Shown here piece after piece: positions 1-51,558 of a DNA stretch of 51,558 nt. Both the position numbers and the translations under genes were made by a program. The notes beneath the pieces were generated by a model. The model did not search any database. It was not told where the DNA came from and saw only the letters and a list, made by a program, of their open reading frames with translations. Source of the DNA: an uncultured Candidatus Micrarchaeota archaeon. GTDB lineage: Archaea > Micrarchaeota > Micrarchaeia > Burarchaeales > Fermentimicrarchaeaceae. Position 1 is the first letter of the stretch; each line of letters opens with the position of its first letter. The stretch covers positions 1 to 51,558 of the forward strand of contig CAIXRF010000020.1 in the NCBI GenBank assembly GCA_903921825.1. Reading direction: 5' to 3'.

Positions 1-58
1 AACTACTACTAACTACTACTCTATAACAAAAATAATAGGGGAAGTACGGGGTCCCCTT

Positions 59-607
59 CTATACCCCAACAGGCGCCCCAACAGCAACTTTCTCTTCAGA
101 AATGAACTGCCGCAAGGCAGTTGCGAGAGTAGGGGCGATAAGGAAGCAGAACAACATGTTCCCACCAACATGCGCGATAGAGAACGGAATCTGCCCAACA
201 ACCAAATTCAATAGAGGAATCCCGAACGGAAGGCCAAACGCAAGCATAGACACTACATCATAAACAATCGTTGCCGCCCCAGCGAGCAGCGCCATCTCCC
301 ACCTGCCAAGCGCCTTTCGTTTCAATCCAACATACCCAATAAACAACCCGGCAATGGCATAGCTCGGAGCGGTCAGCAGCGTCCACCAGCCCGCCCAACC
401 GAGGTACACATCATAGGCAGCACGCGTGGAAAGGCCGACCAGGAAACCAGCAACAGGCCCCCCAGCAAGGCCGGCGGATAGCACGAACGGCATGAGCAGC
501 TCCACATTAGGCGGTGCCCCGGCCGCCTTCAACCCAACACCCGCAACAGACGCGAGCAAAACCCATCCAACCAGACCAGCAAACTGCTTGCGCATACAAT
601 CACCCAT
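59..607 (-). CDS. ECF-transporter S-component-like polytopic membrane protein
   Basis: 182-aa ORF with an ATG start and about 6 hydrophobic Gly/Ala-rich helices. Its size and composition fit an ECF S component. It directly abuts the DUF4430-like gene (607/608). Confidence 0.5.
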   Translation of the reverse strand: MGDCMRKQFAGLVGWVLLASVAGVGLKAAGAPPNVELLMPFVLSAGLAGGPVAGFLVGLSTRAAYDVYLGWAGWWTLLTAPSYAIAGLFIGYVGLKRKALGRWEMALLAGAATIVYDVVSMLAFGLPFGIPLLNLVVGQIPFSIAHVGGNMLFCFLIAPTLATALRQFISEEKVAVGAPVGV

Positions 608-1558
608 TTATCTTGGCCGCCACGGGAACAGCCACGCCGCGGCGTTCCAATCTGTGAGAGCCCAATTACTTAAACCATCCGCAACATTCTTTCTTTCCAA
701 AACAGCGATCACCTTAGGCGGCACGGGCGTTGGGAGTTGGACGGGCGTAGGCGTGCTGCTCAAAACCAAGCCAGACTGCGTGCTATCCGTTGCGTTCTCC
801 GCAGCTACGCCACCAGCGCAATCCTCTGCGAAGATGTCTGTGTGCGTCGGGATGTACATCGGATTGAAGGCTTCAAAGTAATAATGCCCCGCGTGCGGCA
901 GCGCAATGCTCCCTTTCCCATCCCCATCCACCACAACCAAACCAATCTTCTCCCATTTTACACCGGGCGAGTATGCGAGCACGTTCACTTCAGCGAGAGG
1001 CATCACCCGCCCCTCCTCGTCAGCAACGCTGAAATTCACCTTGCCAACGCAGTTCCCGCCCAAACTCAGCACAAGGCCCAGCGTCTTCGGTTCACTCTTT
1101 TGCGCCTGCGGACCTGACTGAATGCATATGTCGCCAAACTGCTTGAACGTAGGCCGCTGCCCCCAGGTGCCCCACCTGAACCCAATCACACCGCCATCAC
1201 GGACAATCTGATAGTCGCCGTCCAGCGGGAAACCTATCCCAACATTCGAATACTGCCACGATCCCCCCTTCGAATAAAAGAATCCCCAGTAATTCGAGTC
1301 GCAGAAACAGTTGCTCGCAGGGCAGCCAACGGAGTCTATCCCGCACAGCCCCGGGCCATATGGGGGGAAATCTGCAGTTTCGATGCCGAAGCTCGAAGAC
1401 AGCAGCGCGTCATACGCAGTTATGACCCCCGAAAACTCGACGCAGTCGGTGGCGAACGTGCTGTCATCATACTGGACAACTATGCCAACCCTATCGGCTG
1501 CCACCACGCAAGACAGCGCAGCGAGCAATACGAACAGAGCAACAAATTTCATCCCCAT
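608..1558 (-). CDS. Secreted DUF4430-like (transcobalamin beta-domain-like) protein with a C-terminal beta-sandwich and PT-rich tail
   Basis: N-terminal signal/TM MKFVALFVLLAALSCVVA. The block ITAYDALL...NYWGFFYSKGGSWQYSNVGIG...DGGVIGFRWG matches the DUF4430 pattern. It is followed by a transthyretin/CarboxypepD_reg-like segment and a TPTPVQLPTPVPP tail. Confidence 0.55.
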   Translation of the reverse strand: MGMKFVALFVLLAALSCVVAADRVGIVVQYDDSTFATDCVEFSGVITAYDALLSSSFGIETADFPPYGPGLCGIDSVGCPASNCFCDSNYWGFFYSKGGSWQYSNVGIGFPLDGDYQIVRDGGVIGFRWGTWGQRPTFKQFGDICIQSGPQAQKSEPKTLGLVLSLGGNCVGKVNFSVADEEGRVMPLAEVNVLAYSPGVKWEKIGLVVVDGDGKGSIALPHAGHYYFEAFNPMYIPTHTDIFAEDCAGGVAAENATDSTQSGLVLSSTPTPVQLPTPVPPKVIAVLERKNVADGLSNWALTDWNAAAWLFPWRPR

Positions 1559-1583
1559 AGCACCAACCCCACGAAACGCTTAT

Positions 1584-2213
1584 ATGGACGATTCATCCAG
1601 CTTTAAATTAATGCCCAAACCCATCCAGCTCCTCACCGAGACCCGGAAGCGATACGGCCCTGCGCCACGCTTCATGCAGCCGGATATAATGCGCGCGCTG
1701 TGGCGCCTCGAGCGCCGCACCGGCCGCGCGCGCCTGGCAGCCAGCCTCCAGCTCGGCGAAGGCAGCATGCGCACCATCCTCAACAGGCTCTCCTCGCTGG
1801 GCCTCATAGACTCCGCGCCAATGGGCCACAAGCTCACGAAGCAGGGCTTTGCCTACCTGCGGCGCACGAAGCAGAAAGCCCCGTCAATCCAGCCTATCTC
1901 CCCTTCCAAACTGACCTTCAGCCAGCCGGCGCTGTCGATGCGCGTCCGGCGCATAGCCAGAAAGATAAACCCCCTCCAGCTGCGGGACGAGGCGGTGCGC
2001 GCCGGCGCGAACGGCAGCGTCATCCTCCGGTTCGAAGGCGGGCGGCTGATAATCCCTCCTTTCCATGCGCCAACGCACCGTGAATATGCACGCGAGCTCG
2101 CCGCCATCCAGGCATCATGCGGGCTCGTGGAAGGAGACGTGCTCCTAATCGCGTACGGCGGAAGCGAGGCATCGCTGGAGCGCGCCCTGTGGCGCGCCTT
2201 CACCAGACTCTAG
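1584..2213 (+). CDS. DUF4443-like archaeal protein with an N-terminal winged-helix domain
   Basis: ATG at 1584 is the first start that does not overlap the upstream divergent gene; the longest ORF uses TTG at 1311. The segment RARLAASLQLGEGSMRTILNRLSSLGLI is wHTH-like. Confidence 0.6.
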   Translation: MDDSSSFKLMPKPIQLLTETRKRYGPAPRFMQPDIMRALWRLERRTGRARLAASLQLGEGSMRTILNRLSSLGLIDSAPMGHKLTKQGFAYLRRTKQKAPSIQPISPSKLTFSQPALSMRVRRIARKINPLQLRDEAVRAGANGSVILRFEGGRLIIPPFHAPTHREYARELAAIQASCGLVEGDVLLIAYGGSEASLERALWRAFTRL

Positions 2214-2243
2214 CCTTTTATTCCACCGCTGCAAAATCCGCCC

Positions 2244-2636
2244 GTGGATGTTGATTTTGCCACCGACGTGCAGGGGCGCGTCGAGCGAATAGTCGAAGTC
2301 CTTGGCCTCGGGCACATCAACCAGTTCCGCATAATCTGCATGCGCTCGAAAGGTGCGAAGGCAAACGCATACGCCCGGATATGGAACCTGCCGCGCATCT
2401 GGCAAAAGGCCCTCGGAGTGCGCGCTTATTACGTAATTGAGGTCCTCTCCGAGAATTACGACCCCCTGGGCGAGGAGGAGCGCGACAGGGTCCTCATACA
2501 CGAGCTCATGCACATACCGAAGACCTTCAGCGGCGCGTTAGTCCCCCACCTCTGCTTCGGGAAGCGCATCAGCTGGAGCACGGTGGCGAAGGTCTACGAG
2601 GTTTACAAGGCGCGCGAGCGCGGGGCGGGCAATTAA
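2244..2636 (+). CDS. Putative small Zn metallopeptidase (HExxH; archaeal COG4900-like)
   Basis: GTG start. HELMH motif in LIHELMHIPKTFSGAL, plus ARIWNLPRIWQ and YVIEVLSE blocks typical of this archaeal family. The stop abuts the next gene's ATG at 2637. Confidence 0.65.
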   Translation: MDVDFATDVQGRVERIVEVLGLGHINQFRIICMRSKGAKANAYARIWNLPRIWQKALGVRAYYVIEVLSENYDPLGEEERDRVLIHELMHIPKTFSGALVPHLCFGKRISWSTVAKVYEVYKARERGAGN

Positions 2637-3416
2637 ATGGAATACGCGCGCTTCCTCGCGATGAGCGTCCTCCTAATAATCGCAGTGCTGGCCACTGCCT
2701 ACCTGATGATAAACATAGTGCAGCGGTACGCCGCTACTCCAACTCCCACCCCCAAACCATGCAGCCTCGCGGCCATAGAAGAGGTATACCTCGCAAAGAT
2801 ACGTGGCGGCTCGGAAATAAGTGACGCTGTCCAGCAGGCAATTGCCCAGTTCGGCAGTGCGCAAGACTCGGATGCGCTTGTATTCAAGTCCCAGCTCAAC
2901 GAGAACGAGCGGGAGAACGTCATAACCCCGGCGGAGCACGCGCAGCTCCTCAATGCCATAGCTGCATACCGCTTCGTGCGCGACAACATCACCTACAGCG
3001 CGGGCGTGGTTGGGATAGAGCGCGCGCAGGATGACATCACAACGCTCAAATCACGCCAGGGCAAATGCGACGAGAAGTCCCTGCTCCTCATATCCATGTT
3101 CCGCGTCCTCAACATCAGCAGTGGGATGGAAGCCCTCTCGACCCACGGAGCGCTCAGTGTGGATGCCTGCGCTTCGGAGGGTATATGCACCTGCCTCGTG
3201 CAGGCGGACCATGTGGTCGTCACCGCCAAGCTCCCAGCATTCGCGAAGCTCAGGACGTTCAGCAGCCTTCCCCACTACACCGGCACAGGATTCTGCACCA
3301 AGGGTGGCTACATCGTCCTCGACCCTACGTGCAGCGACTGCCCATTTGCCTTCGGCCGCAACTGCACGGTTTCGATAACAATATTAAACAGCACGGCGAA
3401 TCAAACTGCGGGGTGA
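2637..3416 (+). CDS. Membrane-anchored transglutaminase-like (Cys-His-Asp) protein
   Basis: N-terminal TM helix followed by a TPTPTPKP linker. Core motifs are RQGKCDEKSLLLISMFRVL (Cys), QADHVVVT (His) and YIVLDPT (Asp). Confidence 0.6.
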   Translation: MEYARFLAMSVLLIIAVLATAYLMINIVQRYAATPTPTPKPCSLAAIEEVYLAKIRGGSEISDAVQQAIAQFGSAQDSDALVFKSQLNENERENVITPAEHAQLLNAIAAYRFVRDNITYSAGVVGIERAQDDITTLKSRQGKCDEKSLLLISMFRVLNISSGMEALSTHGALSVDACASEGICTCLVQADHVVVTAKLPAFAKLRTFSSLPHYTGTGFCTKGGYIVLDPTCSDCPFAFGRNCTVSITILNSTANQTAG

Positions 3417-3422
3417 ATTAAA

Positions 3423-4313
3423 ATGCATGGAATTGCCGGCATCATCACAGTGCTCCTGCTTGCCACAGCCGTCTTGGCAGCACAACATACTCTTTCAGCG
3501 TCAGTACCGGACGGCGCAAGCACGCTCCGCATCCCGAACTGCAACAACGTTGACGGGCCTTCGAAGCAGCACATACGGGTAACCATCGACAACCCGCTGC
3601 CTGACTTCATGGCGGTCAACTACTACCTTTACAACCTCTCGTCAAACGAGTGGGAAAGTATGGGCAAGCTCTGCAACGTCCCGGGCATGCAGATGAACGC
3701 GTGCGATGCCGACCTGCTCATAGCCACAGGCAACCAGGGCAACGCAACAACCACGCACGACCTCATCAGGCTCGTCGCGACGACGGAGACCTCGCAGGAC
3801 ACGTATGAGAAGACCTTCTCCTTCGCAGTGACCCACTATGCTGCGGACAGGGAGGCGACCCTCGTCTCGCAGATAGCGGCCAACTACACCGCGCTCTCGC
3901 GCGCCCGCGACCAATGCGCCGCGAAGCCGGCATGCTGCACTGCGGCCCTCTCTGTCAACCTTGATACTGCGTGGCTGAGATTCCAGACAGCCAACGAGTC
4001 CGTGAGCGGGTGCCATCTCGTGGATGCATACAGCCTGCTCCAGCAGGGCGAACTGCTCGTGAGGAACACCACAACTACACTCACACCGTGCAACCTGCAG
4101 GCAACGCCAACCCCAGCAACAACGCCGTTGCACACCCCCACACCAGCACCGTCTCCATCGCAAACAGCGTCAGCAACCCCGGTCGGGGAAACACCGACTC
4201 CGGCAGAGAGTGTGACACCATCAGCAACGCCTACCCCCACACCCGGAAAGACATGCCCCGTCGGCCTGTTGCTTATGGCGCTGGGCGCAGGCACCTTCCT
4301 GCTCAAACGCTAG
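3423..4313 (+). CDS. Surface protein with N-terminal signal, PT-rich stalk and C-terminal TM anchor
   Basis: Signal MHGIAGIITVLLLATAVLAA. C-terminus ATPTPATTPLHTPTPAPSPS...TPTPTPGKTCPVGLLLMALGAGTFLLKR is a linker, a hydrophobic helix and a KR tail. Confidence 0.6.
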   Translation: MHGIAGIITVLLLATAVLAAQHTLSASVPDGASTLRIPNCNNVDGPSKQHIRVTIDNPLPDFMAVNYYLYNLSSNEWESMGKLCNVPGMQMNACDADLLIATGNQGNATTTHDLIRLVATTETSQDTYEKTFSFAVTHYAADREATLVSQIAANYTALSRARDQCAAKPACCTAALSVNLDTAWLRFQTANESVSGCHLVDAYSLLQQGELLVRNTTTTLTPCNLQATPTPATTPLHTPTPAPSPSQTASATPVGETPTPAESVTPSATPTPTPGKTCPVGLLLMALGAGTFLLKR

Positions 4314-4836
4314 GTGCGCCCACTCTTTTCATTTTTCCAAAAATAGCGCGAGCCTTAGCCCTCAATTCCCCATCAACTTCGAGCAGCACCATCCCTCTTT
4401 TCGGCTGGCCATAGACTACGGGAGTCCCGTTCCGTGCGTAGATTAGCACGACAAGCGCGGCAAGGTCCTCTTCGCCAATTACGAGTATCTTCCCCCTGCC
4501 TCTCTGTAGCACCCTCCTGACCGTGGTGACTAACCCATCAGTGATGAACCCAGGCGGGTTTGCGACGCGCAGCGCTTTGCCATCGTACGCATCGAGCCGT
4601 GCTGCAAGGGCGCCCCTGACTGGCTCGCGGAGGCAGCGGTGGTCGTATATCACCACCGCAGGGTGTATGCCGCCCCTGAGAAGTGCTCCCGAGCAGAAAT
4701 CCCCGACCGAAACAACGTTCCTCTTCCCCTTGAGAAGGGAAACCGCCCGTCTCCCGCTCACGACTTTCCCCAGCGGCCGCCGCAGGATGGCGCGCGTTTC
4801 AGCAGTCAGCTTCTTCACACGAAGGATTTCGCCCAA
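4303..4836 (-). CDS. GTP-dependent dephospho-CoA kinase (DUF359 family)
   Basis: Motifs VSVGDFCS, VIYDHRCLR, VANPPGFIT, VIGEEDLAALV and VVYGQPKRGMV. The longest ORF starts at TTG 4836. GTG at 4818, about 25 nt from the TATA at 4840-4851, is an equally good leaderless start. Confidence 0.75.
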   Translation of the reverse strand: MGEILRVKKLTAETRAILRRPLGKVVSGRRAVSLLKGKRNVVSVGDFCSGALLRGGIHPAVVIYDHRCLREPVRGALAARLDAYDGKALRVANPPGFITDGLVTTVRRVLQRGRGKILVIGEEDLAALVVLIYARNGTPVVYGQPKRGMVLLEVDGELRAKARAIFGKMKRVGAPSV

Positions 4837-4880
4837 GAGTTATAAATATCCCCCCGCAAAATCTTTACGTCGGTGTTACA

Positions 4881-5783
4881 ATGGCTGGAGGGTGGAGATG
4901 GGGGCTGCTGCTCGTGCTTGCGATAGCCCTGCTCGCAGCCTACGGCTCGCTCTCGCTCCAGGTCAGCTCGGCAACTCACGTCTTCCTCGACCTTGCGCCG
5001 AAGCTCGGCCTCACCCTGCTTGCGATTTTCGCCGGTAAGGTCGTCCTCGACGTCCTCGCGCAGCTCATCGGGAACGTAGTCCGGCCGCCGGAGCTGCGCC
5101 GGACCGTGCGCGACCTCGTGGCACTCGCCGTCTGGCTCCTCGTTTCGCTAGCCATCCTCGCAGTTTTCATCGGGGATATGAGCGCCCTGCTCATAGCCGT
5201 CGGTCTCATAGGATTCGGCCTCACATTCTCGCTCCAGAAGCCCATCCTTTCATTCGTGGGCTGGTTCGCGATAGTTTCGCAGCGCATCTACAAGGAAGGG
5301 GACATGGTGGAGATCGAGGGGATAAAGGGCGATGTCGTTGCAGTCGGCCTGCTCACGACCACCATCCGCTCCGCGGGCGAGGAGGAGGGGAAGGCCGTTG
5401 TCCTGCCGAACCTCACCGTACTCGAGCACCCGGTCACGAATTACACACAGGACTTCCCATACGTTTGGGACGAGGTCTCCCTTCCCCTGCCGGAAGGGGC
5501 GGACGCGGCGCACCTGAAGAACATCCTGCTCGGTGCCAGCGACGAGATTATAGGGAACAGGAAGATGGCCGAGAACGCGAAGGAATACGTGCGCCTGCTG
5601 CAGGGCTCGGGCGTCGCAGTCCGGAAGCACGCGCCGGAAGTCCTATTCTCGCTGCGCGGCGATGGCGCGGTGCTCACGCTGAGGTACATAGTCCAGGTAA
5701 GGCAGAGGGAGAGCGTGAAATCGGCGCTCAGCGCAAGGATACTGAAATCACTCAGGGAAAAGAGCGCGAAGCGGGGCGACTAG
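4881..5783 (+). CDS. mscS: Small-conductance mechanosensitive channel (MscS family)
   Basis: N-terminal TM helices followed by GFGLTFSLQKPILSFVGWFAIVSQRIYKEGDMVEIEGIKGDVVAVGLLTTTIR, the MscS pore helix and beta domain. Confidence 0.8.
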   Translation: MAGGWRWGLLLVLAIALLAAYGSLSLQVSSATHVFLDLAPKLGLTLLAIFAGKVVLDVLAQLIGNVVRPPELRRTVRDLVALAVWLLVSLAILAVFIGDMSALLIAVGLIGFGLTFSLQKPILSFVGWFAIVSQRIYKEGDMVEIEGIKGDVVAVGLLTTTIRSAGEEEGKAVVLPNLTVLEHPVTNYTQDFPYVWDEVSLPLPEGADAAHLKNILLGASDEIIGNRKMAENAKEYVRLLQGSGVAVRKHAPEVLFSLRGDGAVLTLRYIVQVRQRESVKSALSARILKSLREKSAKRGD

Positions 5784-5786
5784 CGC

Positions 5787-6449
5787 TTATTCGAGGACTT
5801 TGGCCCGGTCCTTCCCACCAACAACTACCACTGGCCTGTTTCTGGTGAATATTCCGTTCGCGACAACTCCCGGGATGCACTGCAGGCCGCTTTCGAGCCT
5901 TCCCGGGTTCGCAACCTTCCCAAACCCCGCGTCGATTATCCAGTTGCCGTTGTCCGTGACTATCGGCCCGCACTTTCCGCATCCGCACCTGACCGAAACC
6001 TTCGCGCCAAACTCCCCTGCGATTTCCCGGGCAACGGGCGAAGCCGCGAAGGGAATCACCTCAACAGGGACAATCCCCCGGAAATCGGGCTTCATCTTCG
6101 ACTCATCGACTACGCAAACGAACTTCTTCGCGAGGTAATCAACCACCTTCTCCCTAGCAAGCGCGCCGCCCATCCCCTTTATGAGGTTGCGGCTCGGGTC
6201 CACAAGGTCCGCGCCATCAACGGCAACGTCAATCCCCTTCACCTGGTCGAGTTCCGCGAGGCAAAGGCCAGCCCTGACTGCGATTGCGCGCGCGTCGTGC
6301 GACGTGGCCACGCAGGCAACGTCCAGCTTCTTGCCGCCCAGCATCTCAATGAACAGGGCAGCGGTGCTCCCACTCCCAAGGCCCACAACCATCCCATCTT
6401 TGATGAAGCCCAGCGCCTTCCTCGCGGCGCTCGCCTTCGGGGAATCCAT
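5787..6449 (-). CDS. rpiA: Ribose-5-phosphate isomerase A
   Basis: GMVVGLGSGSTAALFIE, DVAVDGADLVD and LIKGMGGALAREKVV motifs. Confidence 0.9.
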   Translation of the reverse strand: MDSPKASAARKALGFIKDGMVVGLGSGSTAALFIEMLGGKKLDVACVATSHDARAIAVRAGLCLAELDQVKGIDVAVDGADLVDPSRNLIKGMGGALAREKVVDYLAKKFVCVVDESKMKPDFRGIVPVEVIPFAASPVAREIAGEFGAKVSVRCGCGKCGPIVTDNGNWIIDAGFGKVANPGRLESGLQCIPGVVANGIFTRNRPVVVVGGKDRAKVLE

Positions 6450-6483
6450 AATCTTTTATTATGCGGGGCACCTTTAAAACTCC

Positions 6484-6960
6484 ATGCGAGCCGAGAAGGC
6501 GCAAACGGCAGTCGAGTTCCTCACATCGAACAGCGGTGCGGTCGTGCTCATCCTGCTGCTCGTGGTGCTGCTCTTCTACATAGGCATATCGAACTCGAGC
6601 TTCAAGCAGCAAAGCTGCTCTTTCGAGGGGTTCTTCAGCTGCCACTCCTACAAGATTGACAGCAGCGCCGGCCTCGCGCTGGAGACTGGGCAGGCCACCG
6701 GAGGGTCGGTAATCGTCTACGCAATTTCCTGCACGTCCTCGCCGGAAGGCCTCCCGGTGTTCCAGGCGCTCAGCAATGCCGTCTTCATCCCGCACGGCGA
6801 CTACCGCTACATCGCAGGCGGAAATTCCGGGAACATCATCCACTGCGGGGCGCCGGAGCGCGGTGACTCCTTCAGGCAGAAGATTTGCCTCGTCTATTCC
6901 GCAGTGGACTTCCGGGTCAACCATACTGCCTGCGGAAATCTCGCTACGCGAGTGGAGTAA
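6484..6960 (+). CDS. Archaeal type IV pilin-like protein (class III signal peptide)
   Basis: N-terminus MRAEKAQTAVEFLTSNSGAVVLILLLVVLL matches the K-[AG]-Q / xxxE[FY]L prepilin-peptidase site followed by a hydrophobic helix. Confidence 0.6.
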   Translation: MRAEKAQTAVEFLTSNSGAVVLILLLVVLLFYIGISNSSFKQQSCSFEGFFSCHSYKIDSSAGLALETGQATGGSVIVYAISCTSSPEGLPVFQALSNAVFIPHGDYRYIAGGNSGNIIHCGAPERGDSFRQKICLVYSAVDFRVNHTACGNLATRVE

Positions 6961-6967
6961 TGGACCG

Positions 6968-9379
6968 ATGCGCGCAATTTTGATAGACTGTGATTACGTT
7001 ACGAGCAAGCGGAGAGGAACGGCCGCGGTGCGGCTGCTGATGAAGCGGAAGCGCTTCTTCCGCCTCTACGACACGAAGTTCGAGCCCTACTTCTACGTCC
7101 ACGCCCGCGGCGCACCCGGCGAGGCGAGGGAGGAGGCTGCGAAGATTTCAATGCTAGTGAACGGGGAGAGCATCGCCCCGTCGCGCACGGAGCTGGTGGA
7201 GAAGCTGCTTCTCGGGAAGCCGGTGCAGCTGGTGAAAGTCTTCTGCAAGCATCCAACGCACGTGCGCATGCTCCGCGAGCGTGCGAAGGCGCTCGGAACA
7301 GTGTATGAGGCGGACCTGCCTTTTGCCCGCCGCTACCTCATTGACAAGGGCCTGACCCCATTCTACAGCCTCGAGTTCAAGCGCAAGGGAAAGGAGATCG
7401 CAGAGCTCCTCTCCAGTTCGCCTACCCATGAGCTTAAGCTCCGCAGCCTCGCCTTCGACATTGAAACTTACAACCCGAAAGGCTCACCGCGTCCGGAGAA
7501 GGACCCGATGGTGATGCTGAGCTACGCAGACGAAGAGAGCGGTGTCATAACCTACAAGCAAATCCCACTGCCCTTCGTCAAGACGGTCGCCGGCGAGAAG
7601 CAGCTCCTCGAAGAATTCTCCCGCCTCGTGAAGGAGAGGGACGTCGAACTCCTGCTGGGATACAACGACGTCGCCTTCGACCTCCCCTACCTGAAAGAAA
7701 GGGCCAAGGCCACCGGCGCCTCCCTCATCCTCGGCAGGGACGGCAAGTCCTCCTTCAGGACGCAGAGCCGTGGCCTCTTTTCCTACGCGAAGATAAAGGG
7801 CAGGCTCCACGCCGACATCTATGCGGTGGCGAAGTTCCTCAGCCTCATAGGCGCGCTCAAGACCAAGCGCATAACCCTGGGCGAGGTCTTCTCCGAGATG
7901 TTCGGGGAGGAGAAGAAAACGGTGAAGAAGCAGGACATCTGGCGCCTGTGGGACGGCGGCGAGGAGGACCTGAAGACACTCGCGGAATATTCGCTCCACG
8001 ACGCAATCGCAACGAAGCGGATAGCGGACGAAGTGCTCCCGCTGGAGTTTGAGCTCTCGAAGCTGGCGGGTGCCTCCCTCCAGGAGGTCTGCGGCGCGAC
8101 AACCGGGCAGCTCGTTGAGATGCTCCTTTGGCGGGAGGCGCACAACCAGAACCGCGTAGTGCCGAACAAACCTGATGCGGACGAGGTGCGCGCAAGGGAG
8201 AACGCGCCCGTGCAGGGCGCATACGTCAAGCTGCCCGAGGCCGGAATCTACGAGGGCCTCGCGGTCTTCGACTTCCGTGGGATGTACCCCTCAATAATTA
8301 TCTCCCACAACATCGACATGGATACGCTGAACTGCGACGACTGCACGGATGCAGAGAAGCACGTTTCTCCGCTCGGGCACAAGTTCTGCTCGAAGAGGAA
8401 GGGTCTCATCCCCTCTGTGCTCGAACGCCTCATCGATGAGCGCGACAGGCTCAAGAAGGAGCTGAAGAAGCACGCCCCCGACTCGGCGGAATACAAGCCG
8501 CTTTTCGCGCGCTCCCAGGCGCTTAAGATACTGAGCAACAGCTTCTACGGCTTCCTCCTCTACTCGCGGAGCAGGTGGTATTCGCGGCCGTGCGGCGAGT
8601 CCGTCACCTCTTACGGGAGGCAGTACATACAAGATACGATAAGGAAGGCGGAGGAGGCAGGATTCCACGTCCTCTACTCCGACACGGACTCCATAGTTAT
8701 GCAGCTCAGCGGGAAAACCAAGGAGGAGGCGCTCGCGTTCATGAAGGCGATAAACGCCGCGCTTCCGGGCAGGATGGAGCTCGAGCTCGAGGCGTTCTAC
8801 CCCCGCGGCGTCTTCGTGGGGAAGAAGCTCTCCGGCGCGAAGGCGGAGGTCGGGGCGAAGAAGAAATACGCGCTAATCGGCGAGGACGGCAGGATAAAAA
8901 TAAGGGGCTTCGAGCTCGTGCGCAGGGACTGGTCGCGCGTAGCGAGGCACACGCAGCAGAGAATTCTCGAGGCAATCCTGAAGGAGGGAAGCAAGGAGAA
9001 GGCGGCTGAAATCGTCCGCGGGGTCATCCAGGACCTCCGCGAGGGGAGGGTGAAGCTCGAGGACTGCGTCATCTACACGCAGATAAGGAAGAGCCTGAAG
9101 AACTACGCGATCACTTCCCCGGAGGTCGCGGCAGCGCAGAAGGCGATAAAGGCGGGCATTCCTGTTGAAGTTGGCACCCTCGTCGGCTACGTCGTCACGA
9201 AGAAGGGTAAGTCCATCTCGGAGAAGGCGCAGCTCGTGGAGCTCGCTGAGGACTACGACCCAAACTATTACATCGACCACCAGGTGCTCCCCGCGGTGAT
9301 GAAGATAATGAAGGAGCTGGGCTACGAGGAGTCGGACCTCAAGGGCGAGGGAAAGCAGTCAAGGCTCGGCTCATGGTGA
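6968..9379 (+). CDS. polB: Family B DNA polymerase
   Basis: Exo motifs FDIETY, YNDVAFDLPYL and YSLHDA. Pol motifs DFRGMYPSIIISHNI (A), KILSNSFYG (B) and YSDTDS (C). ATG 6968 (MRAILIDCDYV) was chosen; the ORF extension back to 6776 overlaps the pilin gene. Confidence 0.95.
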   Translation: MRAILIDCDYVTSKRRGTAAVRLLMKRKRFFRLYDTKFEPYFYVHARGAPGEAREEAAKISMLVNGESIAPSRTELVEKLLLGKPVQLVKVFCKHPTHVRMLRERAKALGTVYEADLPFARRYLIDKGLTPFYSLEFKRKGKEIAELLSSSPTHELKLRSLAFDIETYNPKGSPRPEKDPMVMLSYADEESGVITYKQIPLPFVKTVAGEKQLLEEFSRLVKERDVELLLGYNDVAFDLPYLKERAKATGASLILGRDGKSSFRTQSRGLFSYAKIKGRLHADIYAVAKFLSLIGALKTKRITLGEVFSEMFGEEKKTVKKQDIWRLWDGGEEDLKTLAEYSLHDAIATKRIADEVLPLEFELSKLAGASLQEVCGATTGQLVEMLLWREAHNQNRVVPNKPDADEVRARENAPVQGAYVKLPEAGIYEGLAVFDFRGMYPSIIISHNIDMDTLNCDDCTDAEKHVSPLGHKFCSKRKGLIPSVLERLIDERDRLKKELKKHAPDSAEYKPLFARSQALKILSNSFYGFLLYSRSRWYSRPCGESVTSYGRQYIQDTIRKAEEAGFHVLYSDTDSIVMQLSGKTKEEALAFMKAINAALPGRMELELEAFYPRGVFVGKKLSGAKAEVGAKKKYALIGEDGRIKIRGFELVRRDWSRVARHTQQRILEAILKEGSKEKAAEIVRGVIQDLREGRVKLEDCVIYTQIRKSLKNYAITSPEVAAAQKAIKAGIPVEVGTLVGYVVTKKGKSISEKAQLVELAEDYDPNYYIDHQVLPAVMKIMKELGYEESDLKGEGKQSRLGSW

Positions 9380-9417
9380 GCGCAATACTCTTTTAATCCA
9401 CGCAACCAAATCCACGC

Positions 9418-10080
9418 ATGCCAAAAATAAGGGCGGTCTTCTTCGACATAGACAACACGCTCTTTCCCACGGACAAATTCGCGGAGTTCGCCAGAAGGCG
9501 GGCAATAAGGGCGATGGTGAAGGCGGGCCTCAAGGCAAGCGAGGGGAAGGCATACCGCACGCTCACGCACGTCGTGAGGAAGCACGGCTCCAACTACCCC
9601 CAGCATTTCGACAGGCTGCTCGAGCGCCTCGGAGCGCCACGCGACCCGAAGCTCATCGCTGCAGGCATACTCGCGTACCACCAAGCCAAGTCGGAGCTGA
9701 AGCCTTACCCGGACGTTCCGCCAACCCTATGCGCCCTGCGCAGGAAAGGCCTCCCACTCTACGCACTTTCCCGCGGAATCGCGGTCAAGCAGTGGGACAA
9801 GCTCATCCTGCTGGGCCTCGGGAATCTTTTCGATGGCGTTTTCGTCACGAATAGAAAAGACGTGCACTTCTACTCACGCGTCATCCGCAAGCTGCGGCTC
9901 CAGCCTTCCTCCGTGGTGATGGTCGGAGACAACCCAAGGATAGACACAGCTCCCGCAAGGCGGGCAGGCATCACCACGGTTAGGCTCATAAAAGGCAAGC
10001 ACGCGAAGGAGAAGGGCGCGGCGGACTTCAGGATTCATTCGATGCGGGAACTCCCGCGCATCTTGCGAAGGGTGAAATGA
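9418..10080 (+). CDS. HAD-superfamily hydrolase
   Basis: Motif I is VFFDIDNTL and motif IV is MVGDNPRIDTAPARRAG. Confidence 0.8.
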   Translation: MPKIRAVFFDIDNTLFPTDKFAEFARRRAIRAMVKAGLKASEGKAYRTLTHVVRKHGSNYPQHFDRLLERLGAPRDPKLIAAGILAYHQAKSELKPYPDVPPTLCALRRKGLPLYALSRGIAVKQWDKLILLGLGNLFDGVFVTNRKDVHFYSRVIRKLRLQPSSVVMVGDNPRIDTAPARRAGITTVRLIKGKHAKEKGAADFRIHSMRELPRILRRVK

Positions 10081-10982
10081 TGCAGCTGGAAGCGAAGGAA
10101 CTCGAGGCATATGAGCGCGCGGGCCACATAGCCCACTCGGCGCTCCACATGGCGAAAGGGCTTACGAAGCCGGGCGTGAAGCTGCTCGAAATAGCCGAGA
10201 AGACGGAAGCATACATCATCGAGCAGGGCGCGAAGCCTGCATTCCCGGTGAACCTCTCAGCCAATGAGGCGGCGGCCCACTACACTCCAGAGAAAGACGA
10301 CGCGACATTGGTGGGCGAGAAGGACCTATTGAAAATAGACGTGGGCGTCCACGTCGATGGCTTCATAGCGGACAACGCGCTCACACTCGACTTCTCCGGC
10401 GAGCACGGGAAGCTCGTGGAAGCATCAGAAAACGCCCTCAACACCGCAACCTCCTCTGCGAAGGCAGGCGCAAAGCTCTCCGACTTGGGCGCTGCGGTTG
10501 AATCCGCGATAAAGGGGTTCGGCTTCCGGCCGATAGAGAACCTCACCGGCCACCTACTCGGCAGGTATGAGCTTCACGCTGGGCTCGAGATACCGAACAT
10601 AGCAACAAAGGACGGCCGCGCCCTTGAGGAGGGGCAGGTGATTGCAATCGAGCCCTTCGCAACCACTGGCCAGGGCCGCGTGGGCGAGGCGCAGAAGGTC
10701 GAAATCTTCTCCCTTGTTGAGAGCAGGCCTACGCGGATGAGGGAGGCCCGCCGCCTCCTCTCCTTCGTCGAGTCGAACTACAGGACCCTGCCGTTTGCCG
10801 AACGCTGGCTCCGTGAGCAGTTCCCCTCGAAACTCTTCCTTCACAGCGCAATAAGGGAGCTCGTCCTCTCCGAAGCCCTAGAGCAATATCCAGTGCTCAA
10901 GGAGGTGAAGAGCGGGATGGTTTCGCAGGCCGAGCTCACCATCCTGGTTGAGCGCGACGGTGCCCGCATCCTGACGCACTAG
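10077..10982 (+). CDS. map: Methionine aminopeptidase, type 2 (archaeal)
   Basis: AGHIAHSAL...FPVNLSANEAAAHYTP, IDVGVHVDGFIADNA, HLLGRYELHAG and IEPFAT motifs. ATGA overlap with the HAD gene. Confidence 0.9.
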   Translation: MMQLEAKELEAYERAGHIAHSALHMAKGLTKPGVKLLEIAEKTEAYIIEQGAKPAFPVNLSANEAAAHYTPEKDDATLVGEKDLLKIDVGVHVDGFIADNALTLDFSGEHGKLVEASENALNTATSSAKAGAKLSDLGAAVESAIKGFGFRPIENLTGHLLGRYELHAGLEIPNIATKDGRALEEGQVIAIEPFATTGQGRVGEAQKVEIFSLVESRPTRMREARRLLSFVESNYRTLPFAERWLREQFPSKLFLHSAIRELVLSEALEQYPVLKEVKSGMVSQAELTILVERDGARILTH

Positions 10983-11773
10983 CCAGTGTAGCTGACGAGT
11001 TCTGTCGTAGTGTTGGAAGCGACCATCTTCACTGGGACGGCTATCGTCGCCACTTGCCATACATCCGCGGTGTATGTGCCGCTGGCGCTCGTGCTGACCA
11101 CGCGTATCTTCGTCGCAGGCCCGGTATATGCAGGCACGCTCACCTGCTCGACCCCGACCGTCGTAATCGTAGTCTGCGATCCAATCGGCTCACCTGTCCC
11201 CTGCCCGGCCGCGGGGCATTGCCCCGGAATCGTCTGTCCTGAAAACACCGATTCCGCCTTCACGCACCGGCACCCTACCTTGGCATCCCATTCTCTTGCA
11301 GTAACCGTGGTTCCGCTTGTGTTCATAGTCGCCGTCCTGAGCACAGTGTCTACTCCCTCAACAGTTCCGCCTTCGCCTGTCGTGTACTGCAGGACCAGAG
11401 TTGTATTCTCAGTTATGACGCGGTATGTATAGCTTAGGCCTGCCTGTGCGCAGCCGAACACATTCTCCCACGTCGCGTTTCCTCCTGCCGGAGTGGGGGT
11501 GGGAAGCTCGCCTGGCGTTTCAGTCGGTGAAGCAGGCGGAGTCTCGGCCGGAGTTTCTGTTTCCTCTACAGTGGGCGTTTCCGCAGGCGTCTCCGTGGTC
11601 TCAGCCGTAGCATTCGCGGTCGGAGTCACAGCCGGCGTTTCCGTAGTCCCGGGCGTCATATGCGGGCTCGGTGTCGGAGTTGCACCGCCCCCGCCAAGGC
11701 CAAAGCAGCCGTACAAAAGCAGCGCAGCAACAGCCACCATGATAACACCAAGAATCCGCCCCATCCAAATCAC
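10979..11773 (-). CDS. Lipobox-like secreted protein: ET/PT-rich linker plus a conserved ~165-aa domain (paralog of 41655-42986)
   Basis: Signal with LLLYGCFGLGGG, a long TPxxTP/ETP linker, then a domain sharing the motifs W.NVFGCA, GCRCVK, VSVPAYTGPATKIRV and VPVK with the N-terminal half of the 443-aa protein. Confidence 0.7.
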   Translation of the reverse strand: MIWMGRILGVIMVAVAALLLYGCFGLGGGGATPTPSPHMTPGTTETPAVTPTANATAETTETPAETPTVEETETPAETPPASPTETPGELPTPTPAGGNATWENVFGCAQAGLSYTYRVITENTTLVLQYTTGEGGTVEGVDTVLRTATMNTSGTTVTAREWDAKVGCRCVKAESVFSGQTIPGQCPAAGQGTGEPIGSQTTITTVGVEQVSVPAYTGPATKIRVVSTSASGTYTADVWQVATIAVPVKMVASNTTTELVSYTG

Positions 11774-11794
11774 CCGAAGGGCTTTCGCCCCGGC

Positions 11795-11803
11795 TATTTA
11801 AAT
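11795..11803. promoter_or_regulatory. Near-palindromic TATA box (TATTTAAAT) shared by the divergent tRNA-Arg and the 10979-11773 gene
   Basis: It lies 27 nt upstream of tRNA position 1 (11830) and 22-30 nt upstream of the ATG at 11773 on the other strand. Confidence 0.4.
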
Positions 11804-11829
11804 CCCTGCGCCGCGCGTAATTAACCCGC

Positions 11830-11946
11830 GGGCCCGTAGCGCAACTGGATAGCGCGGCTGGCTTCGAACCAGATGGTTGGGGGTTCGAACGCAAGTTCGC
11901 TTGCGCGAACAGCGCATTCGGCTTGCCGAATTTCCCCTCGGGCCCG
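11830..11946 (+). tRNA. tRNA-Arg (anticodon UCG) with a 43-nt intron (11890-11932) between positions 59 and 60 of the T-loop
   Basis: Hand-folded cloverleaf. Acceptor GGGCCCG/CGGGCCC; U8 A9; D stem GCGC/GCGC with A14, G18 G19 and A21; anticodon stem GCUGG/CCAGA; loop CU-UCG-AA; T stem GGGGG/CCCCU. Spliced T-loop reads TTCGAAT. No CCA is encoded. A T-run (ctttttg) follows. Confidence 0.85.
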
Positions 11947-11984
11947 CTAACTCTTTTTGAAAATTGGAAAAGGAAAATAGGCGC

Positions 11985-13640
11985 CTAATCCATGCCTTCC
12001 ATTCCGCCGCCCATGCCGCCTGGCGGCATCGCGGGCGCCTTGCCCCTTGCTGCAATCATGTCATCTATCCTGAGCAGCATCTCCGCCGCCTCGCTCGCAG
12101 ATGCGATTGCCTGGGTCTTCACCTTGAGCGGCTCGATTATGCCGAGCTTCTTCATGTCGTCTATCTTTCCGGCATAGACATCGACGCCAAGGCTCCTGTT
12201 CTCAGGCCCCTTGTGCTTGCTCCTCAGCATCACAAGGCAGTCTATCGCATCCATCCCGGCGCTTTCCGCAAGCGTGCGGGGGATGGACTCGAGCGACTCG
12301 GCGAACGCCTGTATTGCGAGCTGCTCCCTTCCTCCGACGTCGTTCGCATACTTCCTGAGCTGCTGGGCCAGTTCGACTTCGGTGCTCCCGCCGCCGGTCA
12401 CGTATTTCCCCACCTCAATCGCGGAGGAAACCGCGCCAATGGCATCCACGACGGCTCTCTCACCCTCGTTCACAACGTGCTCGGTGCTCGCGCGCACGAA
12501 GATAGTGACGCTTTTCGGGTCCTTGCACTGTTCCACGAAGACCATCTGCTCCCCGGCGACCTTCCTCTCCTCCACGATGCCCGCGCTCCCGAGGTCCTTT
12601 GCGCTAATGTCATCGAGGCTCGTGGCTATCGTCGCGTGCGTCGCCTTCGCGAGCTTATCCATGTCACTCTTCTTCACACGCCTTATTGCGACGATGCCTT
12701 TCTTTGAGAGGAAGTGCTGCGCCACGTCGTCTATCCCCTTCTGCACGAAGACAACGTTTGCGCCGCTCTTCGCAATCTTATCAACCATCTCCCTAAGCAT
12801 CTTCTCCTCCTGGTCGAGGAATGCTTGCATCTGGTCCGGGGAGGTTATCTCAATCTTCGCGTCCGTCTCCGTCTTCTCAATCTCCAATGCCGCGTCAACG
12901 AGCGCTATCTTCGCGTTCGTCACCTTCTTCGGCATCCCCGAATGGACGATTTCCTTGTCGATGACTACGCCGCTTATGAACTCGGTGTCATTTATGTCGC
13001 CGCCCTCCTTCTTCTCCACCTTTATGAAGTCGTCGTCAATCTCAATCTTCCCGTCCTTCTTCTCCGCGACCTGCTTCACTGCCTTCACAACCAGCTTTGC
13101 AAGCTTGTTCTTCGCGTCGCCAACGCCGACCGTCTTCGAGCCCATCGCGACGCTTGCAATCTTCTCAAGCGTCTCCGTGTCTTCAAGCCCCACAGGGTAG
13201 GAAATGTGCTGCAGAATCTCGTTCGCCTTCGTCGCCGCATTCTTGTAGCCGTTTATGAGCGTCGAGGCGTGTATGTTCTGGTCAAGGAGGTCTCCGGCCC
13301 TCTTCAGCATCTCGCCCGCGAGCATCACGCTCGTCGTCGTGCCGTCGCCGACCTCCTTGTCCTGCGTCTTGGCTATCTCAACCATTATCTTCGCGGCGGG
13401 GTGTTCGACGTTCATCTCCTTAAGGATTGTCGCCCCGTCGTTCGTAATCACGATGTCGCCCATGTCGCTCACGAGCATCTTGTCCATGCCCTTGGGCCCC
13501 AGCGTCGTCCGGATGGCGCTCGCCACAGCGTATGCCACAGCGATGTTCGTCCACCTTGCATCCCTTCCCTGAAGCCTGCTGCTCCCCTCGGGGAGAATCA
13601 AAACCTGCTGTCCACCAAGCTGTCCACCTTGTCCTGCCAT
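11985..13640 (-). CDS. ths: Thermosome subunit (group II chaperonin)
   Basis: [27 protein letters not shown] and VTGGGSTE motifs, with a C-terminal [11 protein letters not shown] tail. Confidence 0.97.
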
Positions 13641-13766
13641 ACCTATTACCTCCGTTAATTTCGTTCAAAAACATCGCACAAATAGCTGTGCATTTTCAAT
13701 GGGTATTTGCGCATACGGGTTTAAAAAGATTAGACCCTAACCCCTAACCTTAACTCAAAAACTCAG

Positions 13767-13928
13767 TTAATCTCTATACTTTTCAAGAAGTTCCTTTACA
13801 AGGCCCGTCCCACCCACACGCTTACCCTCCTTTTGCTTAGTCAAAACATTTAGTTTGTGCGTTTTCGGAAAAAACCGTTCTTCAATCTCCATGATTGAAC
13901 GATAAACTTCACCCCGCTTAGTTCCCAT
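13767..13928 (-). CDS. Hypothetical 53-aa protein (micro-ORF coupled to the Ntn-hydrolase-like gene)
   Basis: ATG at 13928 lies inside ...GGATGGGAACTAA, overlapping the upstream stop by 11 nt. It shares the low G+C of the upstream gene. The longest ORF starts at TTG 13955. No recognisable domain. Confidence 0.35.
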   Translation of the reverse strand: MGTKRGEVYRSIMEIEERFFPKTHKLNVLTKQKEGKRVGGTGLVKELLEKYRD

Positions 13929-15162
13929 CCTGGACACCCCCAACACAACTATCAAAAAACTGAGGATTAAGTTCCGGTCTGAAATAATGTTTGCGCTTTA
14001 TCCAAATAAAGCCATCTCCTCTTGAAATTACTGCAACATCAATTGGGCCACCAACCGTTTCGGCCACCATCGTAACTTTTCTTTTAAACGACGTAAGATT
14101 AACTAGCGATTCAGCCATCGCTGCGAGCTCACTTTTTGGAAGTATAGACACAACTTGGAGAACCGGATCGATATGAGTAGTTCTTCGATAATCCTTCAAC
14201 CGCGCTAGGTAGTTGTCGACATCCTCGCGCCTCATCTTTGCACAAATTTCGCGTATATCCGCTTCTAGCGCAGCTTCGTACTCTGGGTCTACTCCTTCCA
14301 TAAATGTGAAAACCATCTCACTTTGAGCAAACGGCATGATTGCTTGGTCAATACCATTCCCAATTTTTAGGTCCTTTGTTACCAAATACTTCAAATGGTT
14401 GTTAATTATGCACTCGAATGCGTAAGATTGCAACACGGGGAAAATGTCTTTCTCACCAAAACCCGTAATCACAACACCTGATACATTATAAGGTTGGTAA
14501 GACCCCATCGGAAACTTTGTAAATAAATATACCGCGATATCTGATAATTTCAGGATGTCGTCATGTCCTATTGGCAGTTTTTCAAAAATCTCCTCTCGGA
14601 TAACCGAAATAACCCCATTGTATTTTTTTTGGAATAATTCAAAACTACTCTTATCCATAAACTCCGCATTGGGCGCTCCTTTCTGGTATACGTGATGTTT
14701 TTCTACAATCATTTGTGTTATACTCTTCAACTTATCAAAGGTGATTTCCGACCGTTCCTTCAGCTTCAGATCTGCCTCTTCTAAGATCTCTCTCTTGATC
14801 AGAGAAAAATAACCCCGTATACTGGCTTTGATATGGTCCTCTTGCACGTGTTTCGGGAAAAGATTCCTGTCGTTCTCTAAGAACCGTATAAAATCCGCAG
14901 CATACTGTCCCAAATTCGCAAAACTTCCTTTACCCAAATGCTTCCTATACATCTTGATTATGCTCTCCCACGGGATACTCATAAAATCTGCATTACCATA
15001 AACCATTATACCTACGGGCTGGAACTTAGACAATGCAAAAATCTTGTTCGCCGATGTAATAATTTTTTGTCCTTCTCCCCTACTAACTGTTATCGCGCTA
15101 TCGGCAGCAATCGCAACAGCTTCCTTATTCATTATCACTATTTCCGCAGTCACGTTGTCCAC
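13918..15162 (-). CDS. Proteasome-beta/HslV-like Ntn-hydrolase-fold protein with a large internal insertion (orphan, low G+C)
   Basis: N-terminus MDNV-TAEIVIMNKEAVAIAADSAIT...ANKIFAL...GIMVYGNADF mimics proteasome beta Thr1/Asp17/Lys33 blocks. Later blocks are VVITGFGEKDIFP and ETVGGPIDVAVISRGDGFIWI. The composition is strongly AT-rich compared with the neighbouring genes. Confidence 0.6.
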   Translation of the reverse strand: MDNVTAEIVIMNKEAVAIAADSAITVSRGEGQKIITSANKIFALSKFQPVGIMVYGNADFMSIPWESIIKMYRKHLGKGSFANLGQYAADFIRFLENDRNLFPKHVQEDHIKASIRGYFSLIKREILEEADLKLKERSEITFDKLKSITQMIVEKHHVYQKGAPNAEFMDKSSFELFQKKYNGVISVIREEIFEKLPIGHDDILKLSDIAVYLFTKFPMGSYQPYNVSGVVITGFGEKDIFPVLQSYAFECIINNHLKYLVTKDLKIGNGIDQAIMPFAQSEMVFTFMEGVDPEYEAALEADIREICAKMRREDVDNYLARLKDYRRTTHIDPVLQVVSILPKSELAAMAESLVNLTSFKRKVTMVAETVGGPIDVAVISRGDGFIWIKRKHYFRPELNPQFFDSCVGGVQDGN

Positions 15163-15192
15163 CGTTACATCGAAATATACATAAATGAAATA

Positions 15193-15702
15193 TTAAAACT
15201 CTACTCCTTCTCTCGCCGGCACTCCCTCTGCGAACGGATGGGAAACTTCTTTCATCTCCGTCACCAAATCCGCCTTCTCAATCACTTCCTGCGGTGCATA
15301 CCTCCCAGTCAGAACGAGTTCCATCGACTTCGGCGCCTTCCGCATGAGCGCAAGCACATCGCCGAGCTTCAGCAGCCCGAACTTCAGCGCCACGTTTATC
15401 TCATCAAGAATCAAAAGGTCCGGAGGGTTCTCCTCCATCTGCTTCCTGGCGAACTTCAGCCCCTCCTGCGCAAGCTCGAAGTCTATCGGCAGGGGCTTCA
15501 GCGGGTCCACGAAATCCAGCCGACCAAATTGGTGGACCTCCATCCCCTGCAGCTTGTTGCCCAATTTGTACTCGCCCACATCCTTCCTGCCCTTGAGGAA
15601 CTGCACGACCACAACTTTCTTCCCGCTCCCTAGCGCCCTCATGGCTAGGCCGAACGCGGCAGTGGTCTTCCCCTTTCCCTCTCCAGTATACACATGAATC
15701 AT
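15193..15702 (-). CDS. cobA: Cob(I)yrinic acid a,c-diamide / cob(I)alamin adenosyltransferase (CobA/CobO/BtuR type)
   Basis: P-loop in IHVYTGEGKGKTTAAFGLAMRALG, plus VVVVQFLKG, LLILDEINVAL and VLTGR motifs. Confidence 0.9.
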   Translation of the reverse strand: MIHVYTGEGKGKTTAAFGLAMRALGSGKKVVVVQFLKGRKDVGEYKLGNKLQGMEVHQFGRLDFVDPLKPLPIDFELAQEGLKFARKQMEENPPDLLILDEINVALKFGLLKLGDVLALMRKAPKSMELVLTGRYAPQEVIEKADLVTEMKEVSHPFAEGVPAREGVEF

Positions 15703-15758
15703 GGTAAAACCCGCTTTCGCTGCCCCTGTTCTTAAATTTGCCTTCGTCGCCTGTCCAA

Positions 15759-18449
15759 CTAGTCCTTCTTTATCTCACACTTCGTGCATCCGCCGCTCTC
15801 CTCGGCATGCGCCTTCCTGAACTCGCTGCCGTCGCGGATACACGAAACACCTAGCGATGACGCACCAGCAGTAAGTCCCAACGGCTGCGCCCCTGCAGGT
15901 GGAATTCTCGGCAACGCCGCCTCTTCAATGGGCGCGCCAGCCTGCGGCAGGACGACTGCATCCGCATCCATTGGTGCGGACACGGCAGCCACTACCTGCG
16001 CAACAGCAGCAGAAGACGGCGGCTCAGATGCAGGAGCAAGCGGGAGGTTTGCGCTCGCAGGAATGGCCACGGGCTTCTTCTCCTTCTTGAACGCCTGAAT
16101 GGAAAGCACTTGCTGGTCGCGCGAGCCATCGCGATAAACGGTCACTCCCTTGCACCCAAGGCGGTAGGCGAGCATGTACGCCTCCTCAACCTCTGCCGGC
16201 GTGGCATGGTTCGGGAAGTTTATCGTCTTGGAAACAGCATTGTCCGTATATTTCTGGAAAGCGCCCTGCAGCCTGATGTGCCATTCCGGGGTGATGGTAT
16301 GTGCTGTCACGAAGATGCGCTTCACATCCTCTGGAACCTCAGGGCAATCATGCAGCCCGCCGCTCTTCGCAATCTTCCTCATCAGCTCGATGGAGTAGAA
16401 TCCCCTCTCCTTGGCGACCTTCTCGAATACGGGGTGTATCTCAAGCAGCTCCGTGTTGTCCATCACATTCCTGACGAAGACGATGGCGAAAAGGGGCTCC
16501 ACGCCCGAGGAGCAGCCCGCAATTATCGAGAGCGTCCCAGTTGGCGCAATCGTGGTCATAGTGGCATTTCTCATTGGCGGAGCGCCCGGCGCGTCGAAAA
16601 TGCTGCCCTTGAAATTCGGGAAAGGCCCCCGGACCTCGGCAAGCTTCACGCTCGCCTTCCTCGCCTCCTCCCAGATGAATGCCACGACCTTCTCCGCAAC
16701 TGCGGCGGACTCCTCGCTGTTATAGGGAACGCCGAGGCCGAAGAGCAGGTCTGCGAAGCCCATCACGCCAAGCCCTATCTTCCTGTTAAGCTTCGTCATC
16801 CGCTCAATCTCAGGAAGCGGGAACTTGTTCACGTCAATAACATTGTCCAGGAAATGAACTGCAGTCCAGGTGGCCTTGCGCAGCCCATCCCAGTCTACCT
16901 TCGCGTCCGCAGTGAGCATCTTCGCGAGGTTTATGCTCCCGAGGTTGCAACTCTCATAGGGAAGCAGGGGCTGCTCGCCGCAGGGGTTCGTGGACTCAAT
17001 CTTCCCAACGTGCGGAGTCGGGTTCCCGGCGTTAATCTTGTCTATGAACACCACTCCGGGCTCCCCGTTCTTCCACGCCTTCTCCACAATCAGGTCAAAG
17101 ACCTTCCTCGCGCTCAGCTTCTCGCGCACGCTCCCGTCACGCGGGTTCAGCAGCTCATATTCGCTGTCCTTCGCAACGGCATCCATGAACTTGTCCGTGA
17201 CTGCCACCGAGATGTTGAAGTTGTTGAACACGTCGTTCCGTTCCTTGCACGTTATGAACTCAAGCACGTCGGGGTGGTCCACGCGGAGCATGCCCATGTT
17301 CGCGCCCCTCCTCCTCCCACCCTGCTTAATCACGTCCGTCGCGGAGTCGAAGACGCGCATGAACGAAACCGGGCCAGAGGCTACCCCCCCCGTGCTCCGA
17401 ACGACATCGCCCTTTGGCCTGAGCCTAGAGAAGGAGAAGCCCGTCCCCCCTCCAGACTGGTGTATTATCGCTGTGTGCTTCACCGTATCGAATATGGACT
17501 CAATCGAGTCTTCCACAGGAAGAACGAAGCACGCGCTCAGCTGCCCCACGGGCGTTCCGGCGTTCATCAAAGTTGGGGAGTTCGGGAGGAACTCCAGGTT
17601 CACCATCGCCTGGTAGAACTCCTCCTCAGTCTTCTTCAGGTCAGCATGCCTGTCGTAGAAAATATCAGCAAGCGCAATTGCCTGCGCAACCCTCCTGAAC
17701 ATCTGCTTAGGCGTTTCCACAACATTCCCGTTCCTGTCCTTGAGCAAATACCTCCTCTCGAGCACCTTTATGGCATTCACGCTCAGCCTCGTGTCCACGT
17801 CGTCGACGGGCGCATTCAGCAGCTCCGCCTTCAGTTGCCTCAGGATGGCGCGCTTCTGCCTGTAGAGGATGTAAGCCTTCGCCGTCCTTGCATGCCCGTT
17901 CTCGATGAGGACTTTCTCCACGATGTCCTGTATGTCCTCGACCCCAGGCGTCTTCTCCTCGGAGAACTTCGCATTAACAATCTTCGTGACTTCCTCGGCT
18001 AGCGCAGCCGAAAGGTCCCTGTCCTTCCCGCCTACGGACTGTGCTGCCTTCCAGATTGCCTCCGTAATCTTCTCAGTGTCGAACGGAGTGACCCTCCCGT
18101 CCCTCTTCCTGATTTTCGTTACGTGCTTCTCTTCGCTCCTCGGCTCCCTCTTCGTTTCAGGCACTGGGCCTGCCCTCTGCTCCTCCACCCACATCTCTAT
18201 TACTTTCCCTTTCTCAGGAACAGCACCCCTCCAGGAGAGCAGCTCCACGTCGCTGTTGTCCGTGACGACTGTTGAGGGAGTGCTCATCAGGCCGTAATAC
18301 ATTGCCTCAGCCTTTCCGTCAACTGTCTGAACATCGAAATGCTCCACCTTCACTCCCTGCGCCTCCAGCTCGTCAATCACAGCCTTCGCTGAAGGGCATT
18401 TCGGGCAGTTTTCCTGCGAAAAAAACTTCACTTTCATGAGCATCACCAT
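15759..18449 (-). CDS. nrdJ: Class II (adenosylcobalamin-dependent) ribonucleotide reductase with N-terminal thioredoxin-fold domain and ATP-cone
   Basis: Trx-like N-terminus (ENCPKCPSAKAVIDELEAQG). ATP-cone (VTKIRKRDGRVTPFDTEKITEAI). Catalytic core TNPCGEQPLLPYESCNLGSINL and APTGTLSIIAGCSSGVEP. An Ala/Pro-rich linker precedes the C-terminal GGCTKCE tail. Confidence 0.92.
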   Translation of the reverse strand: MVMLMKVKFFSQENCPKCPSAKAVIDELEAQGVKVEHFDVQTVDGKAEAMYYGLMSTPSTVVTDNSDVELLSWRGAVPEKGKVIEMWVEEQRAGPVPETKREPRSEEKHVTKIRKRDGRVTPFDTEKITEAIWKAAQSVGGKDRDLSAALAEEVTKIVNAKFSEEKTPGVEDIQDIVEKVLIENGHARTAKAYILYRQKRAILRQLKAELLNAPVDDVDTRLSVNAIKVLERRYLLKDRNGNVVETPKQMFRRVAQAIALADIFYDRHADLKKTEEEFYQAMVNLEFLPNSPTLMNAGTPVGQLSACFVLPVEDSIESIFDTVKHTAIIHQSGGGTGFSFSRLRPKGDVVRSTGGVASGPVSFMRVFDSATDVIKQGGRRRGANMGMLRVDHPDVLEFITCKERNDVFNNFNISVAVTDKFMDAVAKDSEYELLNPRDGSVREKLSARKVFDLIVEKAWKNGEPGVVFIDKINAGNPTPHVGKIESTNPCGEQPLLPYESCNLGSINLAKMLTADAKVDWDGLRKATWTAVHFLDNVIDVNKFPLPEIERMTKLNRKIGLGVMGFADLLFGLGVPYNSEESAAVAEKVVAFIWEEARKASVKLAEVRGPFPNFKGSIFDAPGAPPMRNATMTTIAPTGTLSIIAGCSSGVEPLFAIVFVRNVMDNTELLEIHPVFEKVAKERGFYSIELMRKIAKSGGLHDCPEVPEDVKRIFVTAHTITPEWHIRLQGAFQKYTDNAVSKTINFPNHATPAEVEEAYMLAYRLGCKGVTVYRDGSRDQQVLSIQAFKKEKKPVAIPASANLPLAPASEPPSSAAVAQVVAAVSAPMDADAVVLPQAGAPIEEAALPRIPPAGAQPLGLTAGASSLGVSCIRDGSEFRKAHAEESGGCTKCEIKKD

Positions 18450-18517
18450 CGCTAACTGTCTAACATAAATATTTCAGTTTCCCAGCCCCTTCCTTTGCCC
18501 TAAATTATCGCCAAAAA

Positions 18518-18533
18518 CCACTATATATTGGGG
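18518..18533. promoter_or_regulatory. NrdR box 1 (CCACTATATATTGGGG)
   Basis: On the gene strand it reads CCCCAATATATAGTGG, compared with the published NrdR-box palindrome acaCwAtATaTwgtgt. It lies upstream of nrdJ. Confidence 0.6.
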
Positions 18534-18548
18534 TTTCAGCTGTTGCAC

Positions 18549-18564
18549 AAACTATATATGGTGA
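18549..18564. promoter_or_regulatory. NrdR box 2 (AAACTATATATGGTGA)
   Basis: On the gene strand it reads TCACCATATATAGTTT. The identical ACTATATAT core sits exactly 31 bp from box 1, which is the typical tandem NrdR-box phasing. Confidence 0.6.
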
Positions 18565-18640
18565 TGCTTATAAAGCTATCCAAAGGCCTATTTTCCAGAG
18601 AAAAAGGAGGCAAATCCAGCCCCAAATCCGACTTTAAGCC

Positions 18641-19096
18641 TTAATCTTCTTTCAGTTTGTCCAGTTCGCGCTCAAATGCCTGCAGATTCCTGAAAGACTT
18701 GTAAACGGAAGCGAACCGGACGTATGCGACAGGGTCTATGGCGCGCAGCTTTTTCATCACCAAATTCCCAATCAGCTTGCTCTGCACCTCGTTCGAGGCC
18801 ATGGTGCGCAGCTCCTGCTCTATTTCATCCACCGCGCGCTCAATCTTCTCAGTAGGAATTGGTCTTTTCTCGCATGCACGCCTAATCCCCGCGATGAGCT
18901 TGTTCCTGTCGAAGGCCTGCCTGCTCCCGTCCTTCTTCACAACGATAAGGTCGAGGAGCTCAATCCTCTCGTAGGTAGTGAAGCGCTTCTCGCACTTCGC
19001 GCACTCCCTCCTCCTTCGCACGGCTGCCTGGTCCTCGGTCTCGCGCGAGTCAATAACCTGCGTTTCCTCATTGAAGCAGTAGGGGCACTTCATCAA
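18641..19096 (-). CDS. nrdR: Transcriptional repressor NrdR (Zn-ribbon plus ATP-cone)
   Basis: MKCPYCFNEETQVIDSRE...RRRRECAKCEKRFTTYE zinc ribbon followed by an ATP-cone (VVKKDGSRQAFDRNKLIAGI). Confidence 0.92.
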   Translation of the reverse strand: MMKCPYCFNEETQVIDSRETEDQAAVRRRRECAKCEKRFTTYERIELLDLIVVKKDGSRQAFDRNKLIAGIRRACEKRPIPTEKIERAVDEIEQELRTMASNEVQSKLIGNLVMKKLRAIDPVAYVRFASVYKSFRNLQAFERELDKLKED

Positions 19097-19148
19097 ATCT
19101 ATTTGGGCGCGTCTGGTTTAAAGAAGTTTGCCAGAATAATTCACGAAG

Positions 19149-20663
19149 GTGATTTTCGTGGATGTTGTCGCCGCCAAGGGCCTGCTCGCTGAATTCAAGG
19201 GGGATACGGTCGCGCTCGGAGTTTTCGAGCGCGAGGAGAAAGGGAAAGTCCCGGAGCTGTTCATCACCGCAAAAAGAATAGATGCCAAGGCAGGCGGAAT
19301 CCTTGCCGAATCCCTGAAAAAAGGTGAATTCACCGGGAAGCTGGGTGCAGTCGCCACTTACCACGCGAGGGGGCTCCCCATGCGCCTCATTCTTCTCATT
19401 GGCTTGGGAAAGAGAAGCGAATTCGAGCCCGACGCAGTCAGGCAGGCTGCGGCAAAGGCATGCTGTGCGGCAAGAGAGCTTGGGGTGAAGAAGCTGGGCT
19501 TCTGCGTAGATTCAGTTGTAGGGAAAGGCGTTGATTTGGAAGTGGCAGGCAGGCTCCTCACGGAAGGCGCAATCCTCGGGCTTTACCGCTTCGAAGCATA
19601 CAAGACGGAGAAAGAGAAGAAGGAGGTGGAGTCGCTGCACCTCATCACCTCGGGAAATGCGAAGGCGCTCGCCGAAGGTGCGTGCAAGGGTGAAATAATC
19701 GCCTCCTCAGCGAACCTGGCGCGCGAAATATGCAACGACCCCGGGAATTATGCCACCCCGGAAAAGCTCGCGAAGTTCGCGCAGGGCATCGCAGCAAAAT
19801 ATGGCTTCAAATGCAAAGTCTTGGGGAAGCGGGAAATCGAAAAGGAGAAACTGGGCGGCATCCTCTCCGTTTCCGCTGGCAGCCACCAGCCTCCCGCATT
19901 CGTGATTCTCGAATACAACGGGCCGAAATCCGCAGGGAAGAAGCCCATCGTGCTCATCGGGAAGGGGATAACCTTCGACTCCGGTGGAATTTCCATCAAG
20001 CCGTCTAAGGACATGGAAAAGATGAAGTTCGACAAGGCGGGCGCGTGCGCTATCTTCGGCGCATTCGCCGCAGCAGCAAGGCTCAGGGCGCCGCTTCGCC
20101 TCATCGGCCTAGCCCCGCTCGTAGAAAACCTTCCGGGCGGCGAGGCGTCGAGGCCAGGTGACATAATCAGGATGCATTCCGGAAAGACGGTAGAGATAAT
20201 CTCCACGGACGCGGAGGGGCGGGTCATACTAGGGGATGCGCTCTCATATTCCGCGAGGTTCAAGCCGAAGGCCATACTCGACCTGGCAACCCTAACGGGC
20301 GCCTGCGTGGCTGCACTCGGCTACGAATGCAGCGGGCTGCTGGGAAATGACGAAACGCTGCTTGCGAAAGTGGAATCCGCAGGCGGCCGCTCAGGCGAAA
20401 GGGTGTGGCGCCTGCCCATGTGGAAGGCCTACAATGAATATAACAGGAGCGACAATGCGGACATAAAGAATGTCGGCCCGCCAAGCGCTGCCGGAACAAT
20501 ATGCGGCGCGAAGTTCCTCGAGGCGTTCGTCCCGAAAGGCGTGCCTTGGGCGCACGTGGATATTGCGGCAACGGCCTGGAACGACAAACCCTCGGCGTAC
20601 ATGGGGCTCGGAGCAACGGGCGTGGGCGTGCGGCTAATCGCTGCGCTCCTCGATGAGCTTTAG
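19149..20663 (+). CDS. pepA: Leucyl aminopeptidase (M17)
   Basis: GTG start. Motifs NLARE..NDPGN, GKGITFDSGGISIKP, MKFDKAGA and STDAEGR. Confidence 0.9.
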   Translation: MIFVDVVAAKGLLAEFKGDTVALGVFEREEKGKVPELFITAKRIDAKAGGILAESLKKGEFTGKLGAVATYHARGLPMRLILLIGLGKRSEFEPDAVRQAAAKACCAARELGVKKLGFCVDSVVGKGVDLEVAGRLLTEGAILGLYRFEAYKTEKEKKEVESLHLITSGNAKALAEGACKGEIIASSANLAREICNDPGNYATPEKLAKFAQGIAAKYGFKCKVLGKREIEKEKLGGILSVSAGSHQPPAFVILEYNGPKSAGKKPIVLIGKGITFDSGGISIKPSKDMEKMKFDKAGACAIFGAFAAAARLRAPLRLIGLAPLVENLPGGEASRPGDIIRMHSGKTVEIISTDAEGRVILGDALSYSARFKPKAILDLATLTGACVAALGYECSGLLGNDETLLAKVESAGGRSGERVWRLPMWKAYNEYNRSDNADIKNVGPPSAAGTICGAKFLEAFVPKGVPWAHVDIAATAWNDKPSAYMGLGATGVGVRLIAALLDEL

Positions 20664-21518
20664 CAGGTCGCGGGGCTTCCTCATCTCCTTTATTTCCCTC
20701 TTCCTCACAACCGGAACCCCCTCAATGGAATCCTTCGCGCTCTCCTTGAGCAGGAAGCATGCACTAGAATCAAGCATCTCCGAAATCTTCCCATAGGCAA
20801 CCGCCCTCTTGCCCATCGTCCTCCTGTCCGCCTCCTCGCCGGCAATCACCTTGCTCCTCTCCTTTGCGGCGAGTTCGAACGGCGCGCTCTTCGCCCTCAC
20901 GCTCTCGAAGCCAACGGGCGAAAGGATTGTTCTCTCCCTTATCGAAACGCCCCTGAACTCGAACGGGTTGAGCGGCATCCTCAGTTCCACCCCGAGAATC
21001 CTCTCAAGGCACTCCACATTCTCCTCGCTCGCGCCCATCCGCCCGTGTTCGTATCTCCAGAGCGTTTCGCGGGAGATTCCCGCCTTCTCTGCAAGCGCAT
21101 CCAGCGTGAGCCCGGCCTCCATGCGTGCAGCAGCGAGCCTGCTCCCGTCTATGGATACGCTGAGCGCCTTGAACTTCCTCTCGCTGGGGAAAACGCCCTC
21201 CAAAATCTCCTTCAGCGTCCCAACTCCAACTGCAGGGATGCCATGCCGCTCGTAGAGCACGCCCTGCTGCAGCCCATCTCCCCCGGCCCTCGCGCCAAGA
21301 AGTAGGAACTTCGCGCCGAGCAGGAGCGAAATCTTCTGTAAGTCGCGCGCCTGCTGCGGGGTGAAGGCGTCAATGTCTTCGAAAGCCTTCGCGAGCAGAA
21401 TCTCCTTTCCCCTCCTTGCAACTATGTCGAAGCAGGCGCGCATCCCAGCGCAGCAGAAAATCTCATACCCCTCCTTCGCCAGCAGGGAAGAGGTTTCGCG
21501 GATAAGCTCCTCGCGCAT
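20634..21518 (-). CDS. Archaeal XRE-type HTH transcriptional regulator (COG1395-like)
   Basis: Central HTH_3 segment LTLDALAEKAGISRETLWRYEHG flanked by conserved archaeal N- and C-terminal domains. Its 3' end overlaps pepA convergently by 30 nt. Confidence 0.7.
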   Translation of the reverse strand: MREELIRETSSLLAKEGYEIFCCAGMRACFDIVARRGKEILLAKAFEDIDAFTPQQARDLQKISLLLGAKFLLLGARAGGDGLQQGVLYERHGIPAVGVGTLKEILEGVFPSERKFKALSVSIDGSRLAAARMEAGLTLDALAEKAGISRETLWRYEHGRMGASEENVECLERILGVELRMPLNPFEFRGVSIRERTILSPVGFESVRAKSAPFELAAKERSKVIAGEEADRRTMGKRAVAYGKISEMLDSSACFLLKESAKDSIEGVPVVRKREIKEMRKPRDLLKLIEERSD

Positions 21519-21564
21519 ACACGAGATTGAGGCGTGATGAGAATATAATAAGAATGCCTACAAA

Positions 21565-24021
21565 ATGCCCCTCATGGAAGAGCAGGGGCTTTCCTCCGAA
21601 GAAGCTGCGAAGAGGCTCGCAAAATTCGGGCCGAACCTGGCGAAGAAGCCAGCTGAAGTGAGCTTTCTCGCAATCGCGAAGGAGGAGATAACCGAGCCGA
21701 TGATTCTCCTACTTCTCGTGGTCGGCTTCTTCTACACTGTATGGGGGAAGCTGGAGGACGCGATAACCATCTTCGTAGTCATCGCGCTCCTCGTGTTCGC
21801 GGAAGTGTGGAACGAATACCGGGCGAAGAAGGCAATAACCGCGCTCTCCAAATTGGCTGCACCCAAAACGAAGGTCCTGCGCAACGGCGCCGTCATCGAA
21901 GTCGGCACGGAGAAAATAGTCCCAGGCGACATCCTCATCCTTGCCCCGGGAACGCGCGTTGCAGCAGACTGCAGGCTCCTCTCCTCATTCAGCCTCCAGT
22001 TCGACGAATCCACGCTCACTGGCGAGTCCCTCTCCATAGGGAAGAAGGAGGGCGAGGAGGCCTACTCAGGAACTCTTGTGGTTTCCGGGGAGGGGAAGGC
22101 GGAGGCGCTCCTCACTGGCGCTGGCACCCGGATGGGGAAGATTGCGGCGCTTGCGCAGGAGATAAAGCCGCCGCGCACTCCGCTCCAGCTTTCGATGAAG
22201 TCGCTCACGAAGACGCTCGTCTGGGTCGCGCTCTTCTTCAGCGTCTCCATCCCGCTGCTCGGCCTGCTGCGCGGCAATGATTTGCAGACGATGCTCCTCA
22301 CAGGCCTAGCCCTCGCCTTCGCAACAATACCAGAGGAGCTGCCCATCATCATCACGATGATTCTGGGGCTCGGCTCCTACAAGCTGTCGCACGAGAAGTT
22401 CCTCGTGAAGAAGATAAAGGCCGCGGAGGTTCTCGGCGACGCGACAGTCATCCTCACGGACAAGACGGGGACGATTACGGAGAACAGGATGAAAGTCGCT
22501 GCCGTCTTCCCTGCGGACGCGGAGAAGGCTGCGCTCGCGGCTGCGCTCGCCTCGCTCACCGAGCTTTCCATCTCGCCAACGGACAGGGCGCTAGCGGAGA
22601 AGGCGCAGGAGCTCGGCATAGCGCAGGAATCGCGCGAGATCCTGCGCGAGCGCAGCTTCGGGAACGGGAGGAACACGAGGTCCCTGCTGCGCAAGTCGAA
22701 GCACGGCTTAGAGCTGTTCGTAATCGGCGCACCCGAAGAGATTCTCGCGATGGCGAGGGGCAGGAAGGACGACTTCTCCAAGGCAATCGAGAGGGAAGCG
22801 GCAAAAGGGAGGCGCGTGCTCGCCGTTGCGACAAAGGAAGTCTATGCCTACGAAAAGGAGAAGGCGTTCGGCGAGCTGGAGAAGGGCATCACGATTGCCG
22901 GCCTAATCTCGCTCGAGGACCCGCCGCGGGCCGGCGTGAAGGAGACTGTTGCCCTGGCCCGCAAGGCAGGCATACGCACCATAATAGTCACCGGCGACCA
23001 CCCCGGGACCGCCGCCTTCATCGCATCGGAGGTCGGAATCCCCTCGGAGAAAGTTCTTCTGGGAGATGAGCTGGACGAGCTTTCCGATGCGGAGCTGCAG
23101 GAGGCAGTGAAACAGGTCTCGGTCTTCGCGAGGACGACCCCGGAGCACAAATACCGCCTAGTAAATGCGCTGCACAAAAATGGCGAAGTGGTCGCAGTCA
23201 CCGGAGACGGCGTGAACGACACGCTCGCGCTGAAGAGCGCGGACATAGGAATAGCGATGGGGATAAAGGGGACGGACGCGGCGAAGGAGGCGGCGGATGC
23301 CGTGCTGGCCGACGACAACTTCACCACCATTGGCCACGCAATCTTCGAGGGAAGGAAATTCTACGACAATCTGAGGAAGGGGGTGAAGTACTACATCTCC
23401 GTGAAGGTGGCGCTCGTGCTCGTCTTCCTCCTCCCCGTCCTCCTCAGCATCGCGTTCCCGTTCGCCCCAATCCAGATAATCGTGCTCGAGCTCTTCATGG
23501 ACCTTGCGGCTTCCGCAGGCTTCGTCGCGGAGCCCGCGGAGAAAGCAATCTACACGCGGCCGCCTCGCAACCCGAAGGAGGCGTTCCTCAACCCGCTCCT
23601 CGGCGGAATCGCAGTTTCAGGCATGTGCCTTTTCTCCGCCGTGACCCTGACCTATGGCTACGCGCTGTGGCAGGGCGTTCCGCTTGCGCAGGCGCAGAGC
23701 ATGGCATTCGTCGCATGGATGCTCGGCCACATCCTCCTTGCCTTTGTTTCGCGCTCAGGGAAGGAGCCGCTCTTCAGCCTCGGCTTGCTCTCGAACACGC
23801 TCATGAACTGGTGGGCCGCCGCGGTCTTCGGCTTCCTCCTGCTCGCACTCCTCATCCCGGCAATCGGCACGAACCTCAAGCTCGCTCCGCTGGCTCCAGG
23901 ACAACTCCTCCTCGTTATCGCAATCTCGATTGTCGCAATAGTTCCGCTTGAGATTGCGAAGGTGCTCTCCTCGCGCACTGGCGTGGAAAAGGCTGGCCGC
24001 AGGGTTACTCGAGCTTCTTGA
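21565..24021 (+). CDS. Cation-transporting P-type ATPase (type II, Ca2+/Mg2+-like)
   Basis: Motifs TGES, DKTGTIT, TGDHPGTA and VTGDGVNDTLALKSADIGIAMG, with about 10 TM segments. Confidence 0.92.
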   Translation: MPLMEEQGLSSEEAAKRLAKFGPNLAKKPAEVSFLAIAKEEITEPMILLLLVVGFFYTVWGKLEDAITIFVVIALLVFAEVWNEYRAKKAITALSKLAAPKTKVLRNGAVIEVGTEKIVPGDILILAPGTRVAADCRLLSSFSLQFDESTLTGESLSIGKKEGEEAYSGTLVVSGEGKAEALLTGAGTRMGKIAALAQEIKPPRTPLQLSMKSLTKTLVWVALFFSVSIPLLGLLRGNDLQTMLLTGLALAFATIPEELPIIITMILGLGSYKLSHEKFLVKKIKAAEVLGDATVILTDKTGTITENRMKVAAVFPADAEKAALAAALASLTELSISPTDRALAEKAQELGIAQESREILRERSFGNGRNTRSLLRKSKHGLELFVIGAPEEILAMARGRKDDFSKAIEREAAKGRRVLAVATKEVYAYEKEKAFGELEKGITIAGLISLEDPPRAGVKETVALARKAGIRTIIVTGDHPGTAAFIASEVGIPSEKVLLGDELDELSDAELQEAVKQVSVFARTTPEHKYRLVNALHKNGEVVAVTGDGVNDTLALKSADIGIAMGIKGTDAAKEAADAVLADDNFTTIGHAIFEGRKFYDNLRKGVKYYISVKVALVLVFLLPVLLSIAFPFAPIQIIVLELFMDLAASAGFVAEPAEKAIYTRPPRNPKEAFLNPLLGGIAVSGMCLFSAVTLTYGYALWQGVPLAQAQSMAFVAWMLGHILLAFVSRSGKEPLFSLGLLSNTLMNWWAAAVFGFLLLALLIPAIGTNLKLAPLAPGQLLLVIAISIVAIVPLEIAKVLSSRTGVEKAGRRVTRAS

Positions 24022-24526
24022 TCCAACCGTCCCCGTCCTCATTCGGCTGGAATCCCCTTGACTCCAGCAACCGCACCATTTTGGGTCTTGTTGAGAAGCA
24101 GATGACCCAGTCAAAATCATCACTCAGTTTCTTAAGAATCAGGTCAAGCACCCTCCCACCAACTCCCATCTCGTCGAATTTCGTCCCTATTGACTCAAGG
24201 GGGTAGAAATCATTCATGTCTGCAACCATGTCAGTTTCCTTTACATTATGCTTTTCCGCCAAGGCAATCCCTTCCTTCTCCTTGATGTCTTTCGTGGTGC
24301 CTTCCTGAATCGCGACATAGCCAAGGTATTTCGGCGTAGGCCCAATATCATCGAAAAGCTCGGGTCTGGTCGAATAAATGTAGTAAGGTCTCCCCTCGCT
24401 GGATTTCGCCCCGCCCGGGGTCTCGGTTTCAGCGCTGCCGAGAAGTGGCTTCTCCGAGATGATTATGCTATGCTTCACCTGCTCGCGGAGCTCAGACGTA
24501 ACCACCTTCTTTTCCAGGACTGGCAT
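24005..24526 (-). CDS. Hypothetical protein, possible GNAT-like fold
   Basis: 173-aa ORF. EMGVGGRVLDLILKKL resembles the GNAT acetyl-CoA motif A. G+C is visibly lower than in the neighbours. It overlaps the ATPase 3' end by 17 nt. Confidence 0.45.
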   Translation of the reverse strand: MPVLEKKVVTSELREQVKHSIIISEKPLLGSAETETPGGAKSSEGRPYYIYSTRPELFDDIGPTPKYLGYVAIQEGTTKDIKEKEGIALAEKHNVKETDMVADMNDFYPLESIGTKFDEMGVGGRVLDLILKKLSDDFDWVICFSTRPKMVRLLESRGFQPNEDGDGWIKKLE

Positions 24527-24700
24527 GCAGGAATTCCGCTGTTCATGAATAAAAAGATGCTCCGACCGGGATATTCAGGAAAATTCCAGAGAATTTCCCA
24601 TTTGAACCCGGGTCTTAGCCTTGAAAGGGCCATATCCTTGACCGAGCTAGACGATCGGAGCGTCTGAGGCGTAATTTCCAACTGCCCGGAATTAAAGCCT

Positions 24701-25006
24701 TTACCGTTTCCTTCGCTTCGCGGCCTTCAAATGCCTCGCTCGGTGCGCCGCCTCCTTCCTGAAAGTAATGAGCGAATAATAGAAGTTAGCGAGGGACATA
24801 AGCCCGGATATGGCGTTAAGCGCCATGAATGCGATATCATTTATGGTCCACGAGTAATAGGCGAGAATCCAGCTGCCGACCATGTAAAGTGCGGCGAAGT
24901 TGGGGTTCATCCTGCTCGTCTTCGTGCGCAGCACGTCTATCGTCTGCGGCAGCCACGCAAGTATGAGGCAAAACAGTCCGACCAGCCCAAGTGTTATGTC
25001 CGCCAT
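24701..25006 (-). CDS. PQ-loop / SemiSWEET-like 3-TM membrane protein
   Basis: ATG 25006 (MADITLGLVGLFCLILAWLPQTIDVLR) gives about 101 aa with three TM helices and a LPQ motif. The longer ORF to 25111 would overlap tmk. Confidence 0.6.
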   Translation of the reverse strand: MADITLGLVGLFCLILAWLPQTIDVLRTKTSRMNPNFAALYMVGSWILAYYSWTINDIAFMALNAISGLMSLANFYYSLITFRKEAAHRARHLKAAKRRKR

Positions 25007-25019
25007 CCAAGCACCAACA

Positions 25020-25646
25020 TCATTTAAGGAGGGGCGAAACCAGCGCCCTAATCTCCTCCGCAACTTCTTCGATTGGCTTCTCGCCGTCCATGCGCGCCCA
25101 GTCCCTTCCAAGCCACCTGTTCGAGTAGAGGCGGGAGTAGTTTGCGCGCACCTTCACGAGAAGCGCTCCATCCGTGTCATGCACGTCCTTCTTCCGCCTT
25201 CCCCTTTTCTTCCTCCGCCTCTTTATCCCGATGGAAGGCGAAACGTCAAGCCAGAGTATGAGATCCGGCTTCAGCGGTGAGAACAGCTCAACCTGCAAAA
25301 GTGCGCCCTCGAGCGAAAGGCCCTTCGCGCACTGGTATGCCACGGTGGATGTTAGGTAGCGGTCCGTCACCACAATCTCCCCGGCCTCGATGCTCTTCCG
25401 CACGCTCTCCTGGTCCTTCATTATGTCCGCCGCAAACGTAAGGAACTGCGTCTTCACGTCGAGCTGAATCGTCCCCCTGAGGAACTCGTTCAAAGTCTTC
25501 CCATACGAGGACTTCAGGTCGGGGTAAGTGAGCACGCGGACGGAGCGGCCTTCCTCGCGAAGCCATGCCGCAAGGCGCTTGCACTGCTCCGCCTTGCCGC
25601 TGCCGTCAATCCCCTCGATGTCTATGAATAGCCCACGTCGTTCCAC
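25020..25646 (-). CDS. tmk: Thymidylate kinase
   Basis: P-loop in FIDIEGIDGSGKAEQCKRLAAWL and a DRY motif in VVTDRYLTS. Confidence 0.88.
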   Translation of the reverse strand: MERRGLFIDIEGIDGSGKAEQCKRLAAWLREEGRSVRVLTYPDLKSSYGKTLNEFLRGTIQLDVKTQFLTFAADIMKDQESVRKSIEAGEIVVTDRYLTSTVAYQCAKGLSLEGALLQVELFSPLKPDLILWLDVSPSIGIKRRRKKRGRRKKDVHDTDGALLVKVRANYSRLYSNRWLGRDWARMDGEKPIEEVAEEIRALVSPLLK

Positions 25647-25707
25647 GGGGGAGGTTTGAGGCGAAGCATTTTATATTATCACCTGCGCAAAGTTAATCCT
25701 GATTCTT

Positions 25708-26625
25708 ATGTTGCATGGAAAAGACCTGGTGTCCATAAGGGACTTGGAGAAGGGAGACATCGAGCTCATCCTCAGGCGCGCCGCCGAGATGGACAAGGCG
25801 CTGGGCACGGGGAAGCCGATTGAAATCCTGAAGCGGAAGATAGTGGCGACGCTCTTCTTTGAGCCGAGCACGAGGACGAAGATGAGCTTCCAGACCGCGG
25901 CGAAGCGGGTGGGCGCGCAGATAATAAACCTCACCTCCGTCGAGTCCAGCTCGCTGAAGAAGGGCGAGACGCTTGCGGACACGCTGAGGATGGTGGACGG
26001 CTACTCGGACCTCATAGTCATCAGGCACGCGGCAGAGGGGGCCGCGCGCTATGCGGCGGAAATCTGCCAGCGCCCGGTCGTGAACGCGGGCGACGGCGGG
26101 AACCAGCACCCCACGCAGACGCTGCTCGACCTCTATACGATAACGAAGATGAAGGGCAAGCTTGAGGGGCTGAGCGTCTACCTCGTCGGCGACCTGAAAT
26201 ACGCGAGGACCATGCGCAGCCTTCTCTACGGCCTCGCGATGTTCGGCGCGGACGTAACGCTCGTCGCCCCCGAGGGGCTGGAGATGAACCCCGGCGTGAT
26301 TAAGGAGGCGAAGGAGCGGTTCGGCGCGAAGGTGCGGGAGCATAGCGCAATGGAGCTGGGTGGCGCAGACGTCGCCTACGTCTGCAGGATACAGAAGGAG
26401 AGGTTTGCGGACCCCTACGAGGCAGAGAAGGTGCAGAAGACGTTCCGCATAACAATGGACGCGCTCAGGGGCGTTAAGGACGACCTCGCAATCCTGCACC
26501 CGCTCCCGAAGATTGACGAGATGGACCCGGAGATAGACAAGACGAAATATGCGAGATACTTCGAGCAGGCGAGGCTCGGCGTTCCGGTGAGGATGGCGAT
26601 TCTTGCGGAGATAATGGGCGCATAG
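25708..26625 (+). CDS. pyrB: Aspartate carbamoyltransferase catalytic subunit
   Basis: FFEPSTRTKMSF, HPTQTLLDL and ILHPLP motifs. Confidence 0.95.
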   Translation: MLHGKDLVSIRDLEKGDIELILRRAAEMDKALGTGKPIEILKRKIVATLFFEPSTRTKMSFQTAAKRVGAQIINLTSVESSSLKKGETLADTLRMVDGYSDLIVIRHAAEGAARYAAEICQRPVVNAGDGGNQHPTQTLLDLYTITKMKGKLEGLSVYLVGDLKYARTMRSLLYGLAMFGADVTLVAPEGLEMNPGVIKEAKERFGAKVREHSAMELGGADVAYVCRIQKERFADPYEAEKVQKTFRITMDALRGVKDDLAILHPLPKIDEMDPEIDKTKYARYFEQARLGVPVRMAILAEIMGA

Positions 26626-26635
26626 GGGTGTTCAT

Positions 26636-27073
26636 ATGGGCGAGCTTGTTGTCGAAAAAATAGAGAACGGAACGGTGATAGACCACATCCCTGCCGGGAT
26701 GGGGATGAAGGTCCTCAGCATCCTTGGCGTCGGCGAGGGCTCCAAGATTGCGCTTCTCATGAACGTGCCGAGCAAGAGCCACGGGAAGAAAGACATCCTG
26801 AAGTTCTCGGACAAGCAGCTTACGGAAAGGGAGGTAAACAAGATAGCGCTCGTCGCCTCCTCCGCGACGCTGAACATAATAAAGAGCGGTAACGTCGTTG
26901 AGAAGAGGAATGTGCGCGTCCCGAACGAGCTCCTCGGGGTTGCGAAGTGCCCGAACCCCCGCTGCATAACCAACTCGCCGGAGCGGATGGAGACGAAGTT
27001 CAGGAGCGATGGCGCAAAGTTCAGGTGCTCCTACTGCGAGATGCTCTTCGAGGCGAAGGAGCTCGGAGTCTAG
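26636..27073 (+). CDS. pyrI: Aspartate carbamoyltransferase regulatory subunit
   Basis: VEKIENGTVIDHIPAG, plus the Zn-binding segment CPNPRCITN...FRCSYCE. Confidence 0.93.
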   Translation: MGELVVEKIENGTVIDHIPAGMGMKVLSILGVGEGSKIALLMNVPSKSHGKKDILKFSDKQLTEREVNKIALVASSATLNIIKSGNVVEKRNVRVPNELLGVAKCPNPRCITNSPERMETKFRSDGAKFRCSYCEMLFEAKELGV

Positions 27074-27561
27074 ACCTGCGCCAGAAGCACGATGTAGTTC
27101 TGGCCGTAGGCCTTGGCGCACGCGGGGCACATCGTGTAGAAGAAGTAGAGCTTCTTCAGCCGCTTCCCCTTCGATTTCACGAACTTGTGCATCTCCTCAA
27201 CAAACTTCCCAATCTCGCTGTAGCCGCCCTCGAAAACCTTTGAGAGGAAAGTTCCCGAGATTTTCACGTTTTCCATCCCCGAAACCGGCTTGCTGACTGA
27301 AATATACATGTCACTCCCCCACAATGAGTTCTCATCCGAGAGCAGGAGCGGCTCTTTTGCCTGCGCCTTCGCCGCCCAAATCTTCTCCATCGAACTTTTC
27401 ATCACCTGCCCAACATTCAGGGGCATGTGGAAGAAACTCGTGACGTGAACCTTCACGAAAAGCCTGTTCTTGAGGACCACCGTCTTCCCATCCCACGGCT
27501 TCGGGTCGAACCTCTTGCAGCAGCCAGTGTCTTTCACAAATTTCTTTGCCATAAACATCAC
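27070..27561 (-). CDS. Conserved hypothetical protein with N-terminal CC and C-terminal CPxC motifs
   Basis: 163-aa ORF containing DTGCCKRFDPKPWDG and FFYTMCPACAKAYGQNY. The family is recognised only as a conserved uncharacterised protein. Confidence 0.5.
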   Translation of the reverse strand: MMFMAKKFVKDTGCCKRFDPKPWDGKTVVLKNRLFVKVHVTSFFHMPLNVGQVMKSSMEKIWAAKAQAKEPLLLSDENSLWGSDMYISVSKPVSGMENVKISGTFLSKVFEGGYSEIGKFVEEMHKFVKSKGKRLKKLYFFYTMCPACAKAYGQNYIVLLAQV

Positions 27562-27613
27562 CGGAGTGGATTATGGCGCAGGCTTAATAAATATTCAAAC
27601 ACAAACCCAATTG

Positions 27614-28480
27614 ATGGCAAGGCTCGTACTTCTCTCGGAAACAGCGGGAGATTTCTCCGGCGCATTCCCAAACGCGGTGCGGGTGGAGATGAAGTCATTC
27701 CCTGACGGCGAGAGCTACATCCGCATACCTGAGAACTGCAAGGGAAAGGAAGTGCTCCTCATCCACCGCTGCTATCCTTCGCCGAACGACAACCTCGTCA
27801 AATTATTCCTCATGCTCGACGCAATCCGCAGTCAGTCGCCCTCCTCCCTCCGCGCCTTCGTCCCCTACCTCCCCTACGCGAGGATGGACAAGAGCGTGAA
27901 GGAGGGAGAGGCGGTGAGCGCGGAAACCATCTGCAGGATGCTGAAGTCCCTCGGCTGTGCCGAGCTCATCACGCTCGACTGCCACTTCATAAAGAAGGGC
28001 GCGGGAATCCACGAATGGGCGGGCCTGCGCATAAGGAACATTTCCGCAGCGGATGCGCTCCTTGCCCAGCTGAGGAAGAAGGCCCCGGGCGCCCTAGTAA
28101 TCTCGCCGGACCAGGGCGCGAGCTACATGGCGAAGGGCGGCAAGTCCATGAAGAAGGTGAGGGGCGAATACGGCGAAATGGGGGGCGCGACCTACCGCCA
28201 CGTTGCGAAGTTCGAAGCGGACTTCGACGTGAAGGGGAAGGACGTAATCATAATCGACGACATGGTTTCAACGGGCTCCACGATGATTAAGGCGGTGAAG
28301 GTGCTGAAGGATGGCGGGGCTAAGCGGGTTTTCTGCGCAGCGACGCACGGCCTTTTCCTGAACAATGCCCTGGAAAAGCTCGTGGAAGCTGGGGCGGAAG
28401 AGACGATATGCGCGAACTCCATCGTATCCCCCGCAGCACGAATAGACGCAGCCGCCCTGCTCAGGGAAGCGATAGGATGA
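27614..28480 (+). CDS. prs: Ribose-phosphate pyrophosphokinase
   Basis: ATG 27614. Motifs FPDGESYIRI, VPYLPYARMDK and IIIDDMVSTGSTM. Confidence 0.9.
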   Translation: MARLVLLSETAGDFSGAFPNAVRVEMKSFPDGESYIRIPENCKGKEVLLIHRCYPSPNDNLVKLFLMLDAIRSQSPSSLRAFVPYLPYARMDKSVKEGEAVSAETICRMLKSLGCAELITLDCHFIKKGAGIHEWAGLRIRNISAADALLAQLRKKAPGALVISPDQGASYMAKGGKSMKKVRGEYGEMGGATYRHVAKFEADFDVKGKDVIIIDDMVSTGSTMIKAVKVLKDGGAKRVFCAATHGLFLNNALEKLVEAGAEETICANSIVSPAARIDAAALLREAIG

Positions 28481-29061
28481 ACCTGCATGCGAGGATGGAG
28501 CGCCTCTGCGGGAAAGTTTCCGAGCAGTGCACCGCAATCAGCGAGAAGCAGGCCGAGCGCTTCGTCCATTTGCTGACGGGCTCGGAGCGCATATTCATCG
28601 CGGGCACGGGGCGCAGCGGGCTTGTGGCGCGCGCCTTCGGGATGCGGCTCATGCACCTCGGCTTCACCGTCTATATAGTCGGCGAGGTCGTCACCCCCGC
28701 GATAAGGAAGGGCGACCTCCTGCTGCTTGTCTCGGGCTCAGGCCTGACCGCCTCGCTCGTCGCAGCGGCGCGCACCGGGAAGGCGAAGGGGGCGAAGGTC
28801 GTTGCAGTAACTTCATTCCCAAAGTCGCCAGTCGCCGCAAACTCAAGCCACGTCGTCCAGGTGAGGGGCCGCAGGATGGGCGAGGTGGACAAGGACTACC
28901 TGAACCGGCAGCTCGCAGGCAGGCACGAGCCCCTCGCACCGCTCGGCACAATCTTCGAGCTGAGCACAGCGGTCTTCTTCGACTCGGTTGTGGAAGAGCT
29001 CATGGGGCGCTACAGGAAGAGCGAGAAGGAGATGAGGGAGAGGCACACCAACCTGGAATGA
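28477..29061 (+). CDS. 6-phospho-3-hexuloisomerase (SIS domain)
   Basis: ATG 28477 overlaps the prs stop (ATGA). The block IFIAGTGRSGLVARAFGMRLMHLGFTVYIVGEVVTPAIRKGDLLLLVSGSGLT matches the PHI pattern. Confidence 0.8.
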   Translation: MNLHARMERLCGKVSEQCTAISEKQAERFVHLLTGSERIFIAGTGRSGLVARAFGMRLMHLGFTVYIVGEVVTPAIRKGDLLLLVSGSGLTASLVAAARTGKAKGAKVVAVTSFPKSPVAANSSHVVQVRGRRMGEVDKDYLNRQLAGRHEPLAPLGTIFELSTAVFFDSVVEELMGRYRKSEKEMRERHTNLE

Positions 29062-29062
29062 G

Positions 29063-30181
29063 CTAAATCATTCCCCTGTATTTCATCGCCTTGCGCACGC
29101 GGTCCTTCGCAATCGCCATCGCGGCCTCGCGCGTCGTCATGGAATCGCGCCGCGCATTCAGGAGCACCGTATCAACATTCTTCGTAATCTTCTTCCGCAC
29201 CGCACTGAACATCTCGTCCTCATCCTTCCCCACGAATTCAGCCGAGGAGGAGATGACGCCTCCGGCATTCGCGATTATGTCCGGCACGATGAGGACTCCC
29301 TTGGCGTGCAGCTGCTTCTCGAACTCCTCCCTCATGGGGATGTTTGCAGCCTCGACGATGACCTTCGCCTTCACCGCACCTATGTTCTTTTCGTTGATGA
29401 CGTCCGGCCTTGCGCCCGGAATCAGGATGTCCACATTCTGCGTGAACAGCGCCTCAACAGGAAGGACCTTCCCCTCCCTGTATTTCACCACGCTGCCCTG
29501 CTTCCACTTCGTGTTCAGCAGCTTCCCGTAGTCCAGCCCCTTCTCGTTGTAAATAGTCCCGTGCGAGTCGGAAACCGCGACGACAATTGCGCCCTTCTCG
29601 GAGAGGAACTTGTGCGTGAAAGTGCCGACGTTGCCATAGCCCTCTATCGCCACCTTCGCGCCCTTCAGCTCAATCCCTGCATGCCTGCACGCAACCTCTG
29701 CCGCCTCCGCGACTCCGAAGCCTGTGCTTCCGAACTCGTGCGGGAGGCCGCCCATCTCCGCCGGCTTGCCAGTGCACGCCTTCATATCCCCAATCTCGTC
29801 CGCGAAAGCGCCCATCTCCGCCTCGCCCATGTTCATGTCAGGCCCTGCGACGTATTCGGATGGCACGAGCCCTTTCAGGCCGTGCGCAAATGCCCTCACA
29901 AGCGCGTCTTTGCTGCCCTTCGGGTCGCCCTTTATCCCGGCCTTCGCCCCGCCGAAAGGTATGTCGGCGAGCGCGTTCTTCCACGTCATCGCGCGCGCAA
30001 GCCGCAGGACCTCCTCCGTCGTAATATCCGGCTCGAGCCGTATCCCTCCTTTCCCCGGCCCGCGCGCGGTGTTGTCCACTACGAGGATGCCCTTCATCTT
30101 CGTCTTCGAGTCCCAGATGACCACAACCTTTTCCGGACCCCATTCGTCCATCTTCGGCTCAATCAGCTCCATAAGATTCAT
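29063..30181 (-). CDS. Glu/Leu/Phe/Val-family amino-acid dehydrogenase
   Basis: GPGKGGIRLEP, PFGGAKAGIKGDP and the Rossmann segment IEGYGNVGTF. Confidence 0.88.
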   Translation of the reverse strand: MNLMELIEPKMDEWGPEKVVVIWDSKTKMKGILVVDNTARGPGKGGIRLEPDITTEEVLRLARAMTWKNALADIPFGGAKAGIKGDPKGSKDALVRAFAHGLKGLVPSEYVAGPDMNMGEAEMGAFADEIGDMKACTGKPAEMGGLPHEFGSTGFGVAEAAEVACRHAGIELKGAKVAIEGYGNVGTFTHKFLSEKGAIVVAVSDSHGTIYNEKGLDYGKLLNTKWKQGSVVKYREGKVLPVEALFTQNVDILIPGARPDVINEKNIGAVKAKVIVEAANIPMREEFEKQLHAKGVLIVPDIIANAGGVISSSAEFVGKDEDEMFSAVRKKITKNVDTVLLNARRDSMTTREAAMAIAKDRVRKAMKYRGMI

Positions 30182-30201
30182 TAAGGTGCGGAAGGATTAA
30201 A

Positions 30202-30453
30202 ATGGGTGTTGGAGTGATGTGCATGCCGCTTTCATATGTGGGCTTCACAACAGTCATCCTCGGACTCCCTATCATCGTGTGGCTCGGCATGCTTCTGCTG
30301 TCACTCCTACTCATCCAGGTAATCATCGCCTTCCTGAACCTTCGGATGAAAATAACCGCCATCCCATTCAGCGTGCATAGGGTCCTCGGCTACATCATCC
30401 TCATCATCGCCCTCATCCACGCTTTCCTCGGCCTCGCGGCCTACCTTCCATAA
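30202..30453 (+). CDS. Small hypothetical membrane protein
   Basis: 83-aa ORF with three hydrophobic helices and no recognised motif. Confidence 0.4.
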   Translation: MGVGVMCMPLSYVGFTTVILGLPIIVWLGMLLLSLLLIQVIIAFLNLRMKITAIPFSVHRVLGYIILIIALIHAFLGLAAYLP

Positions 30454-30493
30454 ACTATAAAAGCGGCTCCGGCAATAGGTAGTCGGTGATATA

Positions 30494-30907
30494 ATGGGGC
30501 TTCTCGATCTATTCGGCAAGCGCGACGTAAGCGCAGAACTAACTAGGAAAGTCCCATATGCCCTCACCCTCCAGCTCCATCCTTACAGGCTGAGTGCGAA
30601 CAGGAATGATTCCGTCGTCCTAAAAATCGGAGTGGACAACATCTCAAAGGAGCCGCTACTCACGTCAATAGTGGTGAAAATCCCGAAGAAGCTCGGACTC
30701 GACCAGACCGGACTGCAGCAGGTAAGGGAGATACGACTCGGCGAGCTCGCAAACGGGGATGCAAAGACGGTCAACGTCGAGATTTTCAGCTCCACGAAGA
30801 CGGACGCAGCAGAATACCCCATAGAAGTCACTGCAATCTCCCACTACCGCAACTACGCCTACGTGCTCAACTCTGAGAGGAAGAAGGCGGTGCTGAGAGC
30901 GGTCTGA
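30494..30907 (+). CDS. Hypothetical protein (predicted beta-rich)
   Basis: 137-aa ORF whose stop abuts the GTG start of the MFS gene. No motif recognised. Confidence 0.45.
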   Translation: MGLLDLFGKRDVSAELTRKVPYALTLQLHPYRLSANRNDSVVLKIGVDNISKEPLLTSIVVKIPKKLGLDQTGLQQVREIRLGELANGDAKTVNVEIFSSTKTDAAEYPIEVTAISHYRNYAYVLNSERKKAVLRAV

Positions 30908-30908
30908 C

Positions 30909-32114
30909 GTGAAGCAGCCGGAAGCAGTCAAGATTTTCTCCCTCCTCAATCTCTTCTGGGGGATCTGGGGAGCGCCGTTCGGATTCTTCGTTGCCATCTA
31001 CCTAGCCCAGACAGGGGTCAGCGACTCGAACATAGGCCTCCTCTTCGGCGTGAACTCCCTCATGGGCCTTGTCGTCGCGTTTCCCTCCGGCATCCTGAGC
31101 GACAGGTTCAACCCAGTGCGCGCCATGCTCGTCGGCCTCATCATAACTGCGCCATTCTACTTCGCAATCACGCTCACGGACTCCTTCCTCCTGCTCCTCC
31201 TCTTCTTCGTCCTGGACAGCTTCGGTGCCAACCTTTACTCCATCGCTGCGGACAGCACCATGTACCGCGCAATCGAATCCACTAAAGGGAAGGCCTTCGG
31301 CACCGTGCATCTCCTCAACAACTTGGGGGTTGCCGCAGGCGCGCTCGTTGGCGGCTATGCCATCGCTTACTACGGCTTCCGCGGCCTCGGGCTCCTCGCC
31401 CTCCTTCCAATCATCGCAGTAATAGCGCTCGCGCTCCAGCTCCCTCGTGCAAAGGTGAAGCTGGCGAAGCTCTCACTCAGCAGCTATCTCCAGGAGTTCA
31501 GGAGAAAGGAGTTCCTCCTCCTCGCGGTGGTGGCCTTTCTCCTCGCCTACCACTGGGGCACGGAGAAGACGTCCTTCCCGCTCTATGCGAGCAACATCCT
31601 CTTCCTTTCGAGCCAGCAGCTGGGCCTCCTCTTCTTCCTCAACCTCCTTATCTATGCCATCGGCGGCCTACTGGCCGGAAGGCTCATCGACATCTCAAAG
31701 CACAGGACGCGCCTCTTCATCCTTGGCCTTGTCATCTCCGCAGCAGGCAGCCTCCTCTACTCATCCAGCTACGATTTCGGCTCCGCGCTCCTGGCGCGCC
31801 TGCTCCACGACAGCGGGGATGCGATGCTCGGCGTCTCCCTGATGTTCGCAATCTCCGTTATCGCAGGAAGGGAGCGGATGGGCGGCGCAGTCGGTGCCAT
31901 GTACATAATTTACATCCTTGCGAACTTCACGGGTGCCGTAGCCAGCGGCTACATCAACCAGTATTTCGGCTACCCTACAGCAATACAAGTTTCCGCCCTC
32001 CTCACCCTCGCCTCGGCGGCAGTCCTCGCGCTCACCGTTCTGAGCAAAATAAGCAAAAGCCCGTTTGCGGCTAAGTCTAAGTCTTCTCCTCCTCTTCCTT
32101 CTTCTCTTCACTAG
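30909..32114 (+). CDS. MFS transporter
   Basis: About 12 TM segments, a GILSDRFNP loop motif and a GTG start. Confidence 0.8.
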   Translation: MKQPEAVKIFSLLNLFWGIWGAPFGFFVAIYLAQTGVSDSNIGLLFGVNSLMGLVVAFPSGILSDRFNPVRAMLVGLIITAPFYFAITLTDSFLLLLLFFVLDSFGANLYSIAADSTMYRAIESTKGKAFGTVHLLNNLGVAAGALVGGYAIAYYGFRGLGLLALLPIIAVIALALQLPRAKVKLAKLSLSSYLQEFRRKEFLLLAVVAFLLAYHWGTEKTSFPLYASNILFLSSQQLGLLFFLNLLIYAIGGLLAGRLIDISKHRTRLFILGLVISAAGSLLYSSSYDFGSALLARLLHDSGDAMLGVSLMFAISVIAGRERMGGAVGAMYIIYILANFTGAVASGYINQYFGYPTAIQVSALLTLASAAVLALTVLSKISKSPFAAKSKSSPPLPSSLH

Positions 32115-32412
32115 CCGCCGGCGGGGGCGTGGGGGCAGCGGGTGCAAGGGCGGCAAGCTTCCCGGTCAGCTCCTCAAGCGCAAGCACAATCTTCTGCCCC
32201 CTCTCGGTGAGCGACACGTGTCTAATCTTCCCCTCCTTCTTCACTTCCACGACGCCCTCCTTCTCAAAAGTTGACAGCAGCTCGGTCACGTAGACGTAGC
32301 TCAAGCCCGACTGCCTCGCTAGGCTGCTCGCATACCACCTTTTCGTGCCGTCCTTCAAACTGGTGAGAACAAGCGCATTCTTCGGGTGCAGCAGGACATC
32401 CTTCGTTGCCAC
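32077..32412 (-). CDS. Winged-helix transcriptional regulator (ArsR/MarR-like) with an acidic/Lys-rich tail
   Basis: The segment WYASSLARQSGLSYVYVTELLSTFEKEGVVEVKKEGKIRHVSLTERG is wHTH-like. The 3' end overlaps the MFS gene by 38 nt. Confidence 0.65.
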   Translation of the reverse strand: MATKDVLLHPKNALVLTSLKDGTKRWYASSLARQSGLSYVYVTELLSTFEKEGVVEVKKEGKIRHVSLTERGQKIVLALEELTGKLAALAPAAPTPPPAASEEKKEEEEKT

Positions 32413-32439
32413 GGAGGGATTTCCGCAGCGGGATTTAAA

Positions 32440-33138
32440 TTAAGAGGCGATTCCGCGCGGGAGGGGAGCGAGCCTGTACTTCATCTCGCCAAGCTTCTCT
32501 CCGCCATTCTCCCTGATTTTCTTCGCCATGCCGGGCGCATGCCCCGCGCCAACCACCACGACAACATTCTCGGCCTTGAGCCTCAGCAGCTGGGAGAACA
32601 TGTGCTCATCCCTCTCCTCGACGAGCACGCGGTATGTGTTCGGCAGCTGCGCGCTGAACTCCCTGAACAAGTCCGCAAACTCCCTTCCTTTCGCAAGCCT
32701 TTCGAAATCCAGGGGCTTCCTCTTCGAGAATGGGTTCGGCAGGAATGCAATAGGGGAAAGGACTATCTGCGACACGAGCGCCAGCTTCTCCGAGAGCGGA
32801 ATGTGCGAGAGCCTTCCCATCGTGATTGAAATGTCCCGGTCTATGAGCGCGACGGGTATCCTGGACTCCTTCGCGGCCTCGACGGCAGCGAGCATCTCGC
32901 TGCCCGGCATTATCTTCAGCCACTTCCCCACGGCCGTCTGAAAGATGTAGAACGCGGCGGCGAACGGGTGGGACGCGAGCTCCCTGAGTGTGGGCTCCTT
33001 CTTCTCGAGCAGCGCCTGAAGCCTTCCCCTGTCCAGCTCAATCGCCACCACGTCCGGCTTCGTCTCCTCGATGGCCTTCCTCACCCTGCGCACGCTCCCC
33101 TCGGAGATGTGTGCGACGGGCACGATGGTGACGTTCAT
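32440..33138 (-). CDS. TraB/PrgY-family protein
   Basis: The segment VTIVPVAHISEGSVRRVRKAIEETKPDVVAIELDRGR is a typical TraB-family N-terminus. Confidence 0.75.
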   Translation of the reverse strand: MNVTIVPVAHISEGSVRRVRKAIEETKPDVVAIELDRGRLQALLEKKEPTLRELASHPFAAAFYIFQTAVGKWLKIMPGSEMLAAVEAAKESRIPVALIDRDISITMGRLSHIPLSEKLALVSQIVLSPIAFLPNPFSKRKPLDFERLAKGREFADLFREFSAQLPNTYRVLVEERDEHMFSQLLRLKAENVVVVVGAGHAPGMAKKIRENGGEKLGEMKYRLAPLPRGIAS

Positions 33139-33277
33139 CGCCTGTGCTTGCGCAGCGGAGGTTTAAAACACCCCCAACCCAATCATTCGATAACTGTACT
33201 ACCATGCAAACCAAGCGAAAAGCTTTTAAGGAAAGCGCACGAAGCAGAAATGCGGCATTGCGCTAGCAGGTGATTGA

Positions 33278-33604
33278 ATGGGCGTAAGGGTTTCAAGGCT
33301 ATATGGGATGGACGTATACAGCGACAACGGGAAGTACCTCGGAAGGGCGCAGGAGCTCATCCTCGACCTGGAGAAGGGCGAGATATTGAGGATAACGCTC
33401 GAGCCCCTTGGCTCCGTCACGCGCGAGGACGCGAAGCGCATACTCCGGGAGAGGAGCATCCTCTACAAGAACGTGCGCAGCGTCGAGGACGTGATAATGG
33501 TGAGCAAGGCCTCGGCAATCGCTGCCAGCGAGCCACTTCCCGAGGAAGAGGAAGCCGCTCCAACGCCGAGATTCGGCTTCAGCAGCGGATTCACGAGGAG
33601 TTAA
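33278..33604 (+). CDS. PRC-barrel domain protein
   Basis: The segment LYGMDVYSDNGKYLGRAQELILDLEKGEILRI matches the PRC-barrel pattern. Confidence 0.7.
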   Translation: MGVRVSRLYGMDVYSDNGKYLGRAQELILDLEKGEILRITLEPLGSVTREDAKRILRERSILYKNVRSVEDVIMVSKASAIAASEPLPEEEEAAPTPRFGFSSGFTRS

Positions 33605-34026
33605 GCCCTCAGGGTCTTTCCTCCCCTCTTTTTCTGTTTTTCCTTCTTGGCAAAAGCGAAAGCGCTGTCAATATCCTCGTCAGCGTTTCCCTTCACCACC
33701 CATTCCTGAACGTATGCAGCGAAGTTCTTCGCCGGCGCGGTGAACCTGTCCGTGAACTCGTAGCTCTCCTCCTCATGCTTCAGCATCCCAATCTGCACGG
33801 CATAGTCAAGATACCTCTTCCACGTCGCAACGGGCAGGCTCTCCGGGCAGTCCCGCAAGCGGAGGCGGCCTTTCTTCTTCACTTCAAGCAGCGCGCTAGC
33901 GAAACGATACGCCTGCGTCTCGTTCTCGAAGAGCACGCGCGCAATCTCGCGTATGCTCGGCTTCTTCGCCTTCTCCCTGAACGCGCCCGTTTCCCACTCC
34001 CAGTATTTCAAGTTCATGCCCACCAC
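33601..34026 (-). CDS. Hypothetical protein
   Basis: 141-aa ORF that abuts the GNAT gene exactly (34026/34027). It has a basic C-terminal tail and no recognised motif. Confidence 0.5.
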   Translation of the reverse strand: MVGMNLKYWEWETGAFREKAKKPSIREIARVLFENETQAYRFASALLEVKKKGRLRLRDCPESLPVATWKRYLDYAVQIGMLKHEEESYEFTDRFTAPAKNFAAYVQEWVVKGNADEDIDSAFAFAKKEKQKKRGGKTLRA

Positions 34027-34545
34027 CTACAGCTGCTTATACATCATAATCTCATCAACATATTTTCCACGGAACAGGATGGCCTTGGGCCACTTGCCGC
34101 ATTCCCTGAAGCCCATATTCCTATAAAAGCCCGGCGCAAACGGATTGTTCTCGAAGTAGGATAGCAGCATGAGCCTAATCCCGATCTTCTTCGCCTTTGC
34201 AATCGTGCGCCTTGCGAGCTCCGTGCCGATTCCTTTCCCGCGCCACTTCTTCAGAACAGAAATTCCGAATGTTCCTGAGTGCCTAGCGCGATTGAAGTCC
34301 GCCCTTCTTGCCACATGGCAAGCGCCGACCATTTTCCCGTCCACTTCCGCAACGACCCTGGCCTCATTCTGCGCCTTAATCGCCTTCAGCGTCGAATTCA
34401 GCCACTTCTTCTCCTCGCGTCGCGAGTACTTCCTATCAACTGCTAAGTAAGTGTCCTCCGCGACCAGCTCGTTAACGAACGCAACTGCAGTATCCAGGTC
34501 GCTAGCCCTTAACCCGCGATAGACTACCTTCTCCATTCCGGTCAC
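34027..34545 (-). CDS. GNAT-family N-acetyltransferase
   Basis: Acetyl-CoA motif WRGKGIGTELARRTIAKAKKIG. It abuts the DRG gene (34545/34546). Confidence 0.85.
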   Translation of the reverse strand: MTGMEKVVYRGLRASDLDTAVAFVNELVAEDTYLAVDRKYSRREEKKWLNSTLKAIKAQNEARVVAEVDGKMVGACHVARRADFNRARHSGTFGISVLKKWRGKGIGTELARRTIAKAKKIGIRLMLLSYFENNPFAPGFYRNMGFRECGKWPKAILFRGKYVDEIMMYKQL

Positions 34546-35643
34546 CTACCTGCTCACGATGTTCACCACGTCGCCGTCGAAAAGAACGTGGTCCATCCCC
34601 ACCTTCTGCCCAGGAAACTTCGCCGACTTTCCCCATACAAATGCGTGCCTGAACCCTGCCCTCAGCCCCCTGTGAATCCTGTCGCAGATCTCGCCGATGT
34701 CCGAGCCTTCCCTCACTATCATCGGCTCCTTCAGGTCCGCCTCGCCGAAGCGGGGCTTCAGGTAAAGGCGGATGAGCCTGAGGCTGCTGTAAATTTTCTC
34801 CCGCAAAGCATCAAGCCCCACATTCTTGTCAGCGGAAATTTCAATCGATGGCGTCGGCAGCCCCTTCTTCACCTGCGCAACGAACGCCTTGTCCACAAGG
34901 TCGCACTTGTTCAACAAGACCAGCGCGGGGATGTACCTCCTGTTCCCCACGACAACGTCGATGAGCTGGTCCGCGTCAATGTCCGTGCGTATCACGACGT
35001 TCGCGCTGTAAAGGTCATAGACGTTCATGATCGTTTCCACTGTCTTCTCCGAGATTTTCGTGAGCTTCAGCGTCGAATTCACCACAAGCCCGCCCCTCTG
35101 CGTCGGTGTAATGACAACATCGGGCGGCTTCTGGTTCGGCCTTATGCCCATCGCCTCGAGCTCGCGCATTATCACATCTAGCTGCGTATTCGCCTGGAAG
35201 ACATCAAGCATTATCAGCAGAAGGTCGGCATTCCTCGCAACCGAAAGCACCTCCCTTCCCCTCCCCCTTCCCTGCGACGCACCCTGTATTACCCCAGGCA
35301 CGTCGAGCATCTGAATGCGCGCACCTTTGTATTCCATCACACCGGGAATCACGGTGAGCGTGGTGAATTCGTAGTGCGCCACTTCCGACTGCGCGTTTGT
35401 GAGCTGGTTGAGAAGCGTGGATTTGCCAACGGACGGGAAGCCAATGAAGACGACCGTGGAGTCGCCGCTCTTCCTTATCGAGAAGCCGCCACCGCTTGCG
35501 CCGCCCTTCGGCTTCATCAGCTCCCTTCTGAGCTTCGCCATCCTCGCTTTCAATTCGCCGAGATGATGTTCGGTGGCCTTGTTCACCTGGGTGCGCTTCA
35601 TCTCTTCCTCAATCTCGCGTATCCTGTCAGCTGCGCTTACCAC
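34546..35643 (-). CDS. DRG-family (Obg-like) GTPase with a C-terminal TGS domain
   Basis: G1 motif GFPSVGKSTLLN, G3 motif DVPG and G4 motif NKCD, followed by a TGS-like C-terminus. Confidence 0.9.
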   Translation of the reverse strand: MVSAADRIREIEEEMKRTQVNKATEHHLGELKARMAKLRRELMKPKGGASGGGFSIRKSGDSTVVFIGFPSVGKSTLLNQLTNAQSEVAHYEFTTLTVIPGVMEYKGARIQMLDVPGVIQGASQGRGRGREVLSVARNADLLLIMLDVFQANTQLDVIMRELEAMGIRPNQKPPDVVITPTQRGGLVVNSTLKLTKISEKTVETIMNVYDLYSANVVIRTDIDADQLIDVVVGNRRYIPALVLLNKCDLVDKAFVAQVKKGLPTPSIEISADKNVGLDALREKIYSSLRLIRLYLKPRFGEADLKEPMIVREGSDIGEICDRIHRGLRAGFRHAFVWGKSAKFPGQKVGMDHVLFDGDVVNIVSR

Positions 35644-35675
35644 GGCTAAAATTCAGCACACACGCTATTAATAGC

Positions 35676-36056
35676 TTTCCATAATTTTGAAAATGGACAC
35701 CCGCACAGCATCTGCCTATCTACTAAAACTATTCTAGCAATTCTAAAACTATGTTTCATAGGCGGACTTCCCATATTCCGTTTCATTTGTATGGAAAAGA
35801 AGCACCCGGGAAACTTCACTACTCTGCCCATTTCCATATTCTTCGAACGGCCTTTTCAACCCCCACACACCCTAATTCCATAAATTTGGAAAACAGGCCA
35901 TTCCAGCCAAGTACCCGTGCTTTTCAGGCTAAACTCTTAGTAAGAAAGGAGCTTCGGCGGAGCCTCCAAAGTTGTTTCATAAATTTGGAAGGAAGGGTAT
36001 AACCACTATTCCCGGGTGCCCCGCATTCCATCTCAATGAAATGTGTTTCAAAGTGC
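35676..36056. repeat. Cluster of TTYCAT..(A)TGGAA dyad repeats in an AT-rich ~560-bp non-coding region
   Basis: Near-identical 16-mers TTCCATAAATTTGGAA (35876-35891) and TTTCATAAATTTGGAA (35975-35990). Related copies lie near 35677-35696, 35781-35797 and 35831-35846. An inverted ~33-bp pair at 35781-35813 and 36008-36041 shares TTTCATT..ATGGAA..GCACCCGGGAA. Confidence 0.7.
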
Positions 36057-36212
36057 CAAATCCTGCGCAGTTTCAGCCCATCAATTCTGCCACTTTTGGC
36101 ATCGATACCCTACCCCCAGCAGCTGAAAACATATGCAATGCTATGCTCTACGTCGTAGAAGGCCAGTCCTGGGATCCTAAAAAAGGGCACTTTCAAGAGA
36201 TTTTCAGAAATG

Positions 36213-36764
36213 CTAAGATAGATTTCGAAAGGATAAGAATTTTTTAGATACGCTTCTCGCCTGCCGTTCTCTTCCAGAAAGGAAGGCCAAAAGCTCTTTC
36301 GCGCTCCCCTCGCCCTTTCTCCTCCAGTCCCATTCAACTGCAAGGCGCCTCATCCTCTGGAGTTCCGAGTGGTAGCGCGAAAGCGAGCCGCAATCCTTCG
36401 CACCCGGTTTCCACCGGCCCTTTCTTATGCATGCATTGCTGACCGCAACATTTTCCTCATCAATGCAAAACGGGAAGGTCGAACAAACAAGGGGCTTGAA
36501 AGAGTGAATGGTGCATCTCCCTTTGCGCAGAAAAACGCAGCCATCCTTCTTCCGCTTCAGGCCAACGTAGCATTCCTCACCTTTGACCCAGAACGAAGGC
36601 GCCCACCTGCAGTTGCACTCGGAAGAAGGGAAAAGCTGGAGGAACTCCGCAGGCCTCTTACCGGTTCGCCGCGCAATCCTGGCAATGTCAGAAGGAATGA
36701 CTGCAACAAGATATTTCCCGCAGCAGCGCGCATCGCAGCCAAGGCAGTTGTCTTCGGCGTCCAT
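36213..36764 (-). CDS. YkgJ-family cysteine-cluster (CxxCxxCC) protein
   Basis: N-terminal NCLGCDARCCGKYLV plus a downstream CVFL..GRCTIH cluster. Confidence 0.7.
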   Translation of the reverse strand: MDAEDNCLGCDARCCGKYLVAVIPSDIARIARRTGKRPAEFLQLFPSSECNCRWAPSFWVKGEECYVGLKRKKDGCVFLRKGRCTIHSFKPLVCSTFPFCIDEENVAVSNACIRKGRWKPGAKDCGSLSRYHSELQRMRRLAVEWDWRRKGEGSAKELLAFLSGRERQARSVSKKFLSFRNLS

Positions 36765-36765
36765 C

Positions 36766-37761
36766 TTACTCCCTGTCTATGACTGCCTCGGCGATGTGCG
36801 TGCTATGTGCGTATATCCTCATGAGGGCCTCGACAATCAGCCCGGTCTGGAGCGGTGCGCGCCTTTTCTGCAGTGCCCTCTCGAGCTCCTCGCGCTTGGC
36901 CTCAAGCACTGCCCTCCTTGCTATCACTGCATTCGCGGCCTCCGTATTCTTGCTGAAAAGCGCGCTGAATGCAGCGGTGTGTGCATCTAACGCCGCGGAA
37001 CTGAGCGATTCCAGGCCGTGCGCGACGTCCGGCGGCATCTTCGCCCTGAGTTCGCCCGAATACGTGGCTATCTGGACCGCCATGTCTGCCATGTCCTCGA
37101 GGCAGCGCGCGACCCTCAGGAAGACGACCGAGTCGTACGCAGTTATTCCGAATGCCTGCAGCAGCGCCGAATTGTGGAGCGCCAGGCTCAGCTGCCTTAT
37201 AATTAGGAAGCGCAGCCTGTCCGCCTCGTCATCGCGCGCAATCACTGCCGCAGCGAGCGCCGTGTCCCTCTTCAGGACGGCTTCCATCGCGTCAACGTGC
37301 ATCCCCCGTGCAATCATGTGCGCCCTCCTCAATGTTTTCTCTATGGACAGCCCCTCGTGGGAAAAGAAGTCCTGCGCAATGATGGACTGCGGAGTTTCCT
37401 CGGTAATCTCAAAGCCGATGAGCCTGTCCACCTGCGCCACGACTGCAGCTCTTGTGCGCTGCGGTATCCTGCTTCCGGAGGTGACGCGCACGATGTCGTA
37501 GCCGGCCAGGTATTTTGCAAGGAAGGCGCGCGCAAGGTGCGTGTCATCGCTGAACGCGTCGATGCCGAGCTCCGCAGTGCGCGGCCGCTCCGCCGTCCTG
37601 CGCAGCCTGAGCGACAGGGATCCATCCTTCTCCTCGCTGACAAGTATCTCGTCGCGCGGGACCACTCCGTTCCTTGTCGCCCATGCCTTGGGCAGCGAAA
37701 CGGTTAGGGTCGATGTCCCCGTAAGCTGAACCCTGCGCTTTTCCACACCCGTCCCTTCCAT
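36766..37761 (-). CDS. PhoU-family regulator with an N-terminal AbrB/SpoVT domain
   Basis: The segment VQLTGTSTLTVSLPKAWATRNGV is AbrB-like, and two PhoU helical repeats follow. Confidence 0.8.
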   Translation of the reverse strand: MEGTGVEKRRVQLTGTSTLTVSLPKAWATRNGVVPRDEILVSEEKDGSLSLRLRRTAERPRTAELGIDAFSDDTHLARAFLAKYLAGYDIVRVTSGSRIPQRTRAAVVAQVDRLIGFEITEETPQSIIAQDFFSHEGLSIEKTLRRAHMIARGMHVDAMEAVLKRDTALAAAVIARDDEADRLRFLIIRQLSLALHNSALLQAFGITAYDSVVFLRVARCLEDMADMAVQIATYSGELRAKMPPDVAHGLESLSSAALDAHTAAFSALFSKNTEAANAVIARRAVLEAKREELERALQKRRAPLQTGLIVEALMRIYAHSTHIAEAVIDRE

Positions 37762-37889
37762 ATATTTACTAGGTCTTGAATTGTTCTTATGTATTATCTC
37801 CTTATGATATATATTAAACTATTCTCTCTATATATGAAAGGACCGAAAATGCGTTAGCCAAATATTCGGAAAGGGCGAAATGCCCCCTG

Positions 37890-38234
37890 ATGCTTCCCCC
37901 ACTCGCAGCGAGGCCGCACATGCTTGCCGCCTTCGTCATGTTCACGCTAATTGTGCTAATGGCCGCGGAGCCTGAGTTCAGCACGCGGGCGCTCTACTTA
38001 ATCCCCATCGCAATCGCATTCGTTGGCCTTCTTGCGCTGCTTTGCGTAGAATACGAGGCCGTCGGCCGGGCAGGCTGGCGCGAATATGCCGAAAGGCGCA
38101 TCAGGGGTGCGAAGGCGGAAATGGAAATGGACCGCTACCTGGACGACCGCGGCCACGTCATGCCATGGGATCCCCATGTCCCACGCTTCAGGGCGAGCGG
38201 GAAGGCGCAGGACAGGCGCATGGATTTCGGATGA
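37890..38234 (+). CDS. Hypothetical membrane protein
   Basis: 114-aa ORF with two TM helices and a charged C-terminal tail. Confidence 0.4.
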   Translation: MLPPLAARPHMLAAFVMFTLIVLMAAEPEFSTRALYLIPIAIAFVGLLALLCVEYEAVGRAGWREYAERRIRGAKAEMEMDRYLDDRGHVMPWDPHVPRFRASGKAQDRRMDFG

Positions 38235-39044
38235 CTAAATATCCTTTCCCTTGTTCTTGCCCAGCCCCTCAATCGCCCTCAGCAGCTCTATGGGCGTCAC
38301 GAAGACGACGGTATTGCCCTCGTCTGCGCTCACATCCGTAATCGTCTGCAGCGTGCGGAGGTGGAGTGCGCCCGCAGTCTGCGAGAGCTTCTTTGCCGCC
38401 TCCGCAAGGTTCGCGCTTGCGGCCAGCTCCCCCTCGCTCATTATTATCATTCCACGCTTCTCCCTCTCAGCCTCGGCCTGTCTTGCCATCGCGCGCTTCA
38501 TGTCAGCGGGCAGTTCAATGTCCTGAATCTTGATTGCGGTAATATCCACTCCCCAACTCTCCGTTTCCTTGTCGACGATGGTCTGTATAGAGTCCGCGAC
38601 CTTCTCCCTCTCAGTCAGCACGAAGTCGAGGCCCGAGTTGCCAACAACATCCCTGAGTGCGGTCTGCGCATACTGCGCGACAGCGTAGGTGTAGTCCTCA
38701 ATCTCAAGCACAGCGGCCTCGGGCTTGTCGACCTTGAAGTAGACGACCGCATTCACCATCACTGGGACGTTGTCCTTCGTCATTACCTCCTGCTTCGGGA
38801 TGTCGATGGTTTTTATCCTCGTATCCACCTTCTGCATGGTCTGAAAGACGGGTATGACTATATTGAGGCCCGGCCCGCGCGTCCCGGCGTATTTGCCGAG
38901 CGTGAAGACGATGCCGCGCTCATACTGGTAGATTATCCTTATCCCCGCAATGACGAGGAAGAAACCGACGATTGCTACTATCGGAAGGAAACCGCACACT
39001 GCCCCGGTAAGCGCGTCATCAGCCATTCGACCACCTGTAAGCAT
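38235..39044 (-). CDS. SPFH/band-7 (stomatin/prohibitin-like) protein
   Basis: N-terminal TM helix, then IIYQYERGIVFTLGKY...IDIPKQEVMTKDNV...AEREKR, a typical SPFH core. Confidence 0.9.
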   Translation of the reverse strand: MLTGGRMADDALTGAVCGFLPIVAIVGFFLVIAGIRIIYQYERGIVFTLGKYAGTRGPGLNIVIPVFQTMQKVDTRIKTIDIPKQEVMTKDNVPVMVNAVVYFKVDKPEAAVLEIEDYTYAVAQYAQTALRDVVGNSGLDFVLTEREKVADSIQTIVDKETESWGVDITAIKIQDIELPADMKRAMARQAEAEREKRGMIIMSEGELAASANLAEAAKKLSQTAGALHLRTLQTITDVSADEGNTVVFVTPIELLRAIEGLGKNKGKDI

Positions 39045-39094
39045 TTTGGGGCAGAGATTTATCTAACTAACGTGTTCTCTTCCACCCGTCTCCT

Positions 39095-39808
39095 TCAGCC
39101 AGGCCCGCAGCCGTTGCAGATATCCGCATAGCTGTAGGCGCACGGGCAGCCAGTCCCGTTCGAAAGCGCCTGCGGCCCAGTTTCCTGCGTCTCATTCACA
39201 TGGTCGCTGTACATAATCGTTTGAGTCGTCAAGTTCAGCGAACTGTCCTGGAATGTGCCATTTGCAAAGCACAGCGTTTGGTTGACGGTTTTTATGTTCA
39301 CGGACGTGCAAGGCTGGTCACCACCGGTGCAGTTATTTTCGTTACTTAAGGTCCTGTTCCAGCTATAGTCAAGCAATACGCTAAAATTGCAGCCTCCCCG
39401 CGTGCAGTTGTAGTCCTTCATCCCCGCATTCCACTCCCCTGCATAGCACGAATAAATATGTTCGCCGAACGTATATGCAATATTCTGGTCGGAATAATTG
39501 AGTTCACTCCATCCTTCCCCGCCGCCATGCCCGCCGCCGTATTCAAGGCTGTAATTGATGCACCTCTCACTCTCATTTGCGTGCATCTCTCTCGTCCAGT
39601 AGCAGCACCATGGGGCAACGCTCTCGATTCCGGAAAGGCTTACGTTCTCTCCGGAGTGCGGCAGGATTATGGAGTCGGTTATGTTAGTGATTCTAAACTC
39701 TGGCGTAGGTGTTGGCGTAGGCTGCATGCCGGGGATTGCGATGCAGCCGGAAAGAATGATGAACAAAAGCAGGCCGCCACAGTGCAGCAGCCCAATGTTA
39801 CCTCGCAT
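39095..39808 (-). CDS. Cys-rich, sequon-rich secreted lipobox-like protein
   Basis: Signal with ILSGC and a PTPTPTP linker. It has about 15 Cys, more than 10 N-x-S/T sequons and a C-terminal CNGCGPG. Its start overlaps the cysS stop by 11 nt. Confidence 0.6.
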   Translation of the reverse strand: MRGNIGLLHCGGLLLFIILSGCIAIPGMQPTPTPTPEFRITNITDSIILPHSGENVSLSGIESVAPWCCYWTREMHANESERCINYSLEYGGGHGGGEGWSELNYSDQNIAYTFGEHIYSCYAGEWNAGMKDYNCTRGGCNFSVLLDYSWNRTLSNENNCTGGDQPCTSVNIKTVNQTLCFANGTFQDSSLNLTTQTIMYSDHVNETQETGPQALSNGTGCPCAYSYADICNGCGPG

Positions 39809-41222
39809 GCTTCCACCTCACGCTCCCGTCCTTCTGGTCCTCGAGGATTATGCCCAGCGACTTCAGCTTCGCGCGCACTTCGTCGCTCCGTTTGAAGTCC
39901 TTTTTCTTCCTCGCATCCTGCCTCTCTGCGACGAGCCGGTCTATTTCCGCATCCTCGGGCCCGCCCTCCTTTCCCCCCGCCCTGTAAAGGTTCAGGATCC
40001 CGCCAAGCGCGTTCAGCTCGCCGAGCATGGCAAGCAGCACCTGCTTCTTCGGCTCCTTCCCCATCATGTAGAGGTTTGCCATCTTCGCAATCTCGAAGAC
40101 AGCAGCGATCGCGAGCGGCGTGTTGAAGTCGTCATCCATCGCCGCGATGAACTTTTCCCCGTCCTCCTTCACTTCGTCCAGAAGCGCCTTTTCCGCCTCG
40201 TTCAAATTCCCTTCTGCCGCATTCCTCACCGCCGCCCCAAGATTATCCACGCAGTTGTGCAGCGTCCTCAGGCTGCCCCCCGCATTCTTCAGCATCGCAT
40301 CGGAGAAATCGATGGGCGAGTGGTAATGCGCGGAGAGCAGGAAGAACCTTATCGCCTCGGGCGGATACTTCGCCATTATCTCCTTGATGGTAAAGAAATT
40401 CCCCAGTGACTTGCTCATCTTCTCCTGGTCGATGGTTATGAAGCCGTTGTGCATCCAGTATTTTACGAACCGCTTTCCAGTTGCGCCCTCGCTCTGCGCA
40501 ATCTCGTTCTCATGGTGCGGAAAGATGAGGTCCAGCCCTCCGCCGTGGATGTCGAACGTCTCGCCCAAATACTTCATGCTCATCGCGGAGCATTCGATGT
40601 GCCAGCCCGGCCTCCCCTTCCCCCACGGCGAATCCCATGAGGGCTCGTCCGGCTTGGCCTTCTTCCAGAGCGCGAAATCAACAGGGTTCTTCTTCCTTTC
40701 ATCAATTTCTATCCTCGCCCCGGCCTTAATCTGGTCCATCGGCTGCTTCGAGAGCTTGCCGTATTCCCTGAACCTGGAAACGTCGTAATAAACGTCCCCG
40801 TCAACCTCATAGGCCATGCCCTTCTTGAGCAGGCGCTCCACAAGCGCAATTATCTCCGGAATGTGCTCGCTCACCTTGGGATAGAAGTGCGCCCTCCTGA
40901 CGCCTAGCGCGTCCATGTCCGCGAAATATTCTTCTATGAACCTCGCTGCAATCGCAGTCGCCTTGAGCGGGTCGCCTTCCTTCCTAGCCTTGTTTATTAT
41001 CTTGTCATCCACGTCCGTGAAATTCTGCACGTGGCGCACTTCGTAGCCGCGGAATTCCAGGTAGCGCCTTACCATGTCGAATGTGACGTAGGCGCGCGCA
41101 TGCCCGAGGTGGCAGACGTCGTAAGGCGTCACTCCGCACACGTACATCCCGACCTTCTTCCCGCTCAGCGGCTTGAACTCCTCCTTCGTGCGCGTGAGCG
41201 TGTTGTAGACGCGGAGAGGCAT
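39798..41222 (-). CDS. cysS: Cysteinyl-tRNA synthetase
   Basis: HIGH-type motif HLGHARAY, KMSKS, and the WHIECS zinc-site region. Confidence 0.95.
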   Translation of the reverse strand: MPLRVYNTLTRTKEEFKPLSGKKVGMYVCGVTPYDVCHLGHARAYVTFDMVRRYLEFRGYEVRHVQNFTDVDDKIINKARKEGDPLKATAIAARFIEEYFADMDALGVRRAHFYPKVSEHIPEIIALVERLLKKGMAYEVDGDVYYDVSRFREYGKLSKQPMDQIKAGARIEIDERKKNPVDFALWKKAKPDEPSWDSPWGKGRPGWHIECSAMSMKYLGETFDIHGGGLDLIFPHHENEIAQSEGATGKRFVKYWMHNGFITIDQEKMSKSLGNFFTIKEIMAKYPPEAIRFFLLSAHYHSPIDFSDAMLKNAGGSLRTLHNCVDNLGAAVRNAAEGNLNEAEKALLDEVKEDGEKFIAAMDDDFNTPLAIAAVFEIAKMANLYMMGKEPKKQVLLAMLGELNALGGILNLYRAGGKEGGPEDAEIDRLVAERQDARKKKDFKRSDEVRAKLKSLGIILEDQKDGSVRWKHAR

Positions 41223-41454
41223 GGCACACGTTTGCCACCCGGCCTATAAATATGTAGGCGGGCCAGCGTGCCCGAACAGCATAGAAATTTCAGATTTGCC
41301 CACCAGTCCAAGCGCTTTCTTATAATATATTTGCCTCTTCCCGTCATAAAAGCATAACTATTTAAGCAACTTATAGTTAATACGATAACAGTTTGGGGGA
41401 GGACCGTCAAAGCGAATGCCGCGCGGCCGTCCCGCCGCCAAGGGGGTGTGAAAA

Positions 41455-41589
41455 ATGGCGCGGGAGGACGAAATCATCGAGTATTGCTCCGAATGCGGCA
41501 GGGGTTTGGTGTGGGGCGAAGCTTGGCAGAAGGGCGGGCTCGAGTTCTGCATCATCTGCAAGAACATCGTCGGGGCAGTAATTCCTTGA
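41455..41589 (+). CDS. Small zinc-ribbon protein (44 aa, below the ORF-track cutoff)
   Basis: Hand translation gives MAREDEIIEYCSECGRGLVWGEAWQKGGLEFCIICKNIVGAVIP, with a CxxC...CxxC pattern. ATG 41455 follows a purine-rich stretch, gggggtgtgaaaa. Confidence 0.4.
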   Translation: MAREDEIIEYCSECGRGLVWGEAWQKGGLEFCIICKNIVGAVIP

Positions 41590-41654
41590 GAACGTGAGAT
41601 AGTGGAAAAAACAAGAATAGCGGAAAACGGTGCGCATGTCGCGCGCCCCTAGTT

Positions 41655-42986
41655 TCAGCAGCCTGGCCCGCACCTGAGACGGGTATTGCAGGTCAAGCCC
41701 GCTGGGTTACACACATTGTCGCCGCCATCCACTGCGGAACTGCCGCAGGCGAAGTTGCCGGTGCCAGAGACGCCGTTTCCGCACGCCTTGTTGAATGCGA
41801 AATAAGTGCCAGCGCCGCCGTCCCTTACCCCTGCGCCCCCAGTGCCATGGATGTAATTGTTCAGGAGGCGCGTCCCGCTGCTGCCTTGCGTGATGAGTAT
41901 GCCCTCATAGAAGTTCGAAATGGTGCAGTCGGTCACGGTGACGTTGGCGGCGTCTTCTATCCGCACGCCCCATTTATCCCCGCTGCTGCTTCCCATCAGC
42001 GCATGCCCGTTGCAGTCGATGGTGGAACCGCTTCCCCCGGGCTGCACCGTGATGCACGTTTCCGTTGCGTTCACGTCTGACAGCATGACATAGTTCGCGG
42101 GCCTGTCAAAAACTAGGCCGCACCCATAGATGTACACTATGTTGAGGGAAGGCGTTGAAGTGGGTTCGGGAGTGCCAGCAGCCGGCGGCGTACCTGGCGG
42201 CAAAGGCGGCTGGGCTGCCCCTGGTGAATAGGAGATTAACTCCAGCGTGCCCGAGCTAATCGCCAACTTCACCGGCACGGGTATTCCCTCCGCCTTCCAG
42301 GCAAACAACTCGGCAGGTTCGCCATTGCTCCGGGTCAGAACCCGTATCTTCTCTGCAGGTCCGGTATAACCAGGGACACTAACCTCCTCTCGGCCGTAGC
42401 TGGTGAATTCGGTCTGCACCCCTTCAGGCTCGCCACCCCCATTCTCAGGCCCGGGGCATGGAACATCTAACGTCTGCCGGTTGTAAGAATCCCACGTCTC
42501 GTATTTCAGGCACCGGCATCCGCTCTTCGCACGCCACATATACGTGTACTGTGTGACGTTATTCGCGCCTGCCTCAAAGGTAACGTTCAACACCTCAAGA
42601 ATAGCCTCCGTTCCGTTGACTGTCCCAGCATCGCCCGTGGAGTAATGGAGGTCCGCCTCAAGCATTGTGGGCGTCCTGTTTCCCCTTGCGTATGAGTATG
42701 TGATTCCAGGAATCGCACAGCCGAAAACATCCGCCCAGGTCATCTCCACTCCGGTTGCGCTAGGCACTGGCGTTCCTCCAGAGGGCGTCGGTGTGGTCGC
42801 TGGCGGTGCGCCTTTGTTCAGCACGAAGGCTGCGCCGAATATGAGCGCGAGTGCGATGACTAGCGCGGTGCCCATGAGGACTGTGCGCGACACCGGCCGT
42901 TTGTCTCCTACAACGCCCGCCGTCCCCTCCTCCTGCGCAAGCGGTTTCGCTGCCTTCAACTCGTCAAACTCGCCCAATTTCACCAC
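41655..42986 (-). CDS. Secreted protein: conserved N-terminal domain (paralog of 10979-11773), right-handed beta-helix repeats and a Cys-rich C-terminus
   Basis: TM/signal, PT linker, then shared motifs W.DVFGCA, GCRCLK, VSVPGYTGPAEKIRV and VPVK. The PbH1-like segment is GVRIEDAANVTVTDCTISNFYEGILITQGSSGTRLLNNYIHG. The protein ends in RCGPGC. Confidence 0.75.
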   Translation of the reverse strand: MVKLGEFDELKAAKPLAQEEGTAGVVGDKRPVSRTVLMGTALVIALALIFGAAFVLNKGAPPATTPTPSGGTPVPSATGVEMTWADVFGCAIPGITYSYARGNRTPTMLEADLHYSTGDAGTVNGTEAILEVLNVTFEAGANNVTQYTYMWRAKSGCRCLKYETWDSYNRQTLDVPCPGPENGGGEPEGVQTEFTSYGREEVSVPGYTGPAEKIRVLTRSNGEPAELFAWKAEGIPVPVKLAISSGTLELISYSPGAAQPPLPPGTPPAAGTPEPTSTPSLNIVYIYGCGLVFDRPANYVMLSDVNATETCITVQPGGSGSTIDCNGHALMGSSSGDKWGVRIEDAANVTVTDCTISNFYEGILITQGSSGTRLLNNYIHGTGGAGVRDGGAGTYFAFNKACGNGVSGTGNFACGSSAVDGGDNVCNPAGLTCNTRLRCGPGC

Positions 42987-43663
42987 TCGTTGTATTCCAG
43001 GTTGTTGAACTCGTAGACCTGTTTCTCTTCGCCCTTCGTTATATACGTGCGGATTATCTCGTCCTTCTCCCCGCTTACGTGTATCTCATGCGCAGGGTCC
43101 ACGAGCGTGAACTCATCTCCGAACTCGAAGGTCACGAATGCGTGCCTCATGCGCTCCTCAGCAACGACCACGACCTTCGCAGTCTGGTTCTCCAGCGCGA
43201 TGAGGAGCGAGCACAGGAATATCGCCTTGTCCATCTCGTCCGCAGCCTTCAGCTCTACCATGTCCGCGGGAGCGAGCCAGAAGTCGAGCGGAAGGAACTC
43301 GTTCTTTATCTCGTCGCGGCAGTATGCATACGCCCGCTCCGCCGCTTTCGGGAAGTCCTTATCATATGAGTATTGGCTCGAGCCGGCAATCAGCTCGTCG
43401 CGCACCTGCAGCACCGCCTTGTCCTCCGGCATTATGAGGGAGCGGAGCTCCGGGATGGACTTGTACTCGCTCTCCTCTATGAGCACCTTATACCTGTCGA
43501 TTATCTTTTTGTAAAGTGCGACCTTGCGCTTGTACGGACCGCAGTCCTCGCACTCCTTCGCCTCAGGCCCGGGCTTCGGCGCCTCGGCTGGCGGCTGGGG
43601 CTTCTTTCCCGGGAATGGGAAGAGCCCGTAGAGTATTATAAAGAGGGGGGCGCAAACTGCCAT
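42980..43663 (-). CDS. Membrane-anchored transglutaminase-fold protein (possibly a non-canonical active site)
   Basis: N-terminal TM helix and Pro-rich linker. Motifs DEMDKAIFLCSLLIAL, RMRHAFVTF and FTLVDPA resemble the Cys/His/Asp blocks. It overlaps the downstream gene by 7 nt. Confidence 0.5.
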   Translation of the reverse strand: MAVCAPLFIILYGLFPFPGKKPQPPAEAPKPGPEAKECEDCGPYKRKVALYKKIIDRYKVLIEESEYKSIPELRSLIMPEDKAVLQVRDELIAGSSQYSYDKDFPKAAERAYAYCRDEIKNEFLPLDFWLAPADMVELKAADEMDKAIFLCSLLIALENQTAKVVVVAEERMRHAFVTFEFGDEFTLVDPAHEIHVSGEKDEIIRTYITKGEEKQVYEFNNLEYNEW

Positions 43664-43711
43664 AAGGATGTTTTTGACGACGGTGCGTATAAAAAGAGCG
43701 CAGGTGCTTGG

Positions 43712-45049
43712 TTGGAACTTTCATTTTATGGCGGTGCAGGCGAGGTGGGCAGGAACTGCTTCCTGCTCGAGGACGGGAACGACGCCTTGCTTCTGGACGC
43801 AGGCGTGAAGCTAGGCGAGCGCGAGGAATACCCGCTCCTCGCCGATGCGAGAATCCGCTCCCTGCGCAAGATTGCAATCTCACACACCCACCTTGACCAC
43901 ATCGGCTTCCTCCCATTCATGTTCAGGAAGGGCTGCAGGGCGCAGATATTCGCGACGAAGCCCACGAGGGACATGACGCAGCTCCTCCTCACCGATTACC
44001 TGAAGATAAAGGAGTCCAGGGAGAGGAAGGCGGGCCACAAGTTTCCCTCCGCGAAGCACGACTTTGGCGAGAAAGACGTCGTGATGGCGCTGAAGCACAT
44101 CCAGCAGGTCGGATACGGCGAGGTCGTGCGCGCCGGCAGGATGAGCTTCTCGTTCCACAATGCAGGCCACATTCTCGGCAGCGCAACCACCCTGGTGAAA
44201 GGCCAGAAGCGCGTGCTCTACACTGCAGACATAAACCTCCGCGAAACAATCCTCCTCGACCCCGCGGAGAAGGGGCTTACAGCCGACGTGCTCATCACCG
44301 AATCCACCTACGGCGGAAAAGCAGACAAAATAACGCCCGTGAAGGAGGCGAGGGCGGCGCTCATAAAATCAATCTCAACCACCCTGAAAAAGGGAGGTAA
44401 GGTCCTCATCCCCTCATTTGCGGTGGGACGCGGGCAGGAGATTATGTTCATCCTCGAGACCTACATGCGCTCAGGCGCGCTCGAAAAAGTCCCGATTTAC
44501 ATCGACGGCATGATACTGAAGGCGAACCGCATCTACCGGCAGAATGTGATTGACTGCCGCAGGGAGATACAACTGAGAATCCTGATGAGCGAGGAAGACC
44601 CGTTCAAGTCCCCGCTGTTCAGGGAGCCGAGCGAGAGCAGGAAGGAGGTCTACCGCGAAGGGCCTGCGATAATAGTGACAACTTCCGGGATGATGACGGG
44701 CGGCCCGGTGATGGACTACTTCAAAAGGCTTGCCGGCGATCCGAAAAACAAGCTGATTCTCGTCGGCTACCAAGCTGCTGGCACGCTCGGCAGGCGCGTC
44801 CTCGAGGGCGAGAAGGAGATAGGCTTCCACGAGGAGCTCGTCCGCGTGCGGATGAGCGTGGAGAACATTTCCCTTTCGGCGCACGCCGACCACGCGCAAC
44901 TGGTCGAGTTCGCAAGAAGCGTGAAGGGGCTGAAGAAAATCTTCATAATCCACGGCGAGGGAAAAAAGCCCCTTGAGCTTGCCGACGACCTGCGCAGGCC
45001 CGGCCTCGAGATAATCATCCCGAAGAACGGGGAGTCTTACAACTTATAG
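43712..45049 (+). CDS. Beta-CASP family metallo-beta-lactamase RNase (aCPSF2-like)
   Basis: ISHTHLDHIGFLP (HxHxDH) and beta-CASP motifs. The start is TTG 43712 (M-ELSFYGGAGEVGRNCF), about 20 nt after the TATA gtataaaaag. The longer ORF from 43373 would overlap the divergent gene. Confidence 0.85.
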   Translation: MELSFYGGAGEVGRNCFLLEDGNDALLLDAGVKLGEREEYPLLADARIRSLRKIAISHTHLDHIGFLPFMFRKGCRAQIFATKPTRDMTQLLLTDYLKIKESRERKAGHKFPSAKHDFGEKDVVMALKHIQQVGYGEVVRAGRMSFSFHNAGHILGSATTLVKGQKRVLYTADINLRETILLDPAEKGLTADVLITESTYGGKADKITPVKEARAALIKSISTTLKKGGKVLIPSFAVGRGQEIMFILETYMRSGALEKVPIYIDGMILKANRIYRQNVIDCRREIQLRILMSEEDPFKSPLFREPSESRKEVYREGPAIIVTTSGMMTGGPVMDYFKRLAGDPKNKLILVGYQAAGTLGRRVLEGEKEIGFHEELVRVRMSVENISLSAHADHAQLVEFARSVKGLKKIFIIHGEGKKPLELADDLRRPGLEIIIPKNGESYNL

Positions 45050-45505
45050 TCCTCTCCTCGTAAATCTCGCGGCGGCAAACCCTATTGGCGCAAGCAGCAC
45101 CGCCCCAACCAACATGAACGAGGCGCCCATAACCATAGTCAGCATCTCCAGGATGCCGACACCATTGCCGGAAAAATGCAGCAAGAGCAGTGCCGGCATG
45201 GCAACTGCCGTGTTCGCAATCGCAGCTAATGCCCCTGCAATCAGGGCGTTGAGCGGACCGCTGTTTTTGATTACCCGCTCAGTCCTCCATCCCACATATA
45301 AAAGAGCAGCGACATTGAGCCAGGGGGTGATGAGGCACGCTAGGGGCCCCTGCCATACCTGCAGCGCAGCTGCGCCACTGCCTAGCGCCCCGGCAGCGAA
45401 AGCCACAAAAGTGAACGCCAGGCTCTCAAACCAGACGACCAGCCAGAGCAGCGAGAATACTGGATGAGGGGCTATTGCGCGAAGATAGTCACGGATGGCT
45501 GCCAC
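45044..45505 (-). CDS. Hypothetical polytopic membrane protein
   Basis: 153-aa ORF with four or five hydrophobic helices. Confidence 0.45.
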   Translation of the reverse strand: MAAIRDYLRAIAPHPVFSLLWLVVWFESLAFTFVAFAAGALGSGAAALQVWQGPLACLITPWLNVAALLYVGWRTERVIKNSGPLNALIAGALAAIANTAVAMPALLLLHFSGNGVGILEMLTMVMGASFMLVGAVLLAPIGFAAARFTRRGL

Positions 45506-45555
45506 GCCATTGACTAGGCACGGGCTGATATTTATAGATTGGCGGCAAAGCAGAT

Positions 45556-46896
45556 TTGATGCCCGACTTGGGGAAATTCCTGAAAAGATGCGACGAAGTG
45601 CGCGCGAAAATCGAGCTGATGGAATCGCCGCTCATCGTGAACCACTACGATGCGGACGGGCTGGCAGCTGGCGGGCTTGTCGCCAAGGCGCTGCGGAAGA
45701 TGGGGAAGAAGTTCGAGGTCCTCACGACGAGGAAATTCGGCGAGGAGGAGATCCAAAAGCTGAAGGGAAGGCGGGAGATCATCCTTGCCGACCTTGGGGG
45801 AGGGCAACTGGACTTCGTGGAGAAGCTCGATGCAAACATCGCAATCATCGACCACCACCAGACAAGGGAGTCGAAGATTCTGCAGACGAACCCGCACCTC
45901 TTCGGCTTCGATGGCGGGAGCGAGCTGAGCGCAGCAGGCTGCGCCTATTTCGTCTTCAGGGAGGTTGACCCTTCGCTTGTGAAGCTGGGGATTGTGGGCG
46001 CGATGGCGGACATGCAGTTTCCGCTCATCGGATTGAACAGGAGGATGCTAGAGGAAGGAGTTAAGAACGGGCACGTCGTGGTTTCAAAGGACCTCACGCT
46101 TTTCGGCAGGGTGAGCAGGCCGCTCGTCTGGTTCCTTCAATATTGCACAGAACCTTACCTCCCCGGGCTCACGGGAAGGCAGGCGCATTGTGCGCAGTTC
46201 TTCGAGGAGCTTGGAATCGAGGTGAAGGATGCGGAAGGCAAATGGCGGAAGTATTACGAGCTTCCGCGGGAGGAGAAGGTGAAGGCAGTTTCAGGCCTCG
46301 CCGCATACCTCTATTCAAAGGGCGTGGACGAGCCGGCCATCCGCAGTCTGGTAGGTGAAACTTACAACTTCCCTGATGAAGTGCAGGGGACTGAGCTGAG
46401 CGATGCGAATGAGTTTTCAACAGTCCTGAATGCGTGCGGCCGGCATGACAAGCCCGAGGTCGGAGTGGGCGTGTGCCTCGGAGATGCGGCAGCAGTCCAG
46501 GAGGCGCAGTCGCTCCTCCTCCTACACAGGAGGCAGTTGCGCGCTGCGGTGGAGTTCGCGAGCGAGGCAGTGGAGGATTTCGGCGCGTTCCACTTCCTTG
46601 ACGGCCGCAGCGTTATTGATGACGGAATCATCGGCGTTGTCGCAGGAATGCTCTACAGCAGCGCAATCTCGCGCGACAAGCCCATCCTCGCGCTCGCGCT
46701 GAACGAGGAGAAGCAGGTCAAGGTTTCGGGAAGGGCGACGAAGAAGCTTTGCGAAAACGGAGTCAATCTCGGGAAGATGCTTTCAAAAGCGACTGAAGGC
46801 ATAGGTGCGGGCGGCGGGCACAACATTGCGGCGGGCGCGCAGGTGGAGCCCGGAAGAGTGAATGAGTTCCTGCTCAGGGCCGGCTCCCTTATCTGA
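45556..46896 (+). CDS. DHH-family RecJ/Cdc45-like (GAN-type) protein
   Basis: DHH motifs NHYDADGLAAG, ILADLGGG and IIDHHQ, followed by a DHHA1-like C-terminus with GGGH. Confidence 0.8.
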   Translation: MMPDLGKFLKRCDEVRAKIELMESPLIVNHYDADGLAAGGLVAKALRKMGKKFEVLTTRKFGEEEIQKLKGRREIILADLGGGQLDFVEKLDANIAIIDHHQTRESKILQTNPHLFGFDGGSELSAAGCAYFVFREVDPSLVKLGIVGAMADMQFPLIGLNRRMLEEGVKNGHVVVSKDLTLFGRVSRPLVWFLQYCTEPYLPGLTGRQAHCAQFFEELGIEVKDAEGKWRKYYELPREEKVKAVSGLAAYLYSKGVDEPAIRSLVGETYNFPDEVQGTELSDANEFSTVLNACGRHDKPEVGVGVCLGDAAAVQEAQSLLLLHRRQLRAAVEFASEAVEDFGAFHFLDGRSVIDDGIIGVVAGMLYSSAISRDKPILALALNEEKQVKVSGRATKKLCENGVNLGKMLSKATEGIGAGGGHNIAAGAQVEPGRVNEFLLRAGSLI

Positions 46897-46897
46897 G

Positions 46898-47818
46898 CTA
46901 CTTCTCAATCCTGTCGAGCACCAGCTTCACGCGTTTCCTGCTCTCCTCGTTCACGAGTTCTGGCGTGGAATTCTTGCGCGCCCTGTCATATAACTCCGGG
47001 TCGTACGGGTAGACCAGCCAGTCCCTGCCAACTGGCGCGATTATGTTCATTCGCCAGTCGTAGTCGTGCTCCATGAACTCCTTTGTCGCAGGAGCCAGCT
47101 TGTCAATAATGCGCGCATTGGCGCCGTCTACATTCACGCCAAGGTCCGCAACCTTATCAACCAGATACGACTGCCTGCGCATCAGGCCGTTCAGGTCCGT
47201 GTTGGTCGGTTCGAGGTGATACCCGGGATGTGAGTGGAATCTACCCACGAACTTCTCCCCGGGCTTGAGCACGAGTTTCTTGAGCGGAAGCTCCAGCATG
47301 CGCGGAACCACGTTCGATTCCGTGCACGTAAATGGAGGAACGAAGACGTGGCTCGTGGTTATCTCGCCATCCTTCTCAATGCCCCAGATGTCCGCGGGTA
47401 TCTCAAGGGTAATGGCATTGCCGCCGATTCCCTGGTTGGCGGATATCTCCTTCAGCATCTCAAGCTTGAGCCACTCAAGCTTCCGCACGTTTATCGTTTT
47501 CCCATCCACCACATATTTGCGCACAACGTCCTCGGGGTTCTTCAAGCCCTTGTCTAGTATGGCATTGTCAAGCCGCCCGAATGCAGCCACAATCAGGTCC
47601 CGGTTTATCTCCGCAATCGTCTCGGTGTCATCGGAGTTCTTCGCAACTCCCGCTTCAAGACGGGGCACGTCATAACTCCTTCCATCGAACGAAAAGGCCG
47701 CAACGCTTTTCCCGCTTTTCAGCTCAACAAGCGTGACCGTCGGCTTTTCCACCATCGGCTCCACTGGGGCGATGATACGCGGCTTCTTGTGCGCGACGCC
47801 ACCCATTTCTCCCGCCAT
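46898..47818 (-). CDS. MPN+/JAMM metalloprotease-domain protein with a ~200-aa N-terminal extension
   Basis: FHSHPGYHLEPTNTD fits the JAMM motif HxHx7[ST]xxD. No motif was recognised in the N-terminal two-thirds. Confidence 0.65.
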   Translation of the reverse strand: MAGEMGGVAHKKPRIIAPVEPMVEKPTVTLVELKSGKSVAAFSFDGRSYDVPRLEAGVAKNSDDTETIAEINRDLIVAAFGRLDNAILDKGLKNPEDVVRKYVVDGKTINVRKLEWLKLEMLKEISANQGIGGNAITLEIPADIWGIEKDGEITTSHVFVPPFTCTESNVVPRMLELPLKKLVLKPGEKFVGRFHSHPGYHLEPTNTDLNGLMRRQSYLVDKVADLGVNVDGANARIIDKLAPATKEFMEHDYDWRMNIIAPVGRDWLVYPYDPELYDRARKNSTPELVNEESRKRVKLVLDRIEK

Positions 47819-47854
47819 GCCTTAAGCCGCGAAGTCCGGATATATAAAAGCGGC

Positions 47855-48505
47855 TCAGAATTCGCCGAGCTTCCTCTGCTTCAGCCTCTCGACCGTCTCC
47901 CATCTGATGCGCACGTACTTCTGGACAGCCGGGACGTGCATGTTGGACTTCAGGAACTCAATCGTCCTCTCGTCGCTGGAGTAGCCGCTCCCGAAATCGT
48001 AGCCCAGCTCCTTCTTTATTCCCTCAATCGCCGCGTCGCGCTCCACCTTCGCGATGATAGACGCGCCGCTCACAACAGGGTAATTAACGTCCGCCTTGTG
48101 CTCGGACTGGATTTCGAGGTCGCGCTTCAGGTATTTCCTGATGCGCTGCTCGAACCTCTTCGCCACCGTATCCGGCGAATCCGCGATAATCTTCTCCGGA
48201 TGGTGCGTCATCTCGGAAAGGAGCTCGGCAATCTTCATCGCCTCAATCTCGTTTAGCGAATGGCGCCTCATGAGGTCGTTCAGCTGCTTCGCGGTTATGT
48301 GGATGCAGCGCGCCTCGACGCAAATGCCCTTCACCTGGCTGTAGAGCCTTTCGCGCGCAGAAGGGGAGAGAAGTTTCGAATCCTTCGCGCCAATTGCCTT
48401 CAGCTCAGGCTCGCGTTCCTTCTCAACTACCGCGATGCAGATTACGAGCGGTCCGAGCACGCAGCCGCGCCCGGCTTCGTCGCAGCCCGCGATGAGCGTA
48501 GGCAT
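47855..48505 (-). CDS. rnhB: Ribonuclease HII
   Basis: Motifs GCDEAGRGCVLGPLV, ADSPD and ASIIAKVERD. Confidence 0.93.
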   Translation of the reverse strand: MPTLIAGCDEAGRGCVLGPLVICIAVVEKEREPELKAIGAKDSKLLSPSARERLYSQVKGICVEARCIHITAKQLNDLMRRHSLNEIEAMKIAELLSEMTHHPEKIIADSPDTVAKRFEQRIRKYLKRDLEIQSEHKADVNYPVVSGASIIAKVERDAAIEGIKKELGYDFGSGYSSDERTIEFLKSNMHVPAVQKYVRIRWETVERLKQRKLGEF

Positions 48506-48559
48506 TAAACAGCTATGGAAATTGGTGCTTTAAAAGAGGGAGGGAAAAAGAAAATCCGC

Positions 48560-48850
48560 TCAGGCGCCGATTGCTTTCTTGTCGAGTATTATGTAGTCGC
48601 TCACGGCGAGGACTGCGCTGTACGGTATGGACAGAAGGCCGTCTTCCTTCTTCATCCGCCGTGCGGTCGCGCTGTCCGGATTCGGCTCCGCGAGAAGGGT
48701 CGTGATTTTGCCGGTCGCCTCATTCGCGACGACATCCACGAGCCTGGCCAGGCCCTCTCCGTCGTTGAGGACCATCAGCTTCCCCGCGAGCTGCCTTGCT
48801 ATGACGAATTTGCCCACGAAAACCACCTTCGAAACGGGATTGTTTCGCAT
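48560..48850 (-). CDS. PRC-barrel domain protein
   Basis: The segment GKLMVLNDGEGLARLVDVVANEATGKITTLL is PRC-like. ATG 48850 is preferred because the alternative ATG 48871 sits inside the TATA (gcatataaatagc). Confidence 0.6.
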   Translation of the reverse strand: MRNNPVSKVVFVGKFVIARQLAGKLMVLNDGEGLARLVDVVANEATGKITTLLAEPNPDSATARRMKKEDGLLSIPYSAVLAVSDYIILDKKAIGA

Positions 48851-48909
48851 AGGGCTTTGACGGCAGCGCATATAAATAGCTTTCGTAATACAGTTATCGA
48901 ATTGTCGGT

Positions 48910-50082
48910 TTAGGGCTGCTCCCAGTAAATCTCGTAATACTCATAGGGAGAGCCAGGCAGCTCGATGCGCCTCACGCGGTAATACGTGACGCTGGTCTCC
49001 CTGTCCGCAATCGCAAGAATCAAGTCCAGCCCCAATTTCTTCGCCTGCTCAATCGCATCCGCAAGCTCCGCACCGCCGATATACTCCTCCTCCGAAAGGG
49101 AGAGCATCACGAAGTGCGGCTTGTCCTCCTTCGGCGTCTCAATCCCACCCTGCTTCCGGTGGTATAGGAGAAAATCGAGCTTCACCTTCGCCTTCTTCTT
49201 GCCGCTCCTCCCAGGGATTGCCAGGATGAACGTCTTCTTCACGGAATGCGCGACGCGGATTGCGCGCGCCCACTCGGAGATAATCATCTTCGCCCGGCGC
49301 GGGAAAACGTGGATGACGTGCTTCGAATGAATCCACTCATCCGCGTCGCGCGTCGGGGACGCACCCGGAAGGTAGAGGCGGAAGTGCGTGCCGAACTTGA
49401 ACCCAGTCTTCAGCACGTAGCCGCGCATCCGCCAGTCCTCATAGACTTCGTACATGGCGGGGAAGTCCGGCCTCCTTTTCTTCGCCCATTTCACCACGTC
49501 GGATTTGGATGCGTTCCTCAGGCCGAGGCCGCAGTGCTTCATCATGAAAAGCGTTTCGTAGGCGTCGAGCTTGCTTATCCTCCCGCGCTGCTCCGCCTTG
49601 TATGAACCGAACTGCCCGAGCCAGTAGCGGGAGTAGAGCTCCTTCCCGACCGTTTCCTCATCGATGATGGTCATCAAGTCCTCCGGGAAGAAGAGGCCTT
49701 GCACGGCGTATTTCGGCGGGGAGAACTTTCCCGGCGGGTATTTCTTCATGGGGTTCCTCCCGTATTTCCCCTCCGCTTCCTCAATCGGGCGTGCGACAAG
49801 CCCCCTGTCGCGCCAGTCCTTATACGTGTGGTAGCGCGCCATCAGTTTGGGAGTCTGGGCCTCGAAATGCGCAGCCACGTCGTTGAACCTCAGCACGTTC
49901 AGCGCCGTGTCCGTGCAGAAGCCGTTCCGTATGTCTATCAGGTAAAGCGCCTCTTCGGGCGTGAGGCGGATTGCGCCTTTCCTCATCTCGCCGTAGAAGC
50001 CGTGCGTCAGGGAGGAGACGGATTCCGGCTCGTACACGAGCAGCTCCCCGGTCTCCCGGTCGAACGTCAATTTGACTGCCAC
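48910..50082 (-). CDS. endA: tRNA-splicing endonuclease, single-chain three-unit architecture
   Basis: Central catalytic unit RGYVLKTGFKFGTHFRLY...HSKHVIHV...AHSVKKTFILAI, a degenerate N-terminal unit (YKDWRDRGLVARP), and a C-terminal unit (LILAIADRETSVTYYRV). GTG 50082 avoids overlap with the cupredoxin gene; the longest ORF uses TTG 50172. Confidence 0.85.
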   Translation of the reverse strand: MAVKLTFDRETGELLVYEPESVSSLTHGFYGEMRKGAIRLTPEEALYLIDIRNGFCTDTALNVLRFNDVAAHFEAQTPKLMARYHTYKDWRDRGLVARPIEEAEGKYGRNPMKKYPPGKFSPPKYAVQGLFFPEDLMTIIDEETVGKELYSRYWLGQFGSYKAEQRGRISKLDAYETLFMMKHCGLGLRNASKSDVVKWAKKRRPDFPAMYEVYEDWRMRGYVLKTGFKFGTHFRLYLPGASPTRDADEWIHSKHVIHVFPRRAKMIISEWARAIRVAHSVKKTFILAIPGRSGKKKAKVKLDFLLYHRKQGGIETPKEDKPHFVMLSLSEEEYIGGAELADAIEQAKKLGLDLILAIADRETSVTYYRVRRIELPGSPYEYYEIYWEQP

Positions 50083-50123
50083 GCTAGGGTTGGGGGAAAA
50101 TGGGAATAAAAAGAAGGAGGCTG

Positions 50124-50576
50124 CTAGGGCGTGACGGTTATCGTCCCGGTCATCATGCGGTGAATCCGGCAATGATACGTGTACGTGCCGGGCTCCGTGA
50201 ACGTGTATGACCAGCTCTGCCCGTTCGAGAGAAGCTCGGAGTTGAGCGGCTCGCCAGTCTCGCTTGTGACCGTGTGCGCAGCGGAGCCCATGTTAATCCA
50301 GGTTACCGTAGTTCCCACTGTGACCGCGAGCGAATCCGGGGCAAACTCGAAGTCCATTATCTCCACGCTCGCAGCCAGGCTCCCCGGAGTAGGCGTTGCG
50401 GCCAGCGATGCTTCAGGCGTCGCAGTTGGCCTGGGGGTCTGGGTCGGAGTGGGCGTTGCGAGCGGAGTCGCTGTAGGCGTTGGAGTGGGCGTCGGCTGCG
50501 GGCTGCCACCTATGCCAAAGCAGCCGAACAGCAGCAACGAAGCTGCTATCGCGAAAAACACATATGCAAGTTTCAT
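50124..50576 (-). CDS. Lipobox-like blue copper protein (plastocyanin/halocyanin-type cupredoxin)
   Basis: Signal with LLLFGCFGIGGS and a PTPTPTPT linker. Type-1 Cu ligands are in AHTVTS and YHCRIHRMMTG. Confidence 0.85.
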   Translation of the reverse strand: MKLAYVFFAIAASLLLFGCFGIGGSPQPTPTPTPTATPLATPTPTQTPRPTATPEASLAATPTPGSLAASVEIMDFEFAPDSLAVTVGTTVTWINMGSAAHTVTSETGEPLNSELLSNGQSWSYTFTEPGTYTYHCRIHRMMTGTITVTP

Positions 50577-50638
50577 CTGACCACCGGAACTAGTTTGGCT
50601 GCCCTGCTTTTATAACCTCCGCAGCCGGAATTTCCCCG

Positions 50639-51558
50639 ATGATAACCCAGGAGATGCAGACGGTCCTAAGGCGGCAGGGCTACAAGCTCTTCGGAAAGAA
50701 CGCATCCGCAAAGCTCTGCCACTGGACGAAAAAATCTATCTACGGCGAGGGCGTCTGCTACAAGGAGAAGTTCTACGGAATCCGCTGCCACCGCTGCATC
50801 CAGATGACACCAGCAACGGATGCATGCACGCACAACTGCGTCTTCTGCTGGAGGGCGGGAGATTTCTCCAAAATTGAGGTTGCGGACCCGGACGAGCCGG
50901 CAGACGTCGTAGAAGAAAGCATCGCCGCGCAGCGCGAAATCATCTCTGGCTTCGGTGGTGAGGCAAAAGCCGACAAGGTGAAGTGGAAAGAAGCGCGCGA
51001 GCCGAGGCACGCCGCAATCTCGCTGAGCGGCGAGCCCTTCGCCTACCCACTGCTCGGCGGGCTGATTGGTGCGTACGGGAAACGGGGGCTGACAACTTTC
51101 GTAGTGACGAACGGCACTTTTCCGGAAAGGCTCGCTGCGCTGGATGCGCTTCCTACCCAGCTCTACATCTCCGTCGTAGCGCCAGACGAAGCCACCTACC
51201 AGAAGATTTGCGCGCCGCTGGTATCTGATGGGTGGAAACGGCTCAATGATTCGCTGGAGATTTTTTCCAGCCTTGCGTGCAGGCGCGTGGTGAGGATGAC
51301 GATGGTGAAAGGGATTAACATGTCCGGCGAGAAAAGCTATGCGAAGCTCATAGCGAAGGCGGAGCCCGATTACGTGGAAGTGAAAAGCTATATGCACAGA
51401 GGCTCCTCAATTAAGCGCCTCACGCCTTCGCACATGCCCAGCCACTCCGAAACTATCGAATTCGCGAAGGCCGTCGCAACGGAGAGCGGATACGTCCTTG
51501 CCGACGAAAGCGCGCCGAGCCGCGTCGCGCTGCTCTGCAGGGACGAAAAAGCCGCGAA
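50639..51558 (+). CDS. taw1: tRNA 4-demethylwyosine synthase Taw1/TYW1 (radical SAM), 3' end outside the window
   Basis: Hand translation gives MITQEMQTVLRRQGYKLFGKNASAKLCHWTKKSIYGEGVCYKEKFYGIRCHRCIQMTPATDACTHNCVFCWR. This contains the auxiliary Cys cluster and the CxxxCxxC motif. The frame stays open to the window edge. TATA ttttataacc lies at about 50609. Confidence 0.88.
   Translation, partial: MITQEMQTVLRRQGYKLFGKNASAKLCHWTKKSIYGEGVCYKEKFYGIRCHRCIQMTPATDACTHNCVFCWRAGDFSKIEVADPDEPADVVEESIAAQREIISGFGGEAKADKVKWKEAREPRHAAISLSGEPFAYPLLGGLIGAYGKRGLTTFVVTNGTFPERLAALDALPTQLYISVVAPDEATYQKICAPLVSDGWKRLNDSLEIFSSLACRRVVRMTMVKGINMSGEKSYAKLIAKAEPDYVEVKSYMHRGSSIKRLTPSHMPSHSETIEFAKAVATESGYVLADESAPSRVALLCRDEKAA

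Follow-up and report, generated by a model that had tools for sequence, protein, structure and literature searches.

Our analysis identifies a short AT-rich islet between cobA and the thermosome gene of an archaeal contig as a self-contained, mobile two-gene cassette, in which a hydrolase predicted to have the proteasome-beta fold is encoded together with a real, co-evolving micro-protein partner. Copies of the cassette occur both on mobile genetic elements and within defence islands, and we put the chances at about even that it is a horizontally transferred two-gene conflict module in which the micro-protein either gates the hydrolase or serves as its substrate. Dozens of proteasome homologues, including the “proteasome homologs with multiple insertions” (PMI), were catalogued in 2021 with their function and genomic context left blank (Fuchs, Alva & Lupas 2021; PMC8665760). 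The conservation of the partner gene and its co-evolution with the hydrolase are new here, as is the context of the cassette in prophage moron sites, satellites, plasmids and restriction-modification (R-M), SIR2-HerA or toxin-antitoxin neighbourhoods. In the window, by which we mean the whole stretch of 51,558 nucleotides that was analysed, the features are as follows:

11985..13731, minus strand: thermosome flank (gene at 11985-13640, with a Cpn60_TCP1 match; promoter region at 13641-13731)
13732..15192, no strand assigned: islet of ~1.46 kb that separates the cobA stop codon from the thermosome promoter, delimited by composition and empty-site alignments
13732..13766, minus strand: cassette 3' tail, whose T5 run (CTGAGTTTTTGAG) is a putative archaeal terminator read from the sequence
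13767..13928, minus strand: micro-protein gene (53 aa), its ATG overlapping the last 11 nt of the hydrolase gene, with GGGGGTG upstream
13918..15153, minus strand: gene of the 411-aa proteasome-like Thr-Ntn hydrolase (PMI-type; phrog_5990), defined by homologues, AF2, Foldseek and PHROG
13981..14142, minus strand: C-terminal block LPKxELAAMAESLVNLTSFKRK...ETVGGPIDVAVISKGDGFIWIKRKHYF (H4, S10 and S11), column identity 0.86-0.87
14143..14286, minus strand: second helical insertion, which separates core helices H3 and H4 in the AF2 model (ORF residues ~293-340)
14518..14853, minus strand: helical insertion 1 (four helices, ORF residues ~104-215), after core helices H1/H2 in the AF2 model
15043..15150, minus strand: N-terminal catalytic block (Thr1 codon ACT, 15150-15148; Asp17 equivalent, 15102-15100; Lys33 equivalent, 15045-15043)
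15154..15192, minus strand: AT-rich cassette leader that bears the TATA-like TTTATGTATATTT together with an SD-like GGTGGA, a putative promoter recognised by its motifs
15193..15702, minus strand: cobA flank (cob(I)yrinic acid a,c-diamide adenosyltransferase; PF02572 match), of host composition

The initial annotation had estimated by eye that this region holds 35-40% G+C against 55-60% in the flanks, and computation bears out the contrast at ~41% against 58%. The G+C content of the islet (1,460 bp, 13733-15192) is 0.409, whereas the other windows of 1,460 bp have a mean of 0.580 (sd 0.023, minimum 0.508), which places the islet at z = -7.3, and its tetranucleotide distance reaches z = 10.6. 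Codon usage deviates likewise, with a GC3 of 0.42 in the hydrolase gene and 0.39 in the micro-protein gene against 0.72 in cobA, 0.78 in the thermosome gene and 0.74 in the RNR gene. In alignments with two close relatives, whose CobA proteins are 89% and 79% identical to that of the window, the site is empty: the cobA stop is followed directly by AATCTTTTTAAACCCGTATGC..., i.e. the thermosome promoter, the region of which (13641-13731 in the window) is conserved in both, and this sequence picks up again at ~13731 in the window, beyond the islet. Because of its deviant composition and of the empty site, the earlier suggestion of a horizontally acquired accessory module is supported, and the gene is absent from this site in both relatives and patchily distributed overall (see below). 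No convincing terminal direct or inverted repeats, or target-site duplication, were found at the ends of the islet. As a separate observation, the stretch just past the cobA stop is weakly similar to the thermosome promoter, a resemblance that we treat as possibly due to chance.

The open frame of the hydrolase gene spans 414 aa (13918..15162, minus strand), and on this frame the catalytic Thr had been placed after a short propeptide, with autoprocessing. However, since every homologue begins M-T-A-E and gene callers choose the same start, translation almost certainly begins at the second GTG (15153) and yields a 411-aa protein with the N-terminus MTAEI; among the 150 best family representatives, nearly all align profile position 1 with their first residue, and the SD-like GGTGGA lies 4 nt upstream of this GTG. 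A protein starting with Met-Thr would have no propeptide, so that removal of the initiator Met alone would expose the catalytic Thr1 directly. The catalytic set of Thr, Asp and Lys that had been proposed from the window copy proved to be shared across the family: T5, D21 and K40 (numbered on the 414-aa frame) are invariant in 31 homologues, and M1, T2, D18 and K37 (numbered on the 411-aa protein) are kept in at least 97% of 60 sequences. The hydrolase is presumably an active enzyme; the equivalent of Ser129 is a Phe (GFG), and its chemistry may therefore differ from that of the canonical proteasome.

In the AF2 model (pLDDT 79.8, pTM 0.77), the hydrolase is predicted to adopt the proteasome-beta fold, with two central beta-sheets flanked by H1-H4 (H1 65-76, H2 84-97, a strand at 228-234, H3 281-289 and H4 343-364). 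When this model was compared with the PDB by Foldseek, 20S subunits or Anbu occupied every listed rank to 50, with a probability of 0.97-1.0 (1.0 for the top matches) and a best E of 1.5e-5. Profiles of single blocks match the proteasome in register, as the initial annotation had proposed for an Ntn fold with an intact Thr-Asp-Lys set: the N-terminal block aligns M1-T2, D18 and K37 with Thr1, Glu/Asp17 and Lys33 of proteasome beta 6z46_H, and the C-terminal block TVGGPIDVAVISKGDGF pairs with ASGGMIDVAVITRKDGYV of Thermoplasma acidophilum proteasome beta (E = 0.024). For this C-terminal block, the best three PDB matches are all proteasome beta (E 0.024-0.026), and the other four, to ribosomal protein L3 and penicillin-binding protein 2, all lie at E > 1. 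At full length, neither the protein nor its profile gave anything significant against Pfam, NCBIfam, PADLOC or PDB sequences; there was no match to PF00227 or to any other Pfam family at E up to 10, nor of either cassette protein to any model of PADLOC-DB v2 at E up to 10, and Foldseek against viral structures (BFVD) returned no significant match. Fuchs et al. likewise report no significant Pfam proteasome match for their distant homologues (PMC8665760). Weak matches of the hydrolase to cullin and HerA were confined to the helical insertion and were rejected as chance. In PHROG, both the window protein (E 2e-110) and its Providencia phage homologue (6.8e-152) match phrog_5990, a family of “unknown function”, and one phage homologue weakly matches the “peptidase HslV family”.

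The large helical insertion that had been noticed at residues ~95-215 is modelled as helices over residues 104-215, between H2 and the strand at 228-234, at the “pore loop” site; it is the least conserved region of the hydrolase (column identity 0.38-0.48). A second insertion, which the initial annotation had missed, is modelled as two helices (293-309 and 312-340) between H3 and H4, and in the window copy it is 26 aa shorter than in all homologues (alignment columns 317-342). Both lie where proteasome subunits make their ring and ring-ring contacts, sites at which insertions would, as Fuchs et al. argue, block ring and double-ring assembly (PMC8665760); the hydrolase is therefore probably not a barrel, and self-compartmentalised proteolysis, one of the roles first suggested for it, is unlikely. 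A small, substrate-specific enzyme with a helical cap, like connectase, would be more likely. The proteasome family is known for barrels that degrade proteins in bulk (20S, HslV), with the ligase connectase as the one striking exception.

The family is thus less of an orphan than it had seemed from the window, where no named homologue was recognised: it corresponds to phrog_5990, it counts 5,969 clusters at 50% identity, and its predicted architecture fits the PMI-3 and PMI-4 classes as published. The hydrolase shares with these classes the proteasome-beta-like core, the Thr1/Asp17/Lys33 triad, the modelled insertions after H1/H2 and between H3 and H4, the lack of a propeptide (all homologues start MTAE) and the lack of an AAA+ partner, and with PMI-4 in particular a large, diverse and horizontally spread membership, with hundreds of diverse sequences from a broad range of bacteria, Euryarchaeota and phages. 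It also occurs in Altiarchaeales, Asgard and DPANN archaea, which Table 1 of the 2021 paper omits for PMI-4, and ten NCBI-sourced family members that were looked up have accessions other than HDY66466.1 (PMI-4) and OGZ26396.1 (PMI-3). The class defined by one long insertion after H1/H2 and by close sequence ties to proteasome subunits does not describe the hydrolase, because a second insertion is present between H3 and H4 and the sequence links of the hydrolase to proteasomes are only sub-significant. A micro-protein partner, cassette behaviour and sites in mobile elements or defence islands, as reported here, are not described in the PMI paper (PMC8665760). Like HslV (ClpQ), the hydrolase is a prokaryotic protein of proteasome-beta fold whose Thr1 would be exposed by Met removal, but HslV is a protein of ~175 aa without insertions that forms double hexameric rings and is encoded with, and dependent on, the AAA+ unfoldase HslU, whereas the hydrolase has 411 aa and two insertions and no unfoldase linked to its gene; hhalign of the family profile against Escherichia coli HslV returned a probability of 4%. 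Anbu and BPH are likewise prokaryotic homologues of proteasome fold for which no unfoldase is known, but both lack the two insertions and a micro-protein partner. A C-terminal H5 coiled coil and a conserved operon that also contains ATP-grasp and transglutaminase-like genes distinguish Anbu, and BPH is compact and ring-forming.

The 53-aa frame that overlaps the hydrolase stop had been read as a sign of translational coupling, with the advice to see whether it accompanies the homologues, and it is indeed a genuine partner. A homologous ORF of 52-80 aa occupies the same position in ~78 of 82 loci, and a small ORF directly 3' of the hydrolase gene was seen in every context inspected, from metagenomic contigs and the genomes of 80 GTDB species to phages, satellites and a plasmid. 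Pairwise identities among the micro-proteins are correlated with those among the hydrolases (r = 0.81, Mantel p ~0.001), with the micro-protein diverging faster (mean identity 25% vs 46% for the hydrolase). The micro-proteins share the motif xSxxE[FI]E[KR]x[FY][FL]P (SIMEIEERFFP in the window), in which the Pro is invariant, and many have a D-P dipeptide before the last helix, which the window copy lacks. The partner (~55 aa) is basic and predicted to be poorly structured alone, with a C-terminal amphipathic helix (AF2 pLDDT 60; three short low-confidence helices and no N-terminal strand). A ribbon-helix-helix DNA binder was considered and rejected, as profiles gave no support and the model has no N-terminal strand. 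Profile searches with the micro-protein matched no known family or structure, and, within the limits of its word index, a database search returned only 16 stand-alone proteins of 53-66 aa and no fusions or extra partners.

The hydrolase family is found in at least 536 of 185,579 species genomes, across dozens of bacterial and archaeal phyla and at only 39-50% identity, in 22 of 5,426 E. coli genomes and in 13 of 50,697 phage records; the cassette also lies at the element end of seven Streptococcus satellite phages and on ten plasmids. No third gene is common to more than 4 of 80 loci, and the absence of an adjacent alpha subunit, HslU or AAA partner, pointed out at the start for the window, was confirmed there and extended to 80 other loci, where none is conserved. 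Among the neighbours are SIR2-HerA and type I R-M genes at one locus, Dnd/BREX-like genes and SNF2-PLD at another, EcoRV R-M, ParE and MqsA at a third (L007), and elsewhere type IIG R-M, PbeA, Fic and PDC-S01. In prophages, the cassette follows the lysin, flanks the lysis cassette or lies between Q/Dam and the holin, and in an E. coli prophage it adjoins hokD; in E. coli H3 and in a Stenotrophomonas phage its transcription runs against that of the late genes, as is typical of lysogen-expressed morons. The expectation that homologues might occupy variable or defence islands therefore stands for these R-M, SIR2-HerA, toxin-antitoxin, phage and plasmid sites but not for the many copies, the window's included, that neighbour ordinary housekeeping genes (CO dehydrogenase, UbiA, ThiC); defence genes make up ~10% of immediate neighbours, a rough estimate from aggregate family counts. 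We found no functional study of the family, and no link to defence, in a literature search. Overall, the genomic context favours a conflict function.

In the mechanism that we propose, the micro-protein gene would be translationally coupled to the hydrolase gene and its product would bind the hydrolase stoichiometrically, either gating or inhibiting it or being its dedicated substrate. The pair may then act as an anti-phage or abortive-infection defence or as a toxin-antitoxin-like addiction system, in which the Thr protease, once its labile partner is lost or displaced, would be released to cut targets in the host or the phage. A similar logic is found in protease-gasdermin, CHAT/Craspase, Lon-like or ImmA/IrrE-type modules, where a protease is coupled with a small or cleavable partner on mobile elements or in defence islands; unlike the cassette, none of these conflict systems has a proteasome-fold Thr-Ntn enzyme, and the likeness is one of working logic, not of membership. 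The gene order counts against a conflict reading: the small gene of the cassette lies downstream of the hydrolase gene, whereas the small antitoxin of a classical type II toxin-antitoxin operon is usually encoded upstream. More tentatively, and with rather less than an even chance of being right, the cassette could be the founding example of an undescribed immune or abortive-infection class. A Thr protease of proteasome fold that forms no barrel, or else a transpeptidase resembling connectase, would be its effector, held in check or armed by a co-translated micro-protein of ~55 aa, and prophages, satellites and plasmids would have carried the system through bacteria and archaea. If true, this would be an instance in prokaryotes of proteasome-family chemistry being recruited directly for antiviral defence. 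One of the largest catalogued families of proteasome homologues (~6,000 clusters at 50% identity) in any case gains a concrete genetic definition, consisting of an obligate and co-evolving micro-protein partner, a cassette with a precisely mapped empty site, and mobile or defence sites. What was a “hypothetical protein” can thereby be tested as a possible new mechanism of defence or of toxin-antitoxin action that works through Thr-Ntn chemistry. Natural copies for experiments exist in E. coli and enterobacterial phages, among them the E. coli H3 pair, made up of WP_000123148.1 and an unannotated ORF of 49 aa, and the Providencia phage pair QQK88393/QQK88394, and the enzyme could be of use as a tool if it is as sequence-specific as connectase.

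A rather unlikely alternative is that the micro-protein is a substrate rather than a regulator, being cut near FFP or D-P/D-A to free an active peptide, or ligated to another protein through a Thr1 acyl-enzyme. Connectase, a monomeric proteasome homologue that acts as a protein ligase and combines helical insertions with strict motif specificity, provides the precedent (PMC8665760). The hydrolase belongs to the same superfamily as connectase (the MJ0548 family) and has an N-terminal Thr nucleophile, its active site is probably capped, and its assembly into rings prevented, by helical insertions as well, and the cassette may plausibly supply it with a dedicated partner or substrate marked by a short conserved motif; the sharply conserved motif with its invariant Pro, the D-P of many copies and a coupling that would supply both proteins 1:1 all suit such a role. 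The hallmarks of connectase are different, however, as it has lost H1/H2 and gained a two-helix S3/S4 insertion whereas the hydrolase keeps H1/H2 and has no S3/S4 insertion; connectase is also restricted to methanogens, acts on MtrA and is not part of a mobile cassette, whereas the hydrolase family is pan-prokaryotic. Moreover, the D-P element is not conserved and is missing from the window copy, no target protein, exporter or immunity gene co-occurs, and the database search brought up neither fusions nor extra partners of the micro-protein.

Pure addiction, in which a toxin-antitoxin module would stabilise mobile elements with no role in phage defence, appears quite unlikely. The overlapping two-gene operon of the cassette, its small, fast-evolving and probably disordered partner, its presence on plasmids, prophages and satellites, and the toxin-antitoxin genes or hokD that adjoin it in L007 and in the E. 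coli prophage are what such a module would look like, but many copies, including that of the window, stand alone among housekeeping genes of the chromosome, where there is no element for them to stabilise, and toxin-antitoxin and abortive-infection roles are not mutually exclusive. It is improbable that the cassette instead serves temperate phages or satellites, through counter-defence, lysis timing or the processing of virion or host proteins, with the chromosomal copies as remnants: it adjoins lysis genes or Q in several phages and its hydrolase belongs to a PHROG family, but the 13 phage records are few, most copies, archaeal ones included, are chromosomal without nearby phage genes, and the two phage copies that run opposite to the late genes resemble morons expressed in the lysogen. 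An ordinary housekeeping or stress protease of merely unusual composition, with HslV- or Anbu-like quality control as its task, is scarcely credible in spite of the intact catalytic residues and of the chaperonin gene next to the window copy, since this reading is already contradicted by the empty site in both relatives and by the patchy distribution, and the low GC3 and the lack of an unfoldase partner also speak against it.

The islet of about 1.46 kb between cobA and the thermosome gene (13732-15192) holds the two overlapping reading frames that the initial annotation had described:

13918..15162, minus strand, large ORF of 414 aa
13767..13928, minus strand, small ATG ORF of 53 aa, its start overlapping the large gene's 3' end by 11 nt

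Its deviant composition, judged by eye in that annotation, is real and far beyond chance. From the cobA stop to the thermosome promoter (1,460 bp), G+C is 0.409, against a mean of 0.580 (sd 0.023, minimum 0.508) in the window's other 1,460-bp stretches (z = -7.3), and the tetranucleotide distance to the remaining window reaches z = 10.6. GC3 is 0.42 in the large gene and 0.39 in the small one, versus 0.72-0.78 in cobA, the thermosome gene and the ribonucleotide reductase (RNR) gene. In two related contigs, L093 (CobA 89% identical) and L091 (79%), the conserved thermosome promoter AATCTTTTTAAACCCGTATGCACAAATACCCATTGAAAATG lies only a few bases past the cobA stop, and in the window this sequence resumes at about 13731, immediately past the islet; judged from sequence, the insertion is precisely delimited by these empty-site relatives. 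A third relative (CobA 78%) has two unrelated genes in the cobA-thermosome gap, encoding a 119-aa unknown protein and a 328-aa double AsnC-type HTH protein (window site 13641-15192). As empty, cassette and unrelated-pair versions exist, this gap is a variable site in the archaeal lineage. We found no flanking repeats at the islet ends. A 13-mer at the hydrolase start (15151-15163; coding strand GGTGGACAACGTG) resembles two tandem 13-mers of the thermosome 5' end, GGTGGACAGCTTG and GGTGGACAGCAGG, at 13604-13628 (85% identity, repeat family D2), and the sequence just past the cobA stop weakly resembles the thermosome promoter; these resemblances could reflect chance or microhomology at the insertion event.

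Homologues of the hydrolase all begin M-T-A-E, and gene callers place the window start at the second GTG (15153; 411 aa, protein P0001), with a Shine-Dalgarno-like GGTGGA just 5' of it. Given this start and N-terminus, the hydrolase has no propeptide, contrary to the initial annotation; its Thr, the second residue, would become N-terminal as soon as the initiator Met is cleaved off. Searches of Pfam, NCBIfam, PADLOC and PDB sequences with the hydrolase gave zero significant matches. With the AF2 model (31 homologues; mean pLDDT 79.8, pTM 0.77), the Foldseek matches against the PDB listed to rank 50 were all 20S proteasome alpha/beta subunits or Anbu (best E 1.5e-5, probability 0.97-1.0, target TM about 0.5). 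The predicted secondary structure fits a proteasome-beta core with two extra segments:

Secondary-structure elements of the hydrolase as predicted by AF2 (414-aa ORF numbering)
Residues 7-56, S1-S5
Residues 65-76, H1
Residues 84-97, H2
Residues 104-215, insertion 1, four helices
Residues 228-279, four core strands
Residues 281-289, H3
Residues 293-340, insertion 2, helical
Residues 343-364, H4
Residues 374-390, two C-terminal strands

A profile of the N-terminal 75 residues matched only proteasome subunits in the PDB, aligning M1-T2, D18 and K37 with Thr1, Glu/Asp17 and Lys33 of the beta subunit 6z46_H. For the C-terminal block, the best three PDB matches were proteasome beta (E 0.024-0.026) and the other four (ribosomal protein L3, penicillin-binding protein 2) had E above 1; here hydrolase TVGGPIDVAVISKGDGF aligns with Thermoplasma proteasome beta ASGGMIDVAVITRKDGYV (E = 0.024). 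Both alignments support the same register as in the predicted structure, and the fold originally proposed from the sequence is upheld. Of 60 family members, at least 97% keep T2, D18 and K37, and the same holds for the GxG motif, FAQ, TV(GG)PxDVA, DG and WIKRKHYF, and the H4/S10-S11 face has a column identity of 0.86-0.87. The Ser129 position is occupied by Phe (GFG), and catalytic details may therefore differ from those of the canonical proteasome. At 14143-14286 (alignment columns 317-342), the window protein is without about 26 residues of insertion 2, a stretch (YPEIIVESIEKxxxxEKxxLKxKLK) present in all 30 aligned homologues; its catalytic and core residues are intact, and either a deletion that the enzyme tolerates or incipient decay could account for the gap.

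The enzyme family is previously catalogued, as an uncharacterised proteasome homologue. Among 22 new proteasome homologues, Fuchs, Alva and Lupas (Bioinformatics 2021, PMC8665760) defined PMI-3 and PMI-4 (Proteasome homolog with Multiple Insertions) by the absence of a propeptide and by two sites of long insertion, one following H1/H2 and one separating H3 from H4; PMI-4 comprised 501 sequences at nr90, from many bacterial phyla, Euryarchaeota and phages, and the authors reported no genomic context or co-occurrence hinting at function. Each of these architectural and distributional features is seen in the window protein, which is very probably PMI-4, possibly PMI-3. It also matches phrog_5990 ('unknown function', E = 2e-110), and among 1.84 billion representatives its family numbers 5,969 clusters at 50% identity with E up to 1e-3, or 3,441 with E up to 1e-30, so the label of orphan has to be given up. 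Our literature searches found no later functional work on the family. What this analysis adds is the obligate partnership with the micro-protein, the behaviour as a cassette whose empty site could be mapped, and the link to mobile elements and defence islands.

In every type of setting inspected, an ORF of 49-80 aa overlaps the hydrolase stop or comes immediately after it. It is there in about 78 of the 82 loci that come from 80 GTDB species genomes and from metagenomic/MAG contigs, and the four such contigs (Altiarchaeales, Brocadiaceae and two others) all have it; no recognisable motif-bearing ORF lies downstream of the hydrolase in three of these roughly 82 loci (L041, L048 and L081). Partner-sized ORFs also follow the hydrolase gene in the phage, satellite and plasmid records inspected, and one that annotation has missed does so in an E. 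coli prophage. The partners share a Lys/Arg-rich N-terminal tail, the motif [FY]xS[IM]xE[FIW][EK][KR]x[FY][FL]P (Pro invariant; window copy YRSIMEIEERFFP), a polar linker often with D-P or D-A at its end, and an amphipathic helix, GxxLAxExLxxIRxxL. We found no relatives in Pfam or PDB and, by a word-indexed database search, no fusions to other proteins. For the partner alone, the prediction is of low confidence (pLDDT 60) and shows three short helices; the partner probably folds upon binding. Across 59 loci, hydrolase identity and partner identity rise and fall together from pair to pair (r = 0.81, Mantel p ~0.001), also for pairs below 60% identity (r = 0.70), and the partner diverges faster (mean identity 25% vs 46%). 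Its position at the hydrolase 3' end across loci, together with this co-variation, indicates that both genes are inherited and evolve as a unit, which bears out the early suggestion of a coupled partner. Public annotation misses the micro-ORF in some records: E. coli H3 (NZ_CP010167.1; L097 9264-9413) has an unannotated 49-aa ORF 24 nt after WP_000123148.1, and the Stenotrophomonas phage (L095) has no small CDS annotated after its hydrolase homologue. The small ORF persists in the distant versions of a Streptococcus satellite and a Porphyromonas prophage, with a motif that can barely be recognised.

Two peptide patterns, which set a lower bound, located the family in at least 536 of the 185,579 species genomes. 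The carriers belong to dozens of phyla, bacterial as well as archaeal, and their proteins share only 39-50% identity with that of the window; among complete E. coli genomes, 22 of 5,426 have it. Taken with the deviant composition and the empty site in L091 and L093, so patchy a distribution across phyla and domains sustains the horizontal transfer proposed at the outset. The pair behaves as a mobile cassette, and there is no third conserved gene: no protein family is common to more than four loci (eight neighbours per locus, 80 loci), and the maximum of four comes from related ANME archaea. Ten plasmids and thirteen phage records carry the cassette. It lies past the lysin at the right genome end in Streptococcus prophages, at the element end in seven Streptococcus satellite phages, between antiterminator Q/Dam methylase and holin in a Providencia lambdoid phage and an E. 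coli Qin-like prophage (there on the strand opposite to the late genes), and divergent from the lysis cassette in a Stenotrophomonas phage; a Porphyromonas prophage is a further carrier. Such positions are classical moron or accessory-cargo sites of temperate phages and PICI-type satellites, home to defence systems and toxins. On chromosomes, one locus has SIR2-HerA, a type I R-M specificity subunit and RhuM as neighbours, another EcoRV R-M, other methylases, ParE and MqsA, and a third (L006) a Dnd/BREX-like cluster and an SNF2-PLD helicase nearby. The 140 immediate neighbours include type IIG R-M (5), PbeA (3), type II methylases (3), PDC-S01/DUF4143 ATPases (2-3) and Fic (2); many of the remaining chromosomal neighbours are housekeeping genes. 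The genomic context points towards conflict biology.

In L006 (1-17332; ENA ctg362377, a 4.68 Mb contig), the cassette sits within a dense island with DUF4007, Gp49-type toxin-antitoxin genes, a 1,184-aa BrxC/PglY-like ATPase, a PAPS-reductase-like gene, the SNF2-PLD helicase and an AAA_23 protein, and this island could hold further uncharacterised defence genes. The Altiarchaeales copy apparently interrupts a gene for a UbiA prenyltransferase: in L001 and L003 it lies between opposite-strand UbiA fragments (152/183 aa and 292 aa), and at the corresponding positions of L002 there are gaps in which no gene was called. Two orphan ATPase genes (AAA_14/DUF4143; ATPase_2/MJ1010-like) flank the cassette in L001 and L002; L003 has the ATPase_2/MJ1010-like gene only, its contig ending upstream.

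Both hydrolase insertions fall where proteasomes make ring and ring-ring contacts, and insertions of this kind have been argued to prevent barrel assembly (Fuchs et al., PMC8665760). A compartmentalised protease is therefore unlikely, and the self-compartmentalised proteolysis initially entertained loses its footing; an enzyme that is capped and specific for its substrate, as connectase is, seems more likely. From these data we infer a function and mechanism for the pair, in which hydrolase and micro-protein would form a stoichiometric complex and the micro-protein would gate or inhibit the enzyme, a view favoured because of the translational coupling, the predicted disorder of the partner alone, its fast divergence and the extremely conserved H4/S10-S11 face. 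Infection or loss of the element would then release the enzyme to cleave cellular or viral targets. Overall, we give this defence or toxin-antitoxin-like reading an even chance. Its main rival, that the micro-protein is a dedicated substrate, from which the hydrolase would cut an active peptide or which it would, like connectase, join to a target, is possible and distinctly less probable, and a pure addiction module is somewhat more doubtful still. We consider a function serving the phage improbable, and a housekeeping protease, contradicted by the empty-site, composition and distribution data, very improbable indeed. The E. coli and enterobacterial-phage copies make function and mechanism of the pair directly testable.

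Elsewhere in the window, a milder low-G+C stretch (0.445-0.47) at 18200-18800, upstream of the RNR gene, is probably an AT-rich intergenic or promoter region; in a related contig NrdR lies upstream of RNR. The RNR itself (15759-18449, minus strand) is class II-like, with an N-terminal thioredoxin/glutaredoxin-like domain (CPKCP) and, at the C-terminus, a long tail rich in Ala and Pro that closes with a CxxC motif.
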